Assembly (NCBI GenBank): GCA_963704165.1
Contig: CAVPHD010000007.1
Coordinates: 128,001 to 192,000, forward strand
Origin: an uncultured delta proteobacterium
Lineage (GTDB): Bacteria > Myxococcota_A > UBA9160 > SZUA-336
Reading direction: 5' to 3'
DNA: 64,000 nt
A program made the position numbers and the translations under genes. Positions 1-64,000 of this stretch are shown one piece after another (position 1 is the first letter of the stretch; each line of letters starts with the position of its first letter). The notes under the pieces are model-generated. The model saw only the letters and a program-made list of their open reading frames with translations, was not told the origin of the DNA and searched no databases.

Positions 1-1
1 C

Positions 2-655
2 GATCCGTCGCCGACGATCTGCACCTCGATGTGGCGCGCGCGCGGCAGCAACGCTCGACGTAGAGCTCGTCGTTTCCGAACGCGCTCCGCGCCTCGGAGC
101 GGCAGCGCGCGTATGCAGCGTCGAGCTCCTCCGCGTTCGTTGACGGCACGCATGCCGCGACCGCCGCCGCCGGCGATCGCCTTGATCATCACCGTCGCCG
201 TCCGCGCGCGCGAGGAAGTCACGCGCCTCGTCGAGCGATCCGTCGGGCGCGTCCGTTCCCGGCAGCAGCGGCACTCCGCAGCTGCGTGCGAGGTCGCGCG
301 CGCGTGCCTTGTCGCCGAAGAGCTCGAGCACGTCCGGCCGCGGCCCGACGAAGCGGATTCCGGCTTCCGCGCAGCGCCGCGCGAAGGCGGCGTTCTCGGC
401 CTGAAAGCCGTAGCCCGGGTGGATCGCGTCGCAGCCCGCTTCTCCGGCCAACGCGACGATCTGCGCGATGTCGAGGTAGGCGGCGGCACCGGTACCTCGG
501 AGCGGTCGCGCTTCGTCCGCGCGTCGCGTGTGCAGCGAGCGAGCGTCGTCCTCGGAATGGACGGCGACCGTGTACAGGCCGAGCTCGGCGGCCGCTCGCG
601 CCACGCGGATCGCGATCTCTCCCCGGTTGGCGATCAGAAGGCGCGTGACGGACAT
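2..655 (-). CDS. Biotin carboxylase domain protein (acyl-CoA/pyruvate carboxylase family), N-terminal part; runs off the window
   Basis: Own translation from ATG at 655 gives MSVTRLLIANRGEIAIRVARAAAELG...AIHPGYGFQAEN...MIKAIAGGGGRGMR, all hallmark biotin carboxylase motifs. Not in the ORF track because it is truncated. Confidence 0.92.
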   Translation of the reverse strand, partial: MSVTRLLIANRGEIAIRVARAAAELGLYTVAVHSEDDARSLHTRRADEARPLRGTGAAAYLDIAQIVALAGEAGCDAIHPGYGFQAENAAFARRCAEAGIRFVGPRPDVLELFGDKARARDLARSCGVPLLPGTDAPDGSLDEARDFLARADGDGDDQGDRRRRRSRHACRQRTRRSSTLHTRAAAPRRGARSETTSSTSSVAAARAPHRGADRRRRI

Positions 656-730
656 GGGACTCCCCAAAGAGTCGGAAGTATCGCAGCTGCGGTAGGCTCA
701 CGCGTCGTCGGGTTCGGGAGGGTGGAACGC

Positions 731-1539
731 ATGCAGGCACAGGCGGAGACGCGCGCCCACGTGGAGCGCATCGCGCGACAGGGCTACACGGTGCTCGAGC
801 GCGCGATCGAGACCGATCTGATCGAGGAGCTCGACGAGGCTCTGCTCCGGCTGGAGCGCGAGCGAAGCGTGCGCCCGGCGATGAACGGCTTCGAAGGCCA
901 TCGCACCGTGCGGATCTACAATCTGCTCGCGCACGCCCGCGTCTTCGAGCGAGTTCCCGTGCACCGCGCGGTGCTGCCGATCGTGGAGGGCGTGATCGGC
1001 GAAGGCTGTCTGGTCTCGTCGCTCTCGTCGATCGCGATCGATCCGGACGAGGTCGCGCAGCCGATCCACGCCGACGACCAGCTGATCCCGCTCGCAAAGC
1101 CCCACCACCCGATCATCTGCAACTCGATGTGGGCGCTCACCGACTTCACCGAGGCGAACGGCGCGACGCGTCTCGTACCGGGAAGTCATCGCCGCGAGAA
1201 CCCGAAATTCGGAACGACGTACGAGACGATCGCCGCCGTGATGCCGCGCGGCAGCGTGCTCGTCTGGGACGGCGCGCTCTGGCACGGCGGTGGTGCGAAT
1301 CGCACGCGTGCGCGCCGAACCGGAATCGCGATGAACTACTGCGCCGGCTTCATCCGCCAGCAGGAGAACCAGCAGCTCGGCGTTGCCGCTCGAAGTCGCT
1401 GCGCGCTTCGAGCCGAAGCTCCAGCGAGCTCTGCGGCTTTGGCGTCTACCGGGGCCTGATCGGACACATCGACAAGCGCAGCCCGCAGGAGCTGCTCGGC
1501 TCCGATGCGAGCTTCCGCTCGGTCTGGGAGCGGACCTAG
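731..1539 (+). CDS. Phytanoyl-CoA dioxygenase (PhyH) family 2OG-Fe(II) oxygenase, with two apparent +1 frameshifts near 1385 and 1426
   Basis: QPIHADD (HxD), WALTDFTEANGATRLVPGSH and LWHGGG motifs. The C-terminus reads continuously (QLGVPLEVAARFEPKLQELCGFGVYRGLIGH...) only after removing two bases. Confidence 0.88.
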
Positions 1540-2408
1540 GCGCGCGGTACGACGAGGCCGCCGCGGAGCGCAGTCTCGCCCGCGGCATTGCGCACCTCGA
1601 AGCGGATGGAGCCATCCGGCTCGGGCGCGAAGATCCGCACGCCCAGGTTCGAGGGCAGGGGCACCATCGCGGTGAAGCGGCCGGCGATGCGCGCGACGCG
1701 CTCGGGGTCGGAGCCGAGCATGCGATCGACGACCGCGCTCACCGCGAGCGCGAGCGTGGCCGTGCCGTGCAGGATGATTCCCGGCAGGCCCGCGCGGGCG
1801 GCGACCGCCGCGTCGGTGTGGATCGGATTCCAGATCCGCGCGCACTCCGTGTAGACGTGCGCGGCGGTCGCGGCGAGGGGGATCTCGATCTCGTCGAGCG
1901 GCATTCGATCGGGCGGGATCGGCGCGGGCGTGGCGGGCTCGTCGCCGAGCGCTCGATCCTCGCCGAGAACGGCGACGCCCCGGAAGAGCGAGCCATACCA
2001 GGTCGTGCAGACCGGCTCGCCGGAGAGGTCGCGCGTCTCGAGTCGGACGACCTGGAACGCGCCCGACGGCCGACGCTCGACCCGACTGATCCCGGCACGG
2101 GTCTCGAGCTCGACGCCCGCGCGCAGCGGACGGTGCAGCACGAGGTCGTGCGACGCGTGCACGCCGCGGACGCGTTCCTCCACCGAGAGTGCTTCGCCGA
2201 CGGGCAGGTGCCGGGTCGAAAGGAATGCCGGCCACTCGAAGCAGACCGGGAAGAGCGGGTGTGCGAGAACGTCGGGTCGGGCACGCGTATCGGTGTAGAG
2301 CGCGCGCGAATCGCCGAGCCCGGCCGCGAAGGCCATCGTCCAGCGCGCGTCCACGGCGCTCTGCATCGGCTCTCCGGAGATTCCGACGCTCTTGGAGTCG
2401 AGCGGCAC
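1536..2408 (-). CDS. MaoC/hot-dog fold dehydratase (double hot-dog, R-specific enoyl-CoA hydratase-like)
   Basis: WNPIHTD...AGLPGIILHGTATLA MaoC motif; N-terminal AHPLFPV and GVHASHDL segments. Confidence 0.85.
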   Translation of the reverse strand: MPLDSKSVGISGEPMQSAVDARWTMAFAAGLGDSRALYTDTRARPDVLAHPLFPVCFEWPAFLSTRHLPVGEALSVEERVRGVHASHDLVLHRPLRAGVELETRAGISRVERRPSGAFQVVRLETRDLSGEPVCTTWYGSLFRGVAVLGEDRALGDEPATPAPIPPDRMPLDEIEIPLAATAAHVYTECARIWNPIHTDAAVAARAGLPGIILHGTATLALAVSAVVDRMLGSDPERVARIAGRFTAMVPLPSNLGVRIFAPEPDGSIRFEVRNAAGETALRGGLVVPRA

Positions 2409-2454
2409 GACGCGATTCTAGCGTAGACTCGCACCTCCCTGTGGAGGAGCCCCC

Positions 2455-3579
2455 GTGCACACCGAGCTCTGCGAAAGACTGGGCATCGAGTTCCCGATCT
2501 TCGCGTTCAGTCACTGTCGCGACGTCGTCGCCGCCGTCTCGCAGGCGGGTGGATTCGGGGTCCTGGGCGCGGTCGGCTTCACGCCCGAACAGCTCGAGAT
2601 CGAGTGCCGCTGGATCGACGAGCACATCGGCGATCGCCCCTATGGCGTCGATCTCGTCATCCCGCAGAAGTACGAAGGGCAGGGCGAGCTCGACGCCGGA
2701 AAGCTCGAGGAGCATCTGCGCTCGCTGATTCCGGCCCGCCACCGCGAGTTCGTCGCGAAGCTGCTCGCCGACCACGGTGTGCCGGAGCTGCCACCCGAGA
2801 GCAGCTCGCGCGAGCTGCTCGGCTGGACGGGCGCCACCGCCGCACCGCAGCTCGAGGTGGCGCTGAAGCACGAAAAGGTCCGGCTGATCGCGAACGCGTT
2901 GGGCACGCCGCCGAGCGACGTGATCGAGCAGGTGCATCGCAGCGGTCGCCTCGTCGCCGCGCTCTGCGGGCGCGTGCATCAGGCCATCCGGCACGCCGAG
3001 GCGGGCGTCGACATCGTGATCGCGCAGGGCTCCGAGGGCGGCGGGCACACCGGCGACATCAGCAGCCTCGTGCTCTGGCCGCAGGTGATCCAAGCCGTGG
3101 CGCCCGTGCCGGTGCTCGCGGCGGGGGGAATCGGCACGGGATCCCAGATCGCCGCGGCGCTCGCGATCGGCGCGCAGGGAGTCTGGACCGGCTCGATCTG
3201 GCTTGCGGTCGAGGAGGCCGAAGCGCAGCCCGCCCAGATCGATTCGTATCTGCACGCGAGCAGCGAGGACACCGTCCGCTCGCGTTCGTGGACCGGCAAG
3301 CCGTGCCGGATGCTGCGAAACGACTGGACCGAGGCCTGGGAGAAGGAGGATGCGCCCAAGCCCCTCGGCATGCCGCTGCAGGGGATGGTCACGATGAACG
3401 CGATCGCACGCACCGGCCGTTACGGCTCGTCGCCGCAGGCTCAGGCCGTCGCCTTCAGCCCCGTCGGCCAGACGGTCGGCTTGATGAAGGAGGTGGTCTC
3501 CTGCCGCGAGCTGATCTACGGGATGGTCGAGGGGTACGTCGAAGCAGCCGAGCGGCTCGCAGCCCTGCAGCCGCGCTGA
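2455..3579 (+). CDS. Nitronate monooxygenase / FabK-like FMN oxidoreductase
   Basis: VAAVSQAGGFGVLG, AQGSEGGGHTG, PVLAAGGIG and GAQGVWTGS motifs; SD GGAGGAG upstream. Confidence 0.9.
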   Translation: MHTELCERLGIEFPIFAFSHCRDVVAAVSQAGGFGVLGAVGFTPEQLEIECRWIDEHIGDRPYGVDLVIPQKYEGQGELDAGKLEEHLRSLIPARHREFVAKLLADHGVPELPPESSSRELLGWTGATAAPQLEVALKHEKVRLIANALGTPPSDVIEQVHRSGRLVAALCGRVHQAIRHAEAGVDIVIAQGSEGGGHTGDISSLVLWPQVIQAVAPVPVLAAGGIGTGSQIAAALAIGAQGVWTGSIWLAVEEAEAQPAQIDSYLHASSEDTVRSRSWTGKPCRMLRNDWTEAWEKEDAPKPLGMPLQGMVTMNAIARTGRYGSSPQAQAVAFSPVGQTVGLMKEVVSCRELIYGMVEGYVEAAERLAALQPR

Positions 3580-3601
3580 ACCCAGGAGAGGAGAGGCGGT
3601 C

Positions 3602-4444
3602 ATGGCGATACTCGAGAGCGAGCTGCACGAGGCGCGCAACTGGTCCGCCGACGCCAAGGGTTCGATCCACGACGACGCCACGGCGGGCAAGCTCGGATTC
3701 CGCGGCGGAACGGTCGCGGGGAGCATCCACATGGACCAGTTCCCACCCGTCCTGCTGCGGAGTTTCGGGACTCGCTTCTTCCAGGACGGTGCGCTCTCGC
3801 TCTACTTCCTGAACGCGACCACGGATCGCGAGCCGGTCCGTGTCTACGCCGAGGAGCCGAGCGGTGGCGCGACGCAGGTTCGCGTGTGGATGAAGCGCGA
3901 AGACGGGCTCGACGTTTCCGAGGGGACCGCGTCCATCGGCGACGCCTCGAAGTCGGCGCTCCGCACGCGGGATCTCCGCGCGTGCGATCCGAGCGAGCTG
4001 CGAATACTCCGGGAGTTGCCGGCGGGAATGCAGCTCGGCGCGACGCAGGTCCGGCTCGGAACGGAGCGCCAGCGCGAGCGCATCGAGCGCGGGTTGTGCA
4101 GCGGACCGCTCGACTGGTACACGGGGCCGTCCCCGTTCGGGGGTCCGATCGCCGCACCGTCGGCGCTCGTCGAGCTGCTCTGGGCTCCGCCGACGAAGGC
4201 GCTCGGCGCCCACACGGGAAAGGCGGTCGGGCTCTTCGGCGCGATCGAGGTCGCGCACCTCGATGGCCCGGTCTTCCTCGACGAGACCTACACCGTGACG
4301 GGTCAGGTCGAGGCGGTCGGTCAGAGTCCGAAGACCGAGTACCTGTGGTTCGATTCGCTTGCGAGCGATGCCGGCGGACGTGCCGTCGCGAGCATGCGCA
4401 TGCTGCTTCGCTTCATGAAGGCCTCGTCTCCGCTCTACGCGTAG
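3602..4444 (+). CDS. Hypothetical protein, probable double hot-dog fold
   Basis: SIHDDATAGKLGFRGGTVAG resembles the MaoC hydratase motif, and there is a second FGGPIAAP repeat. Good SD and codon bias. Confidence 0.6.
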   Translation: MAILESELHEARNWSADAKGSIHDDATAGKLGFRGGTVAGSIHMDQFPPVLLRSFGTRFFQDGALSLYFLNATTDREPVRVYAEEPSGGATQVRVWMKREDGLDVSEGTASIGDASKSALRTRDLRACDPSELRILRELPAGMQLGATQVRLGTERQRERIERGLCSGPLDWYTGPSPFGGPIAAPSALVELLWAPPTKALGAHTGKAVGLFGAIEVAHLDGPVFLDETYTVTGQVEAVGQSPKTEYLWFDSLASDAGGRAVASMRMLLRFMKASSPLYA

Positions 4445-4596
4445 CGGCTCGCGAGTGCGCATGAGGCGCGGCTGTCCGCAGGCGCGCACGTCCGGGCGGC
4501 GTTCTCCCGCCGCCGGAGGTCGCCCCTCTGTCCGACCCGAGGGCGCTCGGTAATCTCTCGCGCCCTCGGTGTCGATCCGCTCGCCTGGAGACCTTC

Positions 4597-6345
4597 ATGA
4601 CGGCCAAGCTTCGCGCATTCCTTCGGGACTTCTGGACCCTGGCAGCTCCGTACTGGAGCTCGGAGGAACGTTGGAAGGCGCGCGGGTTGCTCCTCGTCGT
4701 CGTCGCGTTGAGCCTCGGTCAGGTCTACCTGCTCGTGCAGTTCAATACCTGGAACCGCGACTTCTTCGATGCGCTGCAGCAGTACGATCAGGCCGCCTTC
4801 GGCCCGCTCTTGCTGCGATTCGCGATCCTCGCCGCGATCTTCATCGCGGCGGCCGTCTACGGCCTCTACCTGCAGCAGATGCTGCAGATCCAGTGGCGCC
4901 GCTGGCTCACCGAACGCTACGTCGGTGAATGGCTCGAAGAGCGCGCCTACTACCGGATGCGGCTCGTCGACGTCGGCACCGACAACCCGGACCAGCGCAT
5001 CTCGGACGACCTCCGGCTCTTCGTCGAGCAGAGCCTCGGGCTCTCGCTCGGGCTCTTGCGCCAGGTCGTCACGCTCGCTTCGTTCGTCGCGATTCTCTGG
5101 GGTCTCTCGGGGGCGTTCGCCTTCAGCGTGGCGGGCGTCTCGATTTCTTTGCCCGGTTACATGGTCTGGGCGGCGCTCGCCTACGCGATCGCCGGAACCT
5201 GGCTGACGCACTGGATCGGGAAGCCGCTTCCGCGACTCAACTTCAATCAGCAGCGCTTCGAGGCGGACTTCCGCTTCAGCCTGGTTCGCGTGCGGGAGAG
5301 CTCGGAGGCGATTGCCCTCTATGGCGGGGAGGGCGACGAGGCGCGGCGGCTCTCGGATCGCTTCGGGGACGTGTGGCGGAACTGGTGGGAGATCATGCGC
5401 AGGCAGAAGCGCCTGCGGACGTTCACCGTCGGGTTCGACCAGGCGGCGGTGCTGTTCCCGTACCTGACCGCAGCGCCACGTTACTTCGCGAAGGAGATCA
5501 CCTTCGGCGCTCTCACGCAGACGGCGAATGCGTTCGGCCGCGTCCAGGACGCGCTCTCGTTCTTCGTCGCGGCGTACATCGAGATCGCGGACTGGAAGGC
5601 CACCGTCGATCGTCTGATCACGTTCCGCGGAGCGATCTCGGCGATGCACGCGCAGGCCCGCGAGGGAAGCGGGATCGAGGTCGCTCCGGGGGAGTCCGAC
5701 GGCGTCGTTCTGCAGGGACTGACGCTCGCGTTGCCCGGCGGCGACACGCTCCTGCGCGGCGCCGAGGCGAAGCTCGAGCGCGGCGAGCCGGTGCTCGTGA
5801 CCGGACCGTCGGGAAGCGGGAAGAGCACGCTCTTCCGCGCGCTCGCGGGGATCTGGCCCTTCGGCAGCGGGCGTGTCGAACGACCCGACACCGCGAAGTG
5901 TCTCTTCCTTCCCCAGAAGCCCTACCTGCCGATCGGCAGCTTGCGGGGCGCCGTGTCCTATCCGTCTCCCGAAGGAACCTTCCCCGACACCGAGGTCGGA
6001 CGCTGGCTCGCGGAATGCCGGCTGATCCACCTCGTAGAGAAGCTCGACGAGCACGACCATTGGGAGCAGCGGCTCTCGCCGGGCGAGCAGCAGCGGCTCG
6101 CGTTCGCGCGCGTCTTCCTGCAGAAGCCGCAATGGCTCTTCCTCGACGAGGCGACCTCGGCCCTCGACGCCGAGAACGAGAAGCACCTGTACGCGCTCGT
6201 TGCGAGCGAGTTGCCGGCGACCACGATCGTCAGCATCGGGCACCGCGCCGCGATCGAGCGCTTCCACCGCCGGAGGCTCCACCTCGGCGGAGACGGCGAG
6301 CTCCGTGCTCTTCCTCTCGCAGAGGCAGCTGCGCCCGCAAGCTAG
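4597..6345 (+). CDS. ABC transporter, fused permease/ATPase (YddA / SbmA-BacA / ABCD-like)
   Basis: DNPDQRISDD, EADFRFSLVRVRE, Walker [33 protein letters not shown]. Confidence 0.92.
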   Translation: MTAKLRAFLRDFWTLAAPYWSSEERWKARGLLLVVVALSLGQVYLLVQFNTWNRDFFDALQQYDQAAFGPLLLRFAILAAIFIAAAVYGLYLQQMLQIQWRRWLTERYVGEWLEERAYYRMRLVDVGTDNPDQRISDDLRLFVEQSLGLSLGLLRQVVTLASFVAILWGLSGAFAFSVAGVSISLPGYMVWAALAYAIAGTWLTHWIGKPLPRLNFNQQRFEADFRFSLVRVRESSEAIALYGGEGDEARRLSDRFGDVWRNWWEIMRRQKRLRTFTVGFDQAAVLFPYLTAAPRYFAKEITFGALTQTANAFGRVQDALSFFVAAYIEIADWKATVDRLITFRGAISAMHAQAREGSGIEVAPGESDGVVLQGLTLALPGGDTLLRGAEAKLERGEPVLVTGPSGSGKSTLFRALAGIWPFGSGRVERPDTAKCLFLPQKPYLPIGSLRGAVSYPSPEGTFPDTEVGRWLAECRLIHLVEKLDEHDHWEQRLSPGEQQRLAFARVFLQKPQWLFLDEATSALDAENEKHLYALVASELPATTIVSIGHRAAIERFHRRRLHLGGDGELRALPLAEAAAPAS

Positions 6346-6504
6346 CCGGATTCGATCGAGTTCGGGTGCAACCTGGGGTCTCGAACGCAACTCTTCGATT
6401 TTTCAGGGTTTCTGCCGGGACGAGGGTTGATCGGGCGGCCCCGCACGTGTTAGACTTTTGCCGCAGACGAGGCTCTTCCTACCGAACTCGAGGTTCAATC
6501 CCAG

Positions 6505-7182
6505 ATGCGCACACGGGTTTCGAAAGCTCTGATCGCGTTGGCCTGCATCGTCGCGTTCGCGGGCCTCTCCGGGAACGCCGCGGCCGGGCCGGTCGGAAGC
6601 GTCGGAGACAGCTTCTCGGTCGTATTCGGCGGGAACATCGGCGGCGTCGACGTGCCCGGTCTCTCGACCTCGGCCGTCTTCGATGTCGCCTCGATCTCGA
6701 ACCGGACGATGGTGCTCGACGTCACCCTGACGAATACCTCCACGGTGCTCTGGGAGACGGCCCGCGTCAGCGCCTTCGGCTTCAACACCAACCCCGAAAT
6801 CGCGAGCGCCTCGGTCAGCAGCAGCGTATTCGGAAACGTGAACCTCGGTGGCCACTTCCCGAACGGCTTCGGCTCGGTCGACCTGTGCGTGATCAACAAC
6901 CGAAACAACTGCACCGGCGGCGGCGGCGGCGGACTCGGAAGGGGCCAATCCACGACCGTCCGGTTGACCTTGAACTTCCACAACCCCGTCACCACCGTGG
7001 AGCTCGACAACTTCGGCGTCCGCTACCAGAGCCTGACTTCGAGCGCGCTCGGCTTCTCGGGTGCCTCGGGGACGGGCCGGCCCAGCAACCCGATTCCGGA
7101 GCCTCGCTCGACGGTGTTGTTCCTGGTCGGCGGCCTCGTCGTCGCGGGTCTGATCCGCAAGCAGGTTGTGGCGGCTCGCTAG
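6505..7182 (+). CDS. PEP-CTERM sorting domain protein (resembles the 'cistern' PEP-CTERM family)
   Basis: N-terminal signal peptide; C-terminal IPEP, then a hydrophobic TM segment, then a basic RKQ tail. Confidence 0.85.
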   Translation: MRTRVSKALIALACIVAFAGLSGNAAAGPVGSVGDSFSVVFGGNIGGVDVPGLSTSAVFDVASISNRTMVLDVTLTNTSTVLWETARVSAFGFNTNPEIASASVSSSVFGNVNLGGHFPNGFGSVDLCVINNRNNCTGGGGGGLGRGQSTTVRLTLNFHNPVTTVELDNFGVRYQSLTSSALGFSGASGTGRPSNPIPEPRSTVLFLVGGLVVAGLIRKQVVAAR

Positions 7183-7280
7183 CCCGGGCGTAGACTCGGG
7201 GTCGAGATGACGCTCGACCCGGCGGGATTCGACACCGGCATTCGCGAAGCGGGCTTCCCCCGCGTCATCGAGGCGCGCGT

Positions 7281-8057
7281 CTGATTCCCGGCGCGAAGAC
7301 GCCGCCGCGCTGCCAGATCGTCGTGCCTTGCTACAACGAGGCGGCGCGGCTGGATCTTGCCGCGTTCCGGAGCTTCGTGGCCCGCGATCCCACGGTCTCT
7401 TTCGTTTTCGTGAACGACGGCAGCAGCGACGCGACGCTCGCGCGCTTGCGCGAGCTCGAGACCACGGATCGCGCGTCGTTCTCGGTCGTCGATCTCCCCC
7501 GCAACGTCGGCAAGGCCGAGGCCGTCCGTGCGGGCCTGGGCGTCGCCTTCAAGTCGAGCGCCGATTTCGTCGGCTACTGGGATGCCGACCTTGCGACGCC
7601 TCTCGACGAGATCCCCCGATTCGTCGAGGTGCTCGAGCGATTTCCGGGAATCGAGATGGTCTTCGGCGCGCGGGTGCAGCTTCTGGGCCGGACCGTGCGG
7701 CGGAGCAGCGTCCGGCACTACCTGGGTCGCGTCTTCGCGACCGCGGTTTCGCACGTGATCGGTCTGGCGATCTACGACACGCAGTGCGGAGCGAAGCTGA
7801 TGCGCCGGACCCCCGAGCTCGCCGCTCTCTTCGACGAGAAGTTCTCCGTCGACTGGACCTTCGACGTGGAGATCCTGGCGCGGCTGATCCGATCGCGGCG
7901 CGACGGGTTGCGCACGAAGGCCTCGGAAGCCGTCTACGAGTTGCCGCTGGAGCGCTGGCACGACGTCGCCGGCTCGAAGGTGCGGGCTCTCGATTTCTTC
8001 GTCGCGTTCTTCGAGATCGCGAAGATCTGGTACAGATACCGCGGGAGGAGCGAGTGA
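7281..8057 (+). CDS. Glycosyltransferase family 2 (start uncertain)
   Basis: QIVVPCYNE, FVNDGSSD, NVGKAEAVRAG, DADLA, DTQCGAKL, FDVEIL. The conserved first strand begins before the GTG at 7323, so a start near CTG 7281 is likely. Confidence 0.88.
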   Translation: MIPGAKTPPRCQIVVPCYNEAARLDLAAFRSFVARDPTVSFVFVNDGSSDATLARLRELETTDRASFSVVDLPRNVGKAEAVRAGLGVAFKSSADFVGYWDADLATPLDEIPRFVEVLERFPGIEMVFGARVQLLGRTVRRSSVRHYLGRVFATAVSHVIGLAIYDTQCGAKLMRRTPELAALFDEKFSVDWTFDVEILARLIRSRRDGLRTKASEAVYELPLERWHDVAGSKVRALDFFVAFFEIAKIWYRYRGRSE

Positions 8058-9574
8058 GTCGTCGCACATCGAGACCACCGGTCTTCGGGCGCTTCCGCGA
8101 GCCACCGGTCGCGCGCGTTCGCGAGCTGCTCGCGAAGATGGTCGGGCTGCGTGTCGTCGTCGTCGGCGACGCGACCCTCGATGCCTACATCGTCGGCGAG
8201 GTCGAGCGGATCTCCCCGGAGGCTCCCGTACCGGTTCTCGCGGTCGAGCGCGAGGAGTTCATGCTCGGAGGCGCGGCCAACGTCGCGAAGTGTCTGGTCG
8301 CGCTCGGAGCCCGAGCGGGACTGTGTACGGTCATCGGCGACGACGCGGACGGTTCGATCTTCCGCCGCGAGGCCTCGAACCTGGGCATCGCGCAGGTCGG
8401 TATCCTCGCCGATCGCGCGCGCCTCACCACGCGCAAGACGCGCATCGTCGCGCGCCACCAGCAGGTCATCCGGTTGGACCGCGAGACCGTTGCGCCAATC
8501 TCGGCCGCCGTCGAGAAGCGCCTCCGCGCACGGGTCGCTTCGGCGGTTCGCGCGGCCGATGCGCTGATCCTTTCCGACTACGCGAAGGGCGTGCTGACGC
8601 CAGCCGTCTGCCGCGAAGCGATCGCTGCGGCCGGCCGAAAGCCGGTAGTCGTCGATCCGAAGAATCTGCCGTGGGAGGCGTTCCGCGGGGCCACGGTGAT
8701 GAAACCGAATCTGCGCGAAGCCGAATTCTACGCCGGCGCCCCCCTCGCGAATGCGGAGGACGCGTCCGCGGCGGCGCTGCGAATGACGAAGGAGCTCGGC
8801 ATCGATCACGCGCTGATCACGCGCGGGCAGGCGGGCATGCTGCTGGCGAGTTCAACGCGCGACGAGGGCGCATGGCTGCTCCAGATCCCCGCGCGCCGAC
8901 GGGAGCTGGTCGATGTGACGGGAGCCGGTGACGTCGTGGCGGCGAGCGTCGCGCTCGCGCTCGCGGCCGGAGCCGAGATCGACGAGGCGGCCTGGCTCGC
9001 GAACGTCGCCGCGGGTGTGAAGGTCGGGAAGTTCGGCGCGGCCACGGTCACGGGGCAGGAGATCCTCGCCGAGCTCGGCGCGAAGAGCGCGCGCTCGCAC
9101 GAGAAGGTCGTCGTGCGCGATCAGGCCGCGGAGCTCGCCGAGAAACTCAGGGCGCAGGGGCGAACGGTCGTGTTCACGAACGGCTGTTTCGACATCCTCC
9201 ACCTCGGCCACGTCCGCTACTTGGAGCGCTCGCGCGCGCTCGGCGAGGCGCTGATCGTCGGCGTCAACACGGATGCCTCCGTCCGGCGATTGAAGGGACC
9301 GGGACGACCGCTGCAGAGCGAACACGACCGGGCGCAGATCCTCGCGTCGCTGGAGTGTGTCGACGCGGTCGTGCTCTTCGACGAGGACACGCCGCTCGAG
9401 CTGATTCGCGCGGTGCGCCCGGGGGTGCTGACGAAGGGCGCCGACTACAAGAGCAAGCGCGACGTGGTCGGCTGGGACGAAGTCCAGGCCTGGGGCGGCC
9501 GCGTCGAGCTCGTCGAGCTCGTCGAGGGGCGATCGACCACGACCCTGGTCTCGAAGGCGCGCCGCCAGAGGTGA
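8054..9574 (+). CDS. hldE: Bifunctional D-glycero-beta-D-manno-heptose-7-phosphate kinase / 1-phosphate adenylyltransferase
   Basis: ERISPEAPVPV, GGAANVA, SDYAKG and DVTGAGD (PfkB kinase), plus FTNGCFDILHLGH and GRSTT (cytidylyltransferase-like). GTG overlaps the upstream TGA. Confidence 0.95.
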   Translation: MSRRTSRPPVFGRFREPPVARVRELLAKMVGLRVVVVGDATLDAYIVGEVERISPEAPVPVLAVEREEFMLGGAANVAKCLVALGARAGLCTVIGDDADGSIFRREASNLGIAQVGILADRARLTTRKTRIVARHQQVIRLDRETVAPISAAVEKRLRARVASAVRAADALILSDYAKGVLTPAVCREAIAAAGRKPVVVDPKNLPWEAFRGATVMKPNLREAEFYAGAPLANAEDASAAALRMTKELGIDHALITRGQAGMLLASSTRDEGAWLLQIPARRRELVDVTGAGDVVAASVALALAAGAEIDEAAWLANVAAGVKVGKFGAATVTGQEILAELGAKSARSHEKVVVRDQAAELAEKLRAQGRTVVFTNGCFDILHLGHVRYLERSRALGEALIVGVNTDASVRRLKGPGRPLQSEHDRAQILASLECVDAVVLFDEDTPLELIRAVRPGVLTKGADYKSKRDVVGWDEVQAWGGRVELVELVEGRSTTTLVSKARRQR

Positions 9575-9607
9575 GCGCCCGGTCCGACCGCTGCCGCGGG
9601 GGCCGGT

Positions 9608-9636
9608 TTGCAATTATTCGATCGATCGAATAATTT
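9608..9636 (+). promoter_or_regulatory. Sigma70-like promoter overlapped by a perfect 24-bp palindrome (TetR operator)
   Basis: TTGCAA-N17-TAATTT; AATTATTCGATCGATCGAATAATT at 9612-9635 is its own reverse complement and lies 8 bp before the TetR ATG. Confidence 0.8.
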
Positions 9637-9643
9637 AGAGCCC

Positions 9644-10318
9644 ATGGCGAACCGACGACCCCGGGGCAAGGCGAGGCGGGTGGGACGACCGGCGCGGAGC
9701 GAGTCGGCCGACGACGTGCGAGCTCGGCTGGTCGCCGTCGCGCGCGAGCTCTTCGCGAAGCGCGGCTTCGGCGCGGTCGGAATCCGCGAACTCGCGCGCG
9801 CGGCGGACGTGACGCCGGGAATGATCTCCTACTACTTCGGCGGAAAGGTGGGGCTGTACGAGGCGATGCTCGCGTCGGTCTTCGAAGAGCTGCTCGCGCG
9901 CGTCCGTGAGCTCTCCTCGAGACCGGCCGTGGGCACGCCACCGCTCGAGGCGCTGATCCGCCTGTACATCACCACGATCGCGGATCAACCCTGGGTGCCG
10001 ACGCTCCTCGTGCGCGAGATCGTGACCGGGGACTCCGGCGCACGAGCCCGCTTCATCGACCGCTTCGCCTCGCGCGCCGCGGCGCTCCTGCCGAGCCTTC
10101 TCGAAGCGGAGATCTCGAGCGGAAGACTTCGCGCCGACCTCGACCCGAAGCTCGCGGTGCTCTCGCTGTTCGGCATGAGCATCTTCCCGTTCCTCGCGCA
10201 CCCGATCGCCGGAAAGGCGCTCGGCTACGAACTCGACCGCGCGTTCGCCGATCGGCTCGTCGCGCACACCACGAAGCTCTTCTCCGAGGGCGCCGGTCGC
10301 GGCGTGGAGGCGAGATGA
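9644..10318 (+). CDS. TetR/AcrR family transcriptional regulator
   Basis: ARELFAKRGFGAVGIRELARAADVTPGMISYYFGGKVGLY HTH. Confidence 0.93.
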   Translation: MANRRPRGKARRVGRPARSESADDVRARLVAVARELFAKRGFGAVGIRELARAADVTPGMISYYFGGKVGLYEAMLASVFEELLARVRELSSRPAVGTPPLEALIRLYITTIADQPWVPTLLVREIVTGDSGARARFIDRFASRAAALLPSLLEAEISSGRLRADLDPKLAVLSLFGMSIFPFLAHPIAGKALGYELDRAFADRLVAHTTKLFSEGAGRGVEAR

Positions 10319-11301
10319 AGCGAGGATGGATCACGGGCTGTCTCGCGCTCGTCGCGTGTGGCTCCGACCCCGCGGCGGGGCCGGCGGTCGGAACGCTCGA
10401 GCGCGATCGGATCGAGCTCGTCGCGGAAGCGAACGACCCGATCGTGGCGATCCGGGTTCGCGAGGGCGATTCGGTCGTCGAGAATCAGGTGCTGCTCGAG
10501 CTCGACGACGCGCTTCTGGCCGCAAGGAGCGCGCGCGCCGAGGCCGTGCGGGACCAGCTGCGCGCGAGGCTAGCGGAGCTTTCGCGGGGACCGCGTGCCG
10601 AGCGGATCCGGGAGGCGCGTGCCCGGCTCTCGGGTGCCGAGGGCGCCGCGCGCAATGCCCGTTCCGAGTACGAGCGCGTGCGCGCTCTCGAGCAACGGAA
10701 CTTCGAGTCGATGGCGAAGAGCGACCTGATGCGCTCGCGGCTCGACGAGGCGATCGCACGCCTCGATGAAGCGCGGGCGACGCTTGACGCGCTCGAGCGC
10801 GGAACGACCTCGGAAGAGCTCGAGCAGGCGAGAGGCGCGCTGGCCGCCGCGGAGGCCGAGGTCGTCGAGACGGAGATCCGGCGCGCGCGCCTCGAGGTCC
10901 GTGCGCCCCGAGAGGCTCGCGTCGACGCCCTGCCGTTCGAGCGTGGCGAGCGCCCGCCGGCGGGCGCCGTCGTCGCGATTCTGCTCGCGGCGGGTCCGCC
11001 GTACGCGCGCGTCTACGTTCCGGAGGCGCTGCGAGCGCGGATCGCGAGCGGCACGCGCGCGGAGGTTCGCATCGCGGGCCTCGAAGGTGCACTCGAGGGC
11101 GTCGTCCGACAGATCTCCCACGAGGCGGCCTTCACGCCGTACTACGCATTGACCCAATACGACCGCGGCCGGCTCTCGTATCTGGCCGAGGTCGAGATCC
11201 GCGGGGAATCCGCGGCCGAACTTCCGACCGGAGTGCCGGTGGAGGTGCGATTTGAGCTGGAAGCGGCGTCGATCTCGAAGCCGGTGAGCGGTGGACCATG
11301 A
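10315..11301 (+). CDS. HlyD family periplasmic adaptor lipoprotein (YbhG-like)
   Basis: Lipobox LVAC, VREGDSV lipoyl half-motif, coiled coil, AAFTP, GVPVEV. Confidence 0.88.
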   Translation: MKRGWITGCLALVACGSDPAAGPAVGTLERDRIELVAEANDPIVAIRVREGDSVVENQVLLELDDALLAARSARAEAVRDQLRARLAELSRGPRAERIREARARLSGAEGAARNARSEYERVRALEQRNFESMAKSDLMRSRLDEAIARLDEARATLDALERGTTSEELEQARGALAAAEAEVVETEIRRARLEVRAPREARVDALPFERGERPPAGAVVAILLAAGPPYARVYVPEALRARIASGTRAEVRIAGLEGALEGVVRQISHEAAFTPYYALTQYDRGRLSYLAEVEIRGESAAELPTGVPVEVRFELEAASISKPVSGGP

Positions 11302-12242
11302 GCGCCGACGTCGCGATCCGCACGCGTGGACTCACGCGTCGATTCGGTGAGCTCGTCGCCGTGGATCACGTCGATCTCGAGATCCCGCGCGCCGCGATCT
11401 ACGGCTTTCTCGGCCCGAATGGTTCCGGCAAGAGCACGACGATCCGCATGCTCTGCGGCCTGCTCACTCCGACCGAGGGCGAGGCGGAGGTGCTGGGCCT
11501 GGCCATGCCGCGCGACGCCGAGAAGCTGCGCCGGAAGCTCGGCTACATGACGCAGCGCTTCTCGCTCTACGAGGATCTCTCGGTGCGCGAGAACCTCGAG
11601 TTCCTGGCCGAGATCTACTCGCTCGACGCGCCGCGCCGACGCACGCGGATCGCGGAGCTTCTCGACGAGTTCCACCTCGTCGACCGTGCGGCACAGCGCG
11701 CGGGCACGCTCTCGGGAGGTCAGCGTCAGCGGCTCGCGCTCGCCGCTGCGACGCTGCACGAGCCCGAGCTGCTCTTCCTCGACGAGCCGACCAGCGCCGT
11801 CGATCCCCAGAGCCGCCGCGATTTCTGGGAGAGCCTGTTCCAGCTCGTCGAGCGGGGCACGACGATCCTCGTCTCCACGCACTACATGGACGAGGCCGAG
11901 CGCTGCCACGGACTCGCGATCCTCGACCAGGGGCGAGTCGTCGCCGTGGGCTCGCCCGAACGGCTGATGCGCGAGATCGGTGCGGCGGTGATCGAGATCG
12001 AAGCCCCCGAGCTCCGCGAGGCGCGCGTGGTGCTGTCGGGCGTGCGCGAGGTACAGAGCCTCGCGCAGCTCGGACAGCGCCTGCACGCGCTCGTCGATCC
12101 GACGGTGCCCGAGCCGGAATTGCGCATCGCCCGTGCGCTCGAGGCGGCGGGAATCGCCGCACGGGTCGCGCTCGCGCGTCCGAGCCTCGAGGACGTCTTC
12201 GTGGTGGCGACTCGCGGTGCATGGCCGGAGCCGCGGCCGTGA
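11298..12242 (+). CDS. ABC transporter ATP-binding protein (YbhF-like)
   Basis: GPNGSGKST, LSGGQRQR, FLDEPT, STHYMDEAE. Confidence 0.95.
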   Translation: MSADVAIRTRGLTRRFGELVAVDHVDLEIPRAAIYGFLGPNGSGKSTTIRMLCGLLTPTEGEAEVLGLAMPRDAEKLRRKLGYMTQRFSLYEDLSVRENLEFLAEIYSLDAPRRRTRIAELLDEFHLVDRAAQRAGTLSGGQRQRLALAAATLHEPELLFLDEPTSAVDPQSRRDFWESLFQLVERGTTILVSTHYMDEAERCHGLAILDQGRVVAVGSPERLMREIGAAVIEIEAPELREARVVLSGVREVQSLAQLGQRLHALVDPTVPEPELRIARALEAAGIAARVALARPSLEDVFVVATRGAWPEPRP

Positions 12243-13360
12243 CGCGCATCGCGCGCTCCCTCTCGCGCATCGCCGCGATCGCACGCAAGGAGTTCCGCCA
12301 CCTGCGCCGCGACCGGCTCACCGGCGGAATGGTCGCGGGCGTGCCGCTGATGATGACGATCCTGTTCGGCTACGCGATCAACCAGGACGTCCGTCACCTG
12401 CGCGCCGGTGTCGTGGACCTGGCGGGAACGCAGAGCGCACGCCTCCTCGTCCAGGATGCGCAGGCGACGCAAGTGATCGACGTCGTCGAGTCCCCGAGCT
12501 CCGTCGCGGCGCTCGAGCAGCTGCTCGTCCAGGGTCGGATCTCGGTCGGGATCGTGATCCCCGCCGATCTCGAGCGCCGTGTCGCGATCGGCGATCGCGC
12601 GGGCGCGCAGCTGCTCGTCGACGGTGGAGATCCGATCGTGCTCGGCGCGGCACGGGGCCTCCTCTCGCTGCCGGTCGCGAAACGCTTCGAGGCGCCCGCA
12701 TTCGCGTCCCGGTCGCCCGCGCCGACCTTCGAGCTGCGCGCGTTCTTCAACCCCGAGCGGCGGTCCCCGGTGCACATCGTCCCGGCGCTCTGCGGTGTCA
12801 TCCTCACGCTCACGCTGGTGCTCTTCACCGCCGTCGCGATCGTGCGCGAGCGCGAGCGTGGAAACCTCGAGCTCTTGATCACGACCCCGGTGCAGACGCC
12901 GGAACTCATGATCGGAAAGATCGTGCCCTACGTGCTGATCGGATACGCGCAGGTCACGCTGATTCTCTTGCTCGGCCGCTTCGTCTTCGGCGTGCCGATC
13001 CAGGGAAGTCTCTTCGACCTCTACGTCGGCACCGGCATCTTCGTCGCGGCGTCGCTCACGCTCGGACTCCTGATCTCGACGCTCGCCGAGACCCAGTTCC
13101 AGGCATTCCAGATGGCGTTCGTGACCTTCCTGCCGCAGATCCTGCTTTCGGGGTTCATGTTTCCGTTCGACGGAATGCCGTGGCCCGCGCGCTGGCTGGC
13201 GGAAGCGCTTCCGCTGACGCACTTCCTGCGCATCGTGCGTGGCATCGTCCTGCGCGGCGCGACGCTCGGCGACGTCTGGCCGAGCATCTGGCCGCTGATG
13301 CTCTTCTTCACGCTCGCGATCGGCCTCGCGATCGCGCGCTTCCGGAAGCGCCTGGACTGA
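12239..13360 (+). CDS. ABC-2 permease (YbhS/YbhR-like)
   Basis: RKEFRHLRRD, IVRERERGNLE, LLSGFMFP..GMP; GTG overlaps the upstream stop. Confidence 0.92.
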   Translation: MTRIARSLSRIAAIARKEFRHLRRDRLTGGMVAGVPLMMTILFGYAINQDVRHLRAGVVDLAGTQSARLLVQDAQATQVIDVVESPSSVAALEQLLVQGRISVGIVIPADLERRVAIGDRAGAQLLVDGGDPIVLGAARGLLSLPVAKRFEAPAFASRSPAPTFELRAFFNPERRSPVHIVPALCGVILTLTLVLFTAVAIVRERERGNLELLITTPVQTPELMIGKIVPYVLIGYAQVTLILLLGRFVFGVPIQGSLFDLYVGTGIFVAASLTLGLLISTLAETQFQAFQMAFVTFLPQILLSGFMFPFDGMPWPARWLAEALPLTHFLRIVRGIVLRGATLGDVWPSIWPLMLFFTLAIGLAIARFRKRLD

Positions 13361-13405
13361 CGGGCTGCGCGCGCTCGGGTACCTTGCCGCCACCTCCCCC
13401 CCGGA

Positions 13406-14275
13406 GTGCACATGCTCGAGAAGTGGCAGGCCGCGGTGCTCGGACTGGTCGAGGGAATCACCGAGTACCTGCCGGTGAGTTCGACGGGCCACCTGATCCT
13501 CGCGTCGTCGCTGCTGGGACTCGACGATCCGAAGACCAAGTCCGCGCTCGACGCGTTCTCGATCGTCATCCAGGGCGGCGCGATTCTCGCGGTGCTCGGG
13601 CTCTACTGGCCGCGCGTGCTCCAGATGCTGCGCGGATTCGCCGGGCGCGATCCGATCGGCAGGCGACTGCTCGCGAACATCGCGATCGCGTTCCTGCCCG
13701 CCGCGGTGCTCGGGCCGCTGATCGACGACTGGCTCGAGGCCCATCTGTTCCGTCCCGCACCGGTCCTGGGCGCGCTCTTCGTCGGTGGGGTCTGGATGAT
13801 CTGGCTCGACCGGGATCGGAGCCGGGCAGCGGAATCGCCCGCGCAGGCGCTCGAGGCGCTCCACTGGCGACAGGCGCTCGCAATCGGATTGCTTCAGTGC
13901 GTCGCGATGTGGCCGGGAACGTCGCGTTCGATGATGACCATCGCCGGCGGCACCTGGGTCGGGCTGCGCCCGCGCGAGGCGGCGGAGTTCTCGTTCCTGC
14001 TCGGACTGCCGACCTTGGGAGCGGCCTGTCTGTACAAGTTGGCGAAGAACCTGATCGCCGCGTCGCGCGACGGAACTCCCGACCTGATCGAGACGCTCGG
14101 CGCGGGCTCGGTGATGCTGGGTCTCGCCGTCGCGACGCTCTCCGCCGCCCTCGCGGTCCGCTGGCTCGTCGCATTCCTGAACCGACACGGGCTCGCGGCC
14201 TTCGGCTGGTATCGGATCGGTCTCTGCGCCGTCATGGGGATCGCGCTCTTTGCCGGGTGGGTGAGGATCGTATGA
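13406..14275 (+). CDS. uppP: Undecaprenyl-diphosphate phosphatase
   Basis: [37 protein letters not shown]. Confidence 0.95.
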
Positions 14276-14997
14276 CCGAGCCGATCTCGGGAGTCTCGGT
14301 CGTCGTCCCCGTCTTCGACGAAGAGGACAACATCGCCCCGCTCGCGGTGGAGATCGAGGCGGTCCTCGGCCGGCTCGAGCTTCCGAACGAGGGGATCTTC
14401 GTCGATGACGGCAGCCGCGATGCGACACGCGTGCGTGTACTCGAAGCGATCGCGCGCCATCCGAGACTCCGACTGGTGGTCCTTCCGCGAAATCAGGGCC
14501 AATCGGCGGCTCTGGTCGCGGGCGTGCGCGCCGCTCGCATGAGCCATGTGGTGACACTGGACGGGGATCTCCAGAACGATCCGGCCGATCTGCCGCGCCT
14601 GCTCGATCGAGCCCGAGCCTGCGACGTGGTGATCGGACGGCGCGCCGAACGTCGAGACACGCTCGCGCGGCGGCTCGCGGGTCGCGTCGCCAACGCCGTC
14701 CGCCGCGCCGTTCTCGGTGACGGTGCCTCCGACACCGGTTGCTCGCTGAAGCTCTTCCCCGCCTCGACCTTTCTCGCGCTGCCGCGCTTCGACGGCATGC
14801 ACCGCTTCCTTCCCGCGCTCTTCCGCCATCAGGGACTCAGCGTGTGCGAGATCGACGTCAAGCACCGGGAGCGGCGAGCGGGGCGGTCGAAGTACACGAA
14901 CCTCGCGCGTCTGCGACGGACGATCTTCGATCTTGCCGGGGTCTGGTGGCTCGCGAAGCGAACGATCCGCCTCGACGGGAGCGACGACGCGTCCTAG
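14272..14997 (+). CDS. GT2 polyprenol-phosphate glycosyltransferase (ArnC/DPM1-like)
   Basis: [54 protein letters not shown] overlaps the uppP stop. Confidence 0.9.
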
Positions 14998-16460
14998 CCC
15001 TGCGTGTCGCCCCTGCGGGAGATTTGGAAGAGATCGAGGAACCAGGGATGCTCGCGGGCGACTTCGTACAAGCGCTCGCGTTCGTCGAGCGACAGGTTCA
15101 TGATCCCTTGGCGCTCCATCTCTTCCACGCGCACGACCACGACGCTCCGCTGCGCCCCGTAGGCGAGGAGGAACGCCGGAACCCAGGCGAGTGCGAAGCC
15201 GACGGCGCGTCCGCGAAGCGCCGATCCCAGCGCGATGGCGAACGACGAAAGGACGACCCCGGCGACCAGAGCGACCGGGAGCACGGACCAGCCGTCGATC
15301 CAGACGAAGAAAAGAGCGAGCAGTCCCGTCCCGACGAGTCCCGCGAGCGCGAGCGGCGTGCCGAAGACGCGCGCGATCCAGGCGCGACCGCGCGGAGCCA
15401 GCGCGGTGATCGACTCGGCACAGAGCAACGCGAGACCCGGCAGCATCGCGAGCGTGTAGTGATTCTGTTTCTGCGGCAGCAGAGAGAATGCGACGAACGG
15501 CACCAGGAACGTCAGCGCGGCGAAGCGCAGTCGCGGTTCGTCGCTGTACACGCGCGTCGTCCAGAGTCGCCACGCGACGACGGGCAGCAGCAGGCTCGCA
15601 GGTGCCGCGCGCGCGGGCAGGACCGCGACATACCACCAGATCGGCCGGAAATGCGCGGCGTCCTTGCCCGGCTGTGGAGCGGCACCGAGCGGCATCAGGA
15701 GATCGTTCCACAACGTCTCGAACGCTCCGGGCACGACCGCGAGGATCGCCGCGTACCAGGACAGGCCGATCGCGAACGCGAGTCCGCAGGACGCGAGGAC
15801 TCCGCGGTCGCGCAATCGCCCAAGCTGGTGTTGCAGCGCCAGGAAGACCAGGATGGGCAGGGCGACGATCAGAAGCACGGCCGTCGCCTTGGTCAGGAAG
15901 GCGAGGCCCGCGAGAACTCCGAACAACGGCAGCAGCGCCCGGTGCCGCGTCGCGTGCGCTCGATCGAAGACGAAGAGCGACGCGAAGCAGAGCAGCGCGA
16001 GCAGCATCTCCGCATCGCCCCGACGCCCCGATGCGGGAATCTGGATCATCGCGACCAAGGCGGCCCCGGCCGCGAGTCCCATGCCGTGTCCGCCGAGCGC
16101 GCCGCCCCAGCGGATCACGACGGCGGCGAGCGCGACGGCGGCGAGCGCGGAGGGCAGGCGCACCGCGATCGTTCCCGTGTCGCCGAGCAGCGTCGCGGTG
16201 GCCGCGCCGGCCCAGTAGAAGAGCGGCGGCTTCTGAAGCCGCACCTTTCGGCCGAGGTGAGGGACCAGCCAATCACCGGACTCGACCATTTTCTGGGCGA
16301 CGAGCTGGCAACGTGTCTCGCTCTTCCGACCCGGAGGTTCGATTCCGAGGTTCACGAAGAGCAGGAGGGAGAGTCCGGCCAGAAGTGCGACGGCCGCGGC
16401 CCGTGCTGCGAATCTGCTCGCGGTCCAGGCGCCGCGCTGGATTTCGTTTCCGCCGCTCAT
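14994..16460 (-). CDS. ArnT/GT83-GT39 family membrane glycosyltransferase
   Basis: KMVESGDWLVPHL, QKPPLFYW, VRLPSALA, LAFLTK, QKQNHY.L..LP; multi-TM. Confidence 0.88.
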   Translation of the reverse strand: MSGGNEIQRGAWTASRFAARAAAVALLAGLSLLLFVNLGIEPPGRKSETRCQLVAQKMVESGDWLVPHLGRKVRLQKPPLFYWAGAATATLLGDTGTIAVRLPSALAAVALAAVVIRWGGALGGHGMGLAAGAALVAMIQIPASGRRGDAEMLLALLCFASLFVFDRAHATRHRALLPLFGVLAGLAFLTKATAVLLIVALPILVFLALQHQLGRLRDRGVLASCGLAFAIGLSWYAAILAVVPGAFETLWNDLLMPLGAAPQPGKDAAHFRPIWWYVAVLPARAAPASLLLPVVAWRLWTTRVYSDEPRLRFAALTFLVPFVAFSLLPQKQNHYTLAMLPGLALLCAESITALAPRGRAWIARVFGTPLALAGLVGTGLLALFFVWIDGWSVLPVALVAGVVLSSFAIALGSALRGRAVGFALAWVPAFLLAYGAQRSVVVVRVEEMERQGIMNLSLDERERLYEVAREHPWFLDLFQISRRGDTQG

Positions 16461-16526
16461 CGAAGAGCAGTCGATAGCACAAAGACCCCTTGACAGTCTC
16501 CGGGTGCACACGCGAGGCTCGCACCG

Positions 16527-16595
16527 ATGTCTCGTCCTCTTCGACGCGGTTCCGTCTCGATGCGATCGCAGCTCTGCGCGGAGATTTCCGTGTAG
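16527..16595 (+). CDS. Putative attenuator leader peptide MSRPLRRGSVSMRSQLCAEISV
   Basis: Short ORF downstream of TTGACA (16490-16495) whose stop abuts an antiterminator-capable segment. Confidence 0.45.
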   Translation: MSRPLRRGSVSMRSQLCAEISV

Positions 16596-16623
16596 CCGGA
16601 GGGGATCGAGGTCTGTTTCCACG

Positions 16624-16664
16624 AACGCCCCTCCGGAGTCCTCCGGAGGGGCGTTTCGCATTTC
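16624..16664 (+). terminator. Attenuator/terminator-like hairpin in the 5' leader of the ABC-2 operon
   Basis: AACGCCCCTCCGGA-GTCC-TCCGGAGGGGCGTT forms a 14-bp stem, followed by the weakly U-rich TCGCATTTC. Confidence 0.7.
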
Positions 16665-16676
16665 GGGGAGTCGTCC

Positions 16677-17678
16677 ATGTCGTCCGCCATCGAGCTCGAA
16701 CACCTGCGCAAGACGTTTCGCGTCGCGGAACGCGCTCGTGGCATTTCGGGCGCGCTTCGGGCGCTGGTATCGAAGCGCACGCGCGAGGTCGTCGCGGTGG
16801 ACGACGTCTCGTTCGCGATCGCGCCGGGAGAGCGCGTCGCCTTCGTCGGCCCGAACGGCGCCGGGAAGTCGACGACGCTGAAGGTGCTCTCCGGGATCCT
16901 GCAGCCGAGCGCGGGCCGGGTGCGCGTGCTCGGTCTCGACCCGGGCCGCGACCGCACTCGGCTCGCGTACCGGATCGGCGTCGTCTTCGGCCAGCGTTCG
17001 CAGCTCTGGTCTCACCTGCCGGCGGCCGACACGTTCGACCTGCTCGCGCGGATCTACGAGCTTCCGCCTCGCGAGTACCGGCAGCGACTGCGCGAGCTCG
17101 TCGGGAGCTTCGCGATCGCAGAGGTCGTCGAGAAACCCGTGCGGCAGCTCTCGCTGGGCGAGCGCATGCGCTGCGAGCTGGTGGCGAGCCTGCTGCACCG
17201 TCCCGAGATCCTCTTCCTCGACGAGCCCACGATCGGTCTCGACGTGGTGGCGAAGGCGACGATTCGCGAGCTGCTCCGCGAGCGCGCTCGACGCGACGGC
17301 TGCACGATCCTGCTCACGTCGCACGACACCGGCGACATGCAAGGTGTCTGCGAGCGCGTGCTCGTGATCCACCGCGGGCGACTCCTGCTCGATCGCCCGA
17401 TCGACGCACTGCGCAAGCGCTTCATCCCCAGGAAGCGGATCTCGATCGTCACCGAGGAGGCCGACGTTCGCGTCGATCTGCCGGGCGTACGCCGTCTGCC
17501 GAGTCCGCCCCACCGTACCGAGCTCGAGGTCGATCTCGCGCGGATCGGCATCGATCGGGTCGTGGCGGAGATCGTCTCGAACGCGCGGGTGCTCGACCTC
17601 TCCGTCGAGGATCCGCCGATGGACGAGATCGTGGCGGCGATCTACGCGGGCGAAGCACCCGGCGAGCTCCGTCGATGA
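16677..17678 (+). CDS. ABC transporter ATP-binding protein (NatA/DrrA-like)
   Basis: GPNGAGKST, VVFGQRSQLW, LSLGERMRCE, LTSHD. Confidence 0.94.
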   Translation: MSSAIELEHLRKTFRVAERARGISGALRALVSKRTREVVAVDDVSFAIAPGERVAFVGPNGAGKSTTLKVLSGILQPSAGRVRVLGLDPGRDRTRLAYRIGVVFGQRSQLWSHLPAADTFDLLARIYELPPREYRQRLRELVGSFAIAEVVEKPVRQLSLGERMRCELVASLLHRPEILFLDEPTIGLDVVAKATIRELLRERARRDGCTILLTSHDTGDMQGVCERVLVIHRGRLLLDRPIDALRKRFIPRKRISIVTEEADVRVDLPGVRRLPSPPHRTELEVDLARIGIDRVVAEIVSNARVLDLSVEDPPMDEIVAAIYAGEAPGELRR

Positions 17679-18487
17679 GCCCCTCGCGGACTCGCGGCGC
17701 GACGGGGAAGTACCTCGCGATCGCGCTCACCTCGGCGCGCCGTGCGCTGGCGGAACGGGGCGCGCTCGCGGGCCGCGTCGTCTTCCTGGGCGTGATCCTG
17801 TTCATCTTCTCTCGCGTCTGGGGGACGGTGCTCGGGCACGGCGCGGTCGCGATCGAGGGTGCAGGCAAGACCGAGCTGATCTGGTACCTCGCCGTCACCG
17901 AATGGTGTGTGCTCTCGGTTCCGCCGACCTACCTCGCGATCGAGGAGGACGTGCGCTCGGGCGAGATCGCCTGCCGGCTCGTGCGGCCGGTTTCATACCT
18001 CGGCGCAATGCTCGCGGAGGCGCTCGGCGAGACGGGCCTGCGTCTCTGCGTGCTCGGTCCGGCCGCGGCCTCGATGGCCTTCGCGCTCGCGGGCGGCCTC
18101 CCGGCCGACCCGCTCGGTCTTCTCCTCGCGATTCCGCTCGGGCCGTTGGCGAGCGCGCTCGCCGTTCTCTCGACGGCGGCGATCGGCCTGTCCGCGTTCT
18201 GGATCGTCGACACCAGCCCGATCTACTGGGTCTGGCAGAAGCTCGCCTTCGTGCTCGGTGGGTTGCTCCTGCCCCTCGAGCTCTATCCGGAATGGCTGCG
18301 TGCGCTCGCGCACCTGTCGCCGTTCCCCGCGATGATCTGGGGGCCGGGCCGAATGGCGTTCGGCTTCGCGCCCGAAGCCGCGCTCGAAACGATCGTCGAT
18401 CTCTCGATCTGGGGTGCGCTCATCGCGGCCGGGCTCGCGTGGCTCTCCCGAAGGGCCCGACGGCGGCTCAGCGTGAATGGGGGCTAG
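17675..18487 (+). CDS. ABC-2 family permease (DUF990/ABC2_membrane_6-like)
   Basis: EDVRSGEIA..LVRP, LSAFW, LGGLLLPLELYPEWL; ATGA overlap. Confidence 0.85.
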   Translation: MSPSRTRGATGKYLAIALTSARRALAERGALAGRVVFLGVILFIFSRVWGTVLGHGAVAIEGAGKTELIWYLAVTEWCVLSVPPTYLAIEEDVRSGEIACRLVRPVSYLGAMLAEALGETGLRLCVLGPAAASMAFALAGGLPADPLGLLLAIPLGPLASALAVLSTAAIGLSAFWIVDTSPIYWVWQKLAFVLGGLLLPLELYPEWLRALAHLSPFPAMIWGPGRMAFGFAPEAALETIVDLSIWGALIAAGLAWLSRRARRRLSVNGG

Positions 18488-18488
18488 C

Positions 18489-19283
18489 GTGACTCGACTC
18501 GTCGGCACGATCCGCTTCGCGCGCGCCCTTCTGGGGATGAATCTGCGCTCGAGCCTGATCCTGCGCGGAGCCTTCTGGCTGCAGGCGGGCTTCATGGTGC
18601 TGAACAACCTGGCGTTCTTCTCGATCTGGTGGCTCCTCTTCGAGCGCTTCCCGGAGATCGGCGGGTGGAGGCTCTCCGACGTCGTGACGCTGTTCGGTGT
18701 CGTCGCCTCGGGCTACGGCGCGTCCATCGTCTTCGCGGGTGGCGTTCGCGAACTCGCGCGCGGGATCTCCGATGGAGAGCTCGACTCGGCGCTCGTTCAA
18801 CCCAAGCCGGTTCTGCTGAATCTGGTGGCGTCGCGGACGATCGCCTCGGGCTGGGGCGATCTCGCGACGGGCGTGCTCATGCTCTGGATCGCAGGGGCGC
18901 TCGCGCCATCGATGCTCGCACCGACGGTCGTCGCGGCGGCGTCGAGTGCCTGCATCTTCACCTCGAGCGGCGTGATCCTGCAGAGCCTGGCGTTCTGGAT
19001 CGCCGGCATGGAGACACTCGCACGTCAGATTTCCGAGTTCACGCTGACCTTCAGCCTGTATCCACGTCCGCTGTTCTCGGGCGAGCTGTCCTTCCTTCTC
19101 TACACGATCGTCCCGGCCGGCTTCGTCGGTTTCCTGCCCGCGGAGCTCGTGCGTGCGCCGAGCGCTGCGCTCGTGGCGTCGGTTCTCGGAGCGGCACTCG
19201 GCTGGACGGCGCTCGCCGTCTTCATCTTCGGGCGCGGGCTGCGGCGGTACGCGTCCGGCAACCGGATCGGCGCCCGCTTCTAG
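18489..19283 (+). CDS. ABC-2 family permease (DUF990-like), second subunit
   Basis: IGGW, GELDSALVQP, LAFW, YP..LF, GLRRYASG. Confidence 0.85.
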   Translation: MTRLVGTIRFARALLGMNLRSSLILRGAFWLQAGFMVLNNLAFFSIWWLLFERFPEIGGWRLSDVVTLFGVVASGYGASIVFAGGVRELARGISDGELDSALVQPKPVLLNLVASRTIASGWGDLATGVLMLWIAGALAPSMLAPTVVAAASSACIFTSSGVILQSLAFWIAGMETLARQISEFTLTFSLYPRPLFSGELSFLLYTIVPAGFVGFLPAELVRAPSAALVASVLGAALGWTALAVFIFGRGLRRYASGNRIGARF

Positions 19284-20353
19284 ATCCCGGTGAGGCCGCG
19301 ATAGAGCGCGCGGAGTTGCAGCGCGGAGGCGTCCCAGGACATCGCGTGCGCGCGTCGAAGGCCGCGAGCGCGCAGATCGGCTCGGAGCGAATCATCGAAC
19401 GCGGCGCGGCGAAGCGCGTCTCCGAGCGCCTCGCTCGAGCGGGCATCGACGAGCAGGGCGGCGTCACCCACGACCTCGGGCAACGAGGCCGCATTCGAGC
19501 ACACGACCGGAGTTCCGCACGCCATCGCCTCGAGAGCGGTCAAGCCGAAGCCCTCGTACAGGCTTGGAACGGCGCAGACGCGTGCGGCGCCGATCAGTGC
19601 GATCAGATCGTCCTCCGGAACGCCGGTCATCCGAGTGGTCCGCGCGCGCATGCCGGTCCGGTCGAGCGCGGCCTCGACCTCGGCTCCGCCGTCGCTGGCC
19701 CGACCGACGAGCACGAGATGAAGCGCCTCCAGGTGCGCGACCGCTTCGATCAGCGTCGCGAAGTTCTTTCGCGGGGTCAGAAGCCCGATCGAGATCACGT
19801 AGTCGCCGTACTTCGCGCGTATCGGCTCCAAGGTCTCGGCCGGGAGCGGGCGGAACCGCGAGGTATCGACGCCGAGCAACACCGGGTGCACGCGCTCGGC
19901 GGGCAGGTGGTAGTGCTCGCGGATCTCGTTCGCGGTGAACTCGCTGTAGGTCATCACGTGATCCGCACGCTCGATTGCGGTGGCGAGCTTCGAACTTCTT
20001 CGCTCGTGCCACGACGGTGTCACCCAGGCGGGATTTCGTACCGCGTTCAAGTCGTGGATCGTGACGAGCTTGGTCATGCGCGGGGTACGCGGAAGGTACG
20101 GCGCCATCGAGTGCAGGAGGCGTGCGCCGCGCAGCGCGAACGAGTTGAGTGGACCGGTGAGCACGCGCGAGTACGCATTCGGTGCGCTCGCGTGCCAGGC
20201 ATTTCGGCGCCGCCAGCGAGTCACGCGATGGCAGAGCGCGTACCGGGTCTTGTGATCCTGCATGAGCAGGGCACTCGTGAGTGCTCGGATCGTTCCCCCG
20301 ACGCCACCGAGAGGTGGACGCCCCGCGGCCGAGCTGACCTCGAGAGCAATCAC
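19280..20353 (-). CDS. Glycosyltransferase family 4
   Basis: VTIHDL, PRKN, PSLYEGFGLTALEAMACGTPV, SLPEVVGDA. Confidence 0.92.
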   Translation of the reverse strand: MIALEVSSAAGRPPLGGVGGTIRALTSALLMQDHKTRYALCHRVTRWRRRNAWHASAPNAYSRVLTGPLNSFALRGARLLHSMAPYLPRTPRMTKLVTIHDLNAVRNPAWVTPSWHERRSSKLATAIERADHVMTYSEFTANEIREHYHLPAERVHPVLLGVDTSRFRPLPAETLEPIRAKYGDYVISIGLLTPRKNFATLIEAVAHLEALHLVLVGRASDGGAEVEAALDRTGMRARTTRMTGVPEDDLIALIGAARVCAVPSLYEGFGLTALEAMACGTPVVCSNAASLPEVVGDAALLVDARSSEALGDALRRAAFDDSLRADLRARGLRRAHAMSWDASALQLRALYRGLTGI

Positions 20354-20362
20354 CCTGACAAA

Positions 20363-21131
20363 CTAACTCGACTCACTCAGAAGTACAGGCAAGAGCTTTC
20401 CGATCGGCCCTCGTACGATGGCATCGGCGATCTCATCCATCTCGGTGGGATCACGATTGACGATGACGACCCTGGCCCCGGCGCGCTTGGCGACCGGGAC
20501 GATACCCGCGATCGGAAAGACCGAGAGCGTGCTGCCGATCGCGAGCAGGAGGTCGCAGCTCTCGGCCGCAGATTCCGCGCGCTGCAGGTCGTGTGCGACG
20601 AGGTTCTGGCCGAACGAGATCGTCGCGGACTTCAGGATGCCACCGCAGCTCCGGCATTCGGGATCGTCCTCGCCAGCGCGCACGCGAGCGAGCGCGCGCT
20701 CCATCGGAGCGCGTTCGCCGCAGCCCAGGCAGGTGACCTCGTGCACCGTGCCGTGGATCTCGACGATGCGTTCGGGCGAGGAGCCCGCGGCCTGATGCAG
20801 GCCGTCGACGTTCTGAGTGATCAGCGTGTGCAGTCGCCCGGTCTGCTCGAGCGCGGCGAGCGCGAGGTGACCGGCGTTCGGCCGAGCCTGCCACGCGGGT
20901 GATTCCAGCCGATTCCGCCAGGCGCGCCGGCGTACTTCGGGATCGGCGACGTAGTGGGAGAGGGTCGCCATCTTCTCGGCGCCTGGGTTCCGGGTCCAGA
21001 CGCCCTGGGGTCCGCGGAAGTCGGGGATGCCCGACTCGGTCGAGATGCCCGCACCCGTCAGGACGACGATCCGCCGGGCGTCGGCGATCCAAACCGGCGA
21101 CCTCTCGCAGGTCCGAGTTCGCGTCGCGCAT
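20363..21131 (-). CDS. cobB: Sir2/CobB family NAD-dependent protein deacylase (probable +1 error near 21091)
   Basis: LTGAGISTESGIPDFRG, ITQNVDGLHQ.AG, EIHG, CxxC...CxxC zinc site, IGSTL.V.P. The plausible N-terminus MRDANSDLREVAG is in the neighbouring frame. Confidence 0.92.
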
Positions 21132-21189
21132 CGATTCATTCTCGCACGCACTGGCGCGCCGTGACGAGATTCTCCTACGATCCGGTTCC

Positions 21190-21765
21190 ATGAACGAAGC
21201 CCCGACGTCGTACCACTCTCCGAAGCTCGAGCCTCGGCAGATCGACGGAAAGGGTGGCCGTGCGCTCGTCGTTTGGGAGCCGATCGAGAAGGGCGAGCTC
21301 GTCGTCGTCTGGGGTGGCGAGGTCGTACACGCCTCGCGGATCGACGCGCTCTCGCCTGCGGAACGGCTGCTGACGATCCAGGTCGAGGAGGATCTGTACC
21401 TGGTCTCGGGTCGGGACGGCCCGGCGGACTGGGTGAACCACTCGTGCGATCCGAACTGCGGGCTGTCGGGGCAGATCGCGCTCGTCGCCATGCGTCGGCT
21501 CGAGCCCGGTGAGGAGGTCTGCTTCGACTACGCGATGAGTGATGGATCGTCCTACGATCAATTCACTTGCGGCTGCGGCACGAGCCGCTGCCGGGGTCGG
21601 ATCGGCGCGGACGACTGGAGTCGCCCGGAGCTCTGGAAGCGGTACCGCGGGTACTTCTCACCGTATCTTCAGCGCCGCATCGACGCCAAGCTGGCGGCGA
21701 AGCGGCGGTTGCGGTCTCATAGCGACGGGAATCGAGAGGTGAGGCGAGAGGGGAGGCGAACGTGA
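21190..21765 (+). CDS. SET domain protein-lysine methyltransferase with post-SET cysteines
   Basis: GKGG, NHSCDPNC, GEEVCFDY, CGCGTSRCRG. Confidence 0.92.
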   Translation: MNEAPTSYHSPKLEPRQIDGKGGRALVVWEPIEKGELVVVWGGEVVHASRIDALSPAERLLTIQVEEDLYLVSGRDGPADWVNHSCDPNCGLSGQIALVAMRRLEPGEEVCFDYAMSDGSSYDQFTCGCGTSRCRGRIGADDWSRPELWKRYRGYFSPYLQRRIDAKLAAKRRLRSHSDGNREVRREGRRT

Positions 21766-22901
21766 GCGATCCAGTCCAGGAGTACGACGGCGCGATCGAC
21801 CGCGGGCTCGAGGGCGTCGTCACGTGCACGACCTCGATCAGCACGATCGAGGGCTCGACGCTGCTGTATCGGGGCTTCACGATCGAAGACCTCGCAGCGA
21901 ACGCGACCTTCGAGGAGGTCGTCTACCTGCTCTGGTACGGGTGGCTGCCGACTCGGCGCGAGCTGGAGGAGTTCTCGACCGACCTCCACCACAGCATGGC
22001 GCTGCCGCCCGAGTCTTTCGGCTGGTTCCACGGGCTCCCCACGCGCGTGCACCCGATGGACTTCCTGCACGCCGTGATCGCCGGGCTGACGCTTCACGAT
22101 CCCGACGCGAACCTCGTGAACGCCGCCGCGACGCTGCGCAAGTCGACGCGCCTGGCCGCCCGGGTGGGCACGATCGTCACCGCCTACCAGCGCGTTCGCA
22201 GCGGCCAGTGGCCGCTGCAGCCGCTTCCCGACAAGTCCATCGCCTGGAACTTCCTGTACATGCTGAAGGGCGAGGAGCCCGACGAGAAGGAGGTCCGGCG
22301 TTTCGACACCTGCCTGATCCTGCACGCGGATCACGAGCTGAACGCCTCCGCGTTCTCGGCGCGTGTCACCTCGAGCACCCTCTCGGGGATCTACTCGAGC
22401 GTCATGGCCGCGATCGGCACGCTGAAGGGACCGCTCCACGGCGGCGCGAACGAGCAGGTCGCGCGGATGCTGCTCGAGATCAAGTCTCCCGATCGGCTCG
22501 AAGCGTGGCTCGAAGCCGCGCTCGCATCCGGCGAGAAGATCATGGGCTTCGGACATCGCGTGTACAAAGAGGGCGACCCGCGCGCGAAGATCCTGAAGGT
22601 GATGAGCCGCGAGATCACCCAGGAGGTCGGGCATCCGGAGCTCTACGAGATGAGCGCCCGTCTCGAAGATCTGATGGGCCAGCGCAAGGGATTGATCTGC
22701 AACGTCGATTTCCACTCGGCCGCGGTCTACTACTGCATGGGCATTCCGATCGACCTGTTCACACCCGTCTTCGCGACCAGCCGCATTGCCGGATGGTGCG
22801 CGCACGTGCTCGAGCAGTATCAGAACAACCGGATCTACCGGCCGCGAGGGAAGTACGTCGGACCCAAGGGAGAGGTCTACACCCCGATCGACGAGCGCTG
22901 A
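21762..22901 (+). CDS. Citrate synthase (short type; citrate/2-methylcitrate synthase family)
   Basis: GLEGVV, ILHADHELNAS, GPLHGGANE, MGFGHRVYK..DPR, NVDF, SRIAGW.AH, RPR..YVG. Confidence 0.95.
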   Translation: MSDPVQEYDGAIDRGLEGVVTCTTSISTIEGSTLLYRGFTIEDLAANATFEEVVYLLWYGWLPTRRELEEFSTDLHHSMALPPESFGWFHGLPTRVHPMDFLHAVIAGLTLHDPDANLVNAAATLRKSTRLAARVGTIVTAYQRVRSGQWPLQPLPDKSIAWNFLYMLKGEEPDEKEVRRFDTCLILHADHELNASAFSARVTSSTLSGIYSSVMAAIGTLKGPLHGGANEQVARMLLEIKSPDRLEAWLEAALASGEKIMGFGHRVYKEGDPRAKILKVMSREITQEVGHPELYEMSARLEDLMGQRKGLICNVDFHSAAVYYCMGIPIDLFTPVFATSRIAGWCAHVLEQYQNNRIYRPRGKYVGPKGEVYTPIDER

Positions 22902-22977
22902 GGGCGGCGGGATCTCGAGTCCGGAGCGAGCCAGCAAGGAGTCGATCGCCGCTCAGCTTCTGCGCGGAGCCTGGCGG

Positions 22978-23160
22978 TTGATCGTGCTCGTCGTTGGTGG
23001 GACGGTCTTGCTGATCGGCGTCGCGATGGTCGTCCTGCCCGGGCCCGCGTTCGTCGTGATTCCCGCGGGTCTGGCGATCCTGGCCACCGAGTTCGTCTGG
23101 GCGCGACGCCTGCTCGTACGCGTGCGCGACTACGCGCGCCACACGCTGGGCCGATCGTAG
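22978..23160 (+). CDS. Small PGPGW-type transmembrane protein (start uncertain, may extend upstream)
   Basis: GVAMVVLPGPAFVVIPAGLAILATEFVWARRLL. Confidence 0.7.
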   Translation: MIVLVVGGTVLLIGVAMVVLPGPAFVVIPAGLAILATEFVWARRLLVRVRDYARHTLGRS

Positions 23161-23167
23161 CTTCGAC

Positions 23168-24370
23168 CTAACGCGCCTCGATCCGCTGGCCCTCGCGCAG
23201 GTCGGGTGCGTCGCCGACGACGAGCGCCTCGCCGCCGGAGAGGCCCTCGACGACGTCCACCTGCTCACCTCGGGTCGTGCCCGTGCGAAGCGCCTGCCGG
23301 CGCAGGCGCCCTCCCGAGACGACCCAGGCGTAGGTTCCGTTCGCGTCGTTGCGGACCGATGATCCCGGCACGAGAACGAGTGCGGATCCGCCGGACTCCG
23401 CCGGTCGCTCGTTGCCGAGGAAGTGGACCCGCACGCTCATGTCCGGCAGCAGGGCCTCGTCCGGGCTCTCGAGCGAGACCTCGACTTTGAGCGTGCCCTT
23501 CTGGCGATTCACCTGCGGGTAGAGCTTCACGAGCTTCGCCGAGTAGGTCTTGTCCGGGTAGGCGTCGGGAACGACCTGGGCCTTCTGTCCGAGCGAGATG
23601 CGCGCGAGATCGGTCTCCGAGATGTCCACCTCGGCGCGAAGCTCGTTCAGATTCGCCATCCGGATCAGCTCGCCCGAACCCGCGAAGCCGCCGGGCACCG
23701 CGATCTCACCGACCTCCTTCAGCTTCGCGAGAATCACACCGTCGGTGGGCGCGCGGAGAACCGTGTAGTCGAGGTTCACCTGCGACTGGGCGATCTCCGC
23801 CTCGAGCTGTGCGATCTGCGCGCGATCCACGCGCAGCAGCGTGTTGGCCTGATCGAGATCCGCTTGCGATGCGTAGTTCTCCGCGCGGAGCTTGGCTTTG
23901 CGGTCGGCGTCGAGCCGGTGGAGCTGGGCATTCGCACGGACGACCTCGAGCCTCGCCCTCATGCTCTCGAGCGCGGCCCGGTAGTCGCGGTCGTCGAGCT
24001 GGACGAGCGGATCACCGGCCTTCACGCGATCCGATTCCTCGACGAAGAATTTCTCGATCCGTCCGGGTATGCGCGTGCCGACCGAGATGTACTTGTCGGC
24101 GGTGACGACGTAGCCGGAGCCCGAGAGCACCTGCGCGACCGGTGCGCGGCCGCCCGCTTCGACCCGGCTCGCGTAGGCGACCGTGACCTCCCGCGGGCTG
24201 CTCCGAAGCCACCAGGCCACGAGACCGAGCGCGATCGCGACGATGAGAGCGAGTCCGACGATCCACCCCCCGAGCGGTCGTCGGCTCGGAGGCCTCGAAG
24301 TCGACGTTCCGCGATCGATGCGGAGAGCCTGGAGATCGTCGCGGAGGTTTCGAGGTGCTTCGGCGGCCAT
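23168..24370 (-). CDS. MacA-like periplasmic adaptor subunit
   Basis: N-terminal TM, SGYVV, GRIEK..VEESDRV, LRAPTDG, PQVNRQKGT, LLPDMS. Confidence 0.9.
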   Translation of the reverse strand: MAAEAPRNLRDDLQALRIDRGTSTSRPPSRRPLGGWIVGLALIVAIALGLVAWWLRSSPREVTVAYASRVEAGGRAPVAQVLSGSGYVVTADKYISVGTRIPGRIEKFFVEESDRVKAGDPLVQLDDRDYRAALESMRARLEVVRANAQLHRLDADRKAKLRAENYASQADLDQANTLLRVDRAQIAQLEAEIAQSQVNLDYTVLRAPTDGVILAKLKEVGEIAVPGGFAGSGELIRMANLNELRAEVDISETDLARISLGQKAQVVPDAYPDKTYSAKLVKLYPQVNRQKGTLKVEVSLESPDEALLPDMSVRVHFLGNERPAESGGSALVLVPGSSVRNDANGTYAWVVSGGRLRRQALRTGTTRGEQVDVVEGLSGGEALVVGDAPDLREGQRIEAR

Positions 24371-24371
24371 G

Positions 24372-25550
24372 CTAGGCCCTCCGCAGTGCGTCGACGGGCC
24401 GCATGCGCGCGGCGCGCGCGGCGGGCGCGAGGCCGCCGAACACGCCGATCAGTGCCGACAACACGAGTGGCATCGCGAGGTCGGCCGGTGCGACGCGGAG
24501 TTGAATCACATTCGTCGTGAAGGTGGCCGCGCCGAATGCGATCCCGCCGAGCAGCCAGGAGATGAACAGGCCGAGCGCCCACGCGCCGATCGCTCCGATC
24601 GCGAAGGCGAAGAGCGCCGTCATGACGGACTCGAAGAGGAACGAGAACAGAATCGACGCGCGGGAGAAGCCGAGCGCGCGCAGCGTGCCGATCTCGGCGG
24701 TGCGTGACTGCACCGCGGCGTACATCGTGTTCGTCGCGCCGAAGATCGCCCCGACACCCGCGAGCACCGCCAGGCCGATCACGATGAAATACAGCGTGTT
24801 CGCCGACGCCGAGAGCGTCTGGTAGTAGTCGATCTCGCGCGTGGCCTCGAGTGCGTGCCGTGGATCGTCCCCGATGCGTCGCGCAAGCGCGTCCATGTCG
24901 GCCCCGGGCGCGACGCGCACCCGGAGGCCCGAGTAGGGCAGGGGGCGCTTCGCGTCGCTCGCGAGCTGGCGCGCGTCGACCCAGACCTCGCTCTCGAACG
25001 ACGAGCCTCCCGATTCGAGAATGCCGACGACCTTCCAGGTTCCGCGCCCGAACCGGAGCTCCGAGCCGAGCGACGCTCCCGCGTAGCGTCGCGCGACACC
25101 GCGGCCGACGACGGCCTCGCCGCTCGAGGGGTCGAACATGCGGCCCTCGACGATCGAGACTTCGTCGTGGACGAGCAGGGCCATCGGCTCCACGCCGCGC
25201 ACGAGCACGTTCTCGCGCCCACCGTCGGAAGTGGTGAAGAACGGCTGCACGACGAGCTCGGGCGAGATCATCGGGTTGCCCTCGGCATCGCGCGCGATTC
25301 CCTCGAAGAATCGAATCGCCTGGAGCGACTCGAGTGAGAGCTGACTCGAGCCGTCGTTCGAGGCTCCCTTGCGCATCACGATCAGATTTTCGGGTGACCC
25401 GGACGAGACCAGCGTTCGTTTCAGGCTGGCGATCAGACTCCAGAACAGGGTCGTGGCGATCACGACGAGGGCGATCACCGCGACCGTGAACGCCGTTCGC
25501 GTGCCACGCGCGATCAGGCTTCGCCAAGGATAGGAGAGCGGCAGGGCCAT
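24372..25550 (-). CDS. MacB/FtsX-like ABC permease
   Basis: NTMYAAVQSRTAEIGTLRALGF, ..ESV, PAARAARM; periplasmic core domain. Confidence 0.9.
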   Translation of the reverse strand: MALPLSYPWRSLIARGTRTAFTVAVIALVVIATTLFWSLIASLKRTLVSSGSPENLIVMRKGASNDGSSQLSLESLQAIRFFEGIARDAEGNPMISPELVVQPFFTTSDGGRENVLVRGVEPMALLVHDEVSIVEGRMFDPSSGEAVVGRGVARRYAGASLGSELRFGRGTWKVVGILESGGSSFESEVWVDARQLASDAKRPLPYSGLRVRVAPGADMDALARRIGDDPRHALEATREIDYYQTLSASANTLYFIVIGLAVLAGVGAIFGATNTMYAAVQSRTAEIGTLRALGFSRASILFSFLFESVMTALFAFAIGAIGAWALGLFISWLLGGIAFGAATFTTNVIQLRVAPADLAMPLVLSALIGVFGGLAPAARAARMRPVDALRRA

Positions 25551-25555
25551 GACGC

Positions 25556-26722
25556 CTAGAACACCTCGCGCAGCGATTGCGCGACGCTTCGCTTCGAAGC
25601 TCCGAGCGCGGGCAGCCAGCCGGAGACGATCCCGATGAAGAACGCGAGGAATACGGCCTGTACGAGGATCGCGTCGCTGACGACGAATCCCGTGAGAGGT
25701 CCGAGCTGCGCGCCCCCCGTGTCCGTGGTCGATCGAAGCATCGACGTCAACGCGAGCGAGAGCAGCGCGCCGACGGCACCCGCGAGGGTCGAGAGCAGGA
25801 CGGCCTCGGCGAGCAACGTCGCGAAGATCATGCGGTTGCGAAATCCGATCGCCTTCAAAATCGCGATCTCGCCCACGCGCTCGCGAACCGACAGGCTCGC
25901 GGTGTTCGCAGCGATGAAGACGATGCAGAGCGTGACGATGCCCGCGACGATCAGGATGACCGTCACGATTCCCTTCAAGTTGCCGAAGAAGTTCCCGAAG
26001 AAGCTCTTCTCGGTCTCGGACGCCGTCTCCGCCTCGCTGTTCCGAAACATCTCGTCGATCTGCCGCATGACCGGAGTCACGCGCTCGGGATCGTCGATTC
26101 GTGACCAGATCATGCCGGTCACGTCGAAGGCCGAGCCCGCCGACTGCAGGGCCTGCACCAGATACTCGCGTTGGAAGTAGAACTGCGGGGACTGCGCGTT
26201 CGGCACTTCGCCTACGATTCGGAACGACAGCTCGAGCGGGAAGACGGTGCTCTGGAGTGTGACGACGTCCCCGACCTTCCACCTCATCTTGTCGAGCGTG
26301 CCGCGGCCCACGAGAGCCGCGTCGCGATACCTCCGGAAGTCCGCGAGCGCATCGGGCGCGATCTTCCAGTCCTCGTAGACCCGGCCGAAGTCTTCCGGGT
26401 CGACGGCAAAGTTCGGGAACTGCACGCCCTTGGTCGGGTCCGCCGCGCCGCCGAACCACTGCCAGCTGACCGCGGCGACGACGCCCGGAATGCCGCGCAC
26501 CTTCTGCAGGTACGAGTACGGCATGCTGTAGACCATGCCCGCTTGATTGTGCGTCGAGATGCGGGTGTTCGAGGCGATCGAGGTCAGAAGACCGTCCATG
26601 CCGGCGGGCATCGTGCGCAGGATGCAGACGAGGGCGATCGCCAACGCGATCGCCGCGGCGGTGAGCAGCGAGCGGAGCTTGTTGCGCCCGAGATTCCGCA
26701 GGATGAACGGCAGGAACTTCAC
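25556..26722 (-). CDS. MacB/FtsX-like ABC permease
   Basis: [30 protein letters not shown]. Confidence 0.9.
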
Positions 26723-27462
26723 CGCGATGCCGCCAGCTCGCGCGATCCGCCACCCGGTCGTGTCTCGAGCAGCACGCCCTTGTCGAGGTGGATCACCTCG
26801 TCCACCCATTTCTCGGCGCGTGGATCGTGCGTGACGATCACGACGGTCTTTCCGAAGTCGCGCTTCAGGGTCTGAAGCAGCGAGAGGATCTCCTCGGCGT
26901 TTCGCGCGTCGAGGTCTCCCGTCGGCTCGTCCGCGACGATCAGGTCCGCGTCGCTCACGATCGCGCGCGCGATCGCCACGCGCTGCTGCTCACCTCCGGA
27001 CAGCTGCCTCGGGAGGTGCGTCGCGCGTTCCTGCAGGCCCACGATCCGCAGCGCCGTCTCGGCGCGCTTGCGCCGCTCGGTGCGCGAGAGCTTCGTGAGC
27101 AGGAGCGGGAGCTCCACGTTCTCGACCGCCGACAGAACCGGGATCAGATTGAAGAACTGGAAGACGAAGCCGACCGTCCGCGCCCGGAACTCGGCGAGCT
27201 GGTCCTCGCTGAGTTCGTTCAGCCGATTCTCCCCGACGTTCACCTCGCCCGAGCTCGGCCGATCCAGTCCGGCGAGCACGTTCAAGAGCGTGGATTTGCC
27301 CGAGCCCGAGGGGCCCATCAGCGCGACGAAGCGACCTTTCGGTACGTGCAAGCTCACGTTCTTCAGCGCGTGGATCGCGTCCGCGCCGCGCTGATAGACA
27401 CGGGAGACGTCGAGAAGGTCGATCAAGGGCGACTCCTCGCCAGCTGCGAAGGGCCCGATCAT
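26719..27462 (-). CDS. ABC transporter ATP-binding protein (LolD/MacB-type)
   Basis: [41 protein letters not shown]. Confidence 0.95.
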
Positions 27463-27507
27463 ATCGGATCGGACCCTCGGTCGCGCTGCCTCGGGAGTCC
27501 TCTGCCC

Positions 27508-29325
27508 CTACAAGCCGTGTCGGAGTTCGGTGACCACGCGAATCAGGCCGTCGAGCACACGACGGACGTCGCGGTCCACGGGAGGCGGCGTCCGTCGGGG
27601 GCCGTCGGGGTTCAGGTCCTGATGGTTCACGAACGCCGCGATCACGCGCATCAGCCCGTCGCACCCGAGCCTGCGCCGGTGGCGCAGAAGGCGATCCGTC
27701 GCGTACTCGGCACCGTCCCCGGTGATGCGCTCGCGTCGATTGATCACCGCGCTGCGATTCGCGACCTCGGCCAGGAGCTCGGGAAGTCCTCGGCGTTCGT
27801 GCCGCGAAGCGGCGCGAAGGAGTGCTAGGTACTCCCGTTGCAGCTCACGGGCGCGGCGCGCGCGTGTGGGTGTGCAGGCGCGATCCGCGCGCTTCGAGTA
27901 GCTCGAGCTCGCGAGCTCGACCAGCTCTCGCGCGCTCAGGTTCCGCTCCCCGCTCGCGAAGCGCCGTGTGAGCTCGCGCAGCAGGTCGCGGGTGCTGAAG
28001 ATCGCGTTCCAGGTCAGCCCGTCGGCGGCCTTCGACGGCCCGCGCAACGCGCGCGCTCGCTCGAAGTACGCGTGCGCGCGGCGCAGCCGCGCGAGCGTGG
28101 GAGCTCGCGTGCGCGCGATCCAGGCGCCGGTCGCGACGCTGAATCCGAGCTTGTGGACGAAGAGGCGCGTCTTGGTCGCTTCGAACTCCGCGTCGAAGAT
28201 GCGCAGCAGCGGGTCGCGTCGGAAGCTCGCGAGCGGGCGCTTGCGGCCGGTCGAGACGAAGTCGCGGATCTGCGCGAAGCACTGCGCGACGAAGCGCGCC
28301 TTCACGCGCTGTTCGGGAATGGTCGTCGACCAGCGATCGTCGTCGTCGAAGCGGTACTCGCGGTGGTACAGTCCGAACTGGCGCACCGACCCATAGTCGA
28401 TGATGCCGCCGTTCGCGAGTACGTTGTCGCCGTCCCAGTCCAGCCAGCAGAAGATGTACTCGCTCTCGAACGTCGCCGCGGCGCGCGCGAAGACGCGGGC
28501 GGTCTCTTCGGCCATGAATCGGATCCGCTCCGGACCGGGGGGAAGTTCCGGCCAGTCGCGATTCGCGATCTGGCGTTCGCAGAAGAGATCGACCGCCGCG
28601 CGGAGTCTCTCGAGATCGTTTTGCTTGAGCGGCGCGAACAGGTGCGAGGGCCGGATCAGATTCCGCCCGGCTCGCACGTTGATCGCTTGGCCGTTCGGAA
28701 GTGCGATCACGGCCAGCACGCGCTCGGTCTCGATGCCGTTGCGGTGGAAGGTTTCGGAGAGGAGAGCGGCGGCGATGCCCTCACCGAGCGCGGCGGTCCC
28801 GCAGCCATAGGAAGCCTGGTTGGATCCAGAACGGAAGAAGCGCCCCTCGATGGCCGTCGCCGGACACAGACGTGTGACGCCGGTTCCGCAGCTCGAAACG
28901 TCCCAGGTGATTCCCGCATGGCGGACCGTGCCGTTCCAGATGCTCCGTCCATCGCCGGAGGTCTTTCCGCTGCGCCCCGGGTGCTGGAGCTGCAGGTACC
29001 GCGTGGCCATGTACGACCCGGGCAGGCGCTCGCGCGCGGGCACCCGGACCCGGTGCAGATGATCCCACTCGTTGATGATCCGCAGCCCGAAGGTGCGCAG
29101 GATCGCGCGCTCGAGCTCGCGGTTCAGGCGCTCCGGGTGGCTTCGCGGGACGAGCCCCATCTCCTTCGCGAGCGGGAAATTGAAGAACGCCACCTGGCCG
29201 TTTCGGCGGCTTCGCGCCGAGTAGTCGACGAAGCCGCCGGGCACACGTCGCTTCCACGGGTGGGACCCGTCGATGCGCCCGAAGCGCGGATAACGGCGTG
29301 CGCGTGCGGCTCTTCCTGCGGCCAC
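27508..29325 (-). CDS. Divergent SelO/YdiU-like pseudokinase-fold protein
   Basis: SGDGRS and DWDGDNVLANGGIIDYGS resemble SelO GDGRA and NTDN...TIDYGP; E.FH..GI.TER.LAVI resembles E.M..LGIPTTR.L. Confidence 0.6.
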   Translation of the reverse strand: MAAGRAARARRYPRFGRIDGSHPWKRRVPGGFVDYSARSRRNGQVAFFNFPLAKEMGLVPRSHPERLNRELERAILRTFGLRIINEWDHLHRVRVPARERLPGSYMATRYLQLQHPGRSGKTSGDGRSIWNGTVRHAGITWDVSSCGTGVTRLCPATAIEGRFFRSGSNQASYGCGTAALGEGIAAALLSETFHRNGIETERVLAVIALPNGQAINVRAGRNLIRPSHLFAPLKQNDLERLRAAVDLFCERQIANRDWPELPPGPERIRFMAEETARVFARAAATFESEYIFCWLDWDGDNVLANGGIIDYGSVRQFGLYHREYRFDDDDRWSTTIPEQRVKARFVAQCFAQIRDFVSTGRKRPLASFRRDPLLRIFDAEFEATKTRLFVHKLGFSVATGAWIARTRAPTLARLRRAHAYFERARALRGPSKAADGLTWNAIFSTRDLLRELTRRFASGERNLSARELVELASSSYSKRADRACTPTRARRARELQREYLALLRAASRHERRGLPELLAEVANRSAVINRRERITGDGAEYATDRLLRHRRRLGCDGLMRVIAAFVNHQDLNPDGPRRTPPPVDRDVRRVLDGLIRVVTELRHGL

Positions 29326-29399
29326 CTGTGCTTCCTCGACGTCGCATCGGAGGAGTGCACGGGTGTCTTTAGGGTACGATGCGCACAGGAGGCGACGTC

Positions 29400-30352
29400 G
29401 TGGTCAAGATCATCGGAAACGTGAAGCCCGAGGACGATTACACCCACCCGCTCGGGCCCGAGCCGAACTTCAACGAGTCGGTGTACTTCAACTTCTTCGA
29501 CCGAGCCCAGAATCGCGGCGGATTCCTGCGCATCGGCAACCGCGCCAACGAGGGTCAGGCCGAGATGACCGTGATCGTCTACAACGCGGACGGCTCGGCG
29601 TTCTTCAACTACAAGCGCCCGAAGATCGAATCGAACGACGGCTGGAATGCGGGCGGACTCGAGGTGACCGTGCTCGTGCCCGGCGAGAAGCTGCGCACGC
29701 GCTACGAAGGCTCGGCCGTCTACCTCGCAGACCCGCGCGCGATGAAGGATCCCGGGCGACGCGTTCAAGGAGAACCCGCACAAGAAACTCGTGATCGATC
29801 TCGTGCACGAAGGCGTCGGCCCGATCTACGGCCACGTCGGAAAGCCGGACGACGGCAACGATTTCGCGCGCGCGCACTACGAGCAGCACATGAAGGTGTC
29901 GGGCACGATCTAGATCGAGGACGAGCCGCCGATCGAGATCCGGGGTCACGGGCTGCGCGACCACTCGTGGGGTCCGCGCTACTGGCAGTCGACGCCGTCG
30001 TACCGCTGGATCACGGGCAACTTCGGCGACGATCTCGGCATGGTGATTTCGATCGTCGGTGACCGCGTCGGCGGCGTCTTCCACAAGGGCGAGGAGCTGC
30101 TCCGGATCACGAGCGTCGATCTCGAGACCGACTACGAGAGCGGCACGAACTACCACTCGGTCCTGAGGGCGAACGTGACGCTCTCCGACGGCACGAAGCA
30201 CCGCGTCGAGGGGCGGGTGAACGGCTTCATCCCGCTTCGCAATCGCCGCGCGGGCCAGAACACGCACATCGGCGAGGGCATGACCGAGTACACGCTCGAC
30301 GGCGAGCGCGTCGGCTACGGCCTCATCGGAGTATCTCGACCAGGGCGCATGA
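29400..30352 (+). CDS. Hypothetical protein (AttH/tocopherol cyclase-like beta fold), interrupted by frameshifts near 29755 and 30327 and an in-frame TAG at 29911
   Basis: FNESVYFNFFD, RIGNRANEG, HYEQH, GLRDHSWGPRYWQ and GYGLSEYLDQ can be stitched across frames. Confidence 0.65.
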
Positions 30353-31662
30353 TCGCCCCGGGTTCCCGCGCGTTCGGAATCGACTTCGGCACGACGAACT
30401 CGGCGCTCGCGATGGTCGAGGGCGACTCCGCGCCGAGGCTGGCGCGCTTCGCGCGGGGTGGCGGAATGACGACCCCGATCTTCCGCTCGGTCGTGTACCT
30501 CGAAGAGCGGCGAGAGGGGCGCCTCGCGCCCCGCGAGCTGGCCGGCCCGCGCGCGATCGCGCGGTATCTCGAGGTCGATGAGCCGGGACGCCTGGTGCAG
30601 TCGCTGAAGTCGTTCCTGGCGGCGCGCGACTTCTCGTCCACGCGGATCTTCGACCGGGAATACCGGCTCGAGACGCTGATCGCGGTGCTGCTGCGTGCAC
30701 TCACCCGTGAAGCCGAGAAGGAGTTCGGAAAGCTCGACGGTCCCGTCGTGGTCGGACGCCCCGTCCGCTTCGTCTCGGCGCGCTCACCCGAGGACGAGGC
30801 GCTCGCGCTCACGCGTCTGCGCGCGGCGTTCGCGACGTCGGGGTTCGACGACGTGGTCTTCGAGTACGAGCCAATCGCCGCCGCGTACCACTACGAGCGG
30901 ACGCTCGAGCGCGACGAGCTGATCTTGATCGGCGATTTCGGCGGTGGAACGAGCGACTTCTCGCTGCTCCGCGTCGGGCCCGGCGCGCGCCGCCAGCGCG
31001 CACGCGGAGAGACGCGGGGCGTGCTCGGGAACGCGGGGGTGCCCGTGGCGGGCGACGTCTTCGACGGGCGGATCGTCCGAGCCGCCGTGGCGCCCGCGCT
31101 CGGACTCGGCAGCGAGTTCCGCTCGATCTTCGGCAACGTGCTGCCCATCCCGCGCTGGATCTACTCCCATCTCGAGCGCTGGCATCATCTGTCGTTCCTG
31201 CGCTCGCCGCGCACGCTCGCGCTGCTCTTCGATCTGCGGCGCGACGCGCTCGATCCTGCCCGGCTCGACGCGCTGATCCACGTCGTCCGCGAAGACCTCG
31301 GCTTTCCGCTCCACCGGGCGGTGGAGCGCGCCAAGCTCGCGCTGACGCGCGACGAGGTGACGCGGCTGCGCTTCGTGGACGCTCCGGCGCGCGTCGAGAC
31401 CCCGATCGCGCGCGCCGAGTTCGAGAGCTGGATCGCACCGGAGCTCGACGCGATCGAGGCCTGTGTCGATGGTCTGCTCCAGAGCACGGGTCTCGCGCGA
31501 GCCGACGTCGATCGCGTCTTCCTGACCGGCGGCTCGTCTCTCGTCCCCGCGGTGCGAGCGCTCTTCGCGTCGCGATTCGGCGTCGACCGCGTTCGCGCGG
31601 GCGACGAGCTGGTTTCGGTCGCGAGCGGCCTCGCGTTGCGGGCGCAGGAACTCGCGGGCTAG
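30349..31662 (+). CDS. Hsp70-family ATPase (YegD-like)
   Basis: GIDFGTTNS, RLVQSLKSFL, VVGRPVRF, EPIAAA, DFGGGTSDFS, FLTGGSS; no substrate-binding domain. Confidence 0.9.
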   Translation: MIAPGSRAFGIDFGTTNSALAMVEGDSAPRLARFARGGGMTTPIFRSVVYLEERREGRLAPRELAGPRAIARYLEVDEPGRLVQSLKSFLAARDFSSTRIFDREYRLETLIAVLLRALTREAEKEFGKLDGPVVVGRPVRFVSARSPEDEALALTRLRAAFATSGFDDVVFEYEPIAAAYHYERTLERDELILIGDFGGGTSDFSLLRVGPGARRQRARGETRGVLGNAGVPVAGDVFDGRIVRAAVAPALGLGSEFRSIFGNVLPIPRWIYSHLERWHHLSFLRSPRTLALLFDLRRDALDPARLDALIHVVREDLGFPLHRAVERAKLALTRDEVTRLRFVDAPARVETPIARAEFESWIAPELDAIEACVDGLLQSTGLARADVDRVFLTGGSSLVPAVRALFASRFGVDRVRAGDELVSVASGLALRAQELAG

Positions 31663-32090
31663 TCGGGCGTCGCGATGGCGACCGGGTCGAGCCGGATCGG
31701 CACCGACTTCGTCCCGTCCCGGATCTGGCCGACGACCCGGTCGGCCCACGTATAGTGCTCCCGCATCAGCTCGTGGATCCGGTCGCGGATCGCCGGATCG
31801 TCGCGGACGGGCACGGCCCGGAAGCGGATCGCCTCGCCACGGCGTTCGACCACGACGTCGGGGTTCGCGTCGATGCGCTGGAGCCAGGTGTTGTCCGGCA
31901 TGCCGGCGCGGAGCCAGGCATGGCCCCCGTCGTCGACGATCCAGACGCGCGTCTCGACGTCGCCGTCGGGTCCAGCCGTGTGCAGCGTGACGATCTCGCC
32001 GCCGAGCTCCGACGCGCGCCATGACTCCGATTCCGAGCGCGAGCGCGACGAACGACGCAGCACGGCGACGATCTTCAGCAGTCCGCGCAT
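31659..32090 (-). CDS. Split beta-barrel (DDN/DUF2255-like) flavin/F420-binding protein; N-terminus probably frameshifted
   Basis: EIVTLHT, ETRVWIV, WLQRIDANPDV, MREHYTWAD. Confidence 0.55.
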   Translation of the reverse strand: MRGLLKIVAVLRRSSRSRSESESWRASELGGEIVTLHTAGPDGDVETRVWIVDDGGHAWLRAGMPDNTWLQRIDANPDVVVERRGEAIRFRAVPVRDDPAIRDRIHELMREHYTWADRVVGQIRDGTKSVPIRLDPVAIATPD

Positions 32091-32180
32091 CCGCTTCTCC
32101 TCGGCCTTCGGCCGCCCGTAGTCTATCGGATGGGCCGGATCCGGGGAAATCTGGGGCCCTTGGACTGTGCATCGGCGTGC

Positions 32181-32210
32181 TTGACATCGTCAATTGACAG
32201 TGTCAATAAT
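32181..32210 (+). promoter_or_regulatory. Promoter with two tandem TTGAC-N3-GTCAA palindromes (TetR operators)
   Basis: TTGACATCGTCAA (32181-32193) and TTGACAGTGTCAA (32194-32206); TTGACA-N18-AATAAT lies just before the TetR GTG. Confidence 0.8.
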
Positions 32211-32215
32211 GCGCC

Positions 32216-32843
32216 GTGCCTCGAAACCGTCCCGAGCGACGACGTCGACGCCTTCCGCCAGCGTCTGTGCGCGTCGCCGAACGGCTCTTCGCGCGAGCGC
32301 GGCTTCGAGGGCGTGAGCTTCCGCGTGCTCGCCGACGAGCTCGGCGTGCAGCCGGATGACCCCGTACCGCTACTTCCGCGACAAGGCCGACATCTTCGCG
32401 GCGGTGCGCACCGCCGCCTATCTGCGGTTCGCGTCCAGCCAGGAGAAGAGCGGAGCGGACGAGCGCGATCCGGGCGCGCGGTTGCTCGCGCTCGGGCCGG
32501 GCCTACATCGACTTCGCGCTCGTCGAGCCGGACGCCTACCGGTTGATGTTCGAGCTCGGTCAGCCGGATCCGGACGGACACCCGGAGCTTCGCGAAGCCG
32601 AGCTGCGGTCGTGGACGCCTTTGCGCGACGCCGTGCGCGCCGCGGTCGATGCGGGCCTCTTGCAGGGCGACGTCGATCTGCTCGCCCACGGTTTCTGGGC
32701 GGGCGTACACGGACTCGTGTCGCTGCACCTCGCGGGCAAGCTCGCGCACGGTCTCGACATCGCGCAGCTCGCGCGACCGCTGCTCTCGCAGCTCGTCGTC
32801 GGTGGAGTCGCGCGCGAACCCCGAATCGAGGAGGACCGCGTAG
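32216..32843 (+). CDS. TetR family regulator with WHG-type C-terminal domain (several frameshifts)
   Basis: ERGFEGVSFRVLADELG..MTPYRYFRDK, YIDFALVEPDAYRLMF and WAGVHGLVSL lie in different frames. Confidence 0.8.
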
Positions 32844-34363
32844 TGGCACGGCAGGACCCGCGGCTCGACGACCGCTGGGACGTGATCGTGATCGGATCCG
32901 GACTCGGCGGGCTCGGCGCCGCCGCGCGGCTTTCGCGCACCGGCTTGCGCGTGCTCGTGCTCGAGCAGCACGTCTTCGCCGGCGGCTACGCGCACCACTT
33001 CCTGCGCAAGGTGCGGGGGACGAAGATCGTCTACGACTTCGACGTCGCCCTGCACCAGACCGGGCGATCTGCTCCCGGGGCGCTCCGTGCACCGGCATGC
33101 TCACCGAGCTCGGCGTGCTGCCCCAGCTGGAGCTGCGCCGCTTCGACATCGCCTATCGCAGCCGCGGACCGCGGCACGACCTGCAGATCCCGGCGGACGC
33201 CGACGCGTACGAGGCGCTGCTCGTCGAGCTGCTACCCGGAGCAGGCGCGCGGCGTCCGCGACCTGTTCCAGACGCTGCGCGAGATCGACGCGACCGGCCC
33301 CGACGGCGCGCCGAGCGAAGCCGCGCTCGCGGCGCTGGGGCTCTCCCTCGCGGAGCTGATCGACGCAGCACGTCCGCGACGAACGCATCCAGGCGATCTT
33401 CTCGACCATCTGGGGCTACCTCGGCCTGGTGCCCGGCGAGGTGTCGGCGTTCCTGTACGCGCGAATGTGGTCGAGCTTCCACCTCGGCGGCTGCTTCTAC
33501 TTCAAGGGGGGCGGACAGGCGCTGTCCGACGCGTTCGTGCGCGTGATCGAGAGCCATCGGGGACGCGTCCTGCTGCGCCGCGAGGTCGCGCGAATCGACA
33601 CCGAGAACGGACGGGTGGTCGGAGTGCGAGACGCGGCACGGAGATCGATTCCATGCGCCCGTCGTGATCAGCAACGCGGCGGCGCCGCTGACCTACCACG
33701 TGCTGCTCGACGAGCCGGCGCTGGCGGCGGCCGAACTCGCCGCGCGTCGACGGCCTGCCGATCGCGTGCTCGATCCACCAGGCCTACGTCGGCATCCGAG
33801 GCGATGCCGCCCGGCTGGGGCTCGCCGATCGCGGCGCGTTCTTCATGCCGACCTACGACTTCGCGGAGGAGCGCGCCGCGATGCAGGCGGGCGCTTTCCG
33901 AAAGCAGAGCTGGATGCTCGGCAATCACGACCTGGCCGACCCCGGTCACGCGCCCGCGGGTCGCTCGATCCTGCACGCGGCGATCATGGCCGACGGACGA
34001 CTCTGGCACGACGACGAAGCGGTCTACCGAAAGCGGAAGCTGGAGCTCGAGGAGCTCCTCGTCGATCGACTCGCGGAAGCGATCCCGGACGTTCGCGAGC
34101 GGATCGAGGTGATCGAGATCGGCACGCCCCACACGATGCAGCGCTACTCGTCGAATCCGGAGGGGTCGATCTACGGCTACGCCTCGTCGCCGACGGCGCA
34201 CAGCATTCATCGGCCCGACGCCCGGAGCTCCGTCCCCGGCCTCTATCTCGCCGGCGCCTGGACGTTTCCCGGGCCGGGGTTCTCCGGCGCGATGCACTCC
34301 GGCTATCGGACCGCGGGACTGGTCATCGAGGACGTCGAAGGACGCCGCGCCGGCGCCGCTTGA
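32843..34363 (+). CDS. Phytoene desaturase-like FAD-dependent oxidoreductase (multiple frameshifts)
   Basis: DVIVIGSGLGGL, LEQH..AGG, FDVALH, YFKGGGQALS, VISNA, TPHTMQRY...PEGSIYG, GLYLAGAWTFPGPG; SD GAGGAG before GTG 32843. Confidence 0.82.
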
Positions 34364-34407
34364 CCTCGCTCGGGTAGACTCGAAGCGGGAACGAGCGGGG
34401 AGGGCGC

Positions 34408-35622
34408 GTGAGCCTCTGGAAGATGGCGTGGCGCAACGTCGGGCGGAATCGCCGCCGCACGCTGGTGACGGTCGGTGCGATGGCCTTCGGCCTGTTCGCG
34501 ATGGTCATCTACTCCGGATTGCTCGAAGGCTACCTCGCGAATCTCGAGCGCAGCGTCGTCGACATCGAGGTCGGGGACGTGCAGATCTTCAACGCGGTCT
34601 ACCGCGACAAGCCCTCGGTCCACGAGCGGATCGAAGATCCCGAGCGCGTGATCGCCGCCCTCGAAGCTTCCGGACTCCGCGCGAGCCCGCGCCTGCTCGC
34701 GTTCGGACTGGCCGCGGGCCCGAACGCATCGACCGGAGCGAGCTTTCGCGGCGTCGTTCCCGATCGGGATGCCCGCGTGAGCCGGGTGTACGCCGAGGTC
34801 GAAACCGGATCGTGGCTGGATCCGGAAACACCGAAAGGTGTCGTCATCGGACGACGGGTCGCGCGCGCGCTCGGCCTCGGAGTCGGCGACGAGCTCCTGG
34901 TGTTCTCGGAAAGCGCGGACGGTGGCATGGCGTACGACCTCTTCGAGGTGCGCGGCATCCTTCGCGCGATCGGGGAGGCGACCGACCGAACGGCCGTGTT
35001 CATGGTGGACGGGGCGTTCCGTGCGCTCTTCGAGGTCGCGAGCGGCGCGCACCAGATCCTCGTGCGGCGCGCGGACGACGTTCCGCTCGAAGTCGCCGGA
35101 GCGCACGCGCGTGAAGCGGCTCCGGGTCTCGACGTCGCGACGTGGCGAGCGCTGATGCCGACGGTGGCCTCGATGCTCGATTCGACGCGCGGCCTGATCG
35201 TCGCGATCTTCGTGATCGCGTACCTCGCGGTCGCGCTGCTCGTCCTGAACGCGATGCTGATGGCGGTGTTCGAGCGCGTGCGCGAGTTCGGGATCCTGAA
35301 GGCGCTCGGCGTCGGCCCGCCCCAGATCTTCGCTCTGATCCTCGCCGAGAGCGCAATCCAGACGGCGCTGGCCATCGGCGCCGGCCTCTCGATCGCGGCG
35401 CCGGCGCTCGTCTATCTCTCGCGCGTCGGGATCGACATCGTCGGTCTCGCGGGCGTCTCGGTGATGGGGATCGCGATGGAGCGCTTCTGGCGCGCCTCGG
35501 TCGAGCCCGCGACGGTGATGACCCCGGTCGGGGTGCTGGTTCTGCTCGTCGGGATCGCCGTGCTGTATCCGGCCGCGAAGGCCGCGCTGATCCAGCCCGT
35601 CGATGCGATCCGCCACCACTAG
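34408..35622 (+). CDS. LolC/E-FtsX-like ABC permease
   Basis: MAWRNVGRNRRRT, VFERVREFGILKALG, YPAAKAA..PVDAI. Confidence 0.9.
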   Translation: MSLWKMAWRNVGRNRRRTLVTVGAMAFGLFAMVIYSGLLEGYLANLERSVVDIEVGDVQIFNAVYRDKPSVHERIEDPERVIAALEASGLRASPRLLAFGLAAGPNASTGASFRGVVPDRDARVSRVYAEVETGSWLDPETPKGVVIGRRVARALGLGVGDELLVFSESADGGMAYDLFEVRGILRAIGEATDRTAVFMVDGAFRALFEVASGAHQILVRRADDVPLEVAGAHAREAAPGLDVATWRALMPTVASMLDSTRGLIVAIFVIAYLAVALLVLNAMLMAVFERVREFGILKALGVGPPQIFALILAESAIQTALAIGAGLSIAAPALVYLSRVGIDIVGLAGVSVMGIAMERFWRASVEPATVMTPVGVLVLLVGIAVLYPAAKAALIQPVDAIRHH

Positions 35623-35625
35623 GAG

Positions 35626-36873
35626 ATGGCGATGGCGAGAACTCGAATCGCTCGCATGGCCTGGCGGAACCTCTGGCGGAACCGGCGACGCACGGTGCTC
35701 ACGCTCACGTCGATCTCCTTCGGCCTCTTCCTCGCGGTGATCATGACGGGACTGCAGGAGGGCAGCTTCGCGGCGATGATCGACATGGCCGCGCGGCTCG
35801 GTCCCGGCCACGTGACCCTTCAACATCCGGACGCGATCGATTCGCCCGGGCTCGGGCTCACGGTGAGCCACAGCGCCGAGCTGCGCGCGAGCGCGCGGCG
35901 CGAGCCCCATGTCGCGCGCGCGGTCGAGCGCATCTCCGGTCAGGTGATGCTCTCGACGGCGGGGCAGGTCTATGGCGCGGGCTTCATCGCGTTCGATCCG
36001 GCGGGCGAGGACGGGACGACGCTCTCGCTCCTCGATTCCGTCGTCGAGGGCAAGAACTTCGGGAACGCGGACGTCGGCGGGGTCCTGCTCGGGCGCAAGC
36101 TCGCGGAGAATCTCGGAGCCGGCCTCGGACGCAAGGTCGTGTACACGCTGACCGACAAGAACGGCGAGCTCACCCGCGACGTCGCGCGCGTTTCCGGAAT
36201 TCTCGAAACGGGGACGCCGAGTCTCGATGCCTCGATCGCGTTGTTCCCGATCGACCGAATGCGGCGGGTGCTCGGCTACGGTGCGGACGAGAGCGGCCAG
36301 GTCGCGATCTTCGTCGACGATCAGCGCCGCGCGGCCCGGGTCGCGTTCGGCCTCGTGGGCGACGACTTCGAAGCGCTGCCGTGGTTCGAGATGAACGCCG
36401 ATCTCGCGAGCTTCATCACGATGAAGATCGTCGGCGCACGCATCATGCTGACGATCATCGTGCTGCTGATCGCCGCGGGGATCTTCAACACCATCTTCGT
36501 CTCGGTGATGGAGCGAGTCCGGGAGTTCGGCGTCCTGCTGGCGATCGGCTTCAGCCCGGGACGGCTCTTCGGCATGGTGATGCTGGAGAGCTTGTTTCTC
36601 GGACTGGTCGGCGTCGCGGTCGGCGCGCTGATCACCGCGTGGCCGTACTGGTACCTGTCCACGACGGGATTCGACATCGCGAATCTCGTCGATGCGTCCC
36701 AAGCCGACGTCGGCGGCGTCAGCCTCGCGATGGACGTGATGCGCGCGCGCATCTTTCCCGAGAGCCTGGCCGTCATCGTGATCTCGACGGTCGCGGCGAC
36801 GCTGCTCTCGGGACTTTGGCCGGCGTGGAAGGCGGGGCGCGTCGCGCCCGTCGACTCGATCCGACTGGTGTAG
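35626..36873 (+). CDS. LolC/E-FtsX-like ABC permease
   Basis: MAWRNLWRNRRRT, SVMERVREFGVLLAIG, WPAWKA. Confidence 0.9.
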   Translation: MAMARTRIARMAWRNLWRNRRRTVLTLTSISFGLFLAVIMTGLQEGSFAAMIDMAARLGPGHVTLQHPDAIDSPGLGLTVSHSAELRASARREPHVARAVERISGQVMLSTAGQVYGAGFIAFDPAGEDGTTLSLLDSVVEGKNFGNADVGGVLLGRKLAENLGAGLGRKVVYTLTDKNGELTRDVARVSGILETGTPSLDASIALFPIDRMRRVLGYGADESGQVAIFVDDQRRAARVAFGLVGDDFEALPWFEMNADLASFITMKIVGARIMLTIIVLLIAAGIFNTIFVSVMERVREFGVLLAIGFSPGRLFGMVMLESLFLGLVGVAVGALITAWPYWYLSTTGFDIANLVDASQADVGGVSLAMDVMRARIFPESLAVIVISTVAATLLSGLWPAWKAGRVAPVDSIRLV

Positions 36874-36884
36874 AAGGAGGCGAG

Positions 36885-37601
36885 GTGGCGGAAACCGCGA
36901 TCGTCGAGACCCGGCGACTCACGAAGCTGTATCACCAGGGCGCCGTCGAGGTGCAGGCGCTTCGCGGCGTCGATCTCGTGATCGCGCCCGGGGAGTTCAC
37001 GGCCATCTGTGGACCGTCGGGCTCCGGCAAGACCACGCTCCTGAACCTGATCGGGGGTCTCGACCGGCCGACATCGGGCGAGGTCTGGGTCGATGGCGTG
37101 GAGCTCGGCACGCTCGGCCGCCGCGCGCTCTCGGCGCTGCGCCGCGACCGGATCGGGTTCGTCTTCCAAGCCTACAACCTGATGCCCGTGCTGACGGCCT
37201 TCGAGAACGCCGAGATCGTGCTCAGCTTGCAGGGGGTCGATCCCGCCGAGCGTCGCAAGCGCGTGCAGGCCGTGCTCGCCGACGTCGGGCTCGTCGGCTT
37301 GGACGACCGCCGACCCGACGAGCTCTCGGGGGGACAGCAGCAGCGCGTCGCGATCGCGCGCGCGATCGTGCCGAGCCCGGCGATCGTGCTCGCCGACGAG
37401 CCGACCGCCAACGTGGACTCCGAGACCGCGGAGCGACTCCTCGACCTGATGGCGAGCCTGAACCGCGAGCGCGGAATCACGTTCCTGTTCTCGACCCACG
37501 ATCCGCGCGTGATGGCCCGCGCGCGGCGGATCGTGCGCGTCGTCGACGGCCGGATCGAGAGTGACGCACCCGGCGCGGGGTCGTCCGGAGTCCCGAAGTG
37601 A
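36885..37601 (+). CDS. ABC transporter ATP-binding protein (LolD-like)
   Basis: GPSGSGKTT, GFVFQAYNL, LSGGQQQR, ADEPT, STHD; SD AAGGAGG. Confidence 0.94.
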   Translation: MAETAIVETRRLTKLYHQGAVEVQALRGVDLVIAPGEFTAICGPSGSGKTTLLNLIGGLDRPTSGEVWVDGVELGTLGRRALSALRRDRIGFVFQAYNLMPVLTAFENAEIVLSLQGVDPAERRKRVQAVLADVGLVGLDDRRPDELSGGQQQRVAIARAIVPSPAIVLADEPTANVDSETAERLLDLMASLNRERGITFLFSTHDPRVMARARRIVRVVDGRIESDAPGAGSSGVPK

Positions 37602-37972
37602 CGCTCCGGTCGTTCGTCTGGACCTGCGCCGTGCTCGTCCTCGCGACCTCGGCCGGTCCGGCGGCGGCGGACTCCGAGCGGCGCCTGAAATCCGGCCGCG
37701 CGGAGATCGAAACGGGTGACTAGAAGGATGCCGCCGACGATTTCGCGCGCGGCCTCGTCGAGGCGCTCTTTCTCGAGGCACGCGCGATCGCGGAGGCCGC
37801 GCTTCCGCTGCACGACGCCGAGTTCGACATCGGCCTGCGCGGAGCGGGCGGCGTGCGCATCGAGCGGATGGTTCAGGGGGAAGTGCTGCTGGGACAGGGC
37901 GTCCTTCGCGAGTACGTCGTGCGGGTCGACTACGCGCGCAAGAAACCCGGTCTGACGCCCGTCGCGCGCTGA
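37598..37972 (+). pseudogene. Short secreted-protein ORF with an internal TAG (37721); C-terminus resembles a retropepsin-like tail
   Basis: Signal-peptide-like VTLRSFVWTCAVLVLATSAGPAAA; the same frame continues after the TAG to LLGQGVLREYVVRVDY...TGA 37972. Confidence 0.4.
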
Positions 37973-38008
37973 GCGCGCACCCGGCGCTTTGCAGAAGGCG
38001 CATCAGGA

Positions 38009-39058
38009 TCACCCGGAACGGTCACCCCGAACGAATTCGACGGCCCGACCGAGGATTTCGAGCTGGTCCGACGTCTTCGACGCGAGCGGGTGCAGCATCA
38101 GGTCCGTGATGCCGGCGTCCCGGTACATTCCGATGCGCGCACGCACGTGGGTCTCGTCGCCGATGATCGTCGTCTTCCGCACCATGTCGTCGGGGACGGC
38201 GCGGATCGCTTCGTCCCGCTTCCGGTCGAGCCAGAGCTTGCGGACCTCGACGCACGCGTCCTGAAAGCCCGCGCGCGCGAAGGCGTCGTTGTAGAAGTTC
38301 ATCGTCGGCGATCCCATCGCCGAGAGCTGGAACGCGAGCTGCATCTTCACCGCGGGGAAGAACCTCTCGGGGTCGCCGGTGATGGCGATCGGCGCGTCGA
38401 CGCAGAGCACGAGGTCCGCGAGCTTCCGTCCGGCTCGCTCGGCTCCTCTGCGAAGGTACTCCAGGTGCGCCTCGGGCGCGTCCGGAGTGAAGGAGGTGCC
38501 GAGCCACCCGTCCGCGATCGCTCCCGTCATCTCGAGCGCGCGAGGCGCAAGCGTGGCGAGGTAGATCGGGATCGCGGCGGGCGGTTGCGAGATGCGAAGC
38601 GCCTTGCCCCGTCCGCCCGCGCGAGGCAGCTGAAGCAGCTCGCCATCGTAGGCCAGCGTCTCGCCGCGTAGCGCCATGCGGATGATCTCGACCGTTTCGC
38701 GCATTCGTGTGGCGGGACGATCGAAGTGCGCGCCGTGAAGACCCTCGACGACCTGCGGACCCGAGTTCCCGAGTCCGAGCAGGAAGCGTCCGTTGCTGAC
38801 GGTGTTCATCGACAGAGCGGTCATCGCCGTCGCGGCCGCGGTGCGGGCGCAGACCTGCATGATTCCGGTCCCGAGCCGGAGCCGTTCGGTCCGCGCCGCG
38901 AGGAAGGCGAGCGGAACGATCGCATCCATCCCCCAAGCCTCGGCGCTCCAGGCCTGGTCCACTCCGACTCGTTCCGCCTCGATCGCGAGCCGGACCATCG
39001 CCTCGAACGCCTCACGTCCCCCGGAGGTCGGGCCACCGACCCGAATCGCGATCTTCAT
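38009..39058 (-). CDS. LLM-class (probably F420-dependent) oxidoreductase
   Basis: AEAWGMDA, TERLRLGTGIMQ, GRFLLGLG.SGPQVVEGLHG, IPIYLA, GAIADGW. Confidence 0.9.
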   Translation of the reverse strand: MKIAIRVGGPTSGGREAFEAMVRLAIEAERVGVDQAWSAEAWGMDAIVPLAFLAARTERLRLGTGIMQVCARTAAATAMTALSMNTVSNGRFLLGLGNSGPQVVEGLHGAHFDRPATRMRETVEIIRMALRGETLAYDGELLQLPRAGGRGKALRISQPPAAIPIYLATLAPRALEMTGAIADGWLGTSFTPDAPEAHLEYLRRGAERAGRKLADLVLCVDAPIAITGDPERFFPAVKMQLAFQLSAMGSPTMNFYNDAFARAGFQDACVEVRKLWLDRKRDEAIRAVPDDMVRKTTIIGDETHVRARIGMYRDAGITDLMLHPLASKTSDQLEILGRAVEFVRGDRSG

Positions 39059-39100
39059 ATGGAGGTCTCCTGAGCGAGGGGCGTGAGGACAGCGAACTTT

Positions 39101-39117
39101 CGGCACGAAACGTGCCA
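39101..39117. promoter_or_regulatory. Palindromic element matching the sigma54 -24/-12 spacing on both strands
   Basis: + strand CGGCACGAAACGTGC and - strand TGGCACGTTTCGTGC are both GG-N10-GC, and lie between divergent genes. Confidence 0.45.
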
Positions 39118-39155
39118 TGATCTCCGAGTCGCCGACAACCCGGTGAGCTGAGCGA

Positions 39156-40391
39156 ATGACCATCGAACGCGACGAGTTCGGCTTCGACGCACCCGCGCCC
39201 CTCGGGCATCCGGGCCGTCTCGGGCTCGAGGCGGGCCATCCGACCGGCCCCGAGGTCGGCGAGCGTCTGCCCGACTTCCGTCTGCCCGATGCGTTCGGAC
39301 GCATGATCGAGTTTCACGCGGATCGGGGGAACGCCAGGGCGGCCGTCGTCTTCTACCGTTCGGCGGTGTGGTGACCCCCGTGCTGGACGCAGCTCGGTGA
39401 GCTGCGCGACGCGTACGAGAGATTCCGCGAAGCGGGCGTGAAGCTGTACGCGATCTCGTACGACGATCAGACGGTGCTTCGCGAGTTCGCCGAGAAGCAG
39501 GGGATTCCGTTCCCCTTGCTCTCGGATCTCGACAGCGCCGTCATCCGCAACTACGGAATCCTGAACGACCGGATCGGCGAGGACGATGGCTTCCTTTGGG
39601 GGGTCCCGTACCCGGGCGTCTACGTGACCGACGAGCGCGGTGTCGTCGTCGCGAAGTTCTTTCACGATACCTACAAGAAGCGCGACAGCCCCGAGACGCT
39701 GATCGACGCCGCGCTCGGGCGGGTCTCGCTTCACGACGATGCGCCGCGAGTCCGTTCGGAAAGCGGCGACGTGCGCATCACGGCCGCGATCCACGGTGGG
39801 CGGGGCACGATCCGGCAGGGCATCGTCCGAAAGGTCGTCGTGCGTTTCGAGCTTCGCGCGGGGCTTCACCTCTACGGTGAACCCGCGCCGGAGGGCATGA
39901 TCCCGACGATGGTCATGGTCGTCGGTCCGCCCGGACTCGTCGTCGGAGATCCGGTCTTTCCGCCGACGACGATGTTGCCCGTTCCCGGCCTCGACGTGGA
40001 GCTCTGCGTCTTCGGCGAGAGCTTCGACGTCGTCATTCCCATCCACGCCGTCGGCGAGCTCGCGAGCGAGACGCGTCCGCTCGATCTCGATTCGATTCCG
40101 ATCGACATCGCGATCCGCTACCAGGCCTGCGACAACGATCAGTGTCTGCTTCCGAGAAGCGAGAAGCTCCGCATCGAGGTGCCACTCGACGTGATCGACA
40201 TCCCTTCGATCTCGACGCACCAGGGGCACGGGCAGCGCGAGGCGCGCTTCGACGGAACGCCGCACCTTCGGCGCCTGCTGCGCCGGTCGATCCGGCGCAG
40301 CCCGCTCGGCTTCCTCCGCTTCATCGCCAAGAACCTGCGCCTCGAGCTCGCGGCATGGCGTCGCCGCCGAAGTCGGTCCGCGCGCCCGTGA
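39156..40391 (+). CDS. Selenoprotein: AhpC/TSA (peroxiredoxin-like) UxxC domain fused to a DsbD N-terminal-like domain
   Basis: ORFs 39156-39374 and 39438-40391 are one frame separated only by TGA 39372-39374, giving FYRSAVW-U-PPC-WTQLGEL...YAISYD...FPLLSD. The C-terminal part has GLHLY and YQACDNDQCLLP. Confidence 0.85.
39388..39406 (+). other. Putative bacterial SECIS element
   Basis: CGCAGCTC-GGT-GAGCTGCG: 8-bp stem with a G-first apical loop 21 nt after the UGA. Confidence 0.7.
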
Positions 40392-40507
40392 TCGCCTTCT
40401 TCGGGTATCGGTCCTGAGGACGCCCCGTCGATCGGAGCGGTATGATGGCTGCATCGTCACGACCGCCGATTCGCGCGTCGTGGCGCAACCGAGCAGGGGG
40501 CAGGACG

Positions 40508-41533
40508 ATGGCTGAGGCACGCCGGCGCTACTGGGGTTTCGTGAGTTCACTTCCCGCGCCGATCCTCGCCGCAGTTGCGCGCCAGGCCGAGGCCCAGGGG
40601 CTCGAGGGTCTGTTCGCGCCGCAGGTGTACGGCCCGCCGTGGATCCCGCTCGCCGGTGCAGCGATGGTCACGGAACGGATCAAGCTCGCGAGCGGCATCG
40701 CGATCGCGGCGGCGCGCAGCCCGTTCGAGACCGCGATGGCGGCGCTCGACATGGATCGCTTGACGGGCGGCCGCTTCGTCCTCGGGCTCGGTGCAAGCGT
40801 GCAGTCGTGGACGCGCGGTGTCTTCGGCGCGCCCGAACACCGCCCGCTCGCGCATCTACGCGAGACCGTCGCCGCGGTGCGCCACGTGATGCGCGGTGCG
40901 CACCGGGGACTCGAGCCCTTCGAAGGGGAGTACTACCGAGCCGACTTCGCCGAGCTCCAGCCCACCGCGGCACCGGTTCGTGAGGAGGTCCCCGTCTGGA
41001 TCGCGGCACTGCGTGGCCCGGCCGTGCGCCTCGCGGCCGAGATCGCCGACGGTGTGATGGGGCATCCGATGTGGTCGCTCGACTGGGCGGTCGAGCGCAT
41101 CCAGCCGGAACTCCGGGCCGGACTCGCGAGCGGTGGGCGAAAGCGCGAGGACATCGACCTGAATCTGTGGCTCTGGTGCGCGCCCGGCGCCGACGAACGC
41201 GAAGCGATCGAGGATGCGCGCGCAACGGTCGCGTTCTACGCCGGAATCGCGCAGTACGAATCCTTCTTCGCCGCGCACGGATTCGCCGAGATCGCGCGCC
41301 GCCTGCAGGAAGAGGTCAAACGCGGAGAGGTGCTCTCGCACGCGCGGCTCGTACCCGACGAGATGGTGCGCGCCTTCGTGCTGCTCGGTGACGCCGATCG
41401 GGTGCGAGCACAGGTCGAGCGGGCGTGGACCGTGGCGGACTCGCTCTGTCTCGTGCCTCCGGCCTATGCGATCGCGCCCGAGAAGCTCTTCGCCTACCAG
41501 GAGCGAATCGCCAAGCTCTTCTACGAGGGCTGA
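40508..41533 (+). CDS. LLM-class flavin/F420-dependent oxidoreductase
   Basis: TERIKLASGIAIA.ARSP, GGRFVLGLG, VPVWIAA, AAEIADG. Confidence 0.88.
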   Translation: MAEARRRYWGFVSSLPAPILAAVARQAEAQGLEGLFAPQVYGPPWIPLAGAAMVTERIKLASGIAIAAARSPFETAMAALDMDRLTGGRFVLGLGASVQSWTRGVFGAPEHRPLAHLRETVAAVRHVMRGAHRGLEPFEGEYYRADFAELQPTAAPVREEVPVWIAALRGPAVRLAAEIADGVMGHPMWSLDWAVERIQPELRAGLASGGRKREDIDLNLWLWCAPGADEREAIEDARATVAFYAGIAQYESFFAAHGFAEIARRLQEEVKRGEVLSHARLVPDEMVRAFVLLGDADRVRAQVERAWTVADSLCLVPPAYAIAPEKLFAYQERIAKLFYEG

Positions 41534-41904
41534 TCCGGCGTCGCGCGGGCGAACCCTGCGTTCATCATGACACCGTTGTGGATCAGGAACGAGAGCACGT
41601 CGGCCGATGCCCGCCGAGCCTCGAGCGACGAAAGCGCGCGGGCGGCGATGCAATCGCGCAGCTTCGCGGCGAGTTCCGCGCGGCGGGCGACGCTGACGAA
41701 GCGCTCTCCCGTTGCGCGCTTGCGCAGAAAGCAGAACGCGACCAGCGCGTCGGGATCCTGGCCGGTGAACTCGCAGAACTTCGCGAGGCTGTCGAGCTTG
41801 CCGGGATCCTCGCCGAGCGGATCGCCACCCCACTGCGCGCGCAGTCCCTCACGCCAGACCGCGACGCTCGGGTAGGCGTCGAGCGCACGCTCGAGCGCCA
41901 TCAC
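41521..41904 (-). CDS. Small hypothetical protein
   Basis: ORF directly downstream of the nitroreductase with normal codon bias (FCEFTGQDPDALV, VLSFLIHNGV). Confidence 0.65.
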   Translation of the reverse strand: MMALERALDAYPSVAVWREGLRAQWGGDPLGEDPGKLDSLAKFCEFTGQDPDALVAFCFLRKRATGERFVSVARRAELAAKLRDCIAARALSSLEARRASADVLSFLIHNGVMMNAGFARATPDQPS

Positions 41905-41905
41905 C

Positions 41906-42688
41906 TCATTCCGGTAGCGCGAGACGGCGCGCGAGCGCGCGCACTTCCTCGCGGCGGCCGGGGAGCGGGGCCGGTGTCTGGATCATGCCCGCCTTCTCCA
42001 GCTCGCGGACCACTTCCGGATCGCGCGCGAAAGGCTGGCCGAAGCGACCCTCGAAGTACAGCTCCTCGAAGGGCGGACGCGGACGCTGTCCACCGGCCTC
42101 TTTCGATTCGAGCGGGTAGCCGATGTTCAGGCAGTAGAGCGGCACCCAATCATCGGGAATCCCGAGCAACTGCTTTGCGGGCACGGGATTGAACGCCGTC
42201 CAGCAGGTGCCCAACCCCTCTTCGACGGCCATCAGAAGTCCCTGCGTGCCGGCGCCTCCGCAGTCGAAGGCGGCCGACGTGTGATATCCGGGTCCCTTCG
42301 TCATCGGCTCGAGAATCTGCGGATAGACGAATTCGTCGACGAAGCGGTGACTCCATCCATGCGTCGGATTGAGGGCGCCGACATCGACGAGCTCCTTCAG
42401 CCGCGCACCCTTCGTGCGCGTGACGATCCCCGCGTCGAGGTAACAGTAGATGTGGACGGGAGCGAGCTCCTGCACGAGACCGGCGACCGGCGTCTTCAGC
42501 TCCTCGAGCGTCGCGGCCGGAATGTCTGCGCGGTTCACGACGATGGCGCGCAGCCAGTGCGCGTTCACCGCGCACGAGGCGATTCGCATCGCTTCGAGGA
42601 TCTTCTGGATCTTCGCACGCTCGACCGGTCGATCCGGATCGAAGAAGCGGATCGATCGTCGCGCACCGAGAACACCACGTAGTTCCAT
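41906..42688 (-). CDS. Nitroreductase family protein
   Basis: RRSIRFF, LEAMRIAS, LMAVEEGLGTCW, IGYP; paralog of 54195-54983. Confidence 0.88.
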   Translation of the reverse strand: MELRGVLGARRSIRFFDPDRPVERAKIQKILEAMRIASCAVNAHWLRAIVVNRADIPAATLEELKTPVAGLVQELAPVHIYCYLDAGIVTRTKGARLKELVDVGALNPTHGWSHRFVDEFVYPQILEPMTKGPGYHTSAAFDCGGAGTQGLLMAVEEGLGTCWTAFNPVPAKQLLGIPDDWVPLYCLNIGYPLESKEAGGQRPRPPFEELYFEGRFGQPFARDPEVVRELEKAGMIQTPAPLPGRREEVRALARRLALPE

Positions 42689-42720
42689 GTTTCGACGCTA
42701 GCCCCCGAAGTGAGTGGCAC

Positions 42721-42738
42721 CTATGATGCTCATCATAG
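42721..42738. promoter_or_regulatory. Palindromic operator CTATGATG-CT-CATCATAG
   Basis: Perfect 8-bp arms in a divergent intergenic region; a near copy occurs at 52891. Confidence 0.75.
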
Positions 42739-42791
42739 CCAGCGATCGGCGCGGCTGCTGCGTTGGCGAGACGCACAAGGAGGAACGGGCC

Positions 42792-44144
42792 ATGACGATG
42801 GATTCCGAGACGCGAAAGCTGCTCGAAGAGGCCTGGTCGACGCCACTCTTCGAGTCGATCTTCACCCGACGCTCGCGGCGCTTCGGATTGGGCATGGAGA
42901 TCCGGCACGGGCCCAATGCGTTCAAGTCGCAGGCCGAGCCGCTCCCCCTCTCGTTCGAGGAGGAAGCGCTGCTCTGCATGGCGGCGACGGGGATGTCCGG
43001 CATGAACCTCGCCGACATGCCCCACACGCGGAAGGAAGAGCTCGCTCCGGGAGAGGTCTGGGACGGCAACTGCAACACGATGCTCGAATACTCGGGCCGG
43101 ACGTTCCCGAGCCCCTGCGGATCGCACGCCACGGAGCTCTTCTACGCCAACGACGAGGGCACCTACGTCGTCAAGATCCGCGGCACGCACCCCGAGCGGA
43201 TGCAGGAAATCTCACGGATGGACGATCTCGAGAAGCTCGTCGCGGTCTTCTCCGATCGGCGCGTGCAGATCTCGAGCGAGCGGATCGATCTGCCGCACTC
43301 CTCGCCGGCCTTCATGTCGTTCAACACCTGGAATGCGAACCAGCCGGGCACGACGCTCTTCATGCCGGTCTGTGACGTCACCGAGGAGCTGATCAACGGG
43401 CTCATGCTCTTCCTCGAGCAAGGGAACTACCCCGTCGACATCGAGGACGGCATGAAGCCGCTCGGTTGCGAGAAGTGGGTGAAGCAGGGGCTGGCGACGA
43501 TCCCGGTGCCGTACCAGAGCCTCGAGCCGCTCGTCGCCTTCGGCGCGTCGAGCGTCGAGGTCGGCTTCATGTCGCAGAATCTGCTGCTCGCCGAGACGGC
43601 GCTCGGCCTGGGCGGTTGGCCGTTCGGCGGTTTCAACGCGATGATGGCGCTGGGTGGCACACCTTTGTGTCGCGGTCTCGGTTTCCGCTTCGAGACGGCG
43701 GAGCACGGACCGCTCGCGGGGTTTCCATATCCGATCGGGAAGGACGGCGTATTCGAGACCCACCATCCCTACTACTTCAACGGATCGATCGACGACGCCG
43801 TCGATGACGTGATCGAGCGGAAGTGGGGCTCGGCTGGGATCTTCCATCCCTCGAACGCGGAGAACGCGCCGTACAAGAAGCCGGGGCAGATGGAGGTCGC
43901 CATCCCGCGCACGGATCCGGCGATCGTGCAGTGCACGAAGGACATCCTGAACGCGGTCTGGCGCAAGTGGGGGCGCTTTCCGGCGTTCGCCGACCCGTGC
44001 CTGCTGACGGTGATGGTGCAGGCGCAGCATCTCGACTGCGATTTCTACGACGCCTACTACCGCGACGGCGCCTACACCGAACGGCATCGCCGACACCTCG
44101 AGCGCTGGCACTCGAAGTCGCGTCGCGCGCTGCGAGCCGCCTGA
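42792..44144 (+). CDS. Large hypothetical protein with a nitroreductase/SagB-like fold
   Basis: IFTRRSRRF, RTFPSPCG and EVGFMSQNLLLAETALGLGG match the FMN-binding segments of the nitroreductase superfamily. Confidence 0.6.
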   Translation: MTMDSETRKLLEEAWSTPLFESIFTRRSRRFGLGMEIRHGPNAFKSQAEPLPLSFEEEALLCMAATGMSGMNLADMPHTRKEELAPGEVWDGNCNTMLEYSGRTFPSPCGSHATELFYANDEGTYVVKIRGTHPERMQEISRMDDLEKLVAVFSDRRVQISSERIDLPHSSPAFMSFNTWNANQPGTTLFMPVCDVTEELINGLMLFLEQGNYPVDIEDGMKPLGCEKWVKQGLATIPVPYQSLEPLVAFGASSVEVGFMSQNLLLAETALGLGGWPFGGFNAMMALGGTPLCRGLGFRFETAEHGPLAGFPYPIGKDGVFETHHPYYFNGSIDDAVDDVIERKWGSAGIFHPSNAENAPYKKPGQMEVAIPRTDPAIVQCTKDILNAVWRKWGRFPAFADPCLLTVMVQAQHLDCDFYDAYYRDGAYTERHRRHLERWHSKSRRALRAA

Positions 44145-44145
44145 G

Positions 44146-44376
44146 ATGAAAGTCGAGTCGCAAGCGGGCCGCTTCATTCTCTCGTTCGACAAGATGGAGC
44201 CGGGCGAGGGCGAGATCATCATCAGCGGAAAGATGGGCGTGTGGGATGCGCGCACCCACATGACGCTCGGCGAGTTCACGCGACTCCTGGGGATGACGCT
44301 GCGGCCGAGGATGCTCGCCTTCCTCGTGCGCGCGGTTCTCGGCTTCGGTGGCGGCAAGGCCTCCCGAACGGGCTGA
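44146..44376 (+). CDS. Small hypothetical protein
   Basis: 76-aa ORF 1 bp after the previous stop (IISGKMGVWDA). Confidence 0.6.
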   Translation: MKVESQAGRFILSFDKMEPGEGEIIISGKMGVWDARTHMTLGEFTRLLGMTLRPRMLAFLVRAVLGFGGGKASRTG

Positions 44377-44611
44377 CGGGGCCGCTGGGCGACGGGATCC
44401 GAGCTGGCATCCGGGTGCCGACCGGAGTGATCCGATGTGCAATAGTGCCCGGCGCCGTGCGGGCTCTTCCGCTCGCCGGGTAGGGACGTAAAGTGACGAT
44501 TCGATGATCTGGCTGAGGCACCTTGGCACGGCGTTGTGCTCATCGGTCAGCTCCAAGGTCGGCGACGGCAGGCCCTCTGCTGGCCCGTCGCTTGCACACC
44601 GGCCGGGCGGA

Positions 44612-46059
44612 ATGTCGTCAGGTGACGCCGGGATCCGTGCATCGCTAGAGCTACGTGCGGCTTCGCGCCGCTGGCTCGCCCTGTCGCTCGTCGTGCTCGT
44701 GCTCGCGGGACTGTTCGCGCTTGCAGTCGTCGTCGGCCGCATGCCGCCCTTCGATCGCTTCGTGACCGACCCCGTCTTCTTCAAGCGCTGTCTGATCGCT
44801 CACGTCAACATGGCGCTCGTCGCGTGGTTCTACTCGATCACGGCCGCGCTCTTCTTCCTGCTCCCATCGCAGGGCCGAGCGGGCTGGCTCGCCCGGCACT
44901 CGGTCCACGTCGCTGGGTTGGGAATCGGGATGCAGCTGGCCGGCGCGGGGGTCCCCGGCGCGGCTCCCTTGCTCTCGAACTACATTCCGACGCTCGATCA
45001 CTGGGTCTTCCAGTCCGGTCAGCTGGTCTTCGGGCTCGGCGTCCTGCTGAGCTTCGTGGACCGCCGATTCCTTCCCGGTGCCGAGCCGCTCGTCGTCGTG
45101 CCGCTGCCGCCCGGCGTGGTCAGCGGTCTTCGCGCAACGCGCGCGGCACTCCTGCTCGCCGCGCTCACGTTCGGCTTCACCTGGTTGCGGGCGCCGAGTG
45201 GTCTCGAACCGGCCGTGTACGCGGATCTGCTCGTGTGGGGACTCGGGCACGTTCTTCAGCTCGTGTGCGCGCTCGCGATGATCTCGCTCTGGCTCTGGCT
45301 GCTCGAGACCGTTCTCGGCGAGGCGCCCGTGAGCGCGCTCGCGTCGCGCTGGCTCTTTGCGGCGCTGGTTCTGCCGTGGTCGTTCGCGCCCGTGTTCGCG
45401 CTCGCGGGCACGAGCAGCATGGCGTACCAGGTCGGCTTCACCGAGCTCATGCGTTGGTGCATCGTTCCGGTCGTCGCGATCTTTCTGATCTTGTCCCTTT
45501 CCAAGGTGGTGCGGCGTGGCGCGCAGGCCGGATCTCCGCCGCGTCGCTTTCGGACCCACATCTTTCGGCTATCCTCGTCAGCGGGTTCCTGACTGTGCTC
45601 GGATTCGGGCTCGGCGCGGCAATCCGCGGGCAGAGCACGATGGTCCCAGCTCACTATCACGCCTCGGTCGGAGCGATCACGGTTTCGTTCATGGCGGGAA
45701 GCTACCTGTTGCTTCCGGTGCTCGGTCTGAAGCTTCCCGAAGGGTGGTTGCGCCGCGTGAGAGCTTGGCAACCCACCGTCTACGGAACTGGAATGCTCGT
45801 GCTCGCCGGTGGCTTCGCGCTCGCGGGCGCGCACGGGATGGGGCGCAAGATCTACGGAGCCGAGCAGGCCGCGCGCGGCACGGCAGAGACGCTGGGTCTG
45901 GGAATGATGGGTATCGGAGGCTTCGCCTCGATCGCGGGGGGAATCATGTTCCTCGCCGTCGTCGGCGTCGCTTGGATGAGTCGTGTCGGAGTCGGGTCGG
46001 CGTCGGAAAAGCTGGCCGCGTCGAGGAGGTTGGACTATGGCGCCGAAGGACCCGGGTGA
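44612..46059 (+). CDS. Degenerate heme-copper oxidase subunit I-like membrane protein (frameshift near 45515)
   Basis: About 12 hydrophobic segments; LIAHVN, WGLGHVLQ, PAHYHASVG and GMGRK parallel the subunit I motifs, but the HH pair is absent. Confidence 0.65.
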
Positions 46060-46192
46060 CATCCACCCGATTCAGAAACTCATGGACAATCCGTGGCTGC
46101 TGCTTTTTCTCGGGGTGCTCATCCCGACCGTCTCATTCACCCTCTGGGCGTGGTACGAGCTGTACGTACTGCCGCACGCAACACTGCCCTGA
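46037..46192 (+). CDS. Single-TM small subunit (subunit IIa-like)
   Basis: IQKLMDNPWLLLFLGVLIPTVSFTLWAWYEL, immediately before subunit II. Confidence 0.7.
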   Translation: MAPKDPGDIHPIQKLMDNPWLLLFLGVLIPTVSFTLWAWYELYVLPHATLP

Positions 46193-46207
46193 GCGAGGAC
46201 TGACACC

Positions 46208-46735
46208 ATGAGTATCCATCCGCCCGCGGCAGGCTGGTTCAAGGCACCCCACGGAGCCGAGCGGCTCTGGATCGGGCTCGCGATGTGTTGGTGCTTGATC
46301 ATGTCGATCGCGATGCCGTACTGGCACTTCTACGGCAAGCAGAACAGCACGGGCGAGGCCTACCGGGTCGCGCCCGGGGACTTCGCGCAGCGCGTGCAGC
46401 GCTTCGTTTCCACCAATCAAGTGGGCGAGCTGAACGGTGTTCCCATCGTGCAGCCGGCGCCCGGCGGGGACGCGTATCTGCAGGCCCAGATGTGGTCCTG
46501 GTTTCCGGTCCTGAAGCTCAAGAAGGGGCAGACCTACCGGGTGCACGTCTCGTCGATCGACCTGCAGCATGGCTTCTCGCTTCACCCACTGAACATGAAC
46601 TTCCAGGTCCTTCCGGGCTACGACCACGTGCTCACCCTGACTCCGACGAGCTCGGGGGAGTTCACGATCATCTGCAACGAGTTCTGCGGCATTGGCCACC
46701 ACGCGATGGCCGGGCGCATCCTCGTCGAGGAGTAG
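46208..46735 (+). CDS. CuA-containing subunit II of a B-family-derived heme-copper enzyme
   Basis: One TM helix; DLQHGFS and CNEFCGIGHHAM CuA ligands. Confidence 0.93.
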   Translation: MSIHPPAAGWFKAPHGAERLWIGLAMCWCLIMSIAMPYWHFYGKQNSTGEAYRVAPGDFAQRVQRFVSTNQVGELNGVPIVQPAPGGDAYLQAQMWSWFPVLKLKKGQTYRVHVSSIDLQHGFSLHPLNMNFQVLPGYDHVLTLTPTSSGEFTIICNEFCGIGHHAMAGRILVEE

Positions 46736-46739
46736 AGTG

Positions 46740-48494
46740 ATGACGACCACCACGATTGGCGCAGACGTGACTCTCGGCGAGACAGCCGGAAACCACCCGC
46801 GGGGGGAGGTGCGGGCCTGCGACACGACTGGCCTGCCGATCTGCCTGACCGCGCAGCGCTTCATCAAGCTTCACGCGGTCGTCGCCGTCGTCTTTCTGCT
46901 GATCGGTGGCGTTGCCGCGATTCTGATCGGGCTCACTCGCTGGCCGGCCGTGCACCTTCTTCCCGCGGATTGGTACTACCGGCTGGTGACGCTCCACGGT
47001 CTGGACATGCTGATCGTGATGATCCTGAACTTCGAGATCGCGATTCTCTATTTCGCGGGATCGTTCCTGCTGAACAGCCGGCTGTTCTCGAAGACGCTGT
47101 CGTGGATCACGTTCGCGCTGATGCTGATCGGCGCGGTGATGTGCAACGCGACGGTGCTGATGGGCAAGGCCGATGTCATGTACACGTCGTACGTACCGCT
47201 TCGCGCAGACCCGCAGTTCTATCTGGGATTGATCCTGTTCACCGTCGGGACGCTGCTGGGCGTGATCAATTTCTTCGGCACGGTCTACATCGCCAAGCGC
47301 GACCACACCTACGAGGGCTCCGTGCCGCTCGTCACGTTCGGTGCGATTGCCGCGGCGATCATCGCGGTCGCTACGCTCCTGCACGCGGCCACGACGATGA
47401 TCCCGACCTATCTGTGGTCGATCAACGTGCTCTCCTCGATCGACCCGGAGTGGTACCGCGTCACGTGGTGGGGACTCGGGCACATGAGCCAGCAGGTGAA
47501 CGTCTGCGCGATGGTCTCGGTCTGGTATCTGCTCGGTACTCTCACGGTCGGCTCGAAGCCTCTGTCCGAGGCCGTCTGCAGGGGCGCGTTCCTGCTCTAC
47601 ATCCTGTTCATCAACCTCGCCTCGGCCCACCACGAGTTGGTCGATCCTGGCGTCAGCGCGAGCTGGAAGATCTGGAACACCTCGTACGCGATGTACCTCG
47701 CGGTGCTTGCGTCGATGATCCACGGCTTCACGGTCCCGGCGTCGATCGAGGTGGCGATGCGGGCGAAGGGCTTCAAGCGCGGTCTCTTCGGCTGGCTGGC
47801 CAACGCGCCGTGGTCCAACCCGGGCTTTTCGGGGTTCTTCCTGTCGCTGGTGATCTTCGGCTTCGGCGGCGGCATCACCGGAGTCACCCTCGGGACGCAG
47901 CAGATCAACATCATGGCGCACAACACGCTGCGCATCCCGGGCCACTTCCACGTCACCGTCGTCGGGGGCACGGCGCTCGCGTTCATGGCGGTGACGTACT
48001 ACGTCGTGCCGCTGGTCTTCCAACGTGAGTTCTACGCGAAGGCGTTGTGCCGTCTGCAGCCGTACCTCTTCGGGATCGGAATCACGACGATGGCGATCGG
48101 GATGTCGTTCGCCGGCTCCTACGGTGTTCCGCGCCGCCACTGGGACGTCGAGTTCAGCGGCTCGCCGTTCGCGCCCGGATTCGATTCCGGTGCGCACGTG
48201 ATGCTCGGCCTGCTCGGCGTCGGCGCCGTCATCGCCTTCACGGCTGTGCTTCTCTTCGTCCTGCTCGTGGTCGCGGCCGTGTTCTTCGGCCGTTCGAATG
48301 CGGGCCGTCCGATGGAGCCCTGGCACGTCGAGCGTGGCGTGACCGCCGCGCCGAGGTCCTCGCACGGCGCGGGCGAGGAGGAAGACCACCGCACGCCGGG
48401 AACACTGGTGCTCGTGGGCGTGTTTCTGGCGTCGTTCGCGGTCTACTACTTCGCGAACTGGCTCTGGCTCTCGGACGTCTGGCACGTTCGATGA
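46740..48494 (+). CDS. Heme-copper oxidoreductase subunit I, B-family-derived, probable eNOR-type nitric oxide reductase
   Basis: TLHG, WWGLGHMSQQVN (Gln at H+4 instead of Tyr), SAHH, GHFH, GVPRR. Confidence 0.85.
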   Translation: MTTTTIGADVTLGETAGNHPRGEVRACDTTGLPICLTAQRFIKLHAVVAVVFLLIGGVAAILIGLTRWPAVHLLPADWYYRLVTLHGLDMLIVMILNFEIAILYFAGSFLLNSRLFSKTLSWITFALMLIGAVMCNATVLMGKADVMYTSYVPLRADPQFYLGLILFTVGTLLGVINFFGTVYIAKRDHTYEGSVPLVTFGAIAAAIIAVATLLHAATTMIPTYLWSINVLSSIDPEWYRVTWWGLGHMSQQVNVCAMVSVWYLLGTLTVGSKPLSEAVCRGAFLLYILFINLASAHHELVDPGVSASWKIWNTSYAMYLAVLASMIHGFTVPASIEVAMRAKGFKRGLFGWLANAPWSNPGFSGFFLSLVIFGFGGGITGVTLGTQQINIMAHNTLRIPGHFHVTVVGGTALAFMAVTYYVVPLVFQREFYAKALCRLQPYLFGIGITTMAIGMSFAGSYGVPRRHWDVEFSGSPFAPGFDSGAHVMLGLLGVGAVIAFTAVLLFVLLVVAAVFFGRSNAGRPMEPWHVERGVTAAPRSSHGAGEEEDHRTPGTLVLVGVFLASFAVYYFANWLWLSDVWHVR

Positions 48495-49430
48495 CTCGCG
48501 CTGCTCAGAGTGGAAGAGCCGCTCGATTCTTCGACGGACGGCAGCTTTCCCGCATTTGCGCTCGGCGTCCTCGTGTTCTGGGAGATCCTGCTCCTGGCGA
48601 TGCTGATCGCCCCGATCGGGCGAATCGGGTCTGCGGGGGTTCGCCGACGAGTTCCGCATCTGGTGCTTCGGGTACGACCCGTCGACCGGGCGCATGAATC
48701 CCGGATTGGTGATGGCGATGACGAGCCCGCCGATCGTGATCGGGTCCGGTGCTCGCGCTGGTCTGGTGGCAGCCGCTGCGGGAGCTGATGGTGCGCCGCC
48801 GCGGCTGGCTGCGGCCGTGCGTGGCGAGCGCGCTCACCGTCGCCATCGCCGCGTCGGGGCTCGTGGCGCTCGCTCGAGAGCCCGCCCGAGAGGATCTGCC
48901 CTTTCCAGCGGAGTCTCTGCGCACGGAGATACGCTCCCCCGAGCTGCGGCTCGTGAATCAGAACGGCGATACGGTCGATCTCGCCGAGCTGCGCGGAAAT
49001 GTCGTGGTGCTCACGGCCATATACTCGTCGTGTCCGCTGAGCTGCCCATTGATCCTCGGTCAGGCGAAGGCGGCGATCGCCGACGTCCCGGCGACGCTGC
49101 GCGGCGATCTGCAGGTGATCGCGGTCAGCATGGATCCCGAGCAGGATTCGCCCGAGGTACTCGCGGCGCTCGCTCGCCAGCACGCGGTCGAGGCTCCGGA
49201 GTACTCACTGGTCACGGGCGATCCGGTCGAAGTCGAGCGCATCCTCGACGAGCTCGGGATCTCACGCACGCGGGATCCCGGAGACCGGAGTGATCGATCA
49301 CGCGAATCTCTTCTTGCTCGTCGATCGCGCTGGCCGGATCGCCTACCGCCTCACGCTCGGCGAACGGCAACAGCGCTGGCTGACATCGGCGCTGGAGTTC
49401 CTGCTTCGTGAGGAGCCCGGTGGAGCGTGA
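48491..49430 (+). CDS. SCO1/SenC copper chaperone with an extended N-terminal membrane region (several frameshifts)
   Basis: YSSCPLSCP (CxxxC), SMDPEQDSP and IDHANLFLLVD; the N-terminal TM segments lie in shifting frames. Confidence 0.82.
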
Positions 49431-51510
49431 TGCCATCGGCTTGGCCTCGGAGGTCGCCCATGGTGGCGAGGCCAAGGTCCGCGGCGAGGGTGTGCTGCGC
49501 GCACTCGAGCGACCGTTCCTCGCCTTCGATCGCGTGCTCTCTCGCGCGCTACCGGATGCGCTGAACCCGTTTCTCCAGACGGGGGCCGTGGCGGTGACGG
49601 CGACCCTCGTCGCCACGATCACCGGCGTGCTGCTGCTGTTCTGGTACCGGCCGAGCGTGCACCTGGCGTACTCCTCGGTGGCGGCGATGTCCGACTCCGC
49701 GTGGAGCGCGGGCCTGCTGCGCTCGCTGCATCGCTACAGCTCAGATGCCGCGCTCTTCTTCGCTCTCGTGCACGCTGCGCGGCTCTTCTTCGAGCGACGC
49801 TTCGCCGGTGCGCGCTGGGTTGCCTGGGTGACCGGAGTGGCCTCGCTCCTGGTGGTCTGGGTTCTCGGCTGGACCGGCTACTGGCTGGTCTGGGACGTGC
49901 GCGCGAAGTACGTCGCGGTAGAGACGGCGCGAGTTCTCGACGTGCTGCCGATTTTCGCCGATCCGATGGGGCGCTCGTTCCTCTTCGAGGAGGGAATCAA
50001 CTCTCTCCTGTTCTTCGTCGTGTTCTTCTTCCACATGCTCGCCCCGCTGGCCCTCGCGTTCCTGCTCTGGCTGCATCTGACCCGAACCGCGCGCGCGCGC
50101 TTTCTCACGCGCCTGCCGATGACGATCTGGGTCGTCGGGACGCTCTCACTGCTCTCTGTGGCGTATCCGGCGACGAACGCCGAGCCCGCTCGAATGACCG
50201 CACGCGCCGAGTCGTTCGGCATGGACTGGTGGTACCTGTTTCCGCTCGCGCTCGGGCAGCGGCTCTCGGGCGGCGCGATCTGGGCGGTCTGCCTGATGGG
50301 CGGAGCGCTCGCCGTCTCCGCGCCGTGGACGCTGCGCAAGCGCGTCGGCCGGAGCGCGAAGGTCGATCCTGCGCGCTGCAACGCCTGCGAGCAGTGTTAC
50401 GTGGACTGTCCCTACGAGGCGATCTCGATGATCCCGCGCGAGAACCCCGAGAAACGGAAGAGGTACGCGCTCGAGGCGTTCGTAGATCCCGCGAAGTGCG
50501 TCTCGTGCGGGATCTGTGTCGCTTCGTGCAACTCGATCGGCACGGACCTTCCGGGATTCCCGCTTCGCGACCAGCGACAGCGCGTTTCGACCTGGCTCGA
50601 CCAGGTGAAGGCGAGCGGCGAGAGTGCGGGTGTCGCGTTCGTCTGCGCGCAGTCGGCCGCAGCCGGGCTCGAGATCGAATCGGAGACGGGATTGTGCAGT
50701 GAGCTGCCCGGCTGGCGCGTTCTCGAGGTCCCTTGTGCCGGATGGGTGCACTCGATGTCGATCGAACTCGCCTTGCGACGGGGAGCCAGGAAAGTCCTGA
50801 TCGCGAGCTGTCCGCCCGGGTCGTGTCACTTCCGTGAAGGACCGGAATTCCTCGATCAGCACCTGGCGGGAACTCGGCCCCCGTCCATCCGCGAGAAGTA
50901 CGTCCCCGGGGATGCCGTCGAGGTCGTCTGGTTCGGCCGCGGAAGCGAGCGAGAGCTCGTTCGCGCGGCGAGAGGCGCGCTCGCGGACGAGCGTCGGCCA
51001 GCGGCCGCGGTGCCCGGACGATCCCTTGCCGGCGTCGCATCGGTCGTCCTCGCGGTCGCCGTCAGCGCCATCATCGGTGTTGTCAGCGATTGGGGCTACG
51101 CCGCGCACGCGTCCCCGGGAGCGGAGCTCGTGGTCACGTTCAAGCACCCCGGAGAGCGAAGCGAAGTCTGCCGCGAGCGGACACCGGAAGAGCTCGAGCG
51201 ACTCCCGCAGCACATGCGCGAGGCGAAGGTCTGCGAGCGGGCGCGTGCTCCCGTGCGTCTGCGTGTGAACGTCGACGGCGCACACCGGATCGCACAGACC
51301 TACGCTCCGAGCGGGATCTGGAGCGACGGCTCGAGCGTCGCGGTGGTACCGTTGCGCGTCACGCCGGGGGTGCACGAGATCCGGGTCGAGATCGGAGATA
51401 GTCACGATCCCACGGAATGGACCCATGTCAGCGAGCAGACGCTCGAGTTCGACGAGAGCGTCCGGCGGGTGATCGCGTTCGATCGATCGTCCGGATTCAA
51501 GGTGCACTAG
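49408..51510 (+). CDS. Cytochrome b (b6-like N-terminal) - 2x[4Fe-4S] ferredoxin - MvhD/FlpD [2Fe-2S] fusion with a C-terminal TM and soluble domain (start uncertain)
   Basis: TGVLL, LHRYSS, VHAAR, W.TG, GWTGYWLVWD, FFHM, WLHL, DWWY; CNACEQCYVDCP, CVSCGICVASC; FVC...VPCAG...SCPPGSCHFREG. Confidence 0.85.
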   Translation: MRSPVERDAIGLASEVAHGGEAKVRGEGVLRALERPFLAFDRVLSRALPDALNPFLQTGAVAVTATLVATITGVLLLFWYRPSVHLAYSSVAAMSDSAWSAGLLRSLHRYSSDAALFFALVHAARLFFERRFAGARWVAWVTGVASLLVVWVLGWTGYWLVWDVRAKYVAVETARVLDVLPIFADPMGRSFLFEEGINSLLFFVVFFFHMLAPLALAFLLWLHLTRTARARFLTRLPMTIWVVGTLSLLSVAYPATNAEPARMTARAESFGMDWWYLFPLALGQRLSGGAIWAVCLMGGALAVSAPWTLRKRVGRSAKVDPARCNACEQCYVDCPYEAISMIPRENPEKRKRYALEAFVDPAKCVSCGICVASCNSIGTDLPGFPLRDQRQRVSTWLDQVKASGESAGVAFVCAQSAAAGLEIESETGLCSELPGWRVLEVPCAGWVHSMSIELALRRGARKVLIASCPPGSCHFREGPEFLDQHLAGTRPPSIREKYVPGDAVEVVWFGRGSERELVRAARGALADERRPAAAVPGRSLAGVASVVLAVAVSAIIGVVSDWGYAAHASPGAELVVTFKHPGERSEVCRERTPEELERLPQHMREAKVCERARAPVRLRVNVDGAHRIAQTYAPSGIWSDGSSVAVVPLRVTPGVHEIRVEIGDSHDPTEWTHVSEQTLEFDESVRRVIAFDRSSGFKVH

Positions 51511-51520
51511 GAGAGAACCC

Positions 51521-52858
51521 ATGACGACGAGCGCCCAGCTCATCGCGACTCTCGCGCCGCGCCTCTCGCGCCTTCGCGACTACGTCGATCTGACGCGTCC
51601 CGGCATCCTCGTCGGCGTGCTGCTGACGGCAATGCCGGGACTCGCGCTGGACCCGGTCTCGCGCCCGGACATCGGCACGGTTCTCCTGGTGTTGCTCGGA
51701 GTTGCGCTCGTCGGGGGCGGATCGAGCGCGCTCAATGCATGGTGGGAGCGCGACGCCGATGCGCGCATGGCGCGAACACGCGGTCGGCCGCTGCCATCGG
51801 GGCGCCTGCCCGCGCCGCGCGCGCTGATCTTCGGAGTCGCGTCCTCGATTGCCGGTCTGGCCGCCCTCGGGCTGGCCGGTGGTTGGCTTCCCGCTGCGAT
51901 CGGCGCAGCGACGCTTCTTCACTACCTGCTCGTCTACACCGTCTGGCTGAAGCCGCGCAGCGCATGGAATACGCTGGTCGGCGCCTTGGCGGGATCCACG
52001 GCACCGCTGATCGCCGATGCGGCCGTACACGGACGCGTCGGCGTCTGGGGCCTGTCCCTTTTCGCGATCGTGCTCTTCTGGCAGCCACCGCATGTCTTCG
52101 CGATCGCCTTGTACCGGCGCGAGGAGTACGCCGCCGCGCCGTTTCGGATGCTGCCGGCGGTCGTCGGCGACGTCGCGACGCGACGCTTCAGTCTCGCCTT
52201 CGCGTTCGCGCTGATCCCGATCTCGATGCTGCCGTTCTTCGGGGGTGTGTTCGGCGCTGGCTACGCGGTGGTGGCCGCGCTCGGGGGCGTCGCGTTCAGC
52301 GCTTCGATCGTCGCTTCGATGCGGGCGCGAACGGATGCCGCCGATCGGCGCGTGTTCATCGTGTCGCTGTCGTACCTCGCAGCTCTGTTCGGGGCGATGA
52401 TGCTCGAGATCGGAGCCAGAGGAGTGGGAATGGGCCCGCGCGAGCTGCTACCGCACGTGAACGGCGCGCTCAACGCCGCGATCACCGCACTCCTGATCGC
52501 CGCATTCGTCGCGATCCGCCGGGGCCGACGCGAGACCCACCGACGGCTGATGGTCTCGGCCGTATCTCTCGGGACCGCGTTCGTCGGCCTCTACGTCCTC
52601 CAGACCGCGCTGCTCGGCCACCAGCGCTTCCCCGGAGACGATTGGGTGCGAACGCTCTTCCTGTCGGTGCTGACGACGCACACGATCCTCGCGGTCGTCG
52701 TCGTCCCGCTGGTGGCCCGCGCTCTGTTTCTGGGGCTTCGAGAGCGCTTCGTCGAGCATCGCCGCATCGTCCGCGTGGCCTATCCCATCTGGCTCTACGT
52801 CGCGCTGACGGGGCTGTTCATCTACTGGATGAACAACTTCGTGCGACCGGGATCCTAG
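51521..52858 (+). CDS. ctaB: Protoheme IX farnesyltransferase (heme o synthase) fused to a C-terminal DUF420-like domain
   Basis: LTRP, N...ERDADARMARTRGRPLPSG, YT.WLKP, FWQPPH..A...REEY; then LPHVNGALN, HRRLM, HTILA, HRRI...YPIWLYV.LTG. Confidence 0.9.
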   Translation: MTTSAQLIATLAPRLSRLRDYVDLTRPGILVGVLLTAMPGLALDPVSRPDIGTVLLVLLGVALVGGGSSALNAWWERDADARMARTRGRPLPSGRLPAPRALIFGVASSIAGLAALGLAGGWLPAAIGAATLLHYLLVYTVWLKPRSAWNTLVGALAGSTAPLIADAAVHGRVGVWGLSLFAIVLFWQPPHVFAIALYRREEYAAAPFRMLPAVVGDVATRRFSLAFAFALIPISMLPFFGGVFGAGYAVVAALGGVAFSASIVASMRARTDAADRRVFIVSLSYLAALFGAMMLEIGARGVGMGPRELLPHVNGALNAAITALLIAAFVAIRRGRRETHRRLMVSAVSLGTAFVGLYVLQTALLGHQRFPGDDWVRTLFLSVLTTHTILAVVVVPLVARALFLGLRERFVEHRRIVRVAYPIWLYVALTGLFIYWMNNFVRPGS

Positions 52859-52890
52859 AAGCTTCGTAGCCGCGATCTCGTCCGATGGCG

Positions 52891-52908
52891 TTATGATACC
52901 CATCATAG
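52891..52908. promoter_or_regulatory. Second copy of the palindromic operator (TTATGATA-CC-CATCATAG)
   Basis: 15/18 identical to 42721-42738; located 58 bp upstream of the acyl-CoA dehydrogenase. Confidence 0.7.
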
Positions 52909-52966
52909 ACGCGCCGACGTGCGCTCCATAGCCTTCGACGCATCCATCGCGTCGAGGAGGACACCC

Positions 52967-54172
52967 ATGCCGATCACGGACATCGAAGTCGGGCTCAGCG
53001 ACGAGCAGCGCAGCATCCGCGACAATGCGCGGAAGTTCGCCGACGAGGTGATGCGGCCAGCCGGGATCGCGCTCGATCGTCTCTCCGACCCGGCGCAGGT
53101 GATCGCTCCGGACTCGCCGCTCTGGCGAGTTCTCGAGAAGTCGCGCGAGCTCGGTTTCGAGCAGCTCGAATCTTCGGCCGGTGACCTCTCTCCGGGAGAG
53201 GCTGCGCGCATCCGCTACCTGGTCAACGAGGAACTGGGTCGCGGGGATTCGGGTCTCGCGATCAGTCTGGCGGTCGCGAGCTTCCACCGCATCTTCGCGC
53301 AGATGTCCGGCCGCCCGGCGCTGATCGAGCGCTTCTGCGGCGAGTCTTCGCGCGAGATCGGCTGCTGGGCGATCACCGAGCCCGATCATGGCAGCGATTC
53401 GCTGACGGTCACCGAGCCGCACTTCCGCGATCCCGCGTTGAAACCGAACTGTGTGGCCCGCAAGGACGGCAAGGAGTGGGTGATCCAAGGCCAGAAGGCC
53501 GCGTGGGTCTCGAACGGCACGATCTCCACCGTGGCGTCGCTGTTCTGCACGATCGATCCGAAGGCGGGATTCATCGGCGGGGGCGTGTGCCTCGTTCCGC
53601 TCGACCAGCCCGGCGTTTCTCGTGGCAAGCCACTCGACAAGATCGGACAGCGAGCCTTGAATCAGGGCGAGATCTTCTTCGACGACGTGCGCATTCCCGA
53701 GGAGTACATGATCGTCGGAGCCGAGGGGTACGGCACCGTCGTCGAGATGGTGCTGACGATGGCGAATGCCTCGATGGGCGCGATCTTCGTCGGCGTAGCC
53801 CAGGCGGCGCTCGAACTCGCGGTCGCCTACGCGAAGGAACGCGTGCAAGGGGGGCTGCCGATCATCCAGCACCAGAGCGTGCGCGGACGACTCTTCAAGA
53901 TGTTCGCGCGCACGGAAGCCGCACGAGCGCTGGCGCGTCGCGTCGCGCTCTACAATGCGACGAACCCGCCGCTCCTGCAGTACTCGATCGCCTCCAAGAC
54001 CTTCGTCACGCAGACCGCATTCGAGGTGGCGAGCGAGGCGCTCCAGATCTTCGGCGGAAACGGACTGACGCGCGAATACCCGATCGAGAAGCTCGTGCGT
54101 GACGCGCGCGCTTCGATGATCGAGGACGGTTGCAACGAGGTTCTCGGCCTGGTCGGCGCGACGCGGCTCTGA
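52967..54172 (+). CDS. Acyl-CoA dehydrogenase
   Basis: EELGRGD, WAITEPDHGSD, GQKAAWVSNG, DKIGQR, YAKERVQGG, QIFGGNG..REYPIEKLVRDAR...IEDG.NE. Confidence 0.94.
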   Translation: MPITDIEVGLSDEQRSIRDNARKFADEVMRPAGIALDRLSDPAQVIAPDSPLWRVLEKSRELGFEQLESSAGDLSPGEAARIRYLVNEELGRGDSGLAISLAVASFHRIFAQMSGRPALIERFCGESSREIGCWAITEPDHGSDSLTVTEPHFRDPALKPNCVARKDGKEWVIQGQKAAWVSNGTISTVASLFCTIDPKAGFIGGGVCLVPLDQPGVSRGKPLDKIGQRALNQGEIFFDDVRIPEEYMIVGAEGYGTVVEMVLTMANASMGAIFVGVAQAALELAVAYAKERVQGGLPIIQHQSVRGRLFKMFARTEAARALARRVALYNATNPPLLQYSIASKTFVTQTAFEVASEALQIFGGNGLTREYPIEKLVRDARASMIEDGCNEVLGLVGATRL

Positions 54173-54194
54173 GACGGAGCGGAGAGGAAGAGCC

Positions 54195-54983
54195 ATGGAG
54201 CTACGCGAGGTGATCGGCAATCGGCGCTCGATCCGCTTCCTGCGACCGTACAAGCCGGTCGAGCCGGAGAAGATCCAGCGCATGCTCGAAGCGGCGCGGC
54301 TCGCGTCGTTCTGGGGGAACGTCAGCGCGCTCCGCGCCGTGGTCGTCTTTCGCGACACCGCGCCGAAGGAAGTGGTCGATGCGATCGTCGCGCCCGTCGC
54401 CGGCTTCCAGATCCGCCGCGCGCCCGTCGTGATCGTCTGGTACCTCGACACCCGTGCGATCGACGATCAGTCCAATCGACTGCGGGAGCTGCTGAAAGCG
54501 GGTGCGCTGGGATTCGGCGAGGGCAAGGAGCAGGCGCTCGAGACGCAGCTCATCCCGATCTTCACGACGCTGCTCGAGCGGCTGAAGGAGCCGGGTCTGA
54601 CGGAAGTCGATTGCGGCCAGGGGATCGCTCAGGCCACGCTCGTCGCGTACGAGCAGGGACTCGGCACCTGCTGTCTCGGTACACCGAACAGCGACAAGAT
54701 CCGCATCGCGCTCGGGATGCCGGACGCGTGCCGGATCCTGGTCTTGCAGACCGTCGGCTATCCGCTCGAAGATCCGCTCGCCGGTGGGCAGCGGCCGCGG
54801 CGGCCTTTCGGAGAGCTCTTCCACATGAACAGCTACGGGAGCGCGTTTCCGCGCGATCCGAAGGTCGTGGAGGAGCTGCGCGCCGATCGGATGATCCAGG
54901 ATGCCGCGCCGCTCCCGTACCGGGAAGCGGAGCTCGACTTCCTGCAAAAAGCACTCGACATCAAGGGTCACGGACTTCTGTGA
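54195..54983 (+). CDS. Nitroreductase family protein
   Basis: RRSIRF, LEAARLAS, LVAYEQGLGTC, VGYP. Confidence 0.88.
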   Translation: MELREVIGNRRSIRFLRPYKPVEPEKIQRMLEAARLASFWGNVSALRAVVVFRDTAPKEVVDAIVAPVAGFQIRRAPVVIVWYLDTRAIDDQSNRLRELLKAGALGFGEGKEQALETQLIPIFTTLLERLKEPGLTEVDCGQGIAQATLVAYEQGLGTCCLGTPNSDKIRIALGMPDACRILVLQTVGYPLEDPLAGGQRPRRPFGELFHMNSYGSAFPRDPKVVEELRADRMIQDAAPLPYREAELDFLQKALDIKGHGLL

Positions 54984-55005
54984 CTCGTCTCTGGGAGGAC
55001 GTCCA

Positions 55006-56238
55006 ATGCGAATGAATGCGGTCGTGGCCGGAGTCGGCATGACGACGTTCGGCAAGCACTTCGACATGGGGCTGAAGGCGCTCGGCGCCGAAGCCGTGCG
55101 TGCCGCGCTCGGCGATGCGGGAATCGATGCGAAGGATCTCGAGGCTGCATGGGTCGGGAACGCCGCGGCGGGTCTGATCACCGGTCAGGAGTCGATCCGC
55201 GGCCAGGTCATCCTTCGGTCGATCGACATCGGCAAGATCCCGGTGGTCAACGTCGAGAACGCGTGCGCAAGCGCCTCCACCGCGTTCCAGCAGGCGACCG
55301 CGATGGTGAGCGCCGGGCTCTACGACGTCGTGTTGGCGCTCGGCGTCGAGAAGCTCTACCACGCCGACAAGAAGCGCAGCTTCGCCGCGTTCACGGGCGC
55401 GGTCGACGTCGAGGCGCTGCAGGGAATTCTCCAGTCGCTGCAGAAGGGCGCCGCCGACACGGGTGCCAAGAGCGCGTCGAGCGGCGCCGGTGAGAGCCGC
55501 TCGATGTTCATGGACATCTACGCGGCCACGGCGCGGAACCACATGAAGCGCTACGGCACGACCGTCCGCCAGTTCGCGGGAGTCTCGGCCAAGAACTCGG
55601 AGCACGGCAGTCAGAACGCACGTGCGCAGTTCCGCGACGTGCTCAGCGTCGACGACGTGCTCGCGGCGCCGATGATCGCCGAGCCGTTGACGCGTCCGAT
55701 GTGCTCGCCGATCGGCGACGGTGCGGCCGCCGTCGTGATCATGAGCGAGCGCAAGGCGCGCGAGTTCGGGATTCGCAATCCGATCCGCGTCGCTTCTTCG
55801 GTGCTGCGCTCCGGCTGGGATCACGGCGTCGACGATCCGGGCACCGTCGAGCTGACCTCGCGCGACGCCTACGAAGACGCCGGCATCGGTCCGAACGAGC
55901 TCAGCGTGATCGAGTGCCACGATGCTTCCGCCCCGGCTGAGGTCCTGGCGTACGAATCGCTCGGCCTCTGCGGAAAGGGAGAGGGCGGAAGGCTGATCGA
56001 CGAGGGTGCGACGCGTCTCGGCGGGCGCATCCCGGTGAACACGTCGGGCGGTCTGCTTCGAAAGGGACACCCGGTCGGCGCGACGGGGCTCGCTCAGATC
56101 GTCGAGCTCACCGAACAGCTGCAAGGCCGTTCGGGCGCGCGCCAGGTCGCCGGTGCTCGCGTGGCTCTGGCGCACAACGGCGGCGGAAACATCGGCACCG
56201 ATGCCGCAGCGATGTGCGTGACGATTCTCCGGACCTGA
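55006..56238 (+). CDS. SCP2-type thiolase family protein
   Basis: NVENACASAS, CSPIGDGAAA, ECHDA, VNTSGGL..KGHPVGATG. Confidence 0.92.
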   Translation: MRMNAVVAGVGMTTFGKHFDMGLKALGAEAVRAALGDAGIDAKDLEAAWVGNAAAGLITGQESIRGQVILRSIDIGKIPVVNVENACASASTAFQQATAMVSAGLYDVVLALGVEKLYHADKKRSFAAFTGAVDVEALQGILQSLQKGAADTGAKSASSGAGESRSMFMDIYAATARNHMKRYGTTVRQFAGVSAKNSEHGSQNARAQFRDVLSVDDVLAAPMIAEPLTRPMCSPIGDGAAAVVIMSERKAREFGIRNPIRVASSVLRSGWDHGVDDPGTVELTSRDAYEDAGIGPNELSVIECHDASAPAEVLAYESLGLCGKGEGGRLIDEGATRLGGRIPVNTSGGLLRKGHPVGATGLAQIVELTEQLQGRSGARQVAGARVALAHNGGGNIGTDAAAMCVTILRT

Positions 56239-56254
56239 TCGAAAGGAGCCCAAG

Positions 56255-57871
56255 ATGCGCGAGCAGAGCCCGCTGATCCTCGGTGATCTGGTCCGGATCC
56301 GTGCGAACGAGAAGCCCGATCTCGACGTCCTGACGTTCGAGCACCTCTCGCTCGACGAGGGCCGCACGCCGGACGAGGTGCGGACCTACTCCGGGCTCGC
56401 GACCCATGCGAACCGGATCGCAGCCACTCTCATCGCGCGCGGGCTCGCGCGCGGTGACCGCTTCGGGTTGATGATGCGAAATCACCCGGAGTACGTGGAG
56501 ACGATGACCGCCGCCTCGATCACGGCGACGGTCTTCGTGCCGATCGACCCACGCACGCGTGGCGAGAAGCTCGCGTTCTTCCTCGGTCGGGCGGGCTGCA
56601 AGGGCATCGTCTGTGCGGACTATTGCCTGCCCGCCATCGAAGCCGTGCGCGGCTCGCTCCCCGACCTCGAATGGATCCTGGCGCTCGACACGGGCGAGGG
56701 CGACGACGCCGTGCCTCTGTCCTCGGTGAAAGGGGTGGAGTCGCTGCGCGAGGTCTTGTCGAAGCCGGTGCCGGGCGTCGATTCGCGCCTCGTCGACGCG
56801 AACGATCCCCTGCAGATCATCTACACCTCCGGCACCACGGGAGATCCGAAGGGCGTGGTGTTTCCGAACGCGCGATTCGGCGGCTTCGCGATGCTCGGCG
56901 CATTGCTCGGCTATCAGGCCGACGAGCGGCCCTACACGGGTCTCTCGCTCACCCACGGAAACGCCCAGGCCGTGACGCTGGGTCCATCGCTGTCGATGGG
57001 GCTGCGCGCGGTCTTCAGTCGCAGGTTCACGAAGTCGCGGCTCTGGGACGTCTGTCGCTTGCACGGGTGCACCACGTTCTCTCTGCTCGGCGGCATGTCG
57101 ACCGCGATCTACAGCGAACCGCTGCGGAAGAACGACGCCGACAACCCCGTGCGCAAGGTGATCAGCGCGGGCATGCCCGCTGCGATCTGGGCGTCGTTCG
57201 AGAAGCGCTTCAACGTGAAGATCTTCGAGTGGTACGGCGCCGTCGAGGGCGGACTCGCATTCAAGCCGATTGGCGAGGGTCCGATCGGCTCGTTCGGGAA
57301 GTCGGCGCCGGGGCTCGACATGCGCGTGCTCGACGACAACGACCGCGAGTGCGCGCCCGGCGAGATCGGCGAGATCTGCTCCCGCCCGTCGAGCGGCGCG
57401 TCGGCCGAGGTGGAGTACTTCGAGAACGCCGAAGCGTCCGCGCAGAAGACCCGTGGCGGCTGGCTGCGCAGCGGTGACATGGGTTCGCGCGACGCGGAGG
57501 GGTGGTTCTTCTTTTCGCATCGAAAGGGCGGCGGCATCCGTCACAACGGCGACTTCGTGAATGCCGGATTCGTCGAGAAGCTGATCGCCGAGCAGCCGAG
57601 CGTCTCCGATGTCTTCGTCTACGGCGTGCCGGCCGCATCTGGATCGCCCGGCGAGAAGGACGTGGTCGCCGCGATCGTCCCGCAATCCGGCGCGACGTTC
57701 GACCCGGCCGCGATCTATGCCGCGTGCCGCGCCGGTCTCGAGTCGAATTTCGTTCCGTCCTACCTTCAGGTCGTCGACGAGATTCCGAAGACCGCGTCCG
57801 AGAAGCCGCAGGAGCGATTTCTGCTCGATCGCTTCGCACCCGATGCGAAGAATGTCTACGTCGAGCGGTAA
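56255..57871 (+). CDS. Acyl-CoA synthetase (CaiC-like AMP-binding enzyme)
   Basis: YTSGTTGDPKG, WYGAVEG, WLRSGD, IPKTASEK. Confidence 0.92.
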   Translation: MREQSPLILGDLVRIRANEKPDLDVLTFEHLSLDEGRTPDEVRTYSGLATHANRIAATLIARGLARGDRFGLMMRNHPEYVETMTAASITATVFVPIDPRTRGEKLAFFLGRAGCKGIVCADYCLPAIEAVRGSLPDLEWILALDTGEGDDAVPLSSVKGVESLREVLSKPVPGVDSRLVDANDPLQIIYTSGTTGDPKGVVFPNARFGGFAMLGALLGYQADERPYTGLSLTHGNAQAVTLGPSLSMGLRAVFSRRFTKSRLWDVCRLHGCTTFSLLGGMSTAIYSEPLRKNDADNPVRKVISAGMPAAIWASFEKRFNVKIFEWYGAVEGGLAFKPIGEGPIGSFGKSAPGLDMRVLDDNDRECAPGEIGEICSRPSSGASAEVEYFENAEASAQKTRGGWLRSGDMGSRDAEGWFFFSHRKGGGIRHNGDFVNAGFVEKLIAEQPSVSDVFVYGVPAASGSPGEKDVVAAIVPQSGATFDPAAIYAACRAGLESNFVPSYLQVVDEIPKTASEKPQERFLLDRFAPDAKNVYVER

Positions 57872-57887
57872 CCGGGCCGAGAGCGAG

Positions 57888-59288
57888 ATGTCTCGTCCGC
57901 CGATCGAGCTCGACCCGGAGCACGCCGAAGCCATCTTGATGCGCTACGCGGGCACCGGGCCGCGCTACACGAGCTACCCGACCGCGCCGGTCTGGACCGA
58001 AGCGTATGGTGCGGGAAGCTTCGAGGACGACCTGGCCGCGAGCTCACCGGGAGCCGAGCTCTCGGTCTACGTCCACGTTCCGTTCTGCACCAGCCTCTGT
58101 CACTTCTGCGCGTGCAATCGCGTGATCACGCGGAAGGCCGAGCTCCCGGCGCGATACCTCGACACGATCGAACGCGAGATCGGACGCGTGCGAGCGGCGC
58201 TCCCCGGCGAACGACCGGTCGTGCAGCACCACTGGGGTGGAGGAACGCCGACCCATCTCGATCCGGCGCAGGTCAAGCGGCTCTTCCGCGCCGTGAACGA
58301 CGCGTTTCCGGCGGTGGAGGGCGCGGAGATCTCGCTCGAGGTGGACCCCCGCGTCACCGGCGACGCTCACATCGATGCGCTGCGCGAATGCGGATTCAAC
58401 CGCATCTCGCTCGGCGTGCAGGACTTCGCGCCGCGCGTGCAGGCTGCGATCCATCGCGAGCAGAGCCCGGAGCTGACCGGGCGACTCGTGGAACGCGCAC
58501 GCGCGAGCGGCTTCGAGAGCGTGAACCTCGACCTGATCTACGGACTGCCGTTTCAGACCCTCGAATCGACTTCCCAGACGCTCGACGAGGTGCTCGCGAT
58601 CGCTCCGGATCGGATCGCGCTCTACGCGTACGCGCACGTCACGTGGGTTGCGAAGCAGCAGCGCGGTTTCGAGCGACAGGACCTGCCGGCTCCCGGGCTG
58701 CGGTTGCGAATTCAGCTCGCCGCGATCCGGCGTCTGCTCGAGGCGGGCTACGTGTACATCGGAATGGACCACTTCGCGCGACCCGACGATGCGCTCGCCG
58801 ACGCGGTCCGCGAGCGAACGCTGCGGCGCAACTTCATGGGCTACACGACGCGCGCGGGGGTCGACATGATCGGCCTGGGTCCGAGCGCGATCAGCGAACT
58901 TTCCCGGAGCTACGCGCAGTCCGTTCGGGAGCTCGAGCCCTGGCACGAGGCGATCGACTCCGGTCGCTTGGCGACGCTGCGCGGGCATCGGCTCTCGCGC
59001 GACGACGTCGAGCGGCGCTGGGTGATCGGCGAGATCATGTGCCACGAGGAGGTCCGCGCGGCCGAGTTCCGCGAGCGCTTCGGTCTCGAATTCGCGCAGC
59101 GCTTCGCGCGGGAACGTGCGGCGCTCGAGCCTTTCGTCGCCGACGGGCTCGTCGCGTTCGAACCCGAAGGCGGACTGCGCGTGACGCCGCTCGGGCGGCT
59201 GGTTCTGCGGAACGTGGCGATGGTCTTCGACGCGTATCTCGAAGGACAGCGCTCTGGAGATCGCCCGCTCTTCAGCCAGACCGTCTGA
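57888..59288 (+). CDS. hemN: Oxygen-independent coproporphyrinogen III oxidase
   Basis: GPRYTSYPTA, YVHVPFCTSLCHFCAC, HWGGGTP, DLIYGLP, IGMDHFA, LRRNFMGY, FS.TV. Confidence 0.95.
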   Translation: MSRPPIELDPEHAEAILMRYAGTGPRYTSYPTAPVWTEAYGAGSFEDDLAASSPGAELSVYVHVPFCTSLCHFCACNRVITRKAELPARYLDTIEREIGRVRAALPGERPVVQHHWGGGTPTHLDPAQVKRLFRAVNDAFPAVEGAEISLEVDPRVTGDAHIDALRECGFNRISLGVQDFAPRVQAAIHREQSPELTGRLVERARASGFESVNLDLIYGLPFQTLESTSQTLDEVLAIAPDRIALYAYAHVTWVAKQQRGFERQDLPAPGLRLRIQLAAIRRLLEAGYVYIGMDHFARPDDALADAVRERTLRRNFMGYTTRAGVDMIGLGPSAISELSRSYAQSVRELEPWHEAIDSGRLATLRGHRLSRDDVERRWVIGEIMCHEEVRAAEFRERFGLEFAQRFARERAALEPFVADGLVAFEPEGGLRVTPLGRLVLRNVAMVFDAYLEGQRSGDRPLFSQTV

Positions 59289-59295
59289 GTCGGCG

Positions 59296-59676
59296 TCAGC
59301 CCGAGTCGGGTTCTTCGGCGAGCACGGCCGACATCGGACGCAGCGCGACGGGAAACCAGTGCGGTTCGGAGTGGCCCTCGGGCGGGATGATCTTCTCGAC
59401 CGGGAGCGCGAGCACGCGGCCGTCCCGCTTGTACGCCGAGAGATGCACCGGTTTGGCCGCGAGCACCTCTTCGTCGAGAAGCTCGAGAATCGCGTCGAAG
59501 AGCTCGCGCGGCATGCCGCTCCAGATCACGCGATTCCCGGGCAGGACGATCTCGGTCGCCTCGCGCGCGTCTCTGGCCAGGTTCTTGTGCAGCGCCGCGA
59601 ACGTGACCCAGTCGTCGCGCTCGACGAACGCGCGCACGGCGACCTTGTATTCGTCTTTGGTCGTCGATGCGCTCAC
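59296..59676 (-). CDS. Small hypothetical protein
   Basis: GTG overlaps the ECH stop; sequence VTFAAL...NRVIWSGM...YKRDGRVLALP...PHWFPV. Confidence 0.65.
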   Translation of the reverse strand: MSASTTKDEYKVAVRAFVERDDWVTFAALHKNLARDAREATEIVLPGNRVIWSGMPRELFDAILELLDEEVLAAKPVHLSAYKRDGRVLALPVEKIIPPEGHSEPHWFPVALRPMSAVLAEEPDSG

Positions 59677-60515
59677 GTGCCGTCCGGTCTTTCCTTGGTG
59701 CGGTAGTCGCCGAATTGCGCGTCGCGGACGTCGAGTGCGTGGGTCACGCCCTTCGCGAAGTTCTTGAAGTACTCCCGAGTCGAGGGCGTGTGGAAGCCGA
59801 GCGCTTGGATCTCCGTGCCCGCGCGAAGAGCCGTGCGCATTCCCATGACTTCCATCGCGCGGTGCACGCTTCGCTTGTTCAGCTGCTGCAGGTCCGTCGG
59901 AATCCTCGCGATGCGTTCGGCCAGCTCGAGCACACGCGCTTCGAGCTCTTCGGCCGGCCAGGCGCGATTCGCGAACCCCAGACGGGCGGCTTCGGTCCCG
60001 CTGATCGCATCGCCGGTGAGCATCAGCTCCATCGCGTTTCGCATTCCCACGAGCCACGGGTGGTATTGCATGTCCGGCGGGCTCATCAAGCGTACGGGCG
60101 GATAGCCGATCTGCGCATCGTCGGCGACGTAGACGAGGTCGCACGAGGTCGCGAGCTCGCTTCCGCCCGCGAGACAGTACCCGTGCACCTGCGCGATCAC
60201 GGGTTTGCGCAAGTCCCAGACGCGGAAGTGGCCCTCGACGACGTGTCGTGACCAGTTCCCGTCGCCACCGGACGTGTGCCACGGTTGGTCCACCGCCGTG
60301 TTCGAGCCGAGATCGTAGCCGGACGAGAACGAGGTTCCCGCGCCGCGGAGGATCGTCACCCGGACCCCGTCGTCGCGGTCCGCCGCCTCGAGCGCGGCGT
60401 AGAGTTCGCCGCGCAGGGCGTTGGAGAGCGCGTTTCGCTTTTCGGGACGATTCAGCGTGAACCGCCGCACCATCGGGATCGGATCGTCGACGAGGATGTA
60501 CTGCGGAGTCTCCAT
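59673..60515 (-). CDS. Enoyl-CoA hydratase/isomerase family protein
   Basis: TLNRPEKRNAL, FSSGYDL, KPVIAQVHGYCLAGG, ELMLTGD. Confidence 0.93.
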   Translation of the reverse strand: METPQYILVDDPIPMVRRFTLNRPEKRNALSNALRGELYAALEAADRDDGVRVTILRGAGTSFSSGYDLGSNTAVDQPWHTSGGDGNWSRHVVEGHFRVWDLRKPVIAQVHGYCLAGGSELATSCDLVYVADDAQIGYPPVRLMSPPDMQYHPWLVGMRNAMELMLTGDAISGTEAARLGFANRAWPAEELEARVLELAERIARIPTDLQQLNKRSVHRAMEVMGMRTALRAGTEIQALGFHTPSTREYFKNFAKGVTHALDVRDAQFGDYRTKERPDGT

Positions 60516-60532
60516 CGCCGAAGCATACACGC

Positions 60533-61504
60533 TCAAGCCGGTCGCGATGCCGCCGCCGCGAGGACGCCCGCGTAACCGTTTGCGACGCACGCCTGGTCGA
60601 GGACACCGCGCTCGCGGAGAAGCCGGTGAAAGAGCGGCAGCTTGTAGTGTGGGACGGTCATGATCAGGTGGTGCTCGAGGTGGTAGTTCACGCGGTTGGG
60701 CGCGACGAAGAGCCTCTCGAGCGCCGACGCGGTCGTCGTCCGGGTGTTGTTCAGTGCGTCACTCGCGTTCGGCGTGAGCGCGTGCTCCGCGATCGAGCGG
60801 ATGCGCGTGAACAGGCGGTTTGTCGTGAGCCAGGCGACGGCCCAGAGCAGATAGAGTGCGGGATGCCCCGCGAGCGAGACGATCGTCAGCAGCGCGAGGT
60901 TCGTGACGGTGACCGGAACGAGCTTGTGCCAGCCGACGTCCGGCTGCTCGCCGCGGCTCATGCCCTGATCGCGCTGCGAGCGCCCGTGCCCGCGTCCGAC
61001 GTCGCGCAGGAAGACGGCCTTCGCCTGCTTCCATCCCGTTTGCCCGGAGAGGTCGCGGAAGACCTTGCGCGCGAAGCTCGCGCGCGTGATCGGAAACGGC
61101 CGGATCAGCCCGAGATCCGGATCCTTCTCGGAGCCGGTGTGAGCGTGATGCACGAGATGGTAGCGTCGATACGGCTCGACTTCGGCCCAGACCGGATACG
61201 CCGCGAGCCAGTTCCCGGCCCAGTCGTTGAGCGCCCGGTTTCGGAAAAGCGTGCGGTGAGCCGCCTCGTGCATGAGGACCGCGAAGCCGAGCTGGCGCGC
61301 GCCGATCACGAAGATCGCCAGCACGATCGTGAGCGGGTTCGGCGCCCACGCGACGAGCGCCATCGCTCCGAAGACGAGCGCCCAGTTCAGTGCGATCGAG
61401 AGCGCGCCGTGCAGGTTGTCGACTTCGAGAAGCTCGCGGCGCTCTTCGGCCGAGAGCGCGTCTCGCCAGTTCCAGGCCTCCCAGTCGGTCGTCGGTGTAC
61501 TCAA
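60533..61504 (-). CDS. Membrane fatty acid desaturase family protein
   Basis: His boxes HEAAH, HLVHH and HLEHH; TTG overlaps the regulator stop. Confidence 0.9.
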   Translation of the reverse strand: MSTPTTDWEAWNWRDALSAEERRELLEVDNLHGALSIALNWALVFGAMALVAWAPNPLTIVLAIFVIGARQLGFAVLMHEAAHRTLFRNRALNDWAGNWLAAYPVWAEVEPYRRYHLVHHAHTGSEKDPDLGLIRPFPITRASFARKVFRDLSGQTGWKQAKAVFLRDVGRGHGRSQRDQGMSRGEQPDVGWHKLVPVTVTNLALLTIVSLAGHPALYLLWAVAWLTTNRLFTRIRSIAEHALTPNASDALNNTRTTTASALERLFVAPNRVNYHLEHHLIMTVPHYKLPLFHRLLRERGVLDQACVANGYAGVLAAAASRPA

Positions 61505-62376
61505 GCCGTACTCCTCGTCGGGGTTCCGAGAGCGATCGCGCGCGCCTCGCCGGAGAGGCCCGCCAGATTGGCGGGGGAGCTTCGGTGCGGCGCGTCGTGT
61601 GCGCGCATGAAGTCGCTCCAGTGCGCGCGCCCGGCGCGGTCGTATTCGCGCATCGCCTCGATCAACGCGTGGTAGTGCGAGTCCGGTGCGATCTCGTCCG
61701 GCAGGCAGGGATCCAGCGCGATCGCCCGGATCGCGCGACCACCGACGAGAAACGTCTCGACCATGGCGGCGTTGCGCCGGAGCCGCGGTAGCCGGGCCGC
61801 GCTTCGCTCGATCTCGCCGAGCGCACCTCTGTGCGCGCGCGCGATCGCGCCTCCGTCCCAGAGCTGCCGCGCCCGGTTCTCGGTCCCTTCGTCGAGCGAG
61901 CTCACGGCGAGCACGCGCGCGGCGGGATCGAGCCCGAGCTCGTGAAGCTCGCGCCGGACCTGCTCGATTCCGCCACGCAGGTTGTCGGGTCGGATCATGA
62001 GACCGGGGTCGAGCTCCGCGAAGCCGAGGTACGCGAGCGCGCGTGCATCGCGCCGACGTTCGGCGCGGTCGCTTCGCGGCAGGCGATGGACGAAGACACC
62101 GACCCAGCTCCCGGTCCAACGCAGCGCGCGCGAGTCCGCGCTCGACCAGCCGCCGACCCGGCGTGACACCGGCTGTGCACCGGCCGCGAGACGATATCGG
62201 CCGGGTCGTTCGCGCTCGACGAGTCCCCGCGCGAGCAGGCGTGTGAGCGCGACGCGCACACCGTTCTCGGCCAGACCGAAGAGCGTGCCGGCCTCGACGA
62301 GCGCCCGCACCGGCATCGATCGCCCGCGCAGGCTCTGCAGGAGATCGAGAATCAGCGTCTTGGCGTTCGGTTTCAC
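61501..62376 (-). CDS. PaaX family transcriptional regulator
   Basis: LFGLAENGVRVALTRL wHTH, W.G.W, LGF, DP.LP.E..P. Confidence 0.85.
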   Translation of the reverse strand: MKPNAKTLILDLLQSLRGRSMPVRALVEAGTLFGLAENGVRVALTRLLARGLVERERPGRYRLAAGAQPVSRRVGGWSSADSRALRWTGSWVGVFVHRLPRSDRAERRRDARALAYLGFAELDPGLMIRPDNLRGGIEQVRRELHELGLDPAARVLAVSSLDEGTENRARQLWDGGAIARAHRGALGEIERSAARLPRLRRNAAMVETFLVGGRAIRAIALDPCLPDEIAPDSHYHALIEAMREYDRAGRAHWSDFMRAHDAPHRSSPANLAGLSGEARAIALGTPTRSTA

Positions 62377-62444
62377 CGTCGAGAGATTACGAAGGTAGCT
62401 GATTCAGGTCAACAGCTGTAATGGGCGAAGAAGGCCGTCGGGCG

Positions 62445-63017
62445 TCAGCCGAGCGCGCCGTCGGCGAGTCGTCGTTCGACCTTGCGCGCCATTCGCAGGA
62501 GGCTCTCGTCGTCGAGCACGTCTCCGGCGCCGGCGTTCGGGAACCAGCGCAGGTCGAGCGACTCGCCGGAGATGTGGAGAGACTCGTCGTGCGAGGCGAC
62601 CAGCAGGTAGCGAAGGTCGTAATGCAGATGCGCGGGCTCGGTGCCGCGTTCCGGGATCAGGTGAACATCGACGTCGAGCGGAAGTCCGGGGGCATCGGGT
62701 GCCGCGATCCGAAGCCCGTCCATTCCCGATTCCTCCCTGGCTTCGCGCAGAGCCACCGCCTCGAGGTCCGTCTCGCCATCGGCGTGGCCGCCGAGCTGTA
62801 GCCAGCGACCGAGCTTTCTGTGGTGAGTCAGCAGGAAGCGCCCGTGGTCGTGCGACAGGATCCAGGCCGAGGCGGTCATGTGGCCATCGCGGCACGAGCG
62901 CTCGAAGCAGTCGGAGTTCGCGCGCACGAACTGCCGGACGTGATCGACGCCGACCCGCTCGTCGGGATGGCGGCGCAGATAGCGTTCGAGAAGATCGAGC
63001 AGGGGCTTGCGGTGCAA
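62445..63017 (-). CDS. NUDIX hydrolase
   Basis: GHMTASA and [24 protein letters not shown] (Nudix box). Confidence 0.9.
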
Positions 63018-63061
63018 GGACGACTCCGAGATGATGGCCGACCCCGAGTAGGAGACGAGAC

Positions 63062-63532
63062 ATGCGCGGCGACCCGGCAGTGATCGAGGCGTTGAACGGC
63101 ATCCTGACCGCCGAACTCACCGCGATCAACCAGTACTTCATCCACTCGAAGATGTGCCGCAACTGGGGCTTCCTCCGGCTCGCCAAGCACAACCACCACG
63201 AATCGATCGAAGAGATGAAGCACGCCGATTCGGTCATCGAGCGGATCCTCTTTCTCGACGGCCTGCCGAACATGCAGCGCCTCGGAGCGATTCGCGTGGG
63301 TGAGACCGTGCCCGAGCAGTTCAAGGTCGATCTCGCTCTCGAGCTGGACGCGGTCAAGCGCTACAACGCGGCGATCGCGCTCTGCGCGGAGAAGAGCGAC
63401 GCGGGAACCCGCGAGATGCTCGAGGACCTGCTGAAAGACGAAGAGAGCTCGGTCGATTGGCACGAGACGCAGCTCGATCTGATCGAGAAGATCGGCGCGG
63501 AGCTCTATCTGGCGGAGCAGCTCGGGGAATAG
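63062..63532 (+). CDS. bfr: Bacterioferritin
   Basis: [30 protein letters not shown] (heme Met), [11 protein letters not shown]. Confidence 0.95.
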
Positions 63533-63556
63533 CTCCCGGTGCGGGCTCGGCTCGCT

Positions 63557-64000
63557 CTAGTCGAGCTTGTCGAGCGCGCGCGCGAGCGCGGAGACGAGTT
63601 CCTCCACCTCGTCCTCGCCGAGGACCAGGGGCGGCGCGAGGGCGATGCAACCCGCAACGACGCGCGCGATGATGCCATCGGCCAGAAGCAGCGCGCCGAT
63701 CCGCTTCGCATCCTCGGGATTCCTCGGCTCGAGCGCGGCGATCATGCCGACGCCGCGCACGTCCCGGAGCTTCGCGTGCCCTGCGCAGCGCTCGCGCAAT
63801 CGGCTCTGCAGAAGGGTTCCGACTCGATCTGCGCGCGGGATGAGCTTCTCGCGTTCCAGGATCTCGAGGTTCGCGAGCGCGGCGGACGCGGCCACCGGGT
63901 GTCCCGAGTAAGTGTAGCCGTGCGCGAACGGACCGACTTCGCGCGACGAGGCGCGCAGCACCGCGTGGAGCTTCTCCGAGATCAGGCACGCCGACATCGG
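63557..64000 (-). CDS. Class III aminotransferase, C-terminal part (start outside the window)
   Basis: FAHGYTYSGHPVA, DVRGVGMIAALE, ALAPPL. Confidence 0.9.
   Translation of the reverse strand, partial: PMSACLISEKLHAVLRASSREVGPFAHGYTYSGHPVAASAALANLEILEREKLIPRADRVGTLLQSRLRERCAGHAKLRDVRGVGMIAALEPRNPEDAKRIGALLLADGIIARVVAGCIALAPPLVLGEDEVEELVSALARALDKLD

Follow-up and report, generated by a model that had tools for sequence, protein, structure and literature searches.

Why should an operon for a nitric oxide reductase encode a protein that joins a cytochrome b to ferredoxin-like and MvhD-like iron-sulfur domains? The question is raised by a locus in the window, the whole 64,000-nucleotide stretch of DNA that was analysed, for which a first-pass annotation had proposed that such a fusion conveys electrons either to the reductase itself or to the maturation of its copper and heme centres. 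The genes of the operon, and the parts of the fusion, are as follows:

44504..46059, +, degenerate COX1-like 'scaffold' membrane protein, with a frameshift near 45514 in this assembly
46037..46192, +, small membrane subunit of 51 aa, presumably IIa-like, a label that we take from B-family organisation
46208..46735, +, eNOR subunit II, with the full CuA ligand set
46740..48494, +, eNOR subunit I, with His248-M-S-Q-Gln252
48491..49430, +, SCO copper chaperone carrying a membrane domain at the N-terminus; its stop overlaps the fusion start
49420..51510, +, fusion gene (cytochrome b / 2[4Fe-4S] / MvhD-like / TM / periplasmic His-Met), 696 aa from the likely GTG start at 49420
49540..50082, +, cytochrome b6-like four-helix bundle, residues 45-225 (Pfam, alignments to b6)
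50113..50334, +, helices E and F plus the ef loop, resembling subunit IV (weak profile match and Foldseek)
50359..50544, +, 2[4Fe-4S] ferredoxin domain, predicted cytoplasmic (Fer4 twice within residues 318-379)
50632..50874, +, MvhD/FlpD-like domain, predicted [2Fe-2S] (Cys413/443/468/473)
51019..51087, +, seventh membrane helix, residues 538-560, by which the periplasmic domain is anchored
51091..51507, +, predicted periplasmic beta-sandwich with the hairpin extension Cys588-x-PxH602M603R-x-Cys609
51521..52858, +, heme o synthase (CtaB) joined to a DUF420 domain

The location of the fusion inside a NOR operon is borne out by subunit I, in which Gln252 occupies the position of the cross-link tyrosine that is present in control B-family loci, a replacement described as diagnostic of eNOR (PMC8756737). 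The subunit II ligands H121, C156, E158, C160, H164 and M167 are invariant in 74 rows.

Gene structure and authenticity

The frame runs on the + strand from 49408 to 51510, 700 codons without a stop. The GTG at 49420 is a more likely start than 49408, because the identical database protein has 696 residues, because GAGGAG stands at 49408-49413, and because the stop of the upstream sco gene, in the frame of its relatives, lies at 49428-49430; residue numbers of the protein are counted from 49408. A frameshift artefact as the origin of the fusion is ruled out by the 1038 homologs found in one search and by a same-genus relative that is colinear at 83%. The adjoining scaffold and sco genes, unlike the fusion gene, are frameshifted in this assembly, sco once near 49279 and at least once more in its 5' part.

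Domain architecture

A single intact frame does join the four parts that had been read from it: Cytochrome_B (residues 45-225, E 7e-18), Fer4 (twice) and FlpD (residues 409-489, E 2.6e-11) are all matched over the curated Pfam cut-offs, and the four histidines, both CxxCxxCxxxC motifs, the FlpD cysteine pattern and the cysteine pair of the tail are present as described. The product is predicted to be a membrane protein that binds two hemes and at most three iron-sulfur clusters.

The heme-ligand residues His108, His122, His209 and His223 are invariant (225/225, 226/226, 229/229 and 231/231 rows with a residue, respectively), and homology to cytochrome b predicts a periplasm-side heme bound by His108/His209 and a cytoplasm-side heme bound by His122/His223. 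The heme ci cysteine is absent from the b6-like bundle. Residues about 236-309 weakly resemble helices E-F of b6f subunit IV (profile E 0.02), and Foldseek aligns about 290 columns of the fusion to full cytochrome b; the membrane core is a six-helix bc/b6f-type cytochrome b. In the ef loop, where the alignment is weak (E 0.02), DWWY stands in the place of the PEWY of bc/b6f, and Asp273 is kept in 223 of the 231 rows, with no conserved glutamate there. These two helices, together with the PxHM(R) motif of the tail, had been overlooked in the first-pass annotation. The protein is the sole PF00033 match in the 84%-complete source genome.

The eight cysteines of the ferredoxin domain, which resembles the C-terminal ferredoxin domain of HdrA, are kept in 228-230 of 230 rows. 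Cys413/443/468/473 align with the FlpD cysteines of solved MvhD chains, and an HdrA2 model matches residues 316-486, spanning both domains, with E 7e-18. All four MvhD-type cysteines occur in 176 of 231 rows and the set is incomplete in 55, Opitutaceae-type homologs having none. The losses form a series, in that the MvhD cysteines have been lost in some lineages and all Fe-S domains rarely (P0167, P0208 and P0272), while the cytochrome b and the His-Met domain are retained.

In split operons the seventh helix and the periplasmic domain form a separate gene. The His-Met pair, within the motif PxHM(R), is found in 89 of 92 distinct periplasmic domains. The tail has no Pfam match and falls in unnamed clusters of the ESM Atlas, in which the SCO N-terminus falls in an SCO cluster only. 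Foldseek gave no match for the periplasmic domain at E 0.001, and the fold search returned generic beta-sandwiches only, the best at Z 10.1 and rmsd 2.4 over 90 aligned positions with 10% identity; the model built from the single sequence has a middling pLDDT of 70, and as modelled the fold is not demonstrably new. From homology to cytochrome b we infer that the Fe-S domains lie inside and the His-Met domain outside the membrane, and that the redox chain would be ordered [4Fe-4S]-heme bH-heme bL.

Association with eNOR and SCO

The fusion adjoins eNOR in all 34 eNOR genomes among 301 genomes of the source phylum and in all seven among 251 of a second phylum, so that the co-occurrence with subunit I that had been suggested as a check is found; 264 of the 301 have neither eNOR nor the fusion module. 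One additional genome set mostly repeated source-phylum genomes, and only its 10 new eNOR genomes and the centre were used. Among 59 well-flanked eNOR loci, 57 carry the fusion and the same 57 carry SCO, and the two that do not carry the fusion, from Thermus and Thermomicrobium, have no SCO either; in one of these two a CtaG fusion is found instead, together with CtaA-CtaB. Neither the scaffold (27/59) nor ctaB (28/59) tracks the fusion module. The module, SCO and eNOR may have been inherited together within one clade (support 97), and the linkage of fusion and eNOR is near-obligate in the sampled operons of the main eNOR clade, among which the Rhodothermus marinus sequence is not included.

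No Rieske motif was found in any of 55 eNOR loci spanning at least 12 kb, in agreement with the Rieske independence proposed earlier, and the four Rieske matches of the source genome are all on other contigs. A CxxCH frame lies within 6 kb in 14 of 55 loci, with no conserved operon cytochrome c. The ACIII marker ActD is present in 52 of 55 carrier genomes, and an ACIII-like cluster in the source genome. Carriers also build A-family CuA oxidases, and 53 of 55 encode CtaA elsewhere, as judged by a one-gene query that may miss distant CtaA. The PCuAC motif occurs in 2/55 loci and PF04314 in 4/55 carrier genomes, counts for which a non-carrier baseline is lacking. The 84%-complete source genome yielded no HdrA match near the cut-off and no FlpD apart from the fusion, and neither an HdrA-like neighbour nor an NADH-binding paralog recurs beside the fusion in the sampled loci. 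The expectation that the MvhD-like part is wired to hydrogenase, formate dehydrogenase or HdrA is weakened by these genomic absences and, further, by the loss of its cysteines in Opitutaceae-type homologs.

Proposed function and alternatives

Of the two roles first put forward, the supply of reductant for maturation fits better than catalytic electron input, because the ACIII marker is so widespread among carriers and because SCO is present in 57 of 57 module loci. Our tentative proposal, to which we give a little less than an even chance, is that the fusion is a low-flux reductant wire for the SCO-dependent assembly or reactivation of eNOR metal centres. Electrons would enter from cytoplasmic carriers, or from quinol, and would pass the iron-sulfur clusters and then the two b hemes to the periplasmic His-Met site. 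This site would serve the membrane-bound SCO of the operon, which with these electrons would build or re-reduce the metal centres, the first target being Cu for CuA and the second candidate the binuclear-site metal. The outward direction, the low flux and the target are suggested by analogy with CcoG, TlpA/PcuC and NosR.

The proposal draws on the 57 of 59 loci that fusion and SCO share while scaffold and ctaB do not track, on the joint absence of the two from the remaining loci, and on the overlap of the sco stop with the fusion start at this locus. It is also consistent with the other quinol:cytochrome c route that carriers own (ActD), with the conservation of the His-Met pair alongside the missing Qo glutamate, and with the assembly needs of CuA, which are said to comprise thiols in the reduced state and a supply of Cu(I) (PMC6669012), in genomes with few PCuAC. 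CcoG, described as a [4Fe-4S] cupric reductase in cbb3 assembly (PMC8267372), offers a precedent, and the purified R. marinus enzyme contained heme of the a type only (PMC11214002), in a species that may or may not carry the fusion. Against the proposal, the support is genomic context and analogy throughout, and simple co-inheritance in one clade is possible, with effectively one gain and two contrast loci. Since A-family CuA oxidases are built in carriers, and most source-phylum genomes have neither eNOR nor the module, CuA assembly as such needs no fusion, and an eNOR-specific need must therefore be assumed. The rarity of PCuAC is to be read without a baseline, seven helices and five cofactors are large for a maturation task, and the His-Met pair supplies just two ligands. 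The ferredoxin-to-MvhD chain of Hdr flows towards flavin, which would imply an inward direction here, and NosR, the nearest architectural analogue, is reportedly dispensable for Cu-centre assembly.

A dedicated, NosR-like respiratory donor appears rather unlikely. A remodelled pocket on the periplasm side would oxidise quinol, and during turnover electrons would pass from heme bL, via a metal on the His-Met hairpin that replaces Rieske protein and cytochrome c1, to CuA. The cd helices, WD motif and ef loop with Asp273 that such a pocket calls to mind are retained, but the PEWY glutamate is lost and most carriers have ACIII; because of the latter, the fusion is probably not the bulk quinol oxidase. 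The lack of a conserved operon cytochrome c is in keeping with a direct donor, as is NosR, which shares the plan of Fe-S domains inside and a redox domain outside and may itself pass electrons to NosZ; eNOR is, however, active in vitro with TMPD/ascorbate (PMC11214002), and a cytoplasmic feed would cancel the charge separation of its proposed proton channel. P0167, P0208 and P0272, with cytochrome b and His-Met and no Fe-S domains, would suit a membrane donor, yet such forms are 2 of 120 among the matches listed and were seen without operon context, and the eight near-invariant ferredoxin cysteines would be superfluous for a simple quinol dehydrogenase.

Bifurcation, in which one quinol electron goes to eNOR and the other travels inward by way of bL, bH, both [4Fe-4S] clusters and the [2Fe-2S] cluster to a cytoplasmic acceptor, so that NO reduction drives the production of low-potential reductant, is improbable. 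It comes close to a proposal made for Ferrigenium (bioRxiv 10.64898/2026.01.22.701106). The scaffold of the fusion is a bc-type bifurcating fold, but one with no Rieske-like mobile acceptor and no PEWY glutamate. The ferredoxin-MvhD tandem matches the HdrA C-terminus plus MvhD, and in Hdr electrons go from the ferredoxin domain to [2Fe-2S], with the cytochrome b here replacing hydrogenase as donor; against this, the source genome has neither HdrA nor a second FlpD, no NADH-binding paralog recurs among the neighbours, and 55 of 231 rows have an incomplete set of [2Fe-2S] ligands, with none left in the Opitutaceae type. By our own estimate, inward transfer from a b heme to a low-potential cluster would also be steeply uphill against the membrane potential. 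Quite improbable in turn is a Rieske-free complex III descendant in which copper on the His-Met hairpin would take the place of the Rieske cluster at the old Qo face, with quinol bifurcated to CuA and to a cytoplasmic, Hdr-derived Fe-S arm. If true, Rieske-free bifurcation would be a new energy-coupling supercomplex, yielding low-potential reductant from NO reduction in many phyla.

A role in supplying the heme a of eNOR, be it as an O2-independent stand-in for heme a synthase or as its reductase partner, is very improbable and as a CtaA substitute disfavoured: CtaA is present in the Thermomicrobium operon, which lacks the module, and in no module-bearing locus, ctaB often adjoins the fusion and the preprint raises the puzzle of anoxic heme a synthesis, but CtaA lies elsewhere in 53 of 55 carriers, ctaB is found in just 28 of 59 loci and the four histidines match two ordinary bis-His hemes.

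Relation to known systems

The fusion shares with b6f/bc1 the four-helix diheme bundle, the four histidines, the cd helices, helices E-F and the ef loop. It differs from them in lacking a Rieske or cytochrome c1/f gene and the heme ci cysteine, in the DWWY-type loop, and in the replacement of helices G-H by Fe-S and periplasmic domains; a bc complex subunit is ruled out, with no Rieske gene in the sampled loci and no PEWY glutamate. As in HdrA2-type proteins, 2[4Fe-4S] is followed by a four-cysteine MvhD fold, whereas the fusion lacks an FAD domain, its operon lacks HdrBC, Mvh and Fdh partners, the source genome shows no HdrA, and some lineages have lost the MvhD cysteines. CcoG is likewise a ferredoxin-motif membrane protein, and serves heme-copper enzyme assembly alongside an SCO-type chaperone; it is described as cytoplasm-facing (PMC8267372), whereas the fusion is built on cytochrome b, and the CcoG/FixG family is absent from the Pfam matches and from the best 25 of 32 NCBIfam matches of the fusion. 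NosR, described as an accessory devoted to a copper enzyme of denitrification, has a similar plan of cytoplasmic 2[4Fe-4S], membrane core and periplasmic domain, and may donate to NosZ while reportedly being unneeded for Cu-centre assembly (PMC7660919). The fusion has no FMN-binding domain or NosR family match and, in contrast to NosR, has membrane hemes, with His-Met in place of the flavin.

The term 'undescribed' used in the first-pass annotation proves slightly too strong, since eNOR operons of Ferrigenium with cytochrome b/Fe-S genes have been noted in a 2026 preprint (bioRxiv 10.64898/2026.01.22.701106); what stands is that our literature searches found no characterisation of the protein. 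In F. straubiae, as here, the cytochrome b and Fe-S gene accompanies sco1, heme o synthase and the scaffold, and its products were found in the proteome. The passages of the preprint on these genes call them 'rather unusual' and possible Ferrigenium markers, whereas the fusion family occurs here in nearly all sampled main-clade operons, and those passages name neither MvhD nor a His-Met domain, both of which the fusion has. Ferrigenium gene 2878407323 would be a putative member of the fusion family.

Significance

Counts of eNOR stand at 547 for GTDB genomes and at 2,709 for metagenome records (PMC11214002, Table 1), with NO reduction, no O2 reduction and heme As demonstrated for the R. marinus enzyme only (PMC11214002), and our literature searches found no account of its maturation or electron supply. 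In the main eNOR clade the fusion and its special SCO are constant members of the operon, which makes the fusion an obvious missing component, shows what to co-express with eNOR and gives a marker for functional eNOR operons; if the preprint gene belongs to the fusion family, the suggestion of a Ferrigenium marker is corrected. The choice between donor and assembly factor becomes testable with one deletion. In this family a complex III cytochrome b has been put to a new use with no Rieske protein beside it, and is fused to part of the heterodisulfide reductase arm.

The module gene and its operon

The frame described in the first-pass annotation at 49408-51510 is open and contains all of the listed motifs, and a Pfam search places Cytochrome_B at residues 45-225, Fer4 at 318-379 and FlpD at 409-489 (counted from position 49408). 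The start is likely to be the GTG at 49420, because an identical database protein has 696 residues and the sco stop codon lies at 49428-49430. The fusion is real rather than a frameshift artefact, as illustrated by 1038 homologous proteins at E 1e-10 (7996 candidates scored) and 595 cluster representatives at E 1e-30, partial matches counted in; all four parts are found in 116 of the 149 newly listed representatives. An AlphaFold2 model (mean pLDDT 81.5, pTM 0.74) has the b6f and bc1 cytochromes b as its closest structural matches.

The operon runs scaffold, IIa, CuA subunit II, subunit I, sco, module and ctaB-DUF420.

Features of the window (strand where assigned)
42714-44144: 476-aa frame; no Pfam or NCBIfam match; 82-88% identity in two related loci
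44504-46059: degenerate COX1-like scaffold gene; no match in Pfam search
47628-47636: His-His-Glu of subunit I
48491-49430: sco, copper chaperone gene
49420-51510, +: module
57609-59288, +: hemN, O2-independent coproporphyrinogen oxidase (NCBIfam match)
63062-63532, -: bacterioferritin-like gene (by eye)

In subunit I a Gln replaces the Tyr, the criterion for eNOR. Its His-His-Glu contrasts with the His-His-Leu of 110 of 119 other matches and is probably genuine, because a same-genus relative has the identical Glu. Besides its CxxxC/His copper site, the SCO protein (also L086:9058-9990, in a compared locus) has an unannotated N-terminal membrane domain, of which Cys58 (RxxCFG) is invariant in 113 of 113 rows and is a candidate third thiol for copper or redox chemistry. 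Downstream of the operon, at a distance of 5-11 kb, are the hemN and bacterioferritin-like genes.

Domain architecture and conservation

An alignment of 231 rows, which combine representatives with locus proteins and are not independent, shows no variation in the four cytochrome b His and almost none in the eight ferredoxin Cys. A weak match of residues 236-309 to subunit IV suggests that the cytochrome b part comprises six helices, A-F. The PEWY position is occupied instead by an Asp-containing loop (Asp in 223 of 231 rows), and the heme ci Cys of b6f is absent. Judged from homology, helix F would end in the cytoplasm, with the Fe-S domains inside and adjoining heme bH, and a seventh helix would place the last domain outside.

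The ferredoxin-MvhD tandem resembles the HdrA C-terminus together with MvhD. The complete set of four MvhD Cys is present in 176 of 231 rows, the fourth being absent in many; Opitutaceae-type rows occur without any of the four, and of 120 matches around an Opitutaceae-type query one carries a PF02662 annotation. In the homologues P0167, P0208 and P0272 both Fe-S domains are absent and the cytochrome b runs straight into the anchor and the His-Met domain; P0272 was found on three contigs. The periplasmic domain is a predicted beta-sandwich to which Pfam and fold searches assigned no family, and it retains His-Met in 89 of 92 distinct copies (79 with the flanking Cys pair as well); in many operons it forms, with the anchor, a separate gene. 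A diheme cytochrome b and the His-Met domain make up the conserved core, with the ferredoxin domain almost always present too.

Linkage to eNOR and SCO

Co-occurrence with eNOR subunit I, proposed earlier as a check, holds in the genomes sampled from the window's phylum, among which all 34 with a Gln-type subunit I (301 sampled) carry the module on the same contig. The module is present in 36 of the 301, the two without eNOR having it at contig ends; a fragment has no eNOR inside 12 kb, and 25 further genomes give single-domain matches only. Nine of ten additional eNOR genomes carry it, the remaining locus being cut by a contig end. In a second phylum (that of an Opitutus record; 251 genomes) eNOR and module occur in the same 7 genomes, and Tyr-type B-family control loci have it in 0 of 7. 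A metagenome scan, biased in that it took the 80 best matches to the module-bearing clade, gave 53 of 80, and 20 of 20 where a 3 kb flank exists on both sides; every one of the 27 negatives is short on one side. Rhodothermus, Halobacteria and Chloroflexota eNORs are not knowingly among the sampled loci.

All module loci fall in one clade (support 97) of a quick tree of 85 rows, which omits about two thirds of the metagenome rows and carries a long-branch warning. Among 59 loci with 2.5 kb per side, the module is found in 57, SCO in 57 (56 by profile, L046 by Pfam), ctaB in 28 and the scaffold, confined to one of two sampled subclades, in 27; in well-flanked loci the module is always accompanied by SCO. 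Outside the clade are two loci with a Gln-type subunit I (HGAQQ), on plasmids of Thermomicrobium roseum (L047) and Thermus thermophilus (L167), and neither has the module or SCO in its vicinity. A CtaG-cupredoxin fusion and CtaA-CtaB are present in L047, and L167 adjoins nirS.

Several other loci have features of their own. A multicopper-oxidase (NirK-like) gene recurs near the operon in 11 (e.g. L096:939-2432), the example scanned having a cytochrome c domain. At L103:4723-6420 and L119:13201-14823, a few kb past the eNOR genes on their downstream side, there is a second subunit I homologue of the heme-copper type, more distantly related. In a Defluviimonas plasmid operon the split module is followed by a hemerythrin gene (L046:15568-15972). 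Locus L012, titled Enterobacterales, has an eNOR that groups with Myxococcota rows (the phylum sample overlaps the window's), and its taxon label is probably wrong.

Genome background and possible function

The module is the sole cytochrome b match and the sole FlpD match in the source genome, in which no HdrA was found. The genome has an ACIII-like cluster, genes for an A-family oxidase and CtaA, nirS-like and nirK genes, a clade II-like nosZ that is broken and spread over several frames, and a second COX1 gene, which at about 725 aa is the size of a NOR and by its length probably a qNOR; the nosZ, second COX1, nirS-like, nirK and ACIII-like regions lie at C4:190690-192489, C4:207464-226131 and C5:202621-209906. 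ActD is found in 52, CtaA in 53 and PCuAC in 4 of 55 carrier genomes, figures that cover carriers only. Bulk quinol oxidation in carriers is already served by ACIII. Redox-potential arguments about the module are our own estimates.

We tentatively favor, at a little under an even chance, a module that would act as an outward, low-flux wire supplying metal-centre assembly or reactivation. This preference derives from the conserved core, the SCO linkage and ACIII, together with the requirement of CuA assembly for reduced thiols and Cu(I) (accessible text of PMC6669012) and the precedent of a [4Fe-4S] membrane reductase in cbb3 assembly (likewise PMC8267372). Against it, A-family CuA is assembled without the module, and the module-SCO-eNOR linkage may be one inherited block. 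Moreover NosR, the closest plan, is reported in the accessible part of PMC7660919 as a possible donor and not an assembly factor, and in the Hdr arm, according to the available portion of PMC12350162, electrons run the opposite way to that of an assembly wire. The strongest competitor, which we consider unlikely, is that the module is a dedicated electron donor. Less probable again is a place in a bifurcating supercomplex; the accessible text of bioRxiv 10.64898/2026.01.22.701106 proposes a supercomplex for Ferrigenium eNOR operons, which have two cytochrome b/Fe-S genes. Sensing or repair takes the small remainder, and a heme a role is very improbable.

PMC11214002 and its preprint characterise eNOR and mention CtaA, but no module-type gene was found in their accessible text or the readable supplement text, although one supplementary file may show operons; a table in the accessible part of PMC8756737 includes a single protein in which cytochrome b6, FlpD and Fe-S domains are combined. 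A literature search, with most subscription papers outside its reach, found no functional study. The module lies outside the bc, Hdr, CcoG and NosR families. It is a real and widespread protein, accessory to eNOR in the main clade of that enzyme, uncharacterised and made of known parts.
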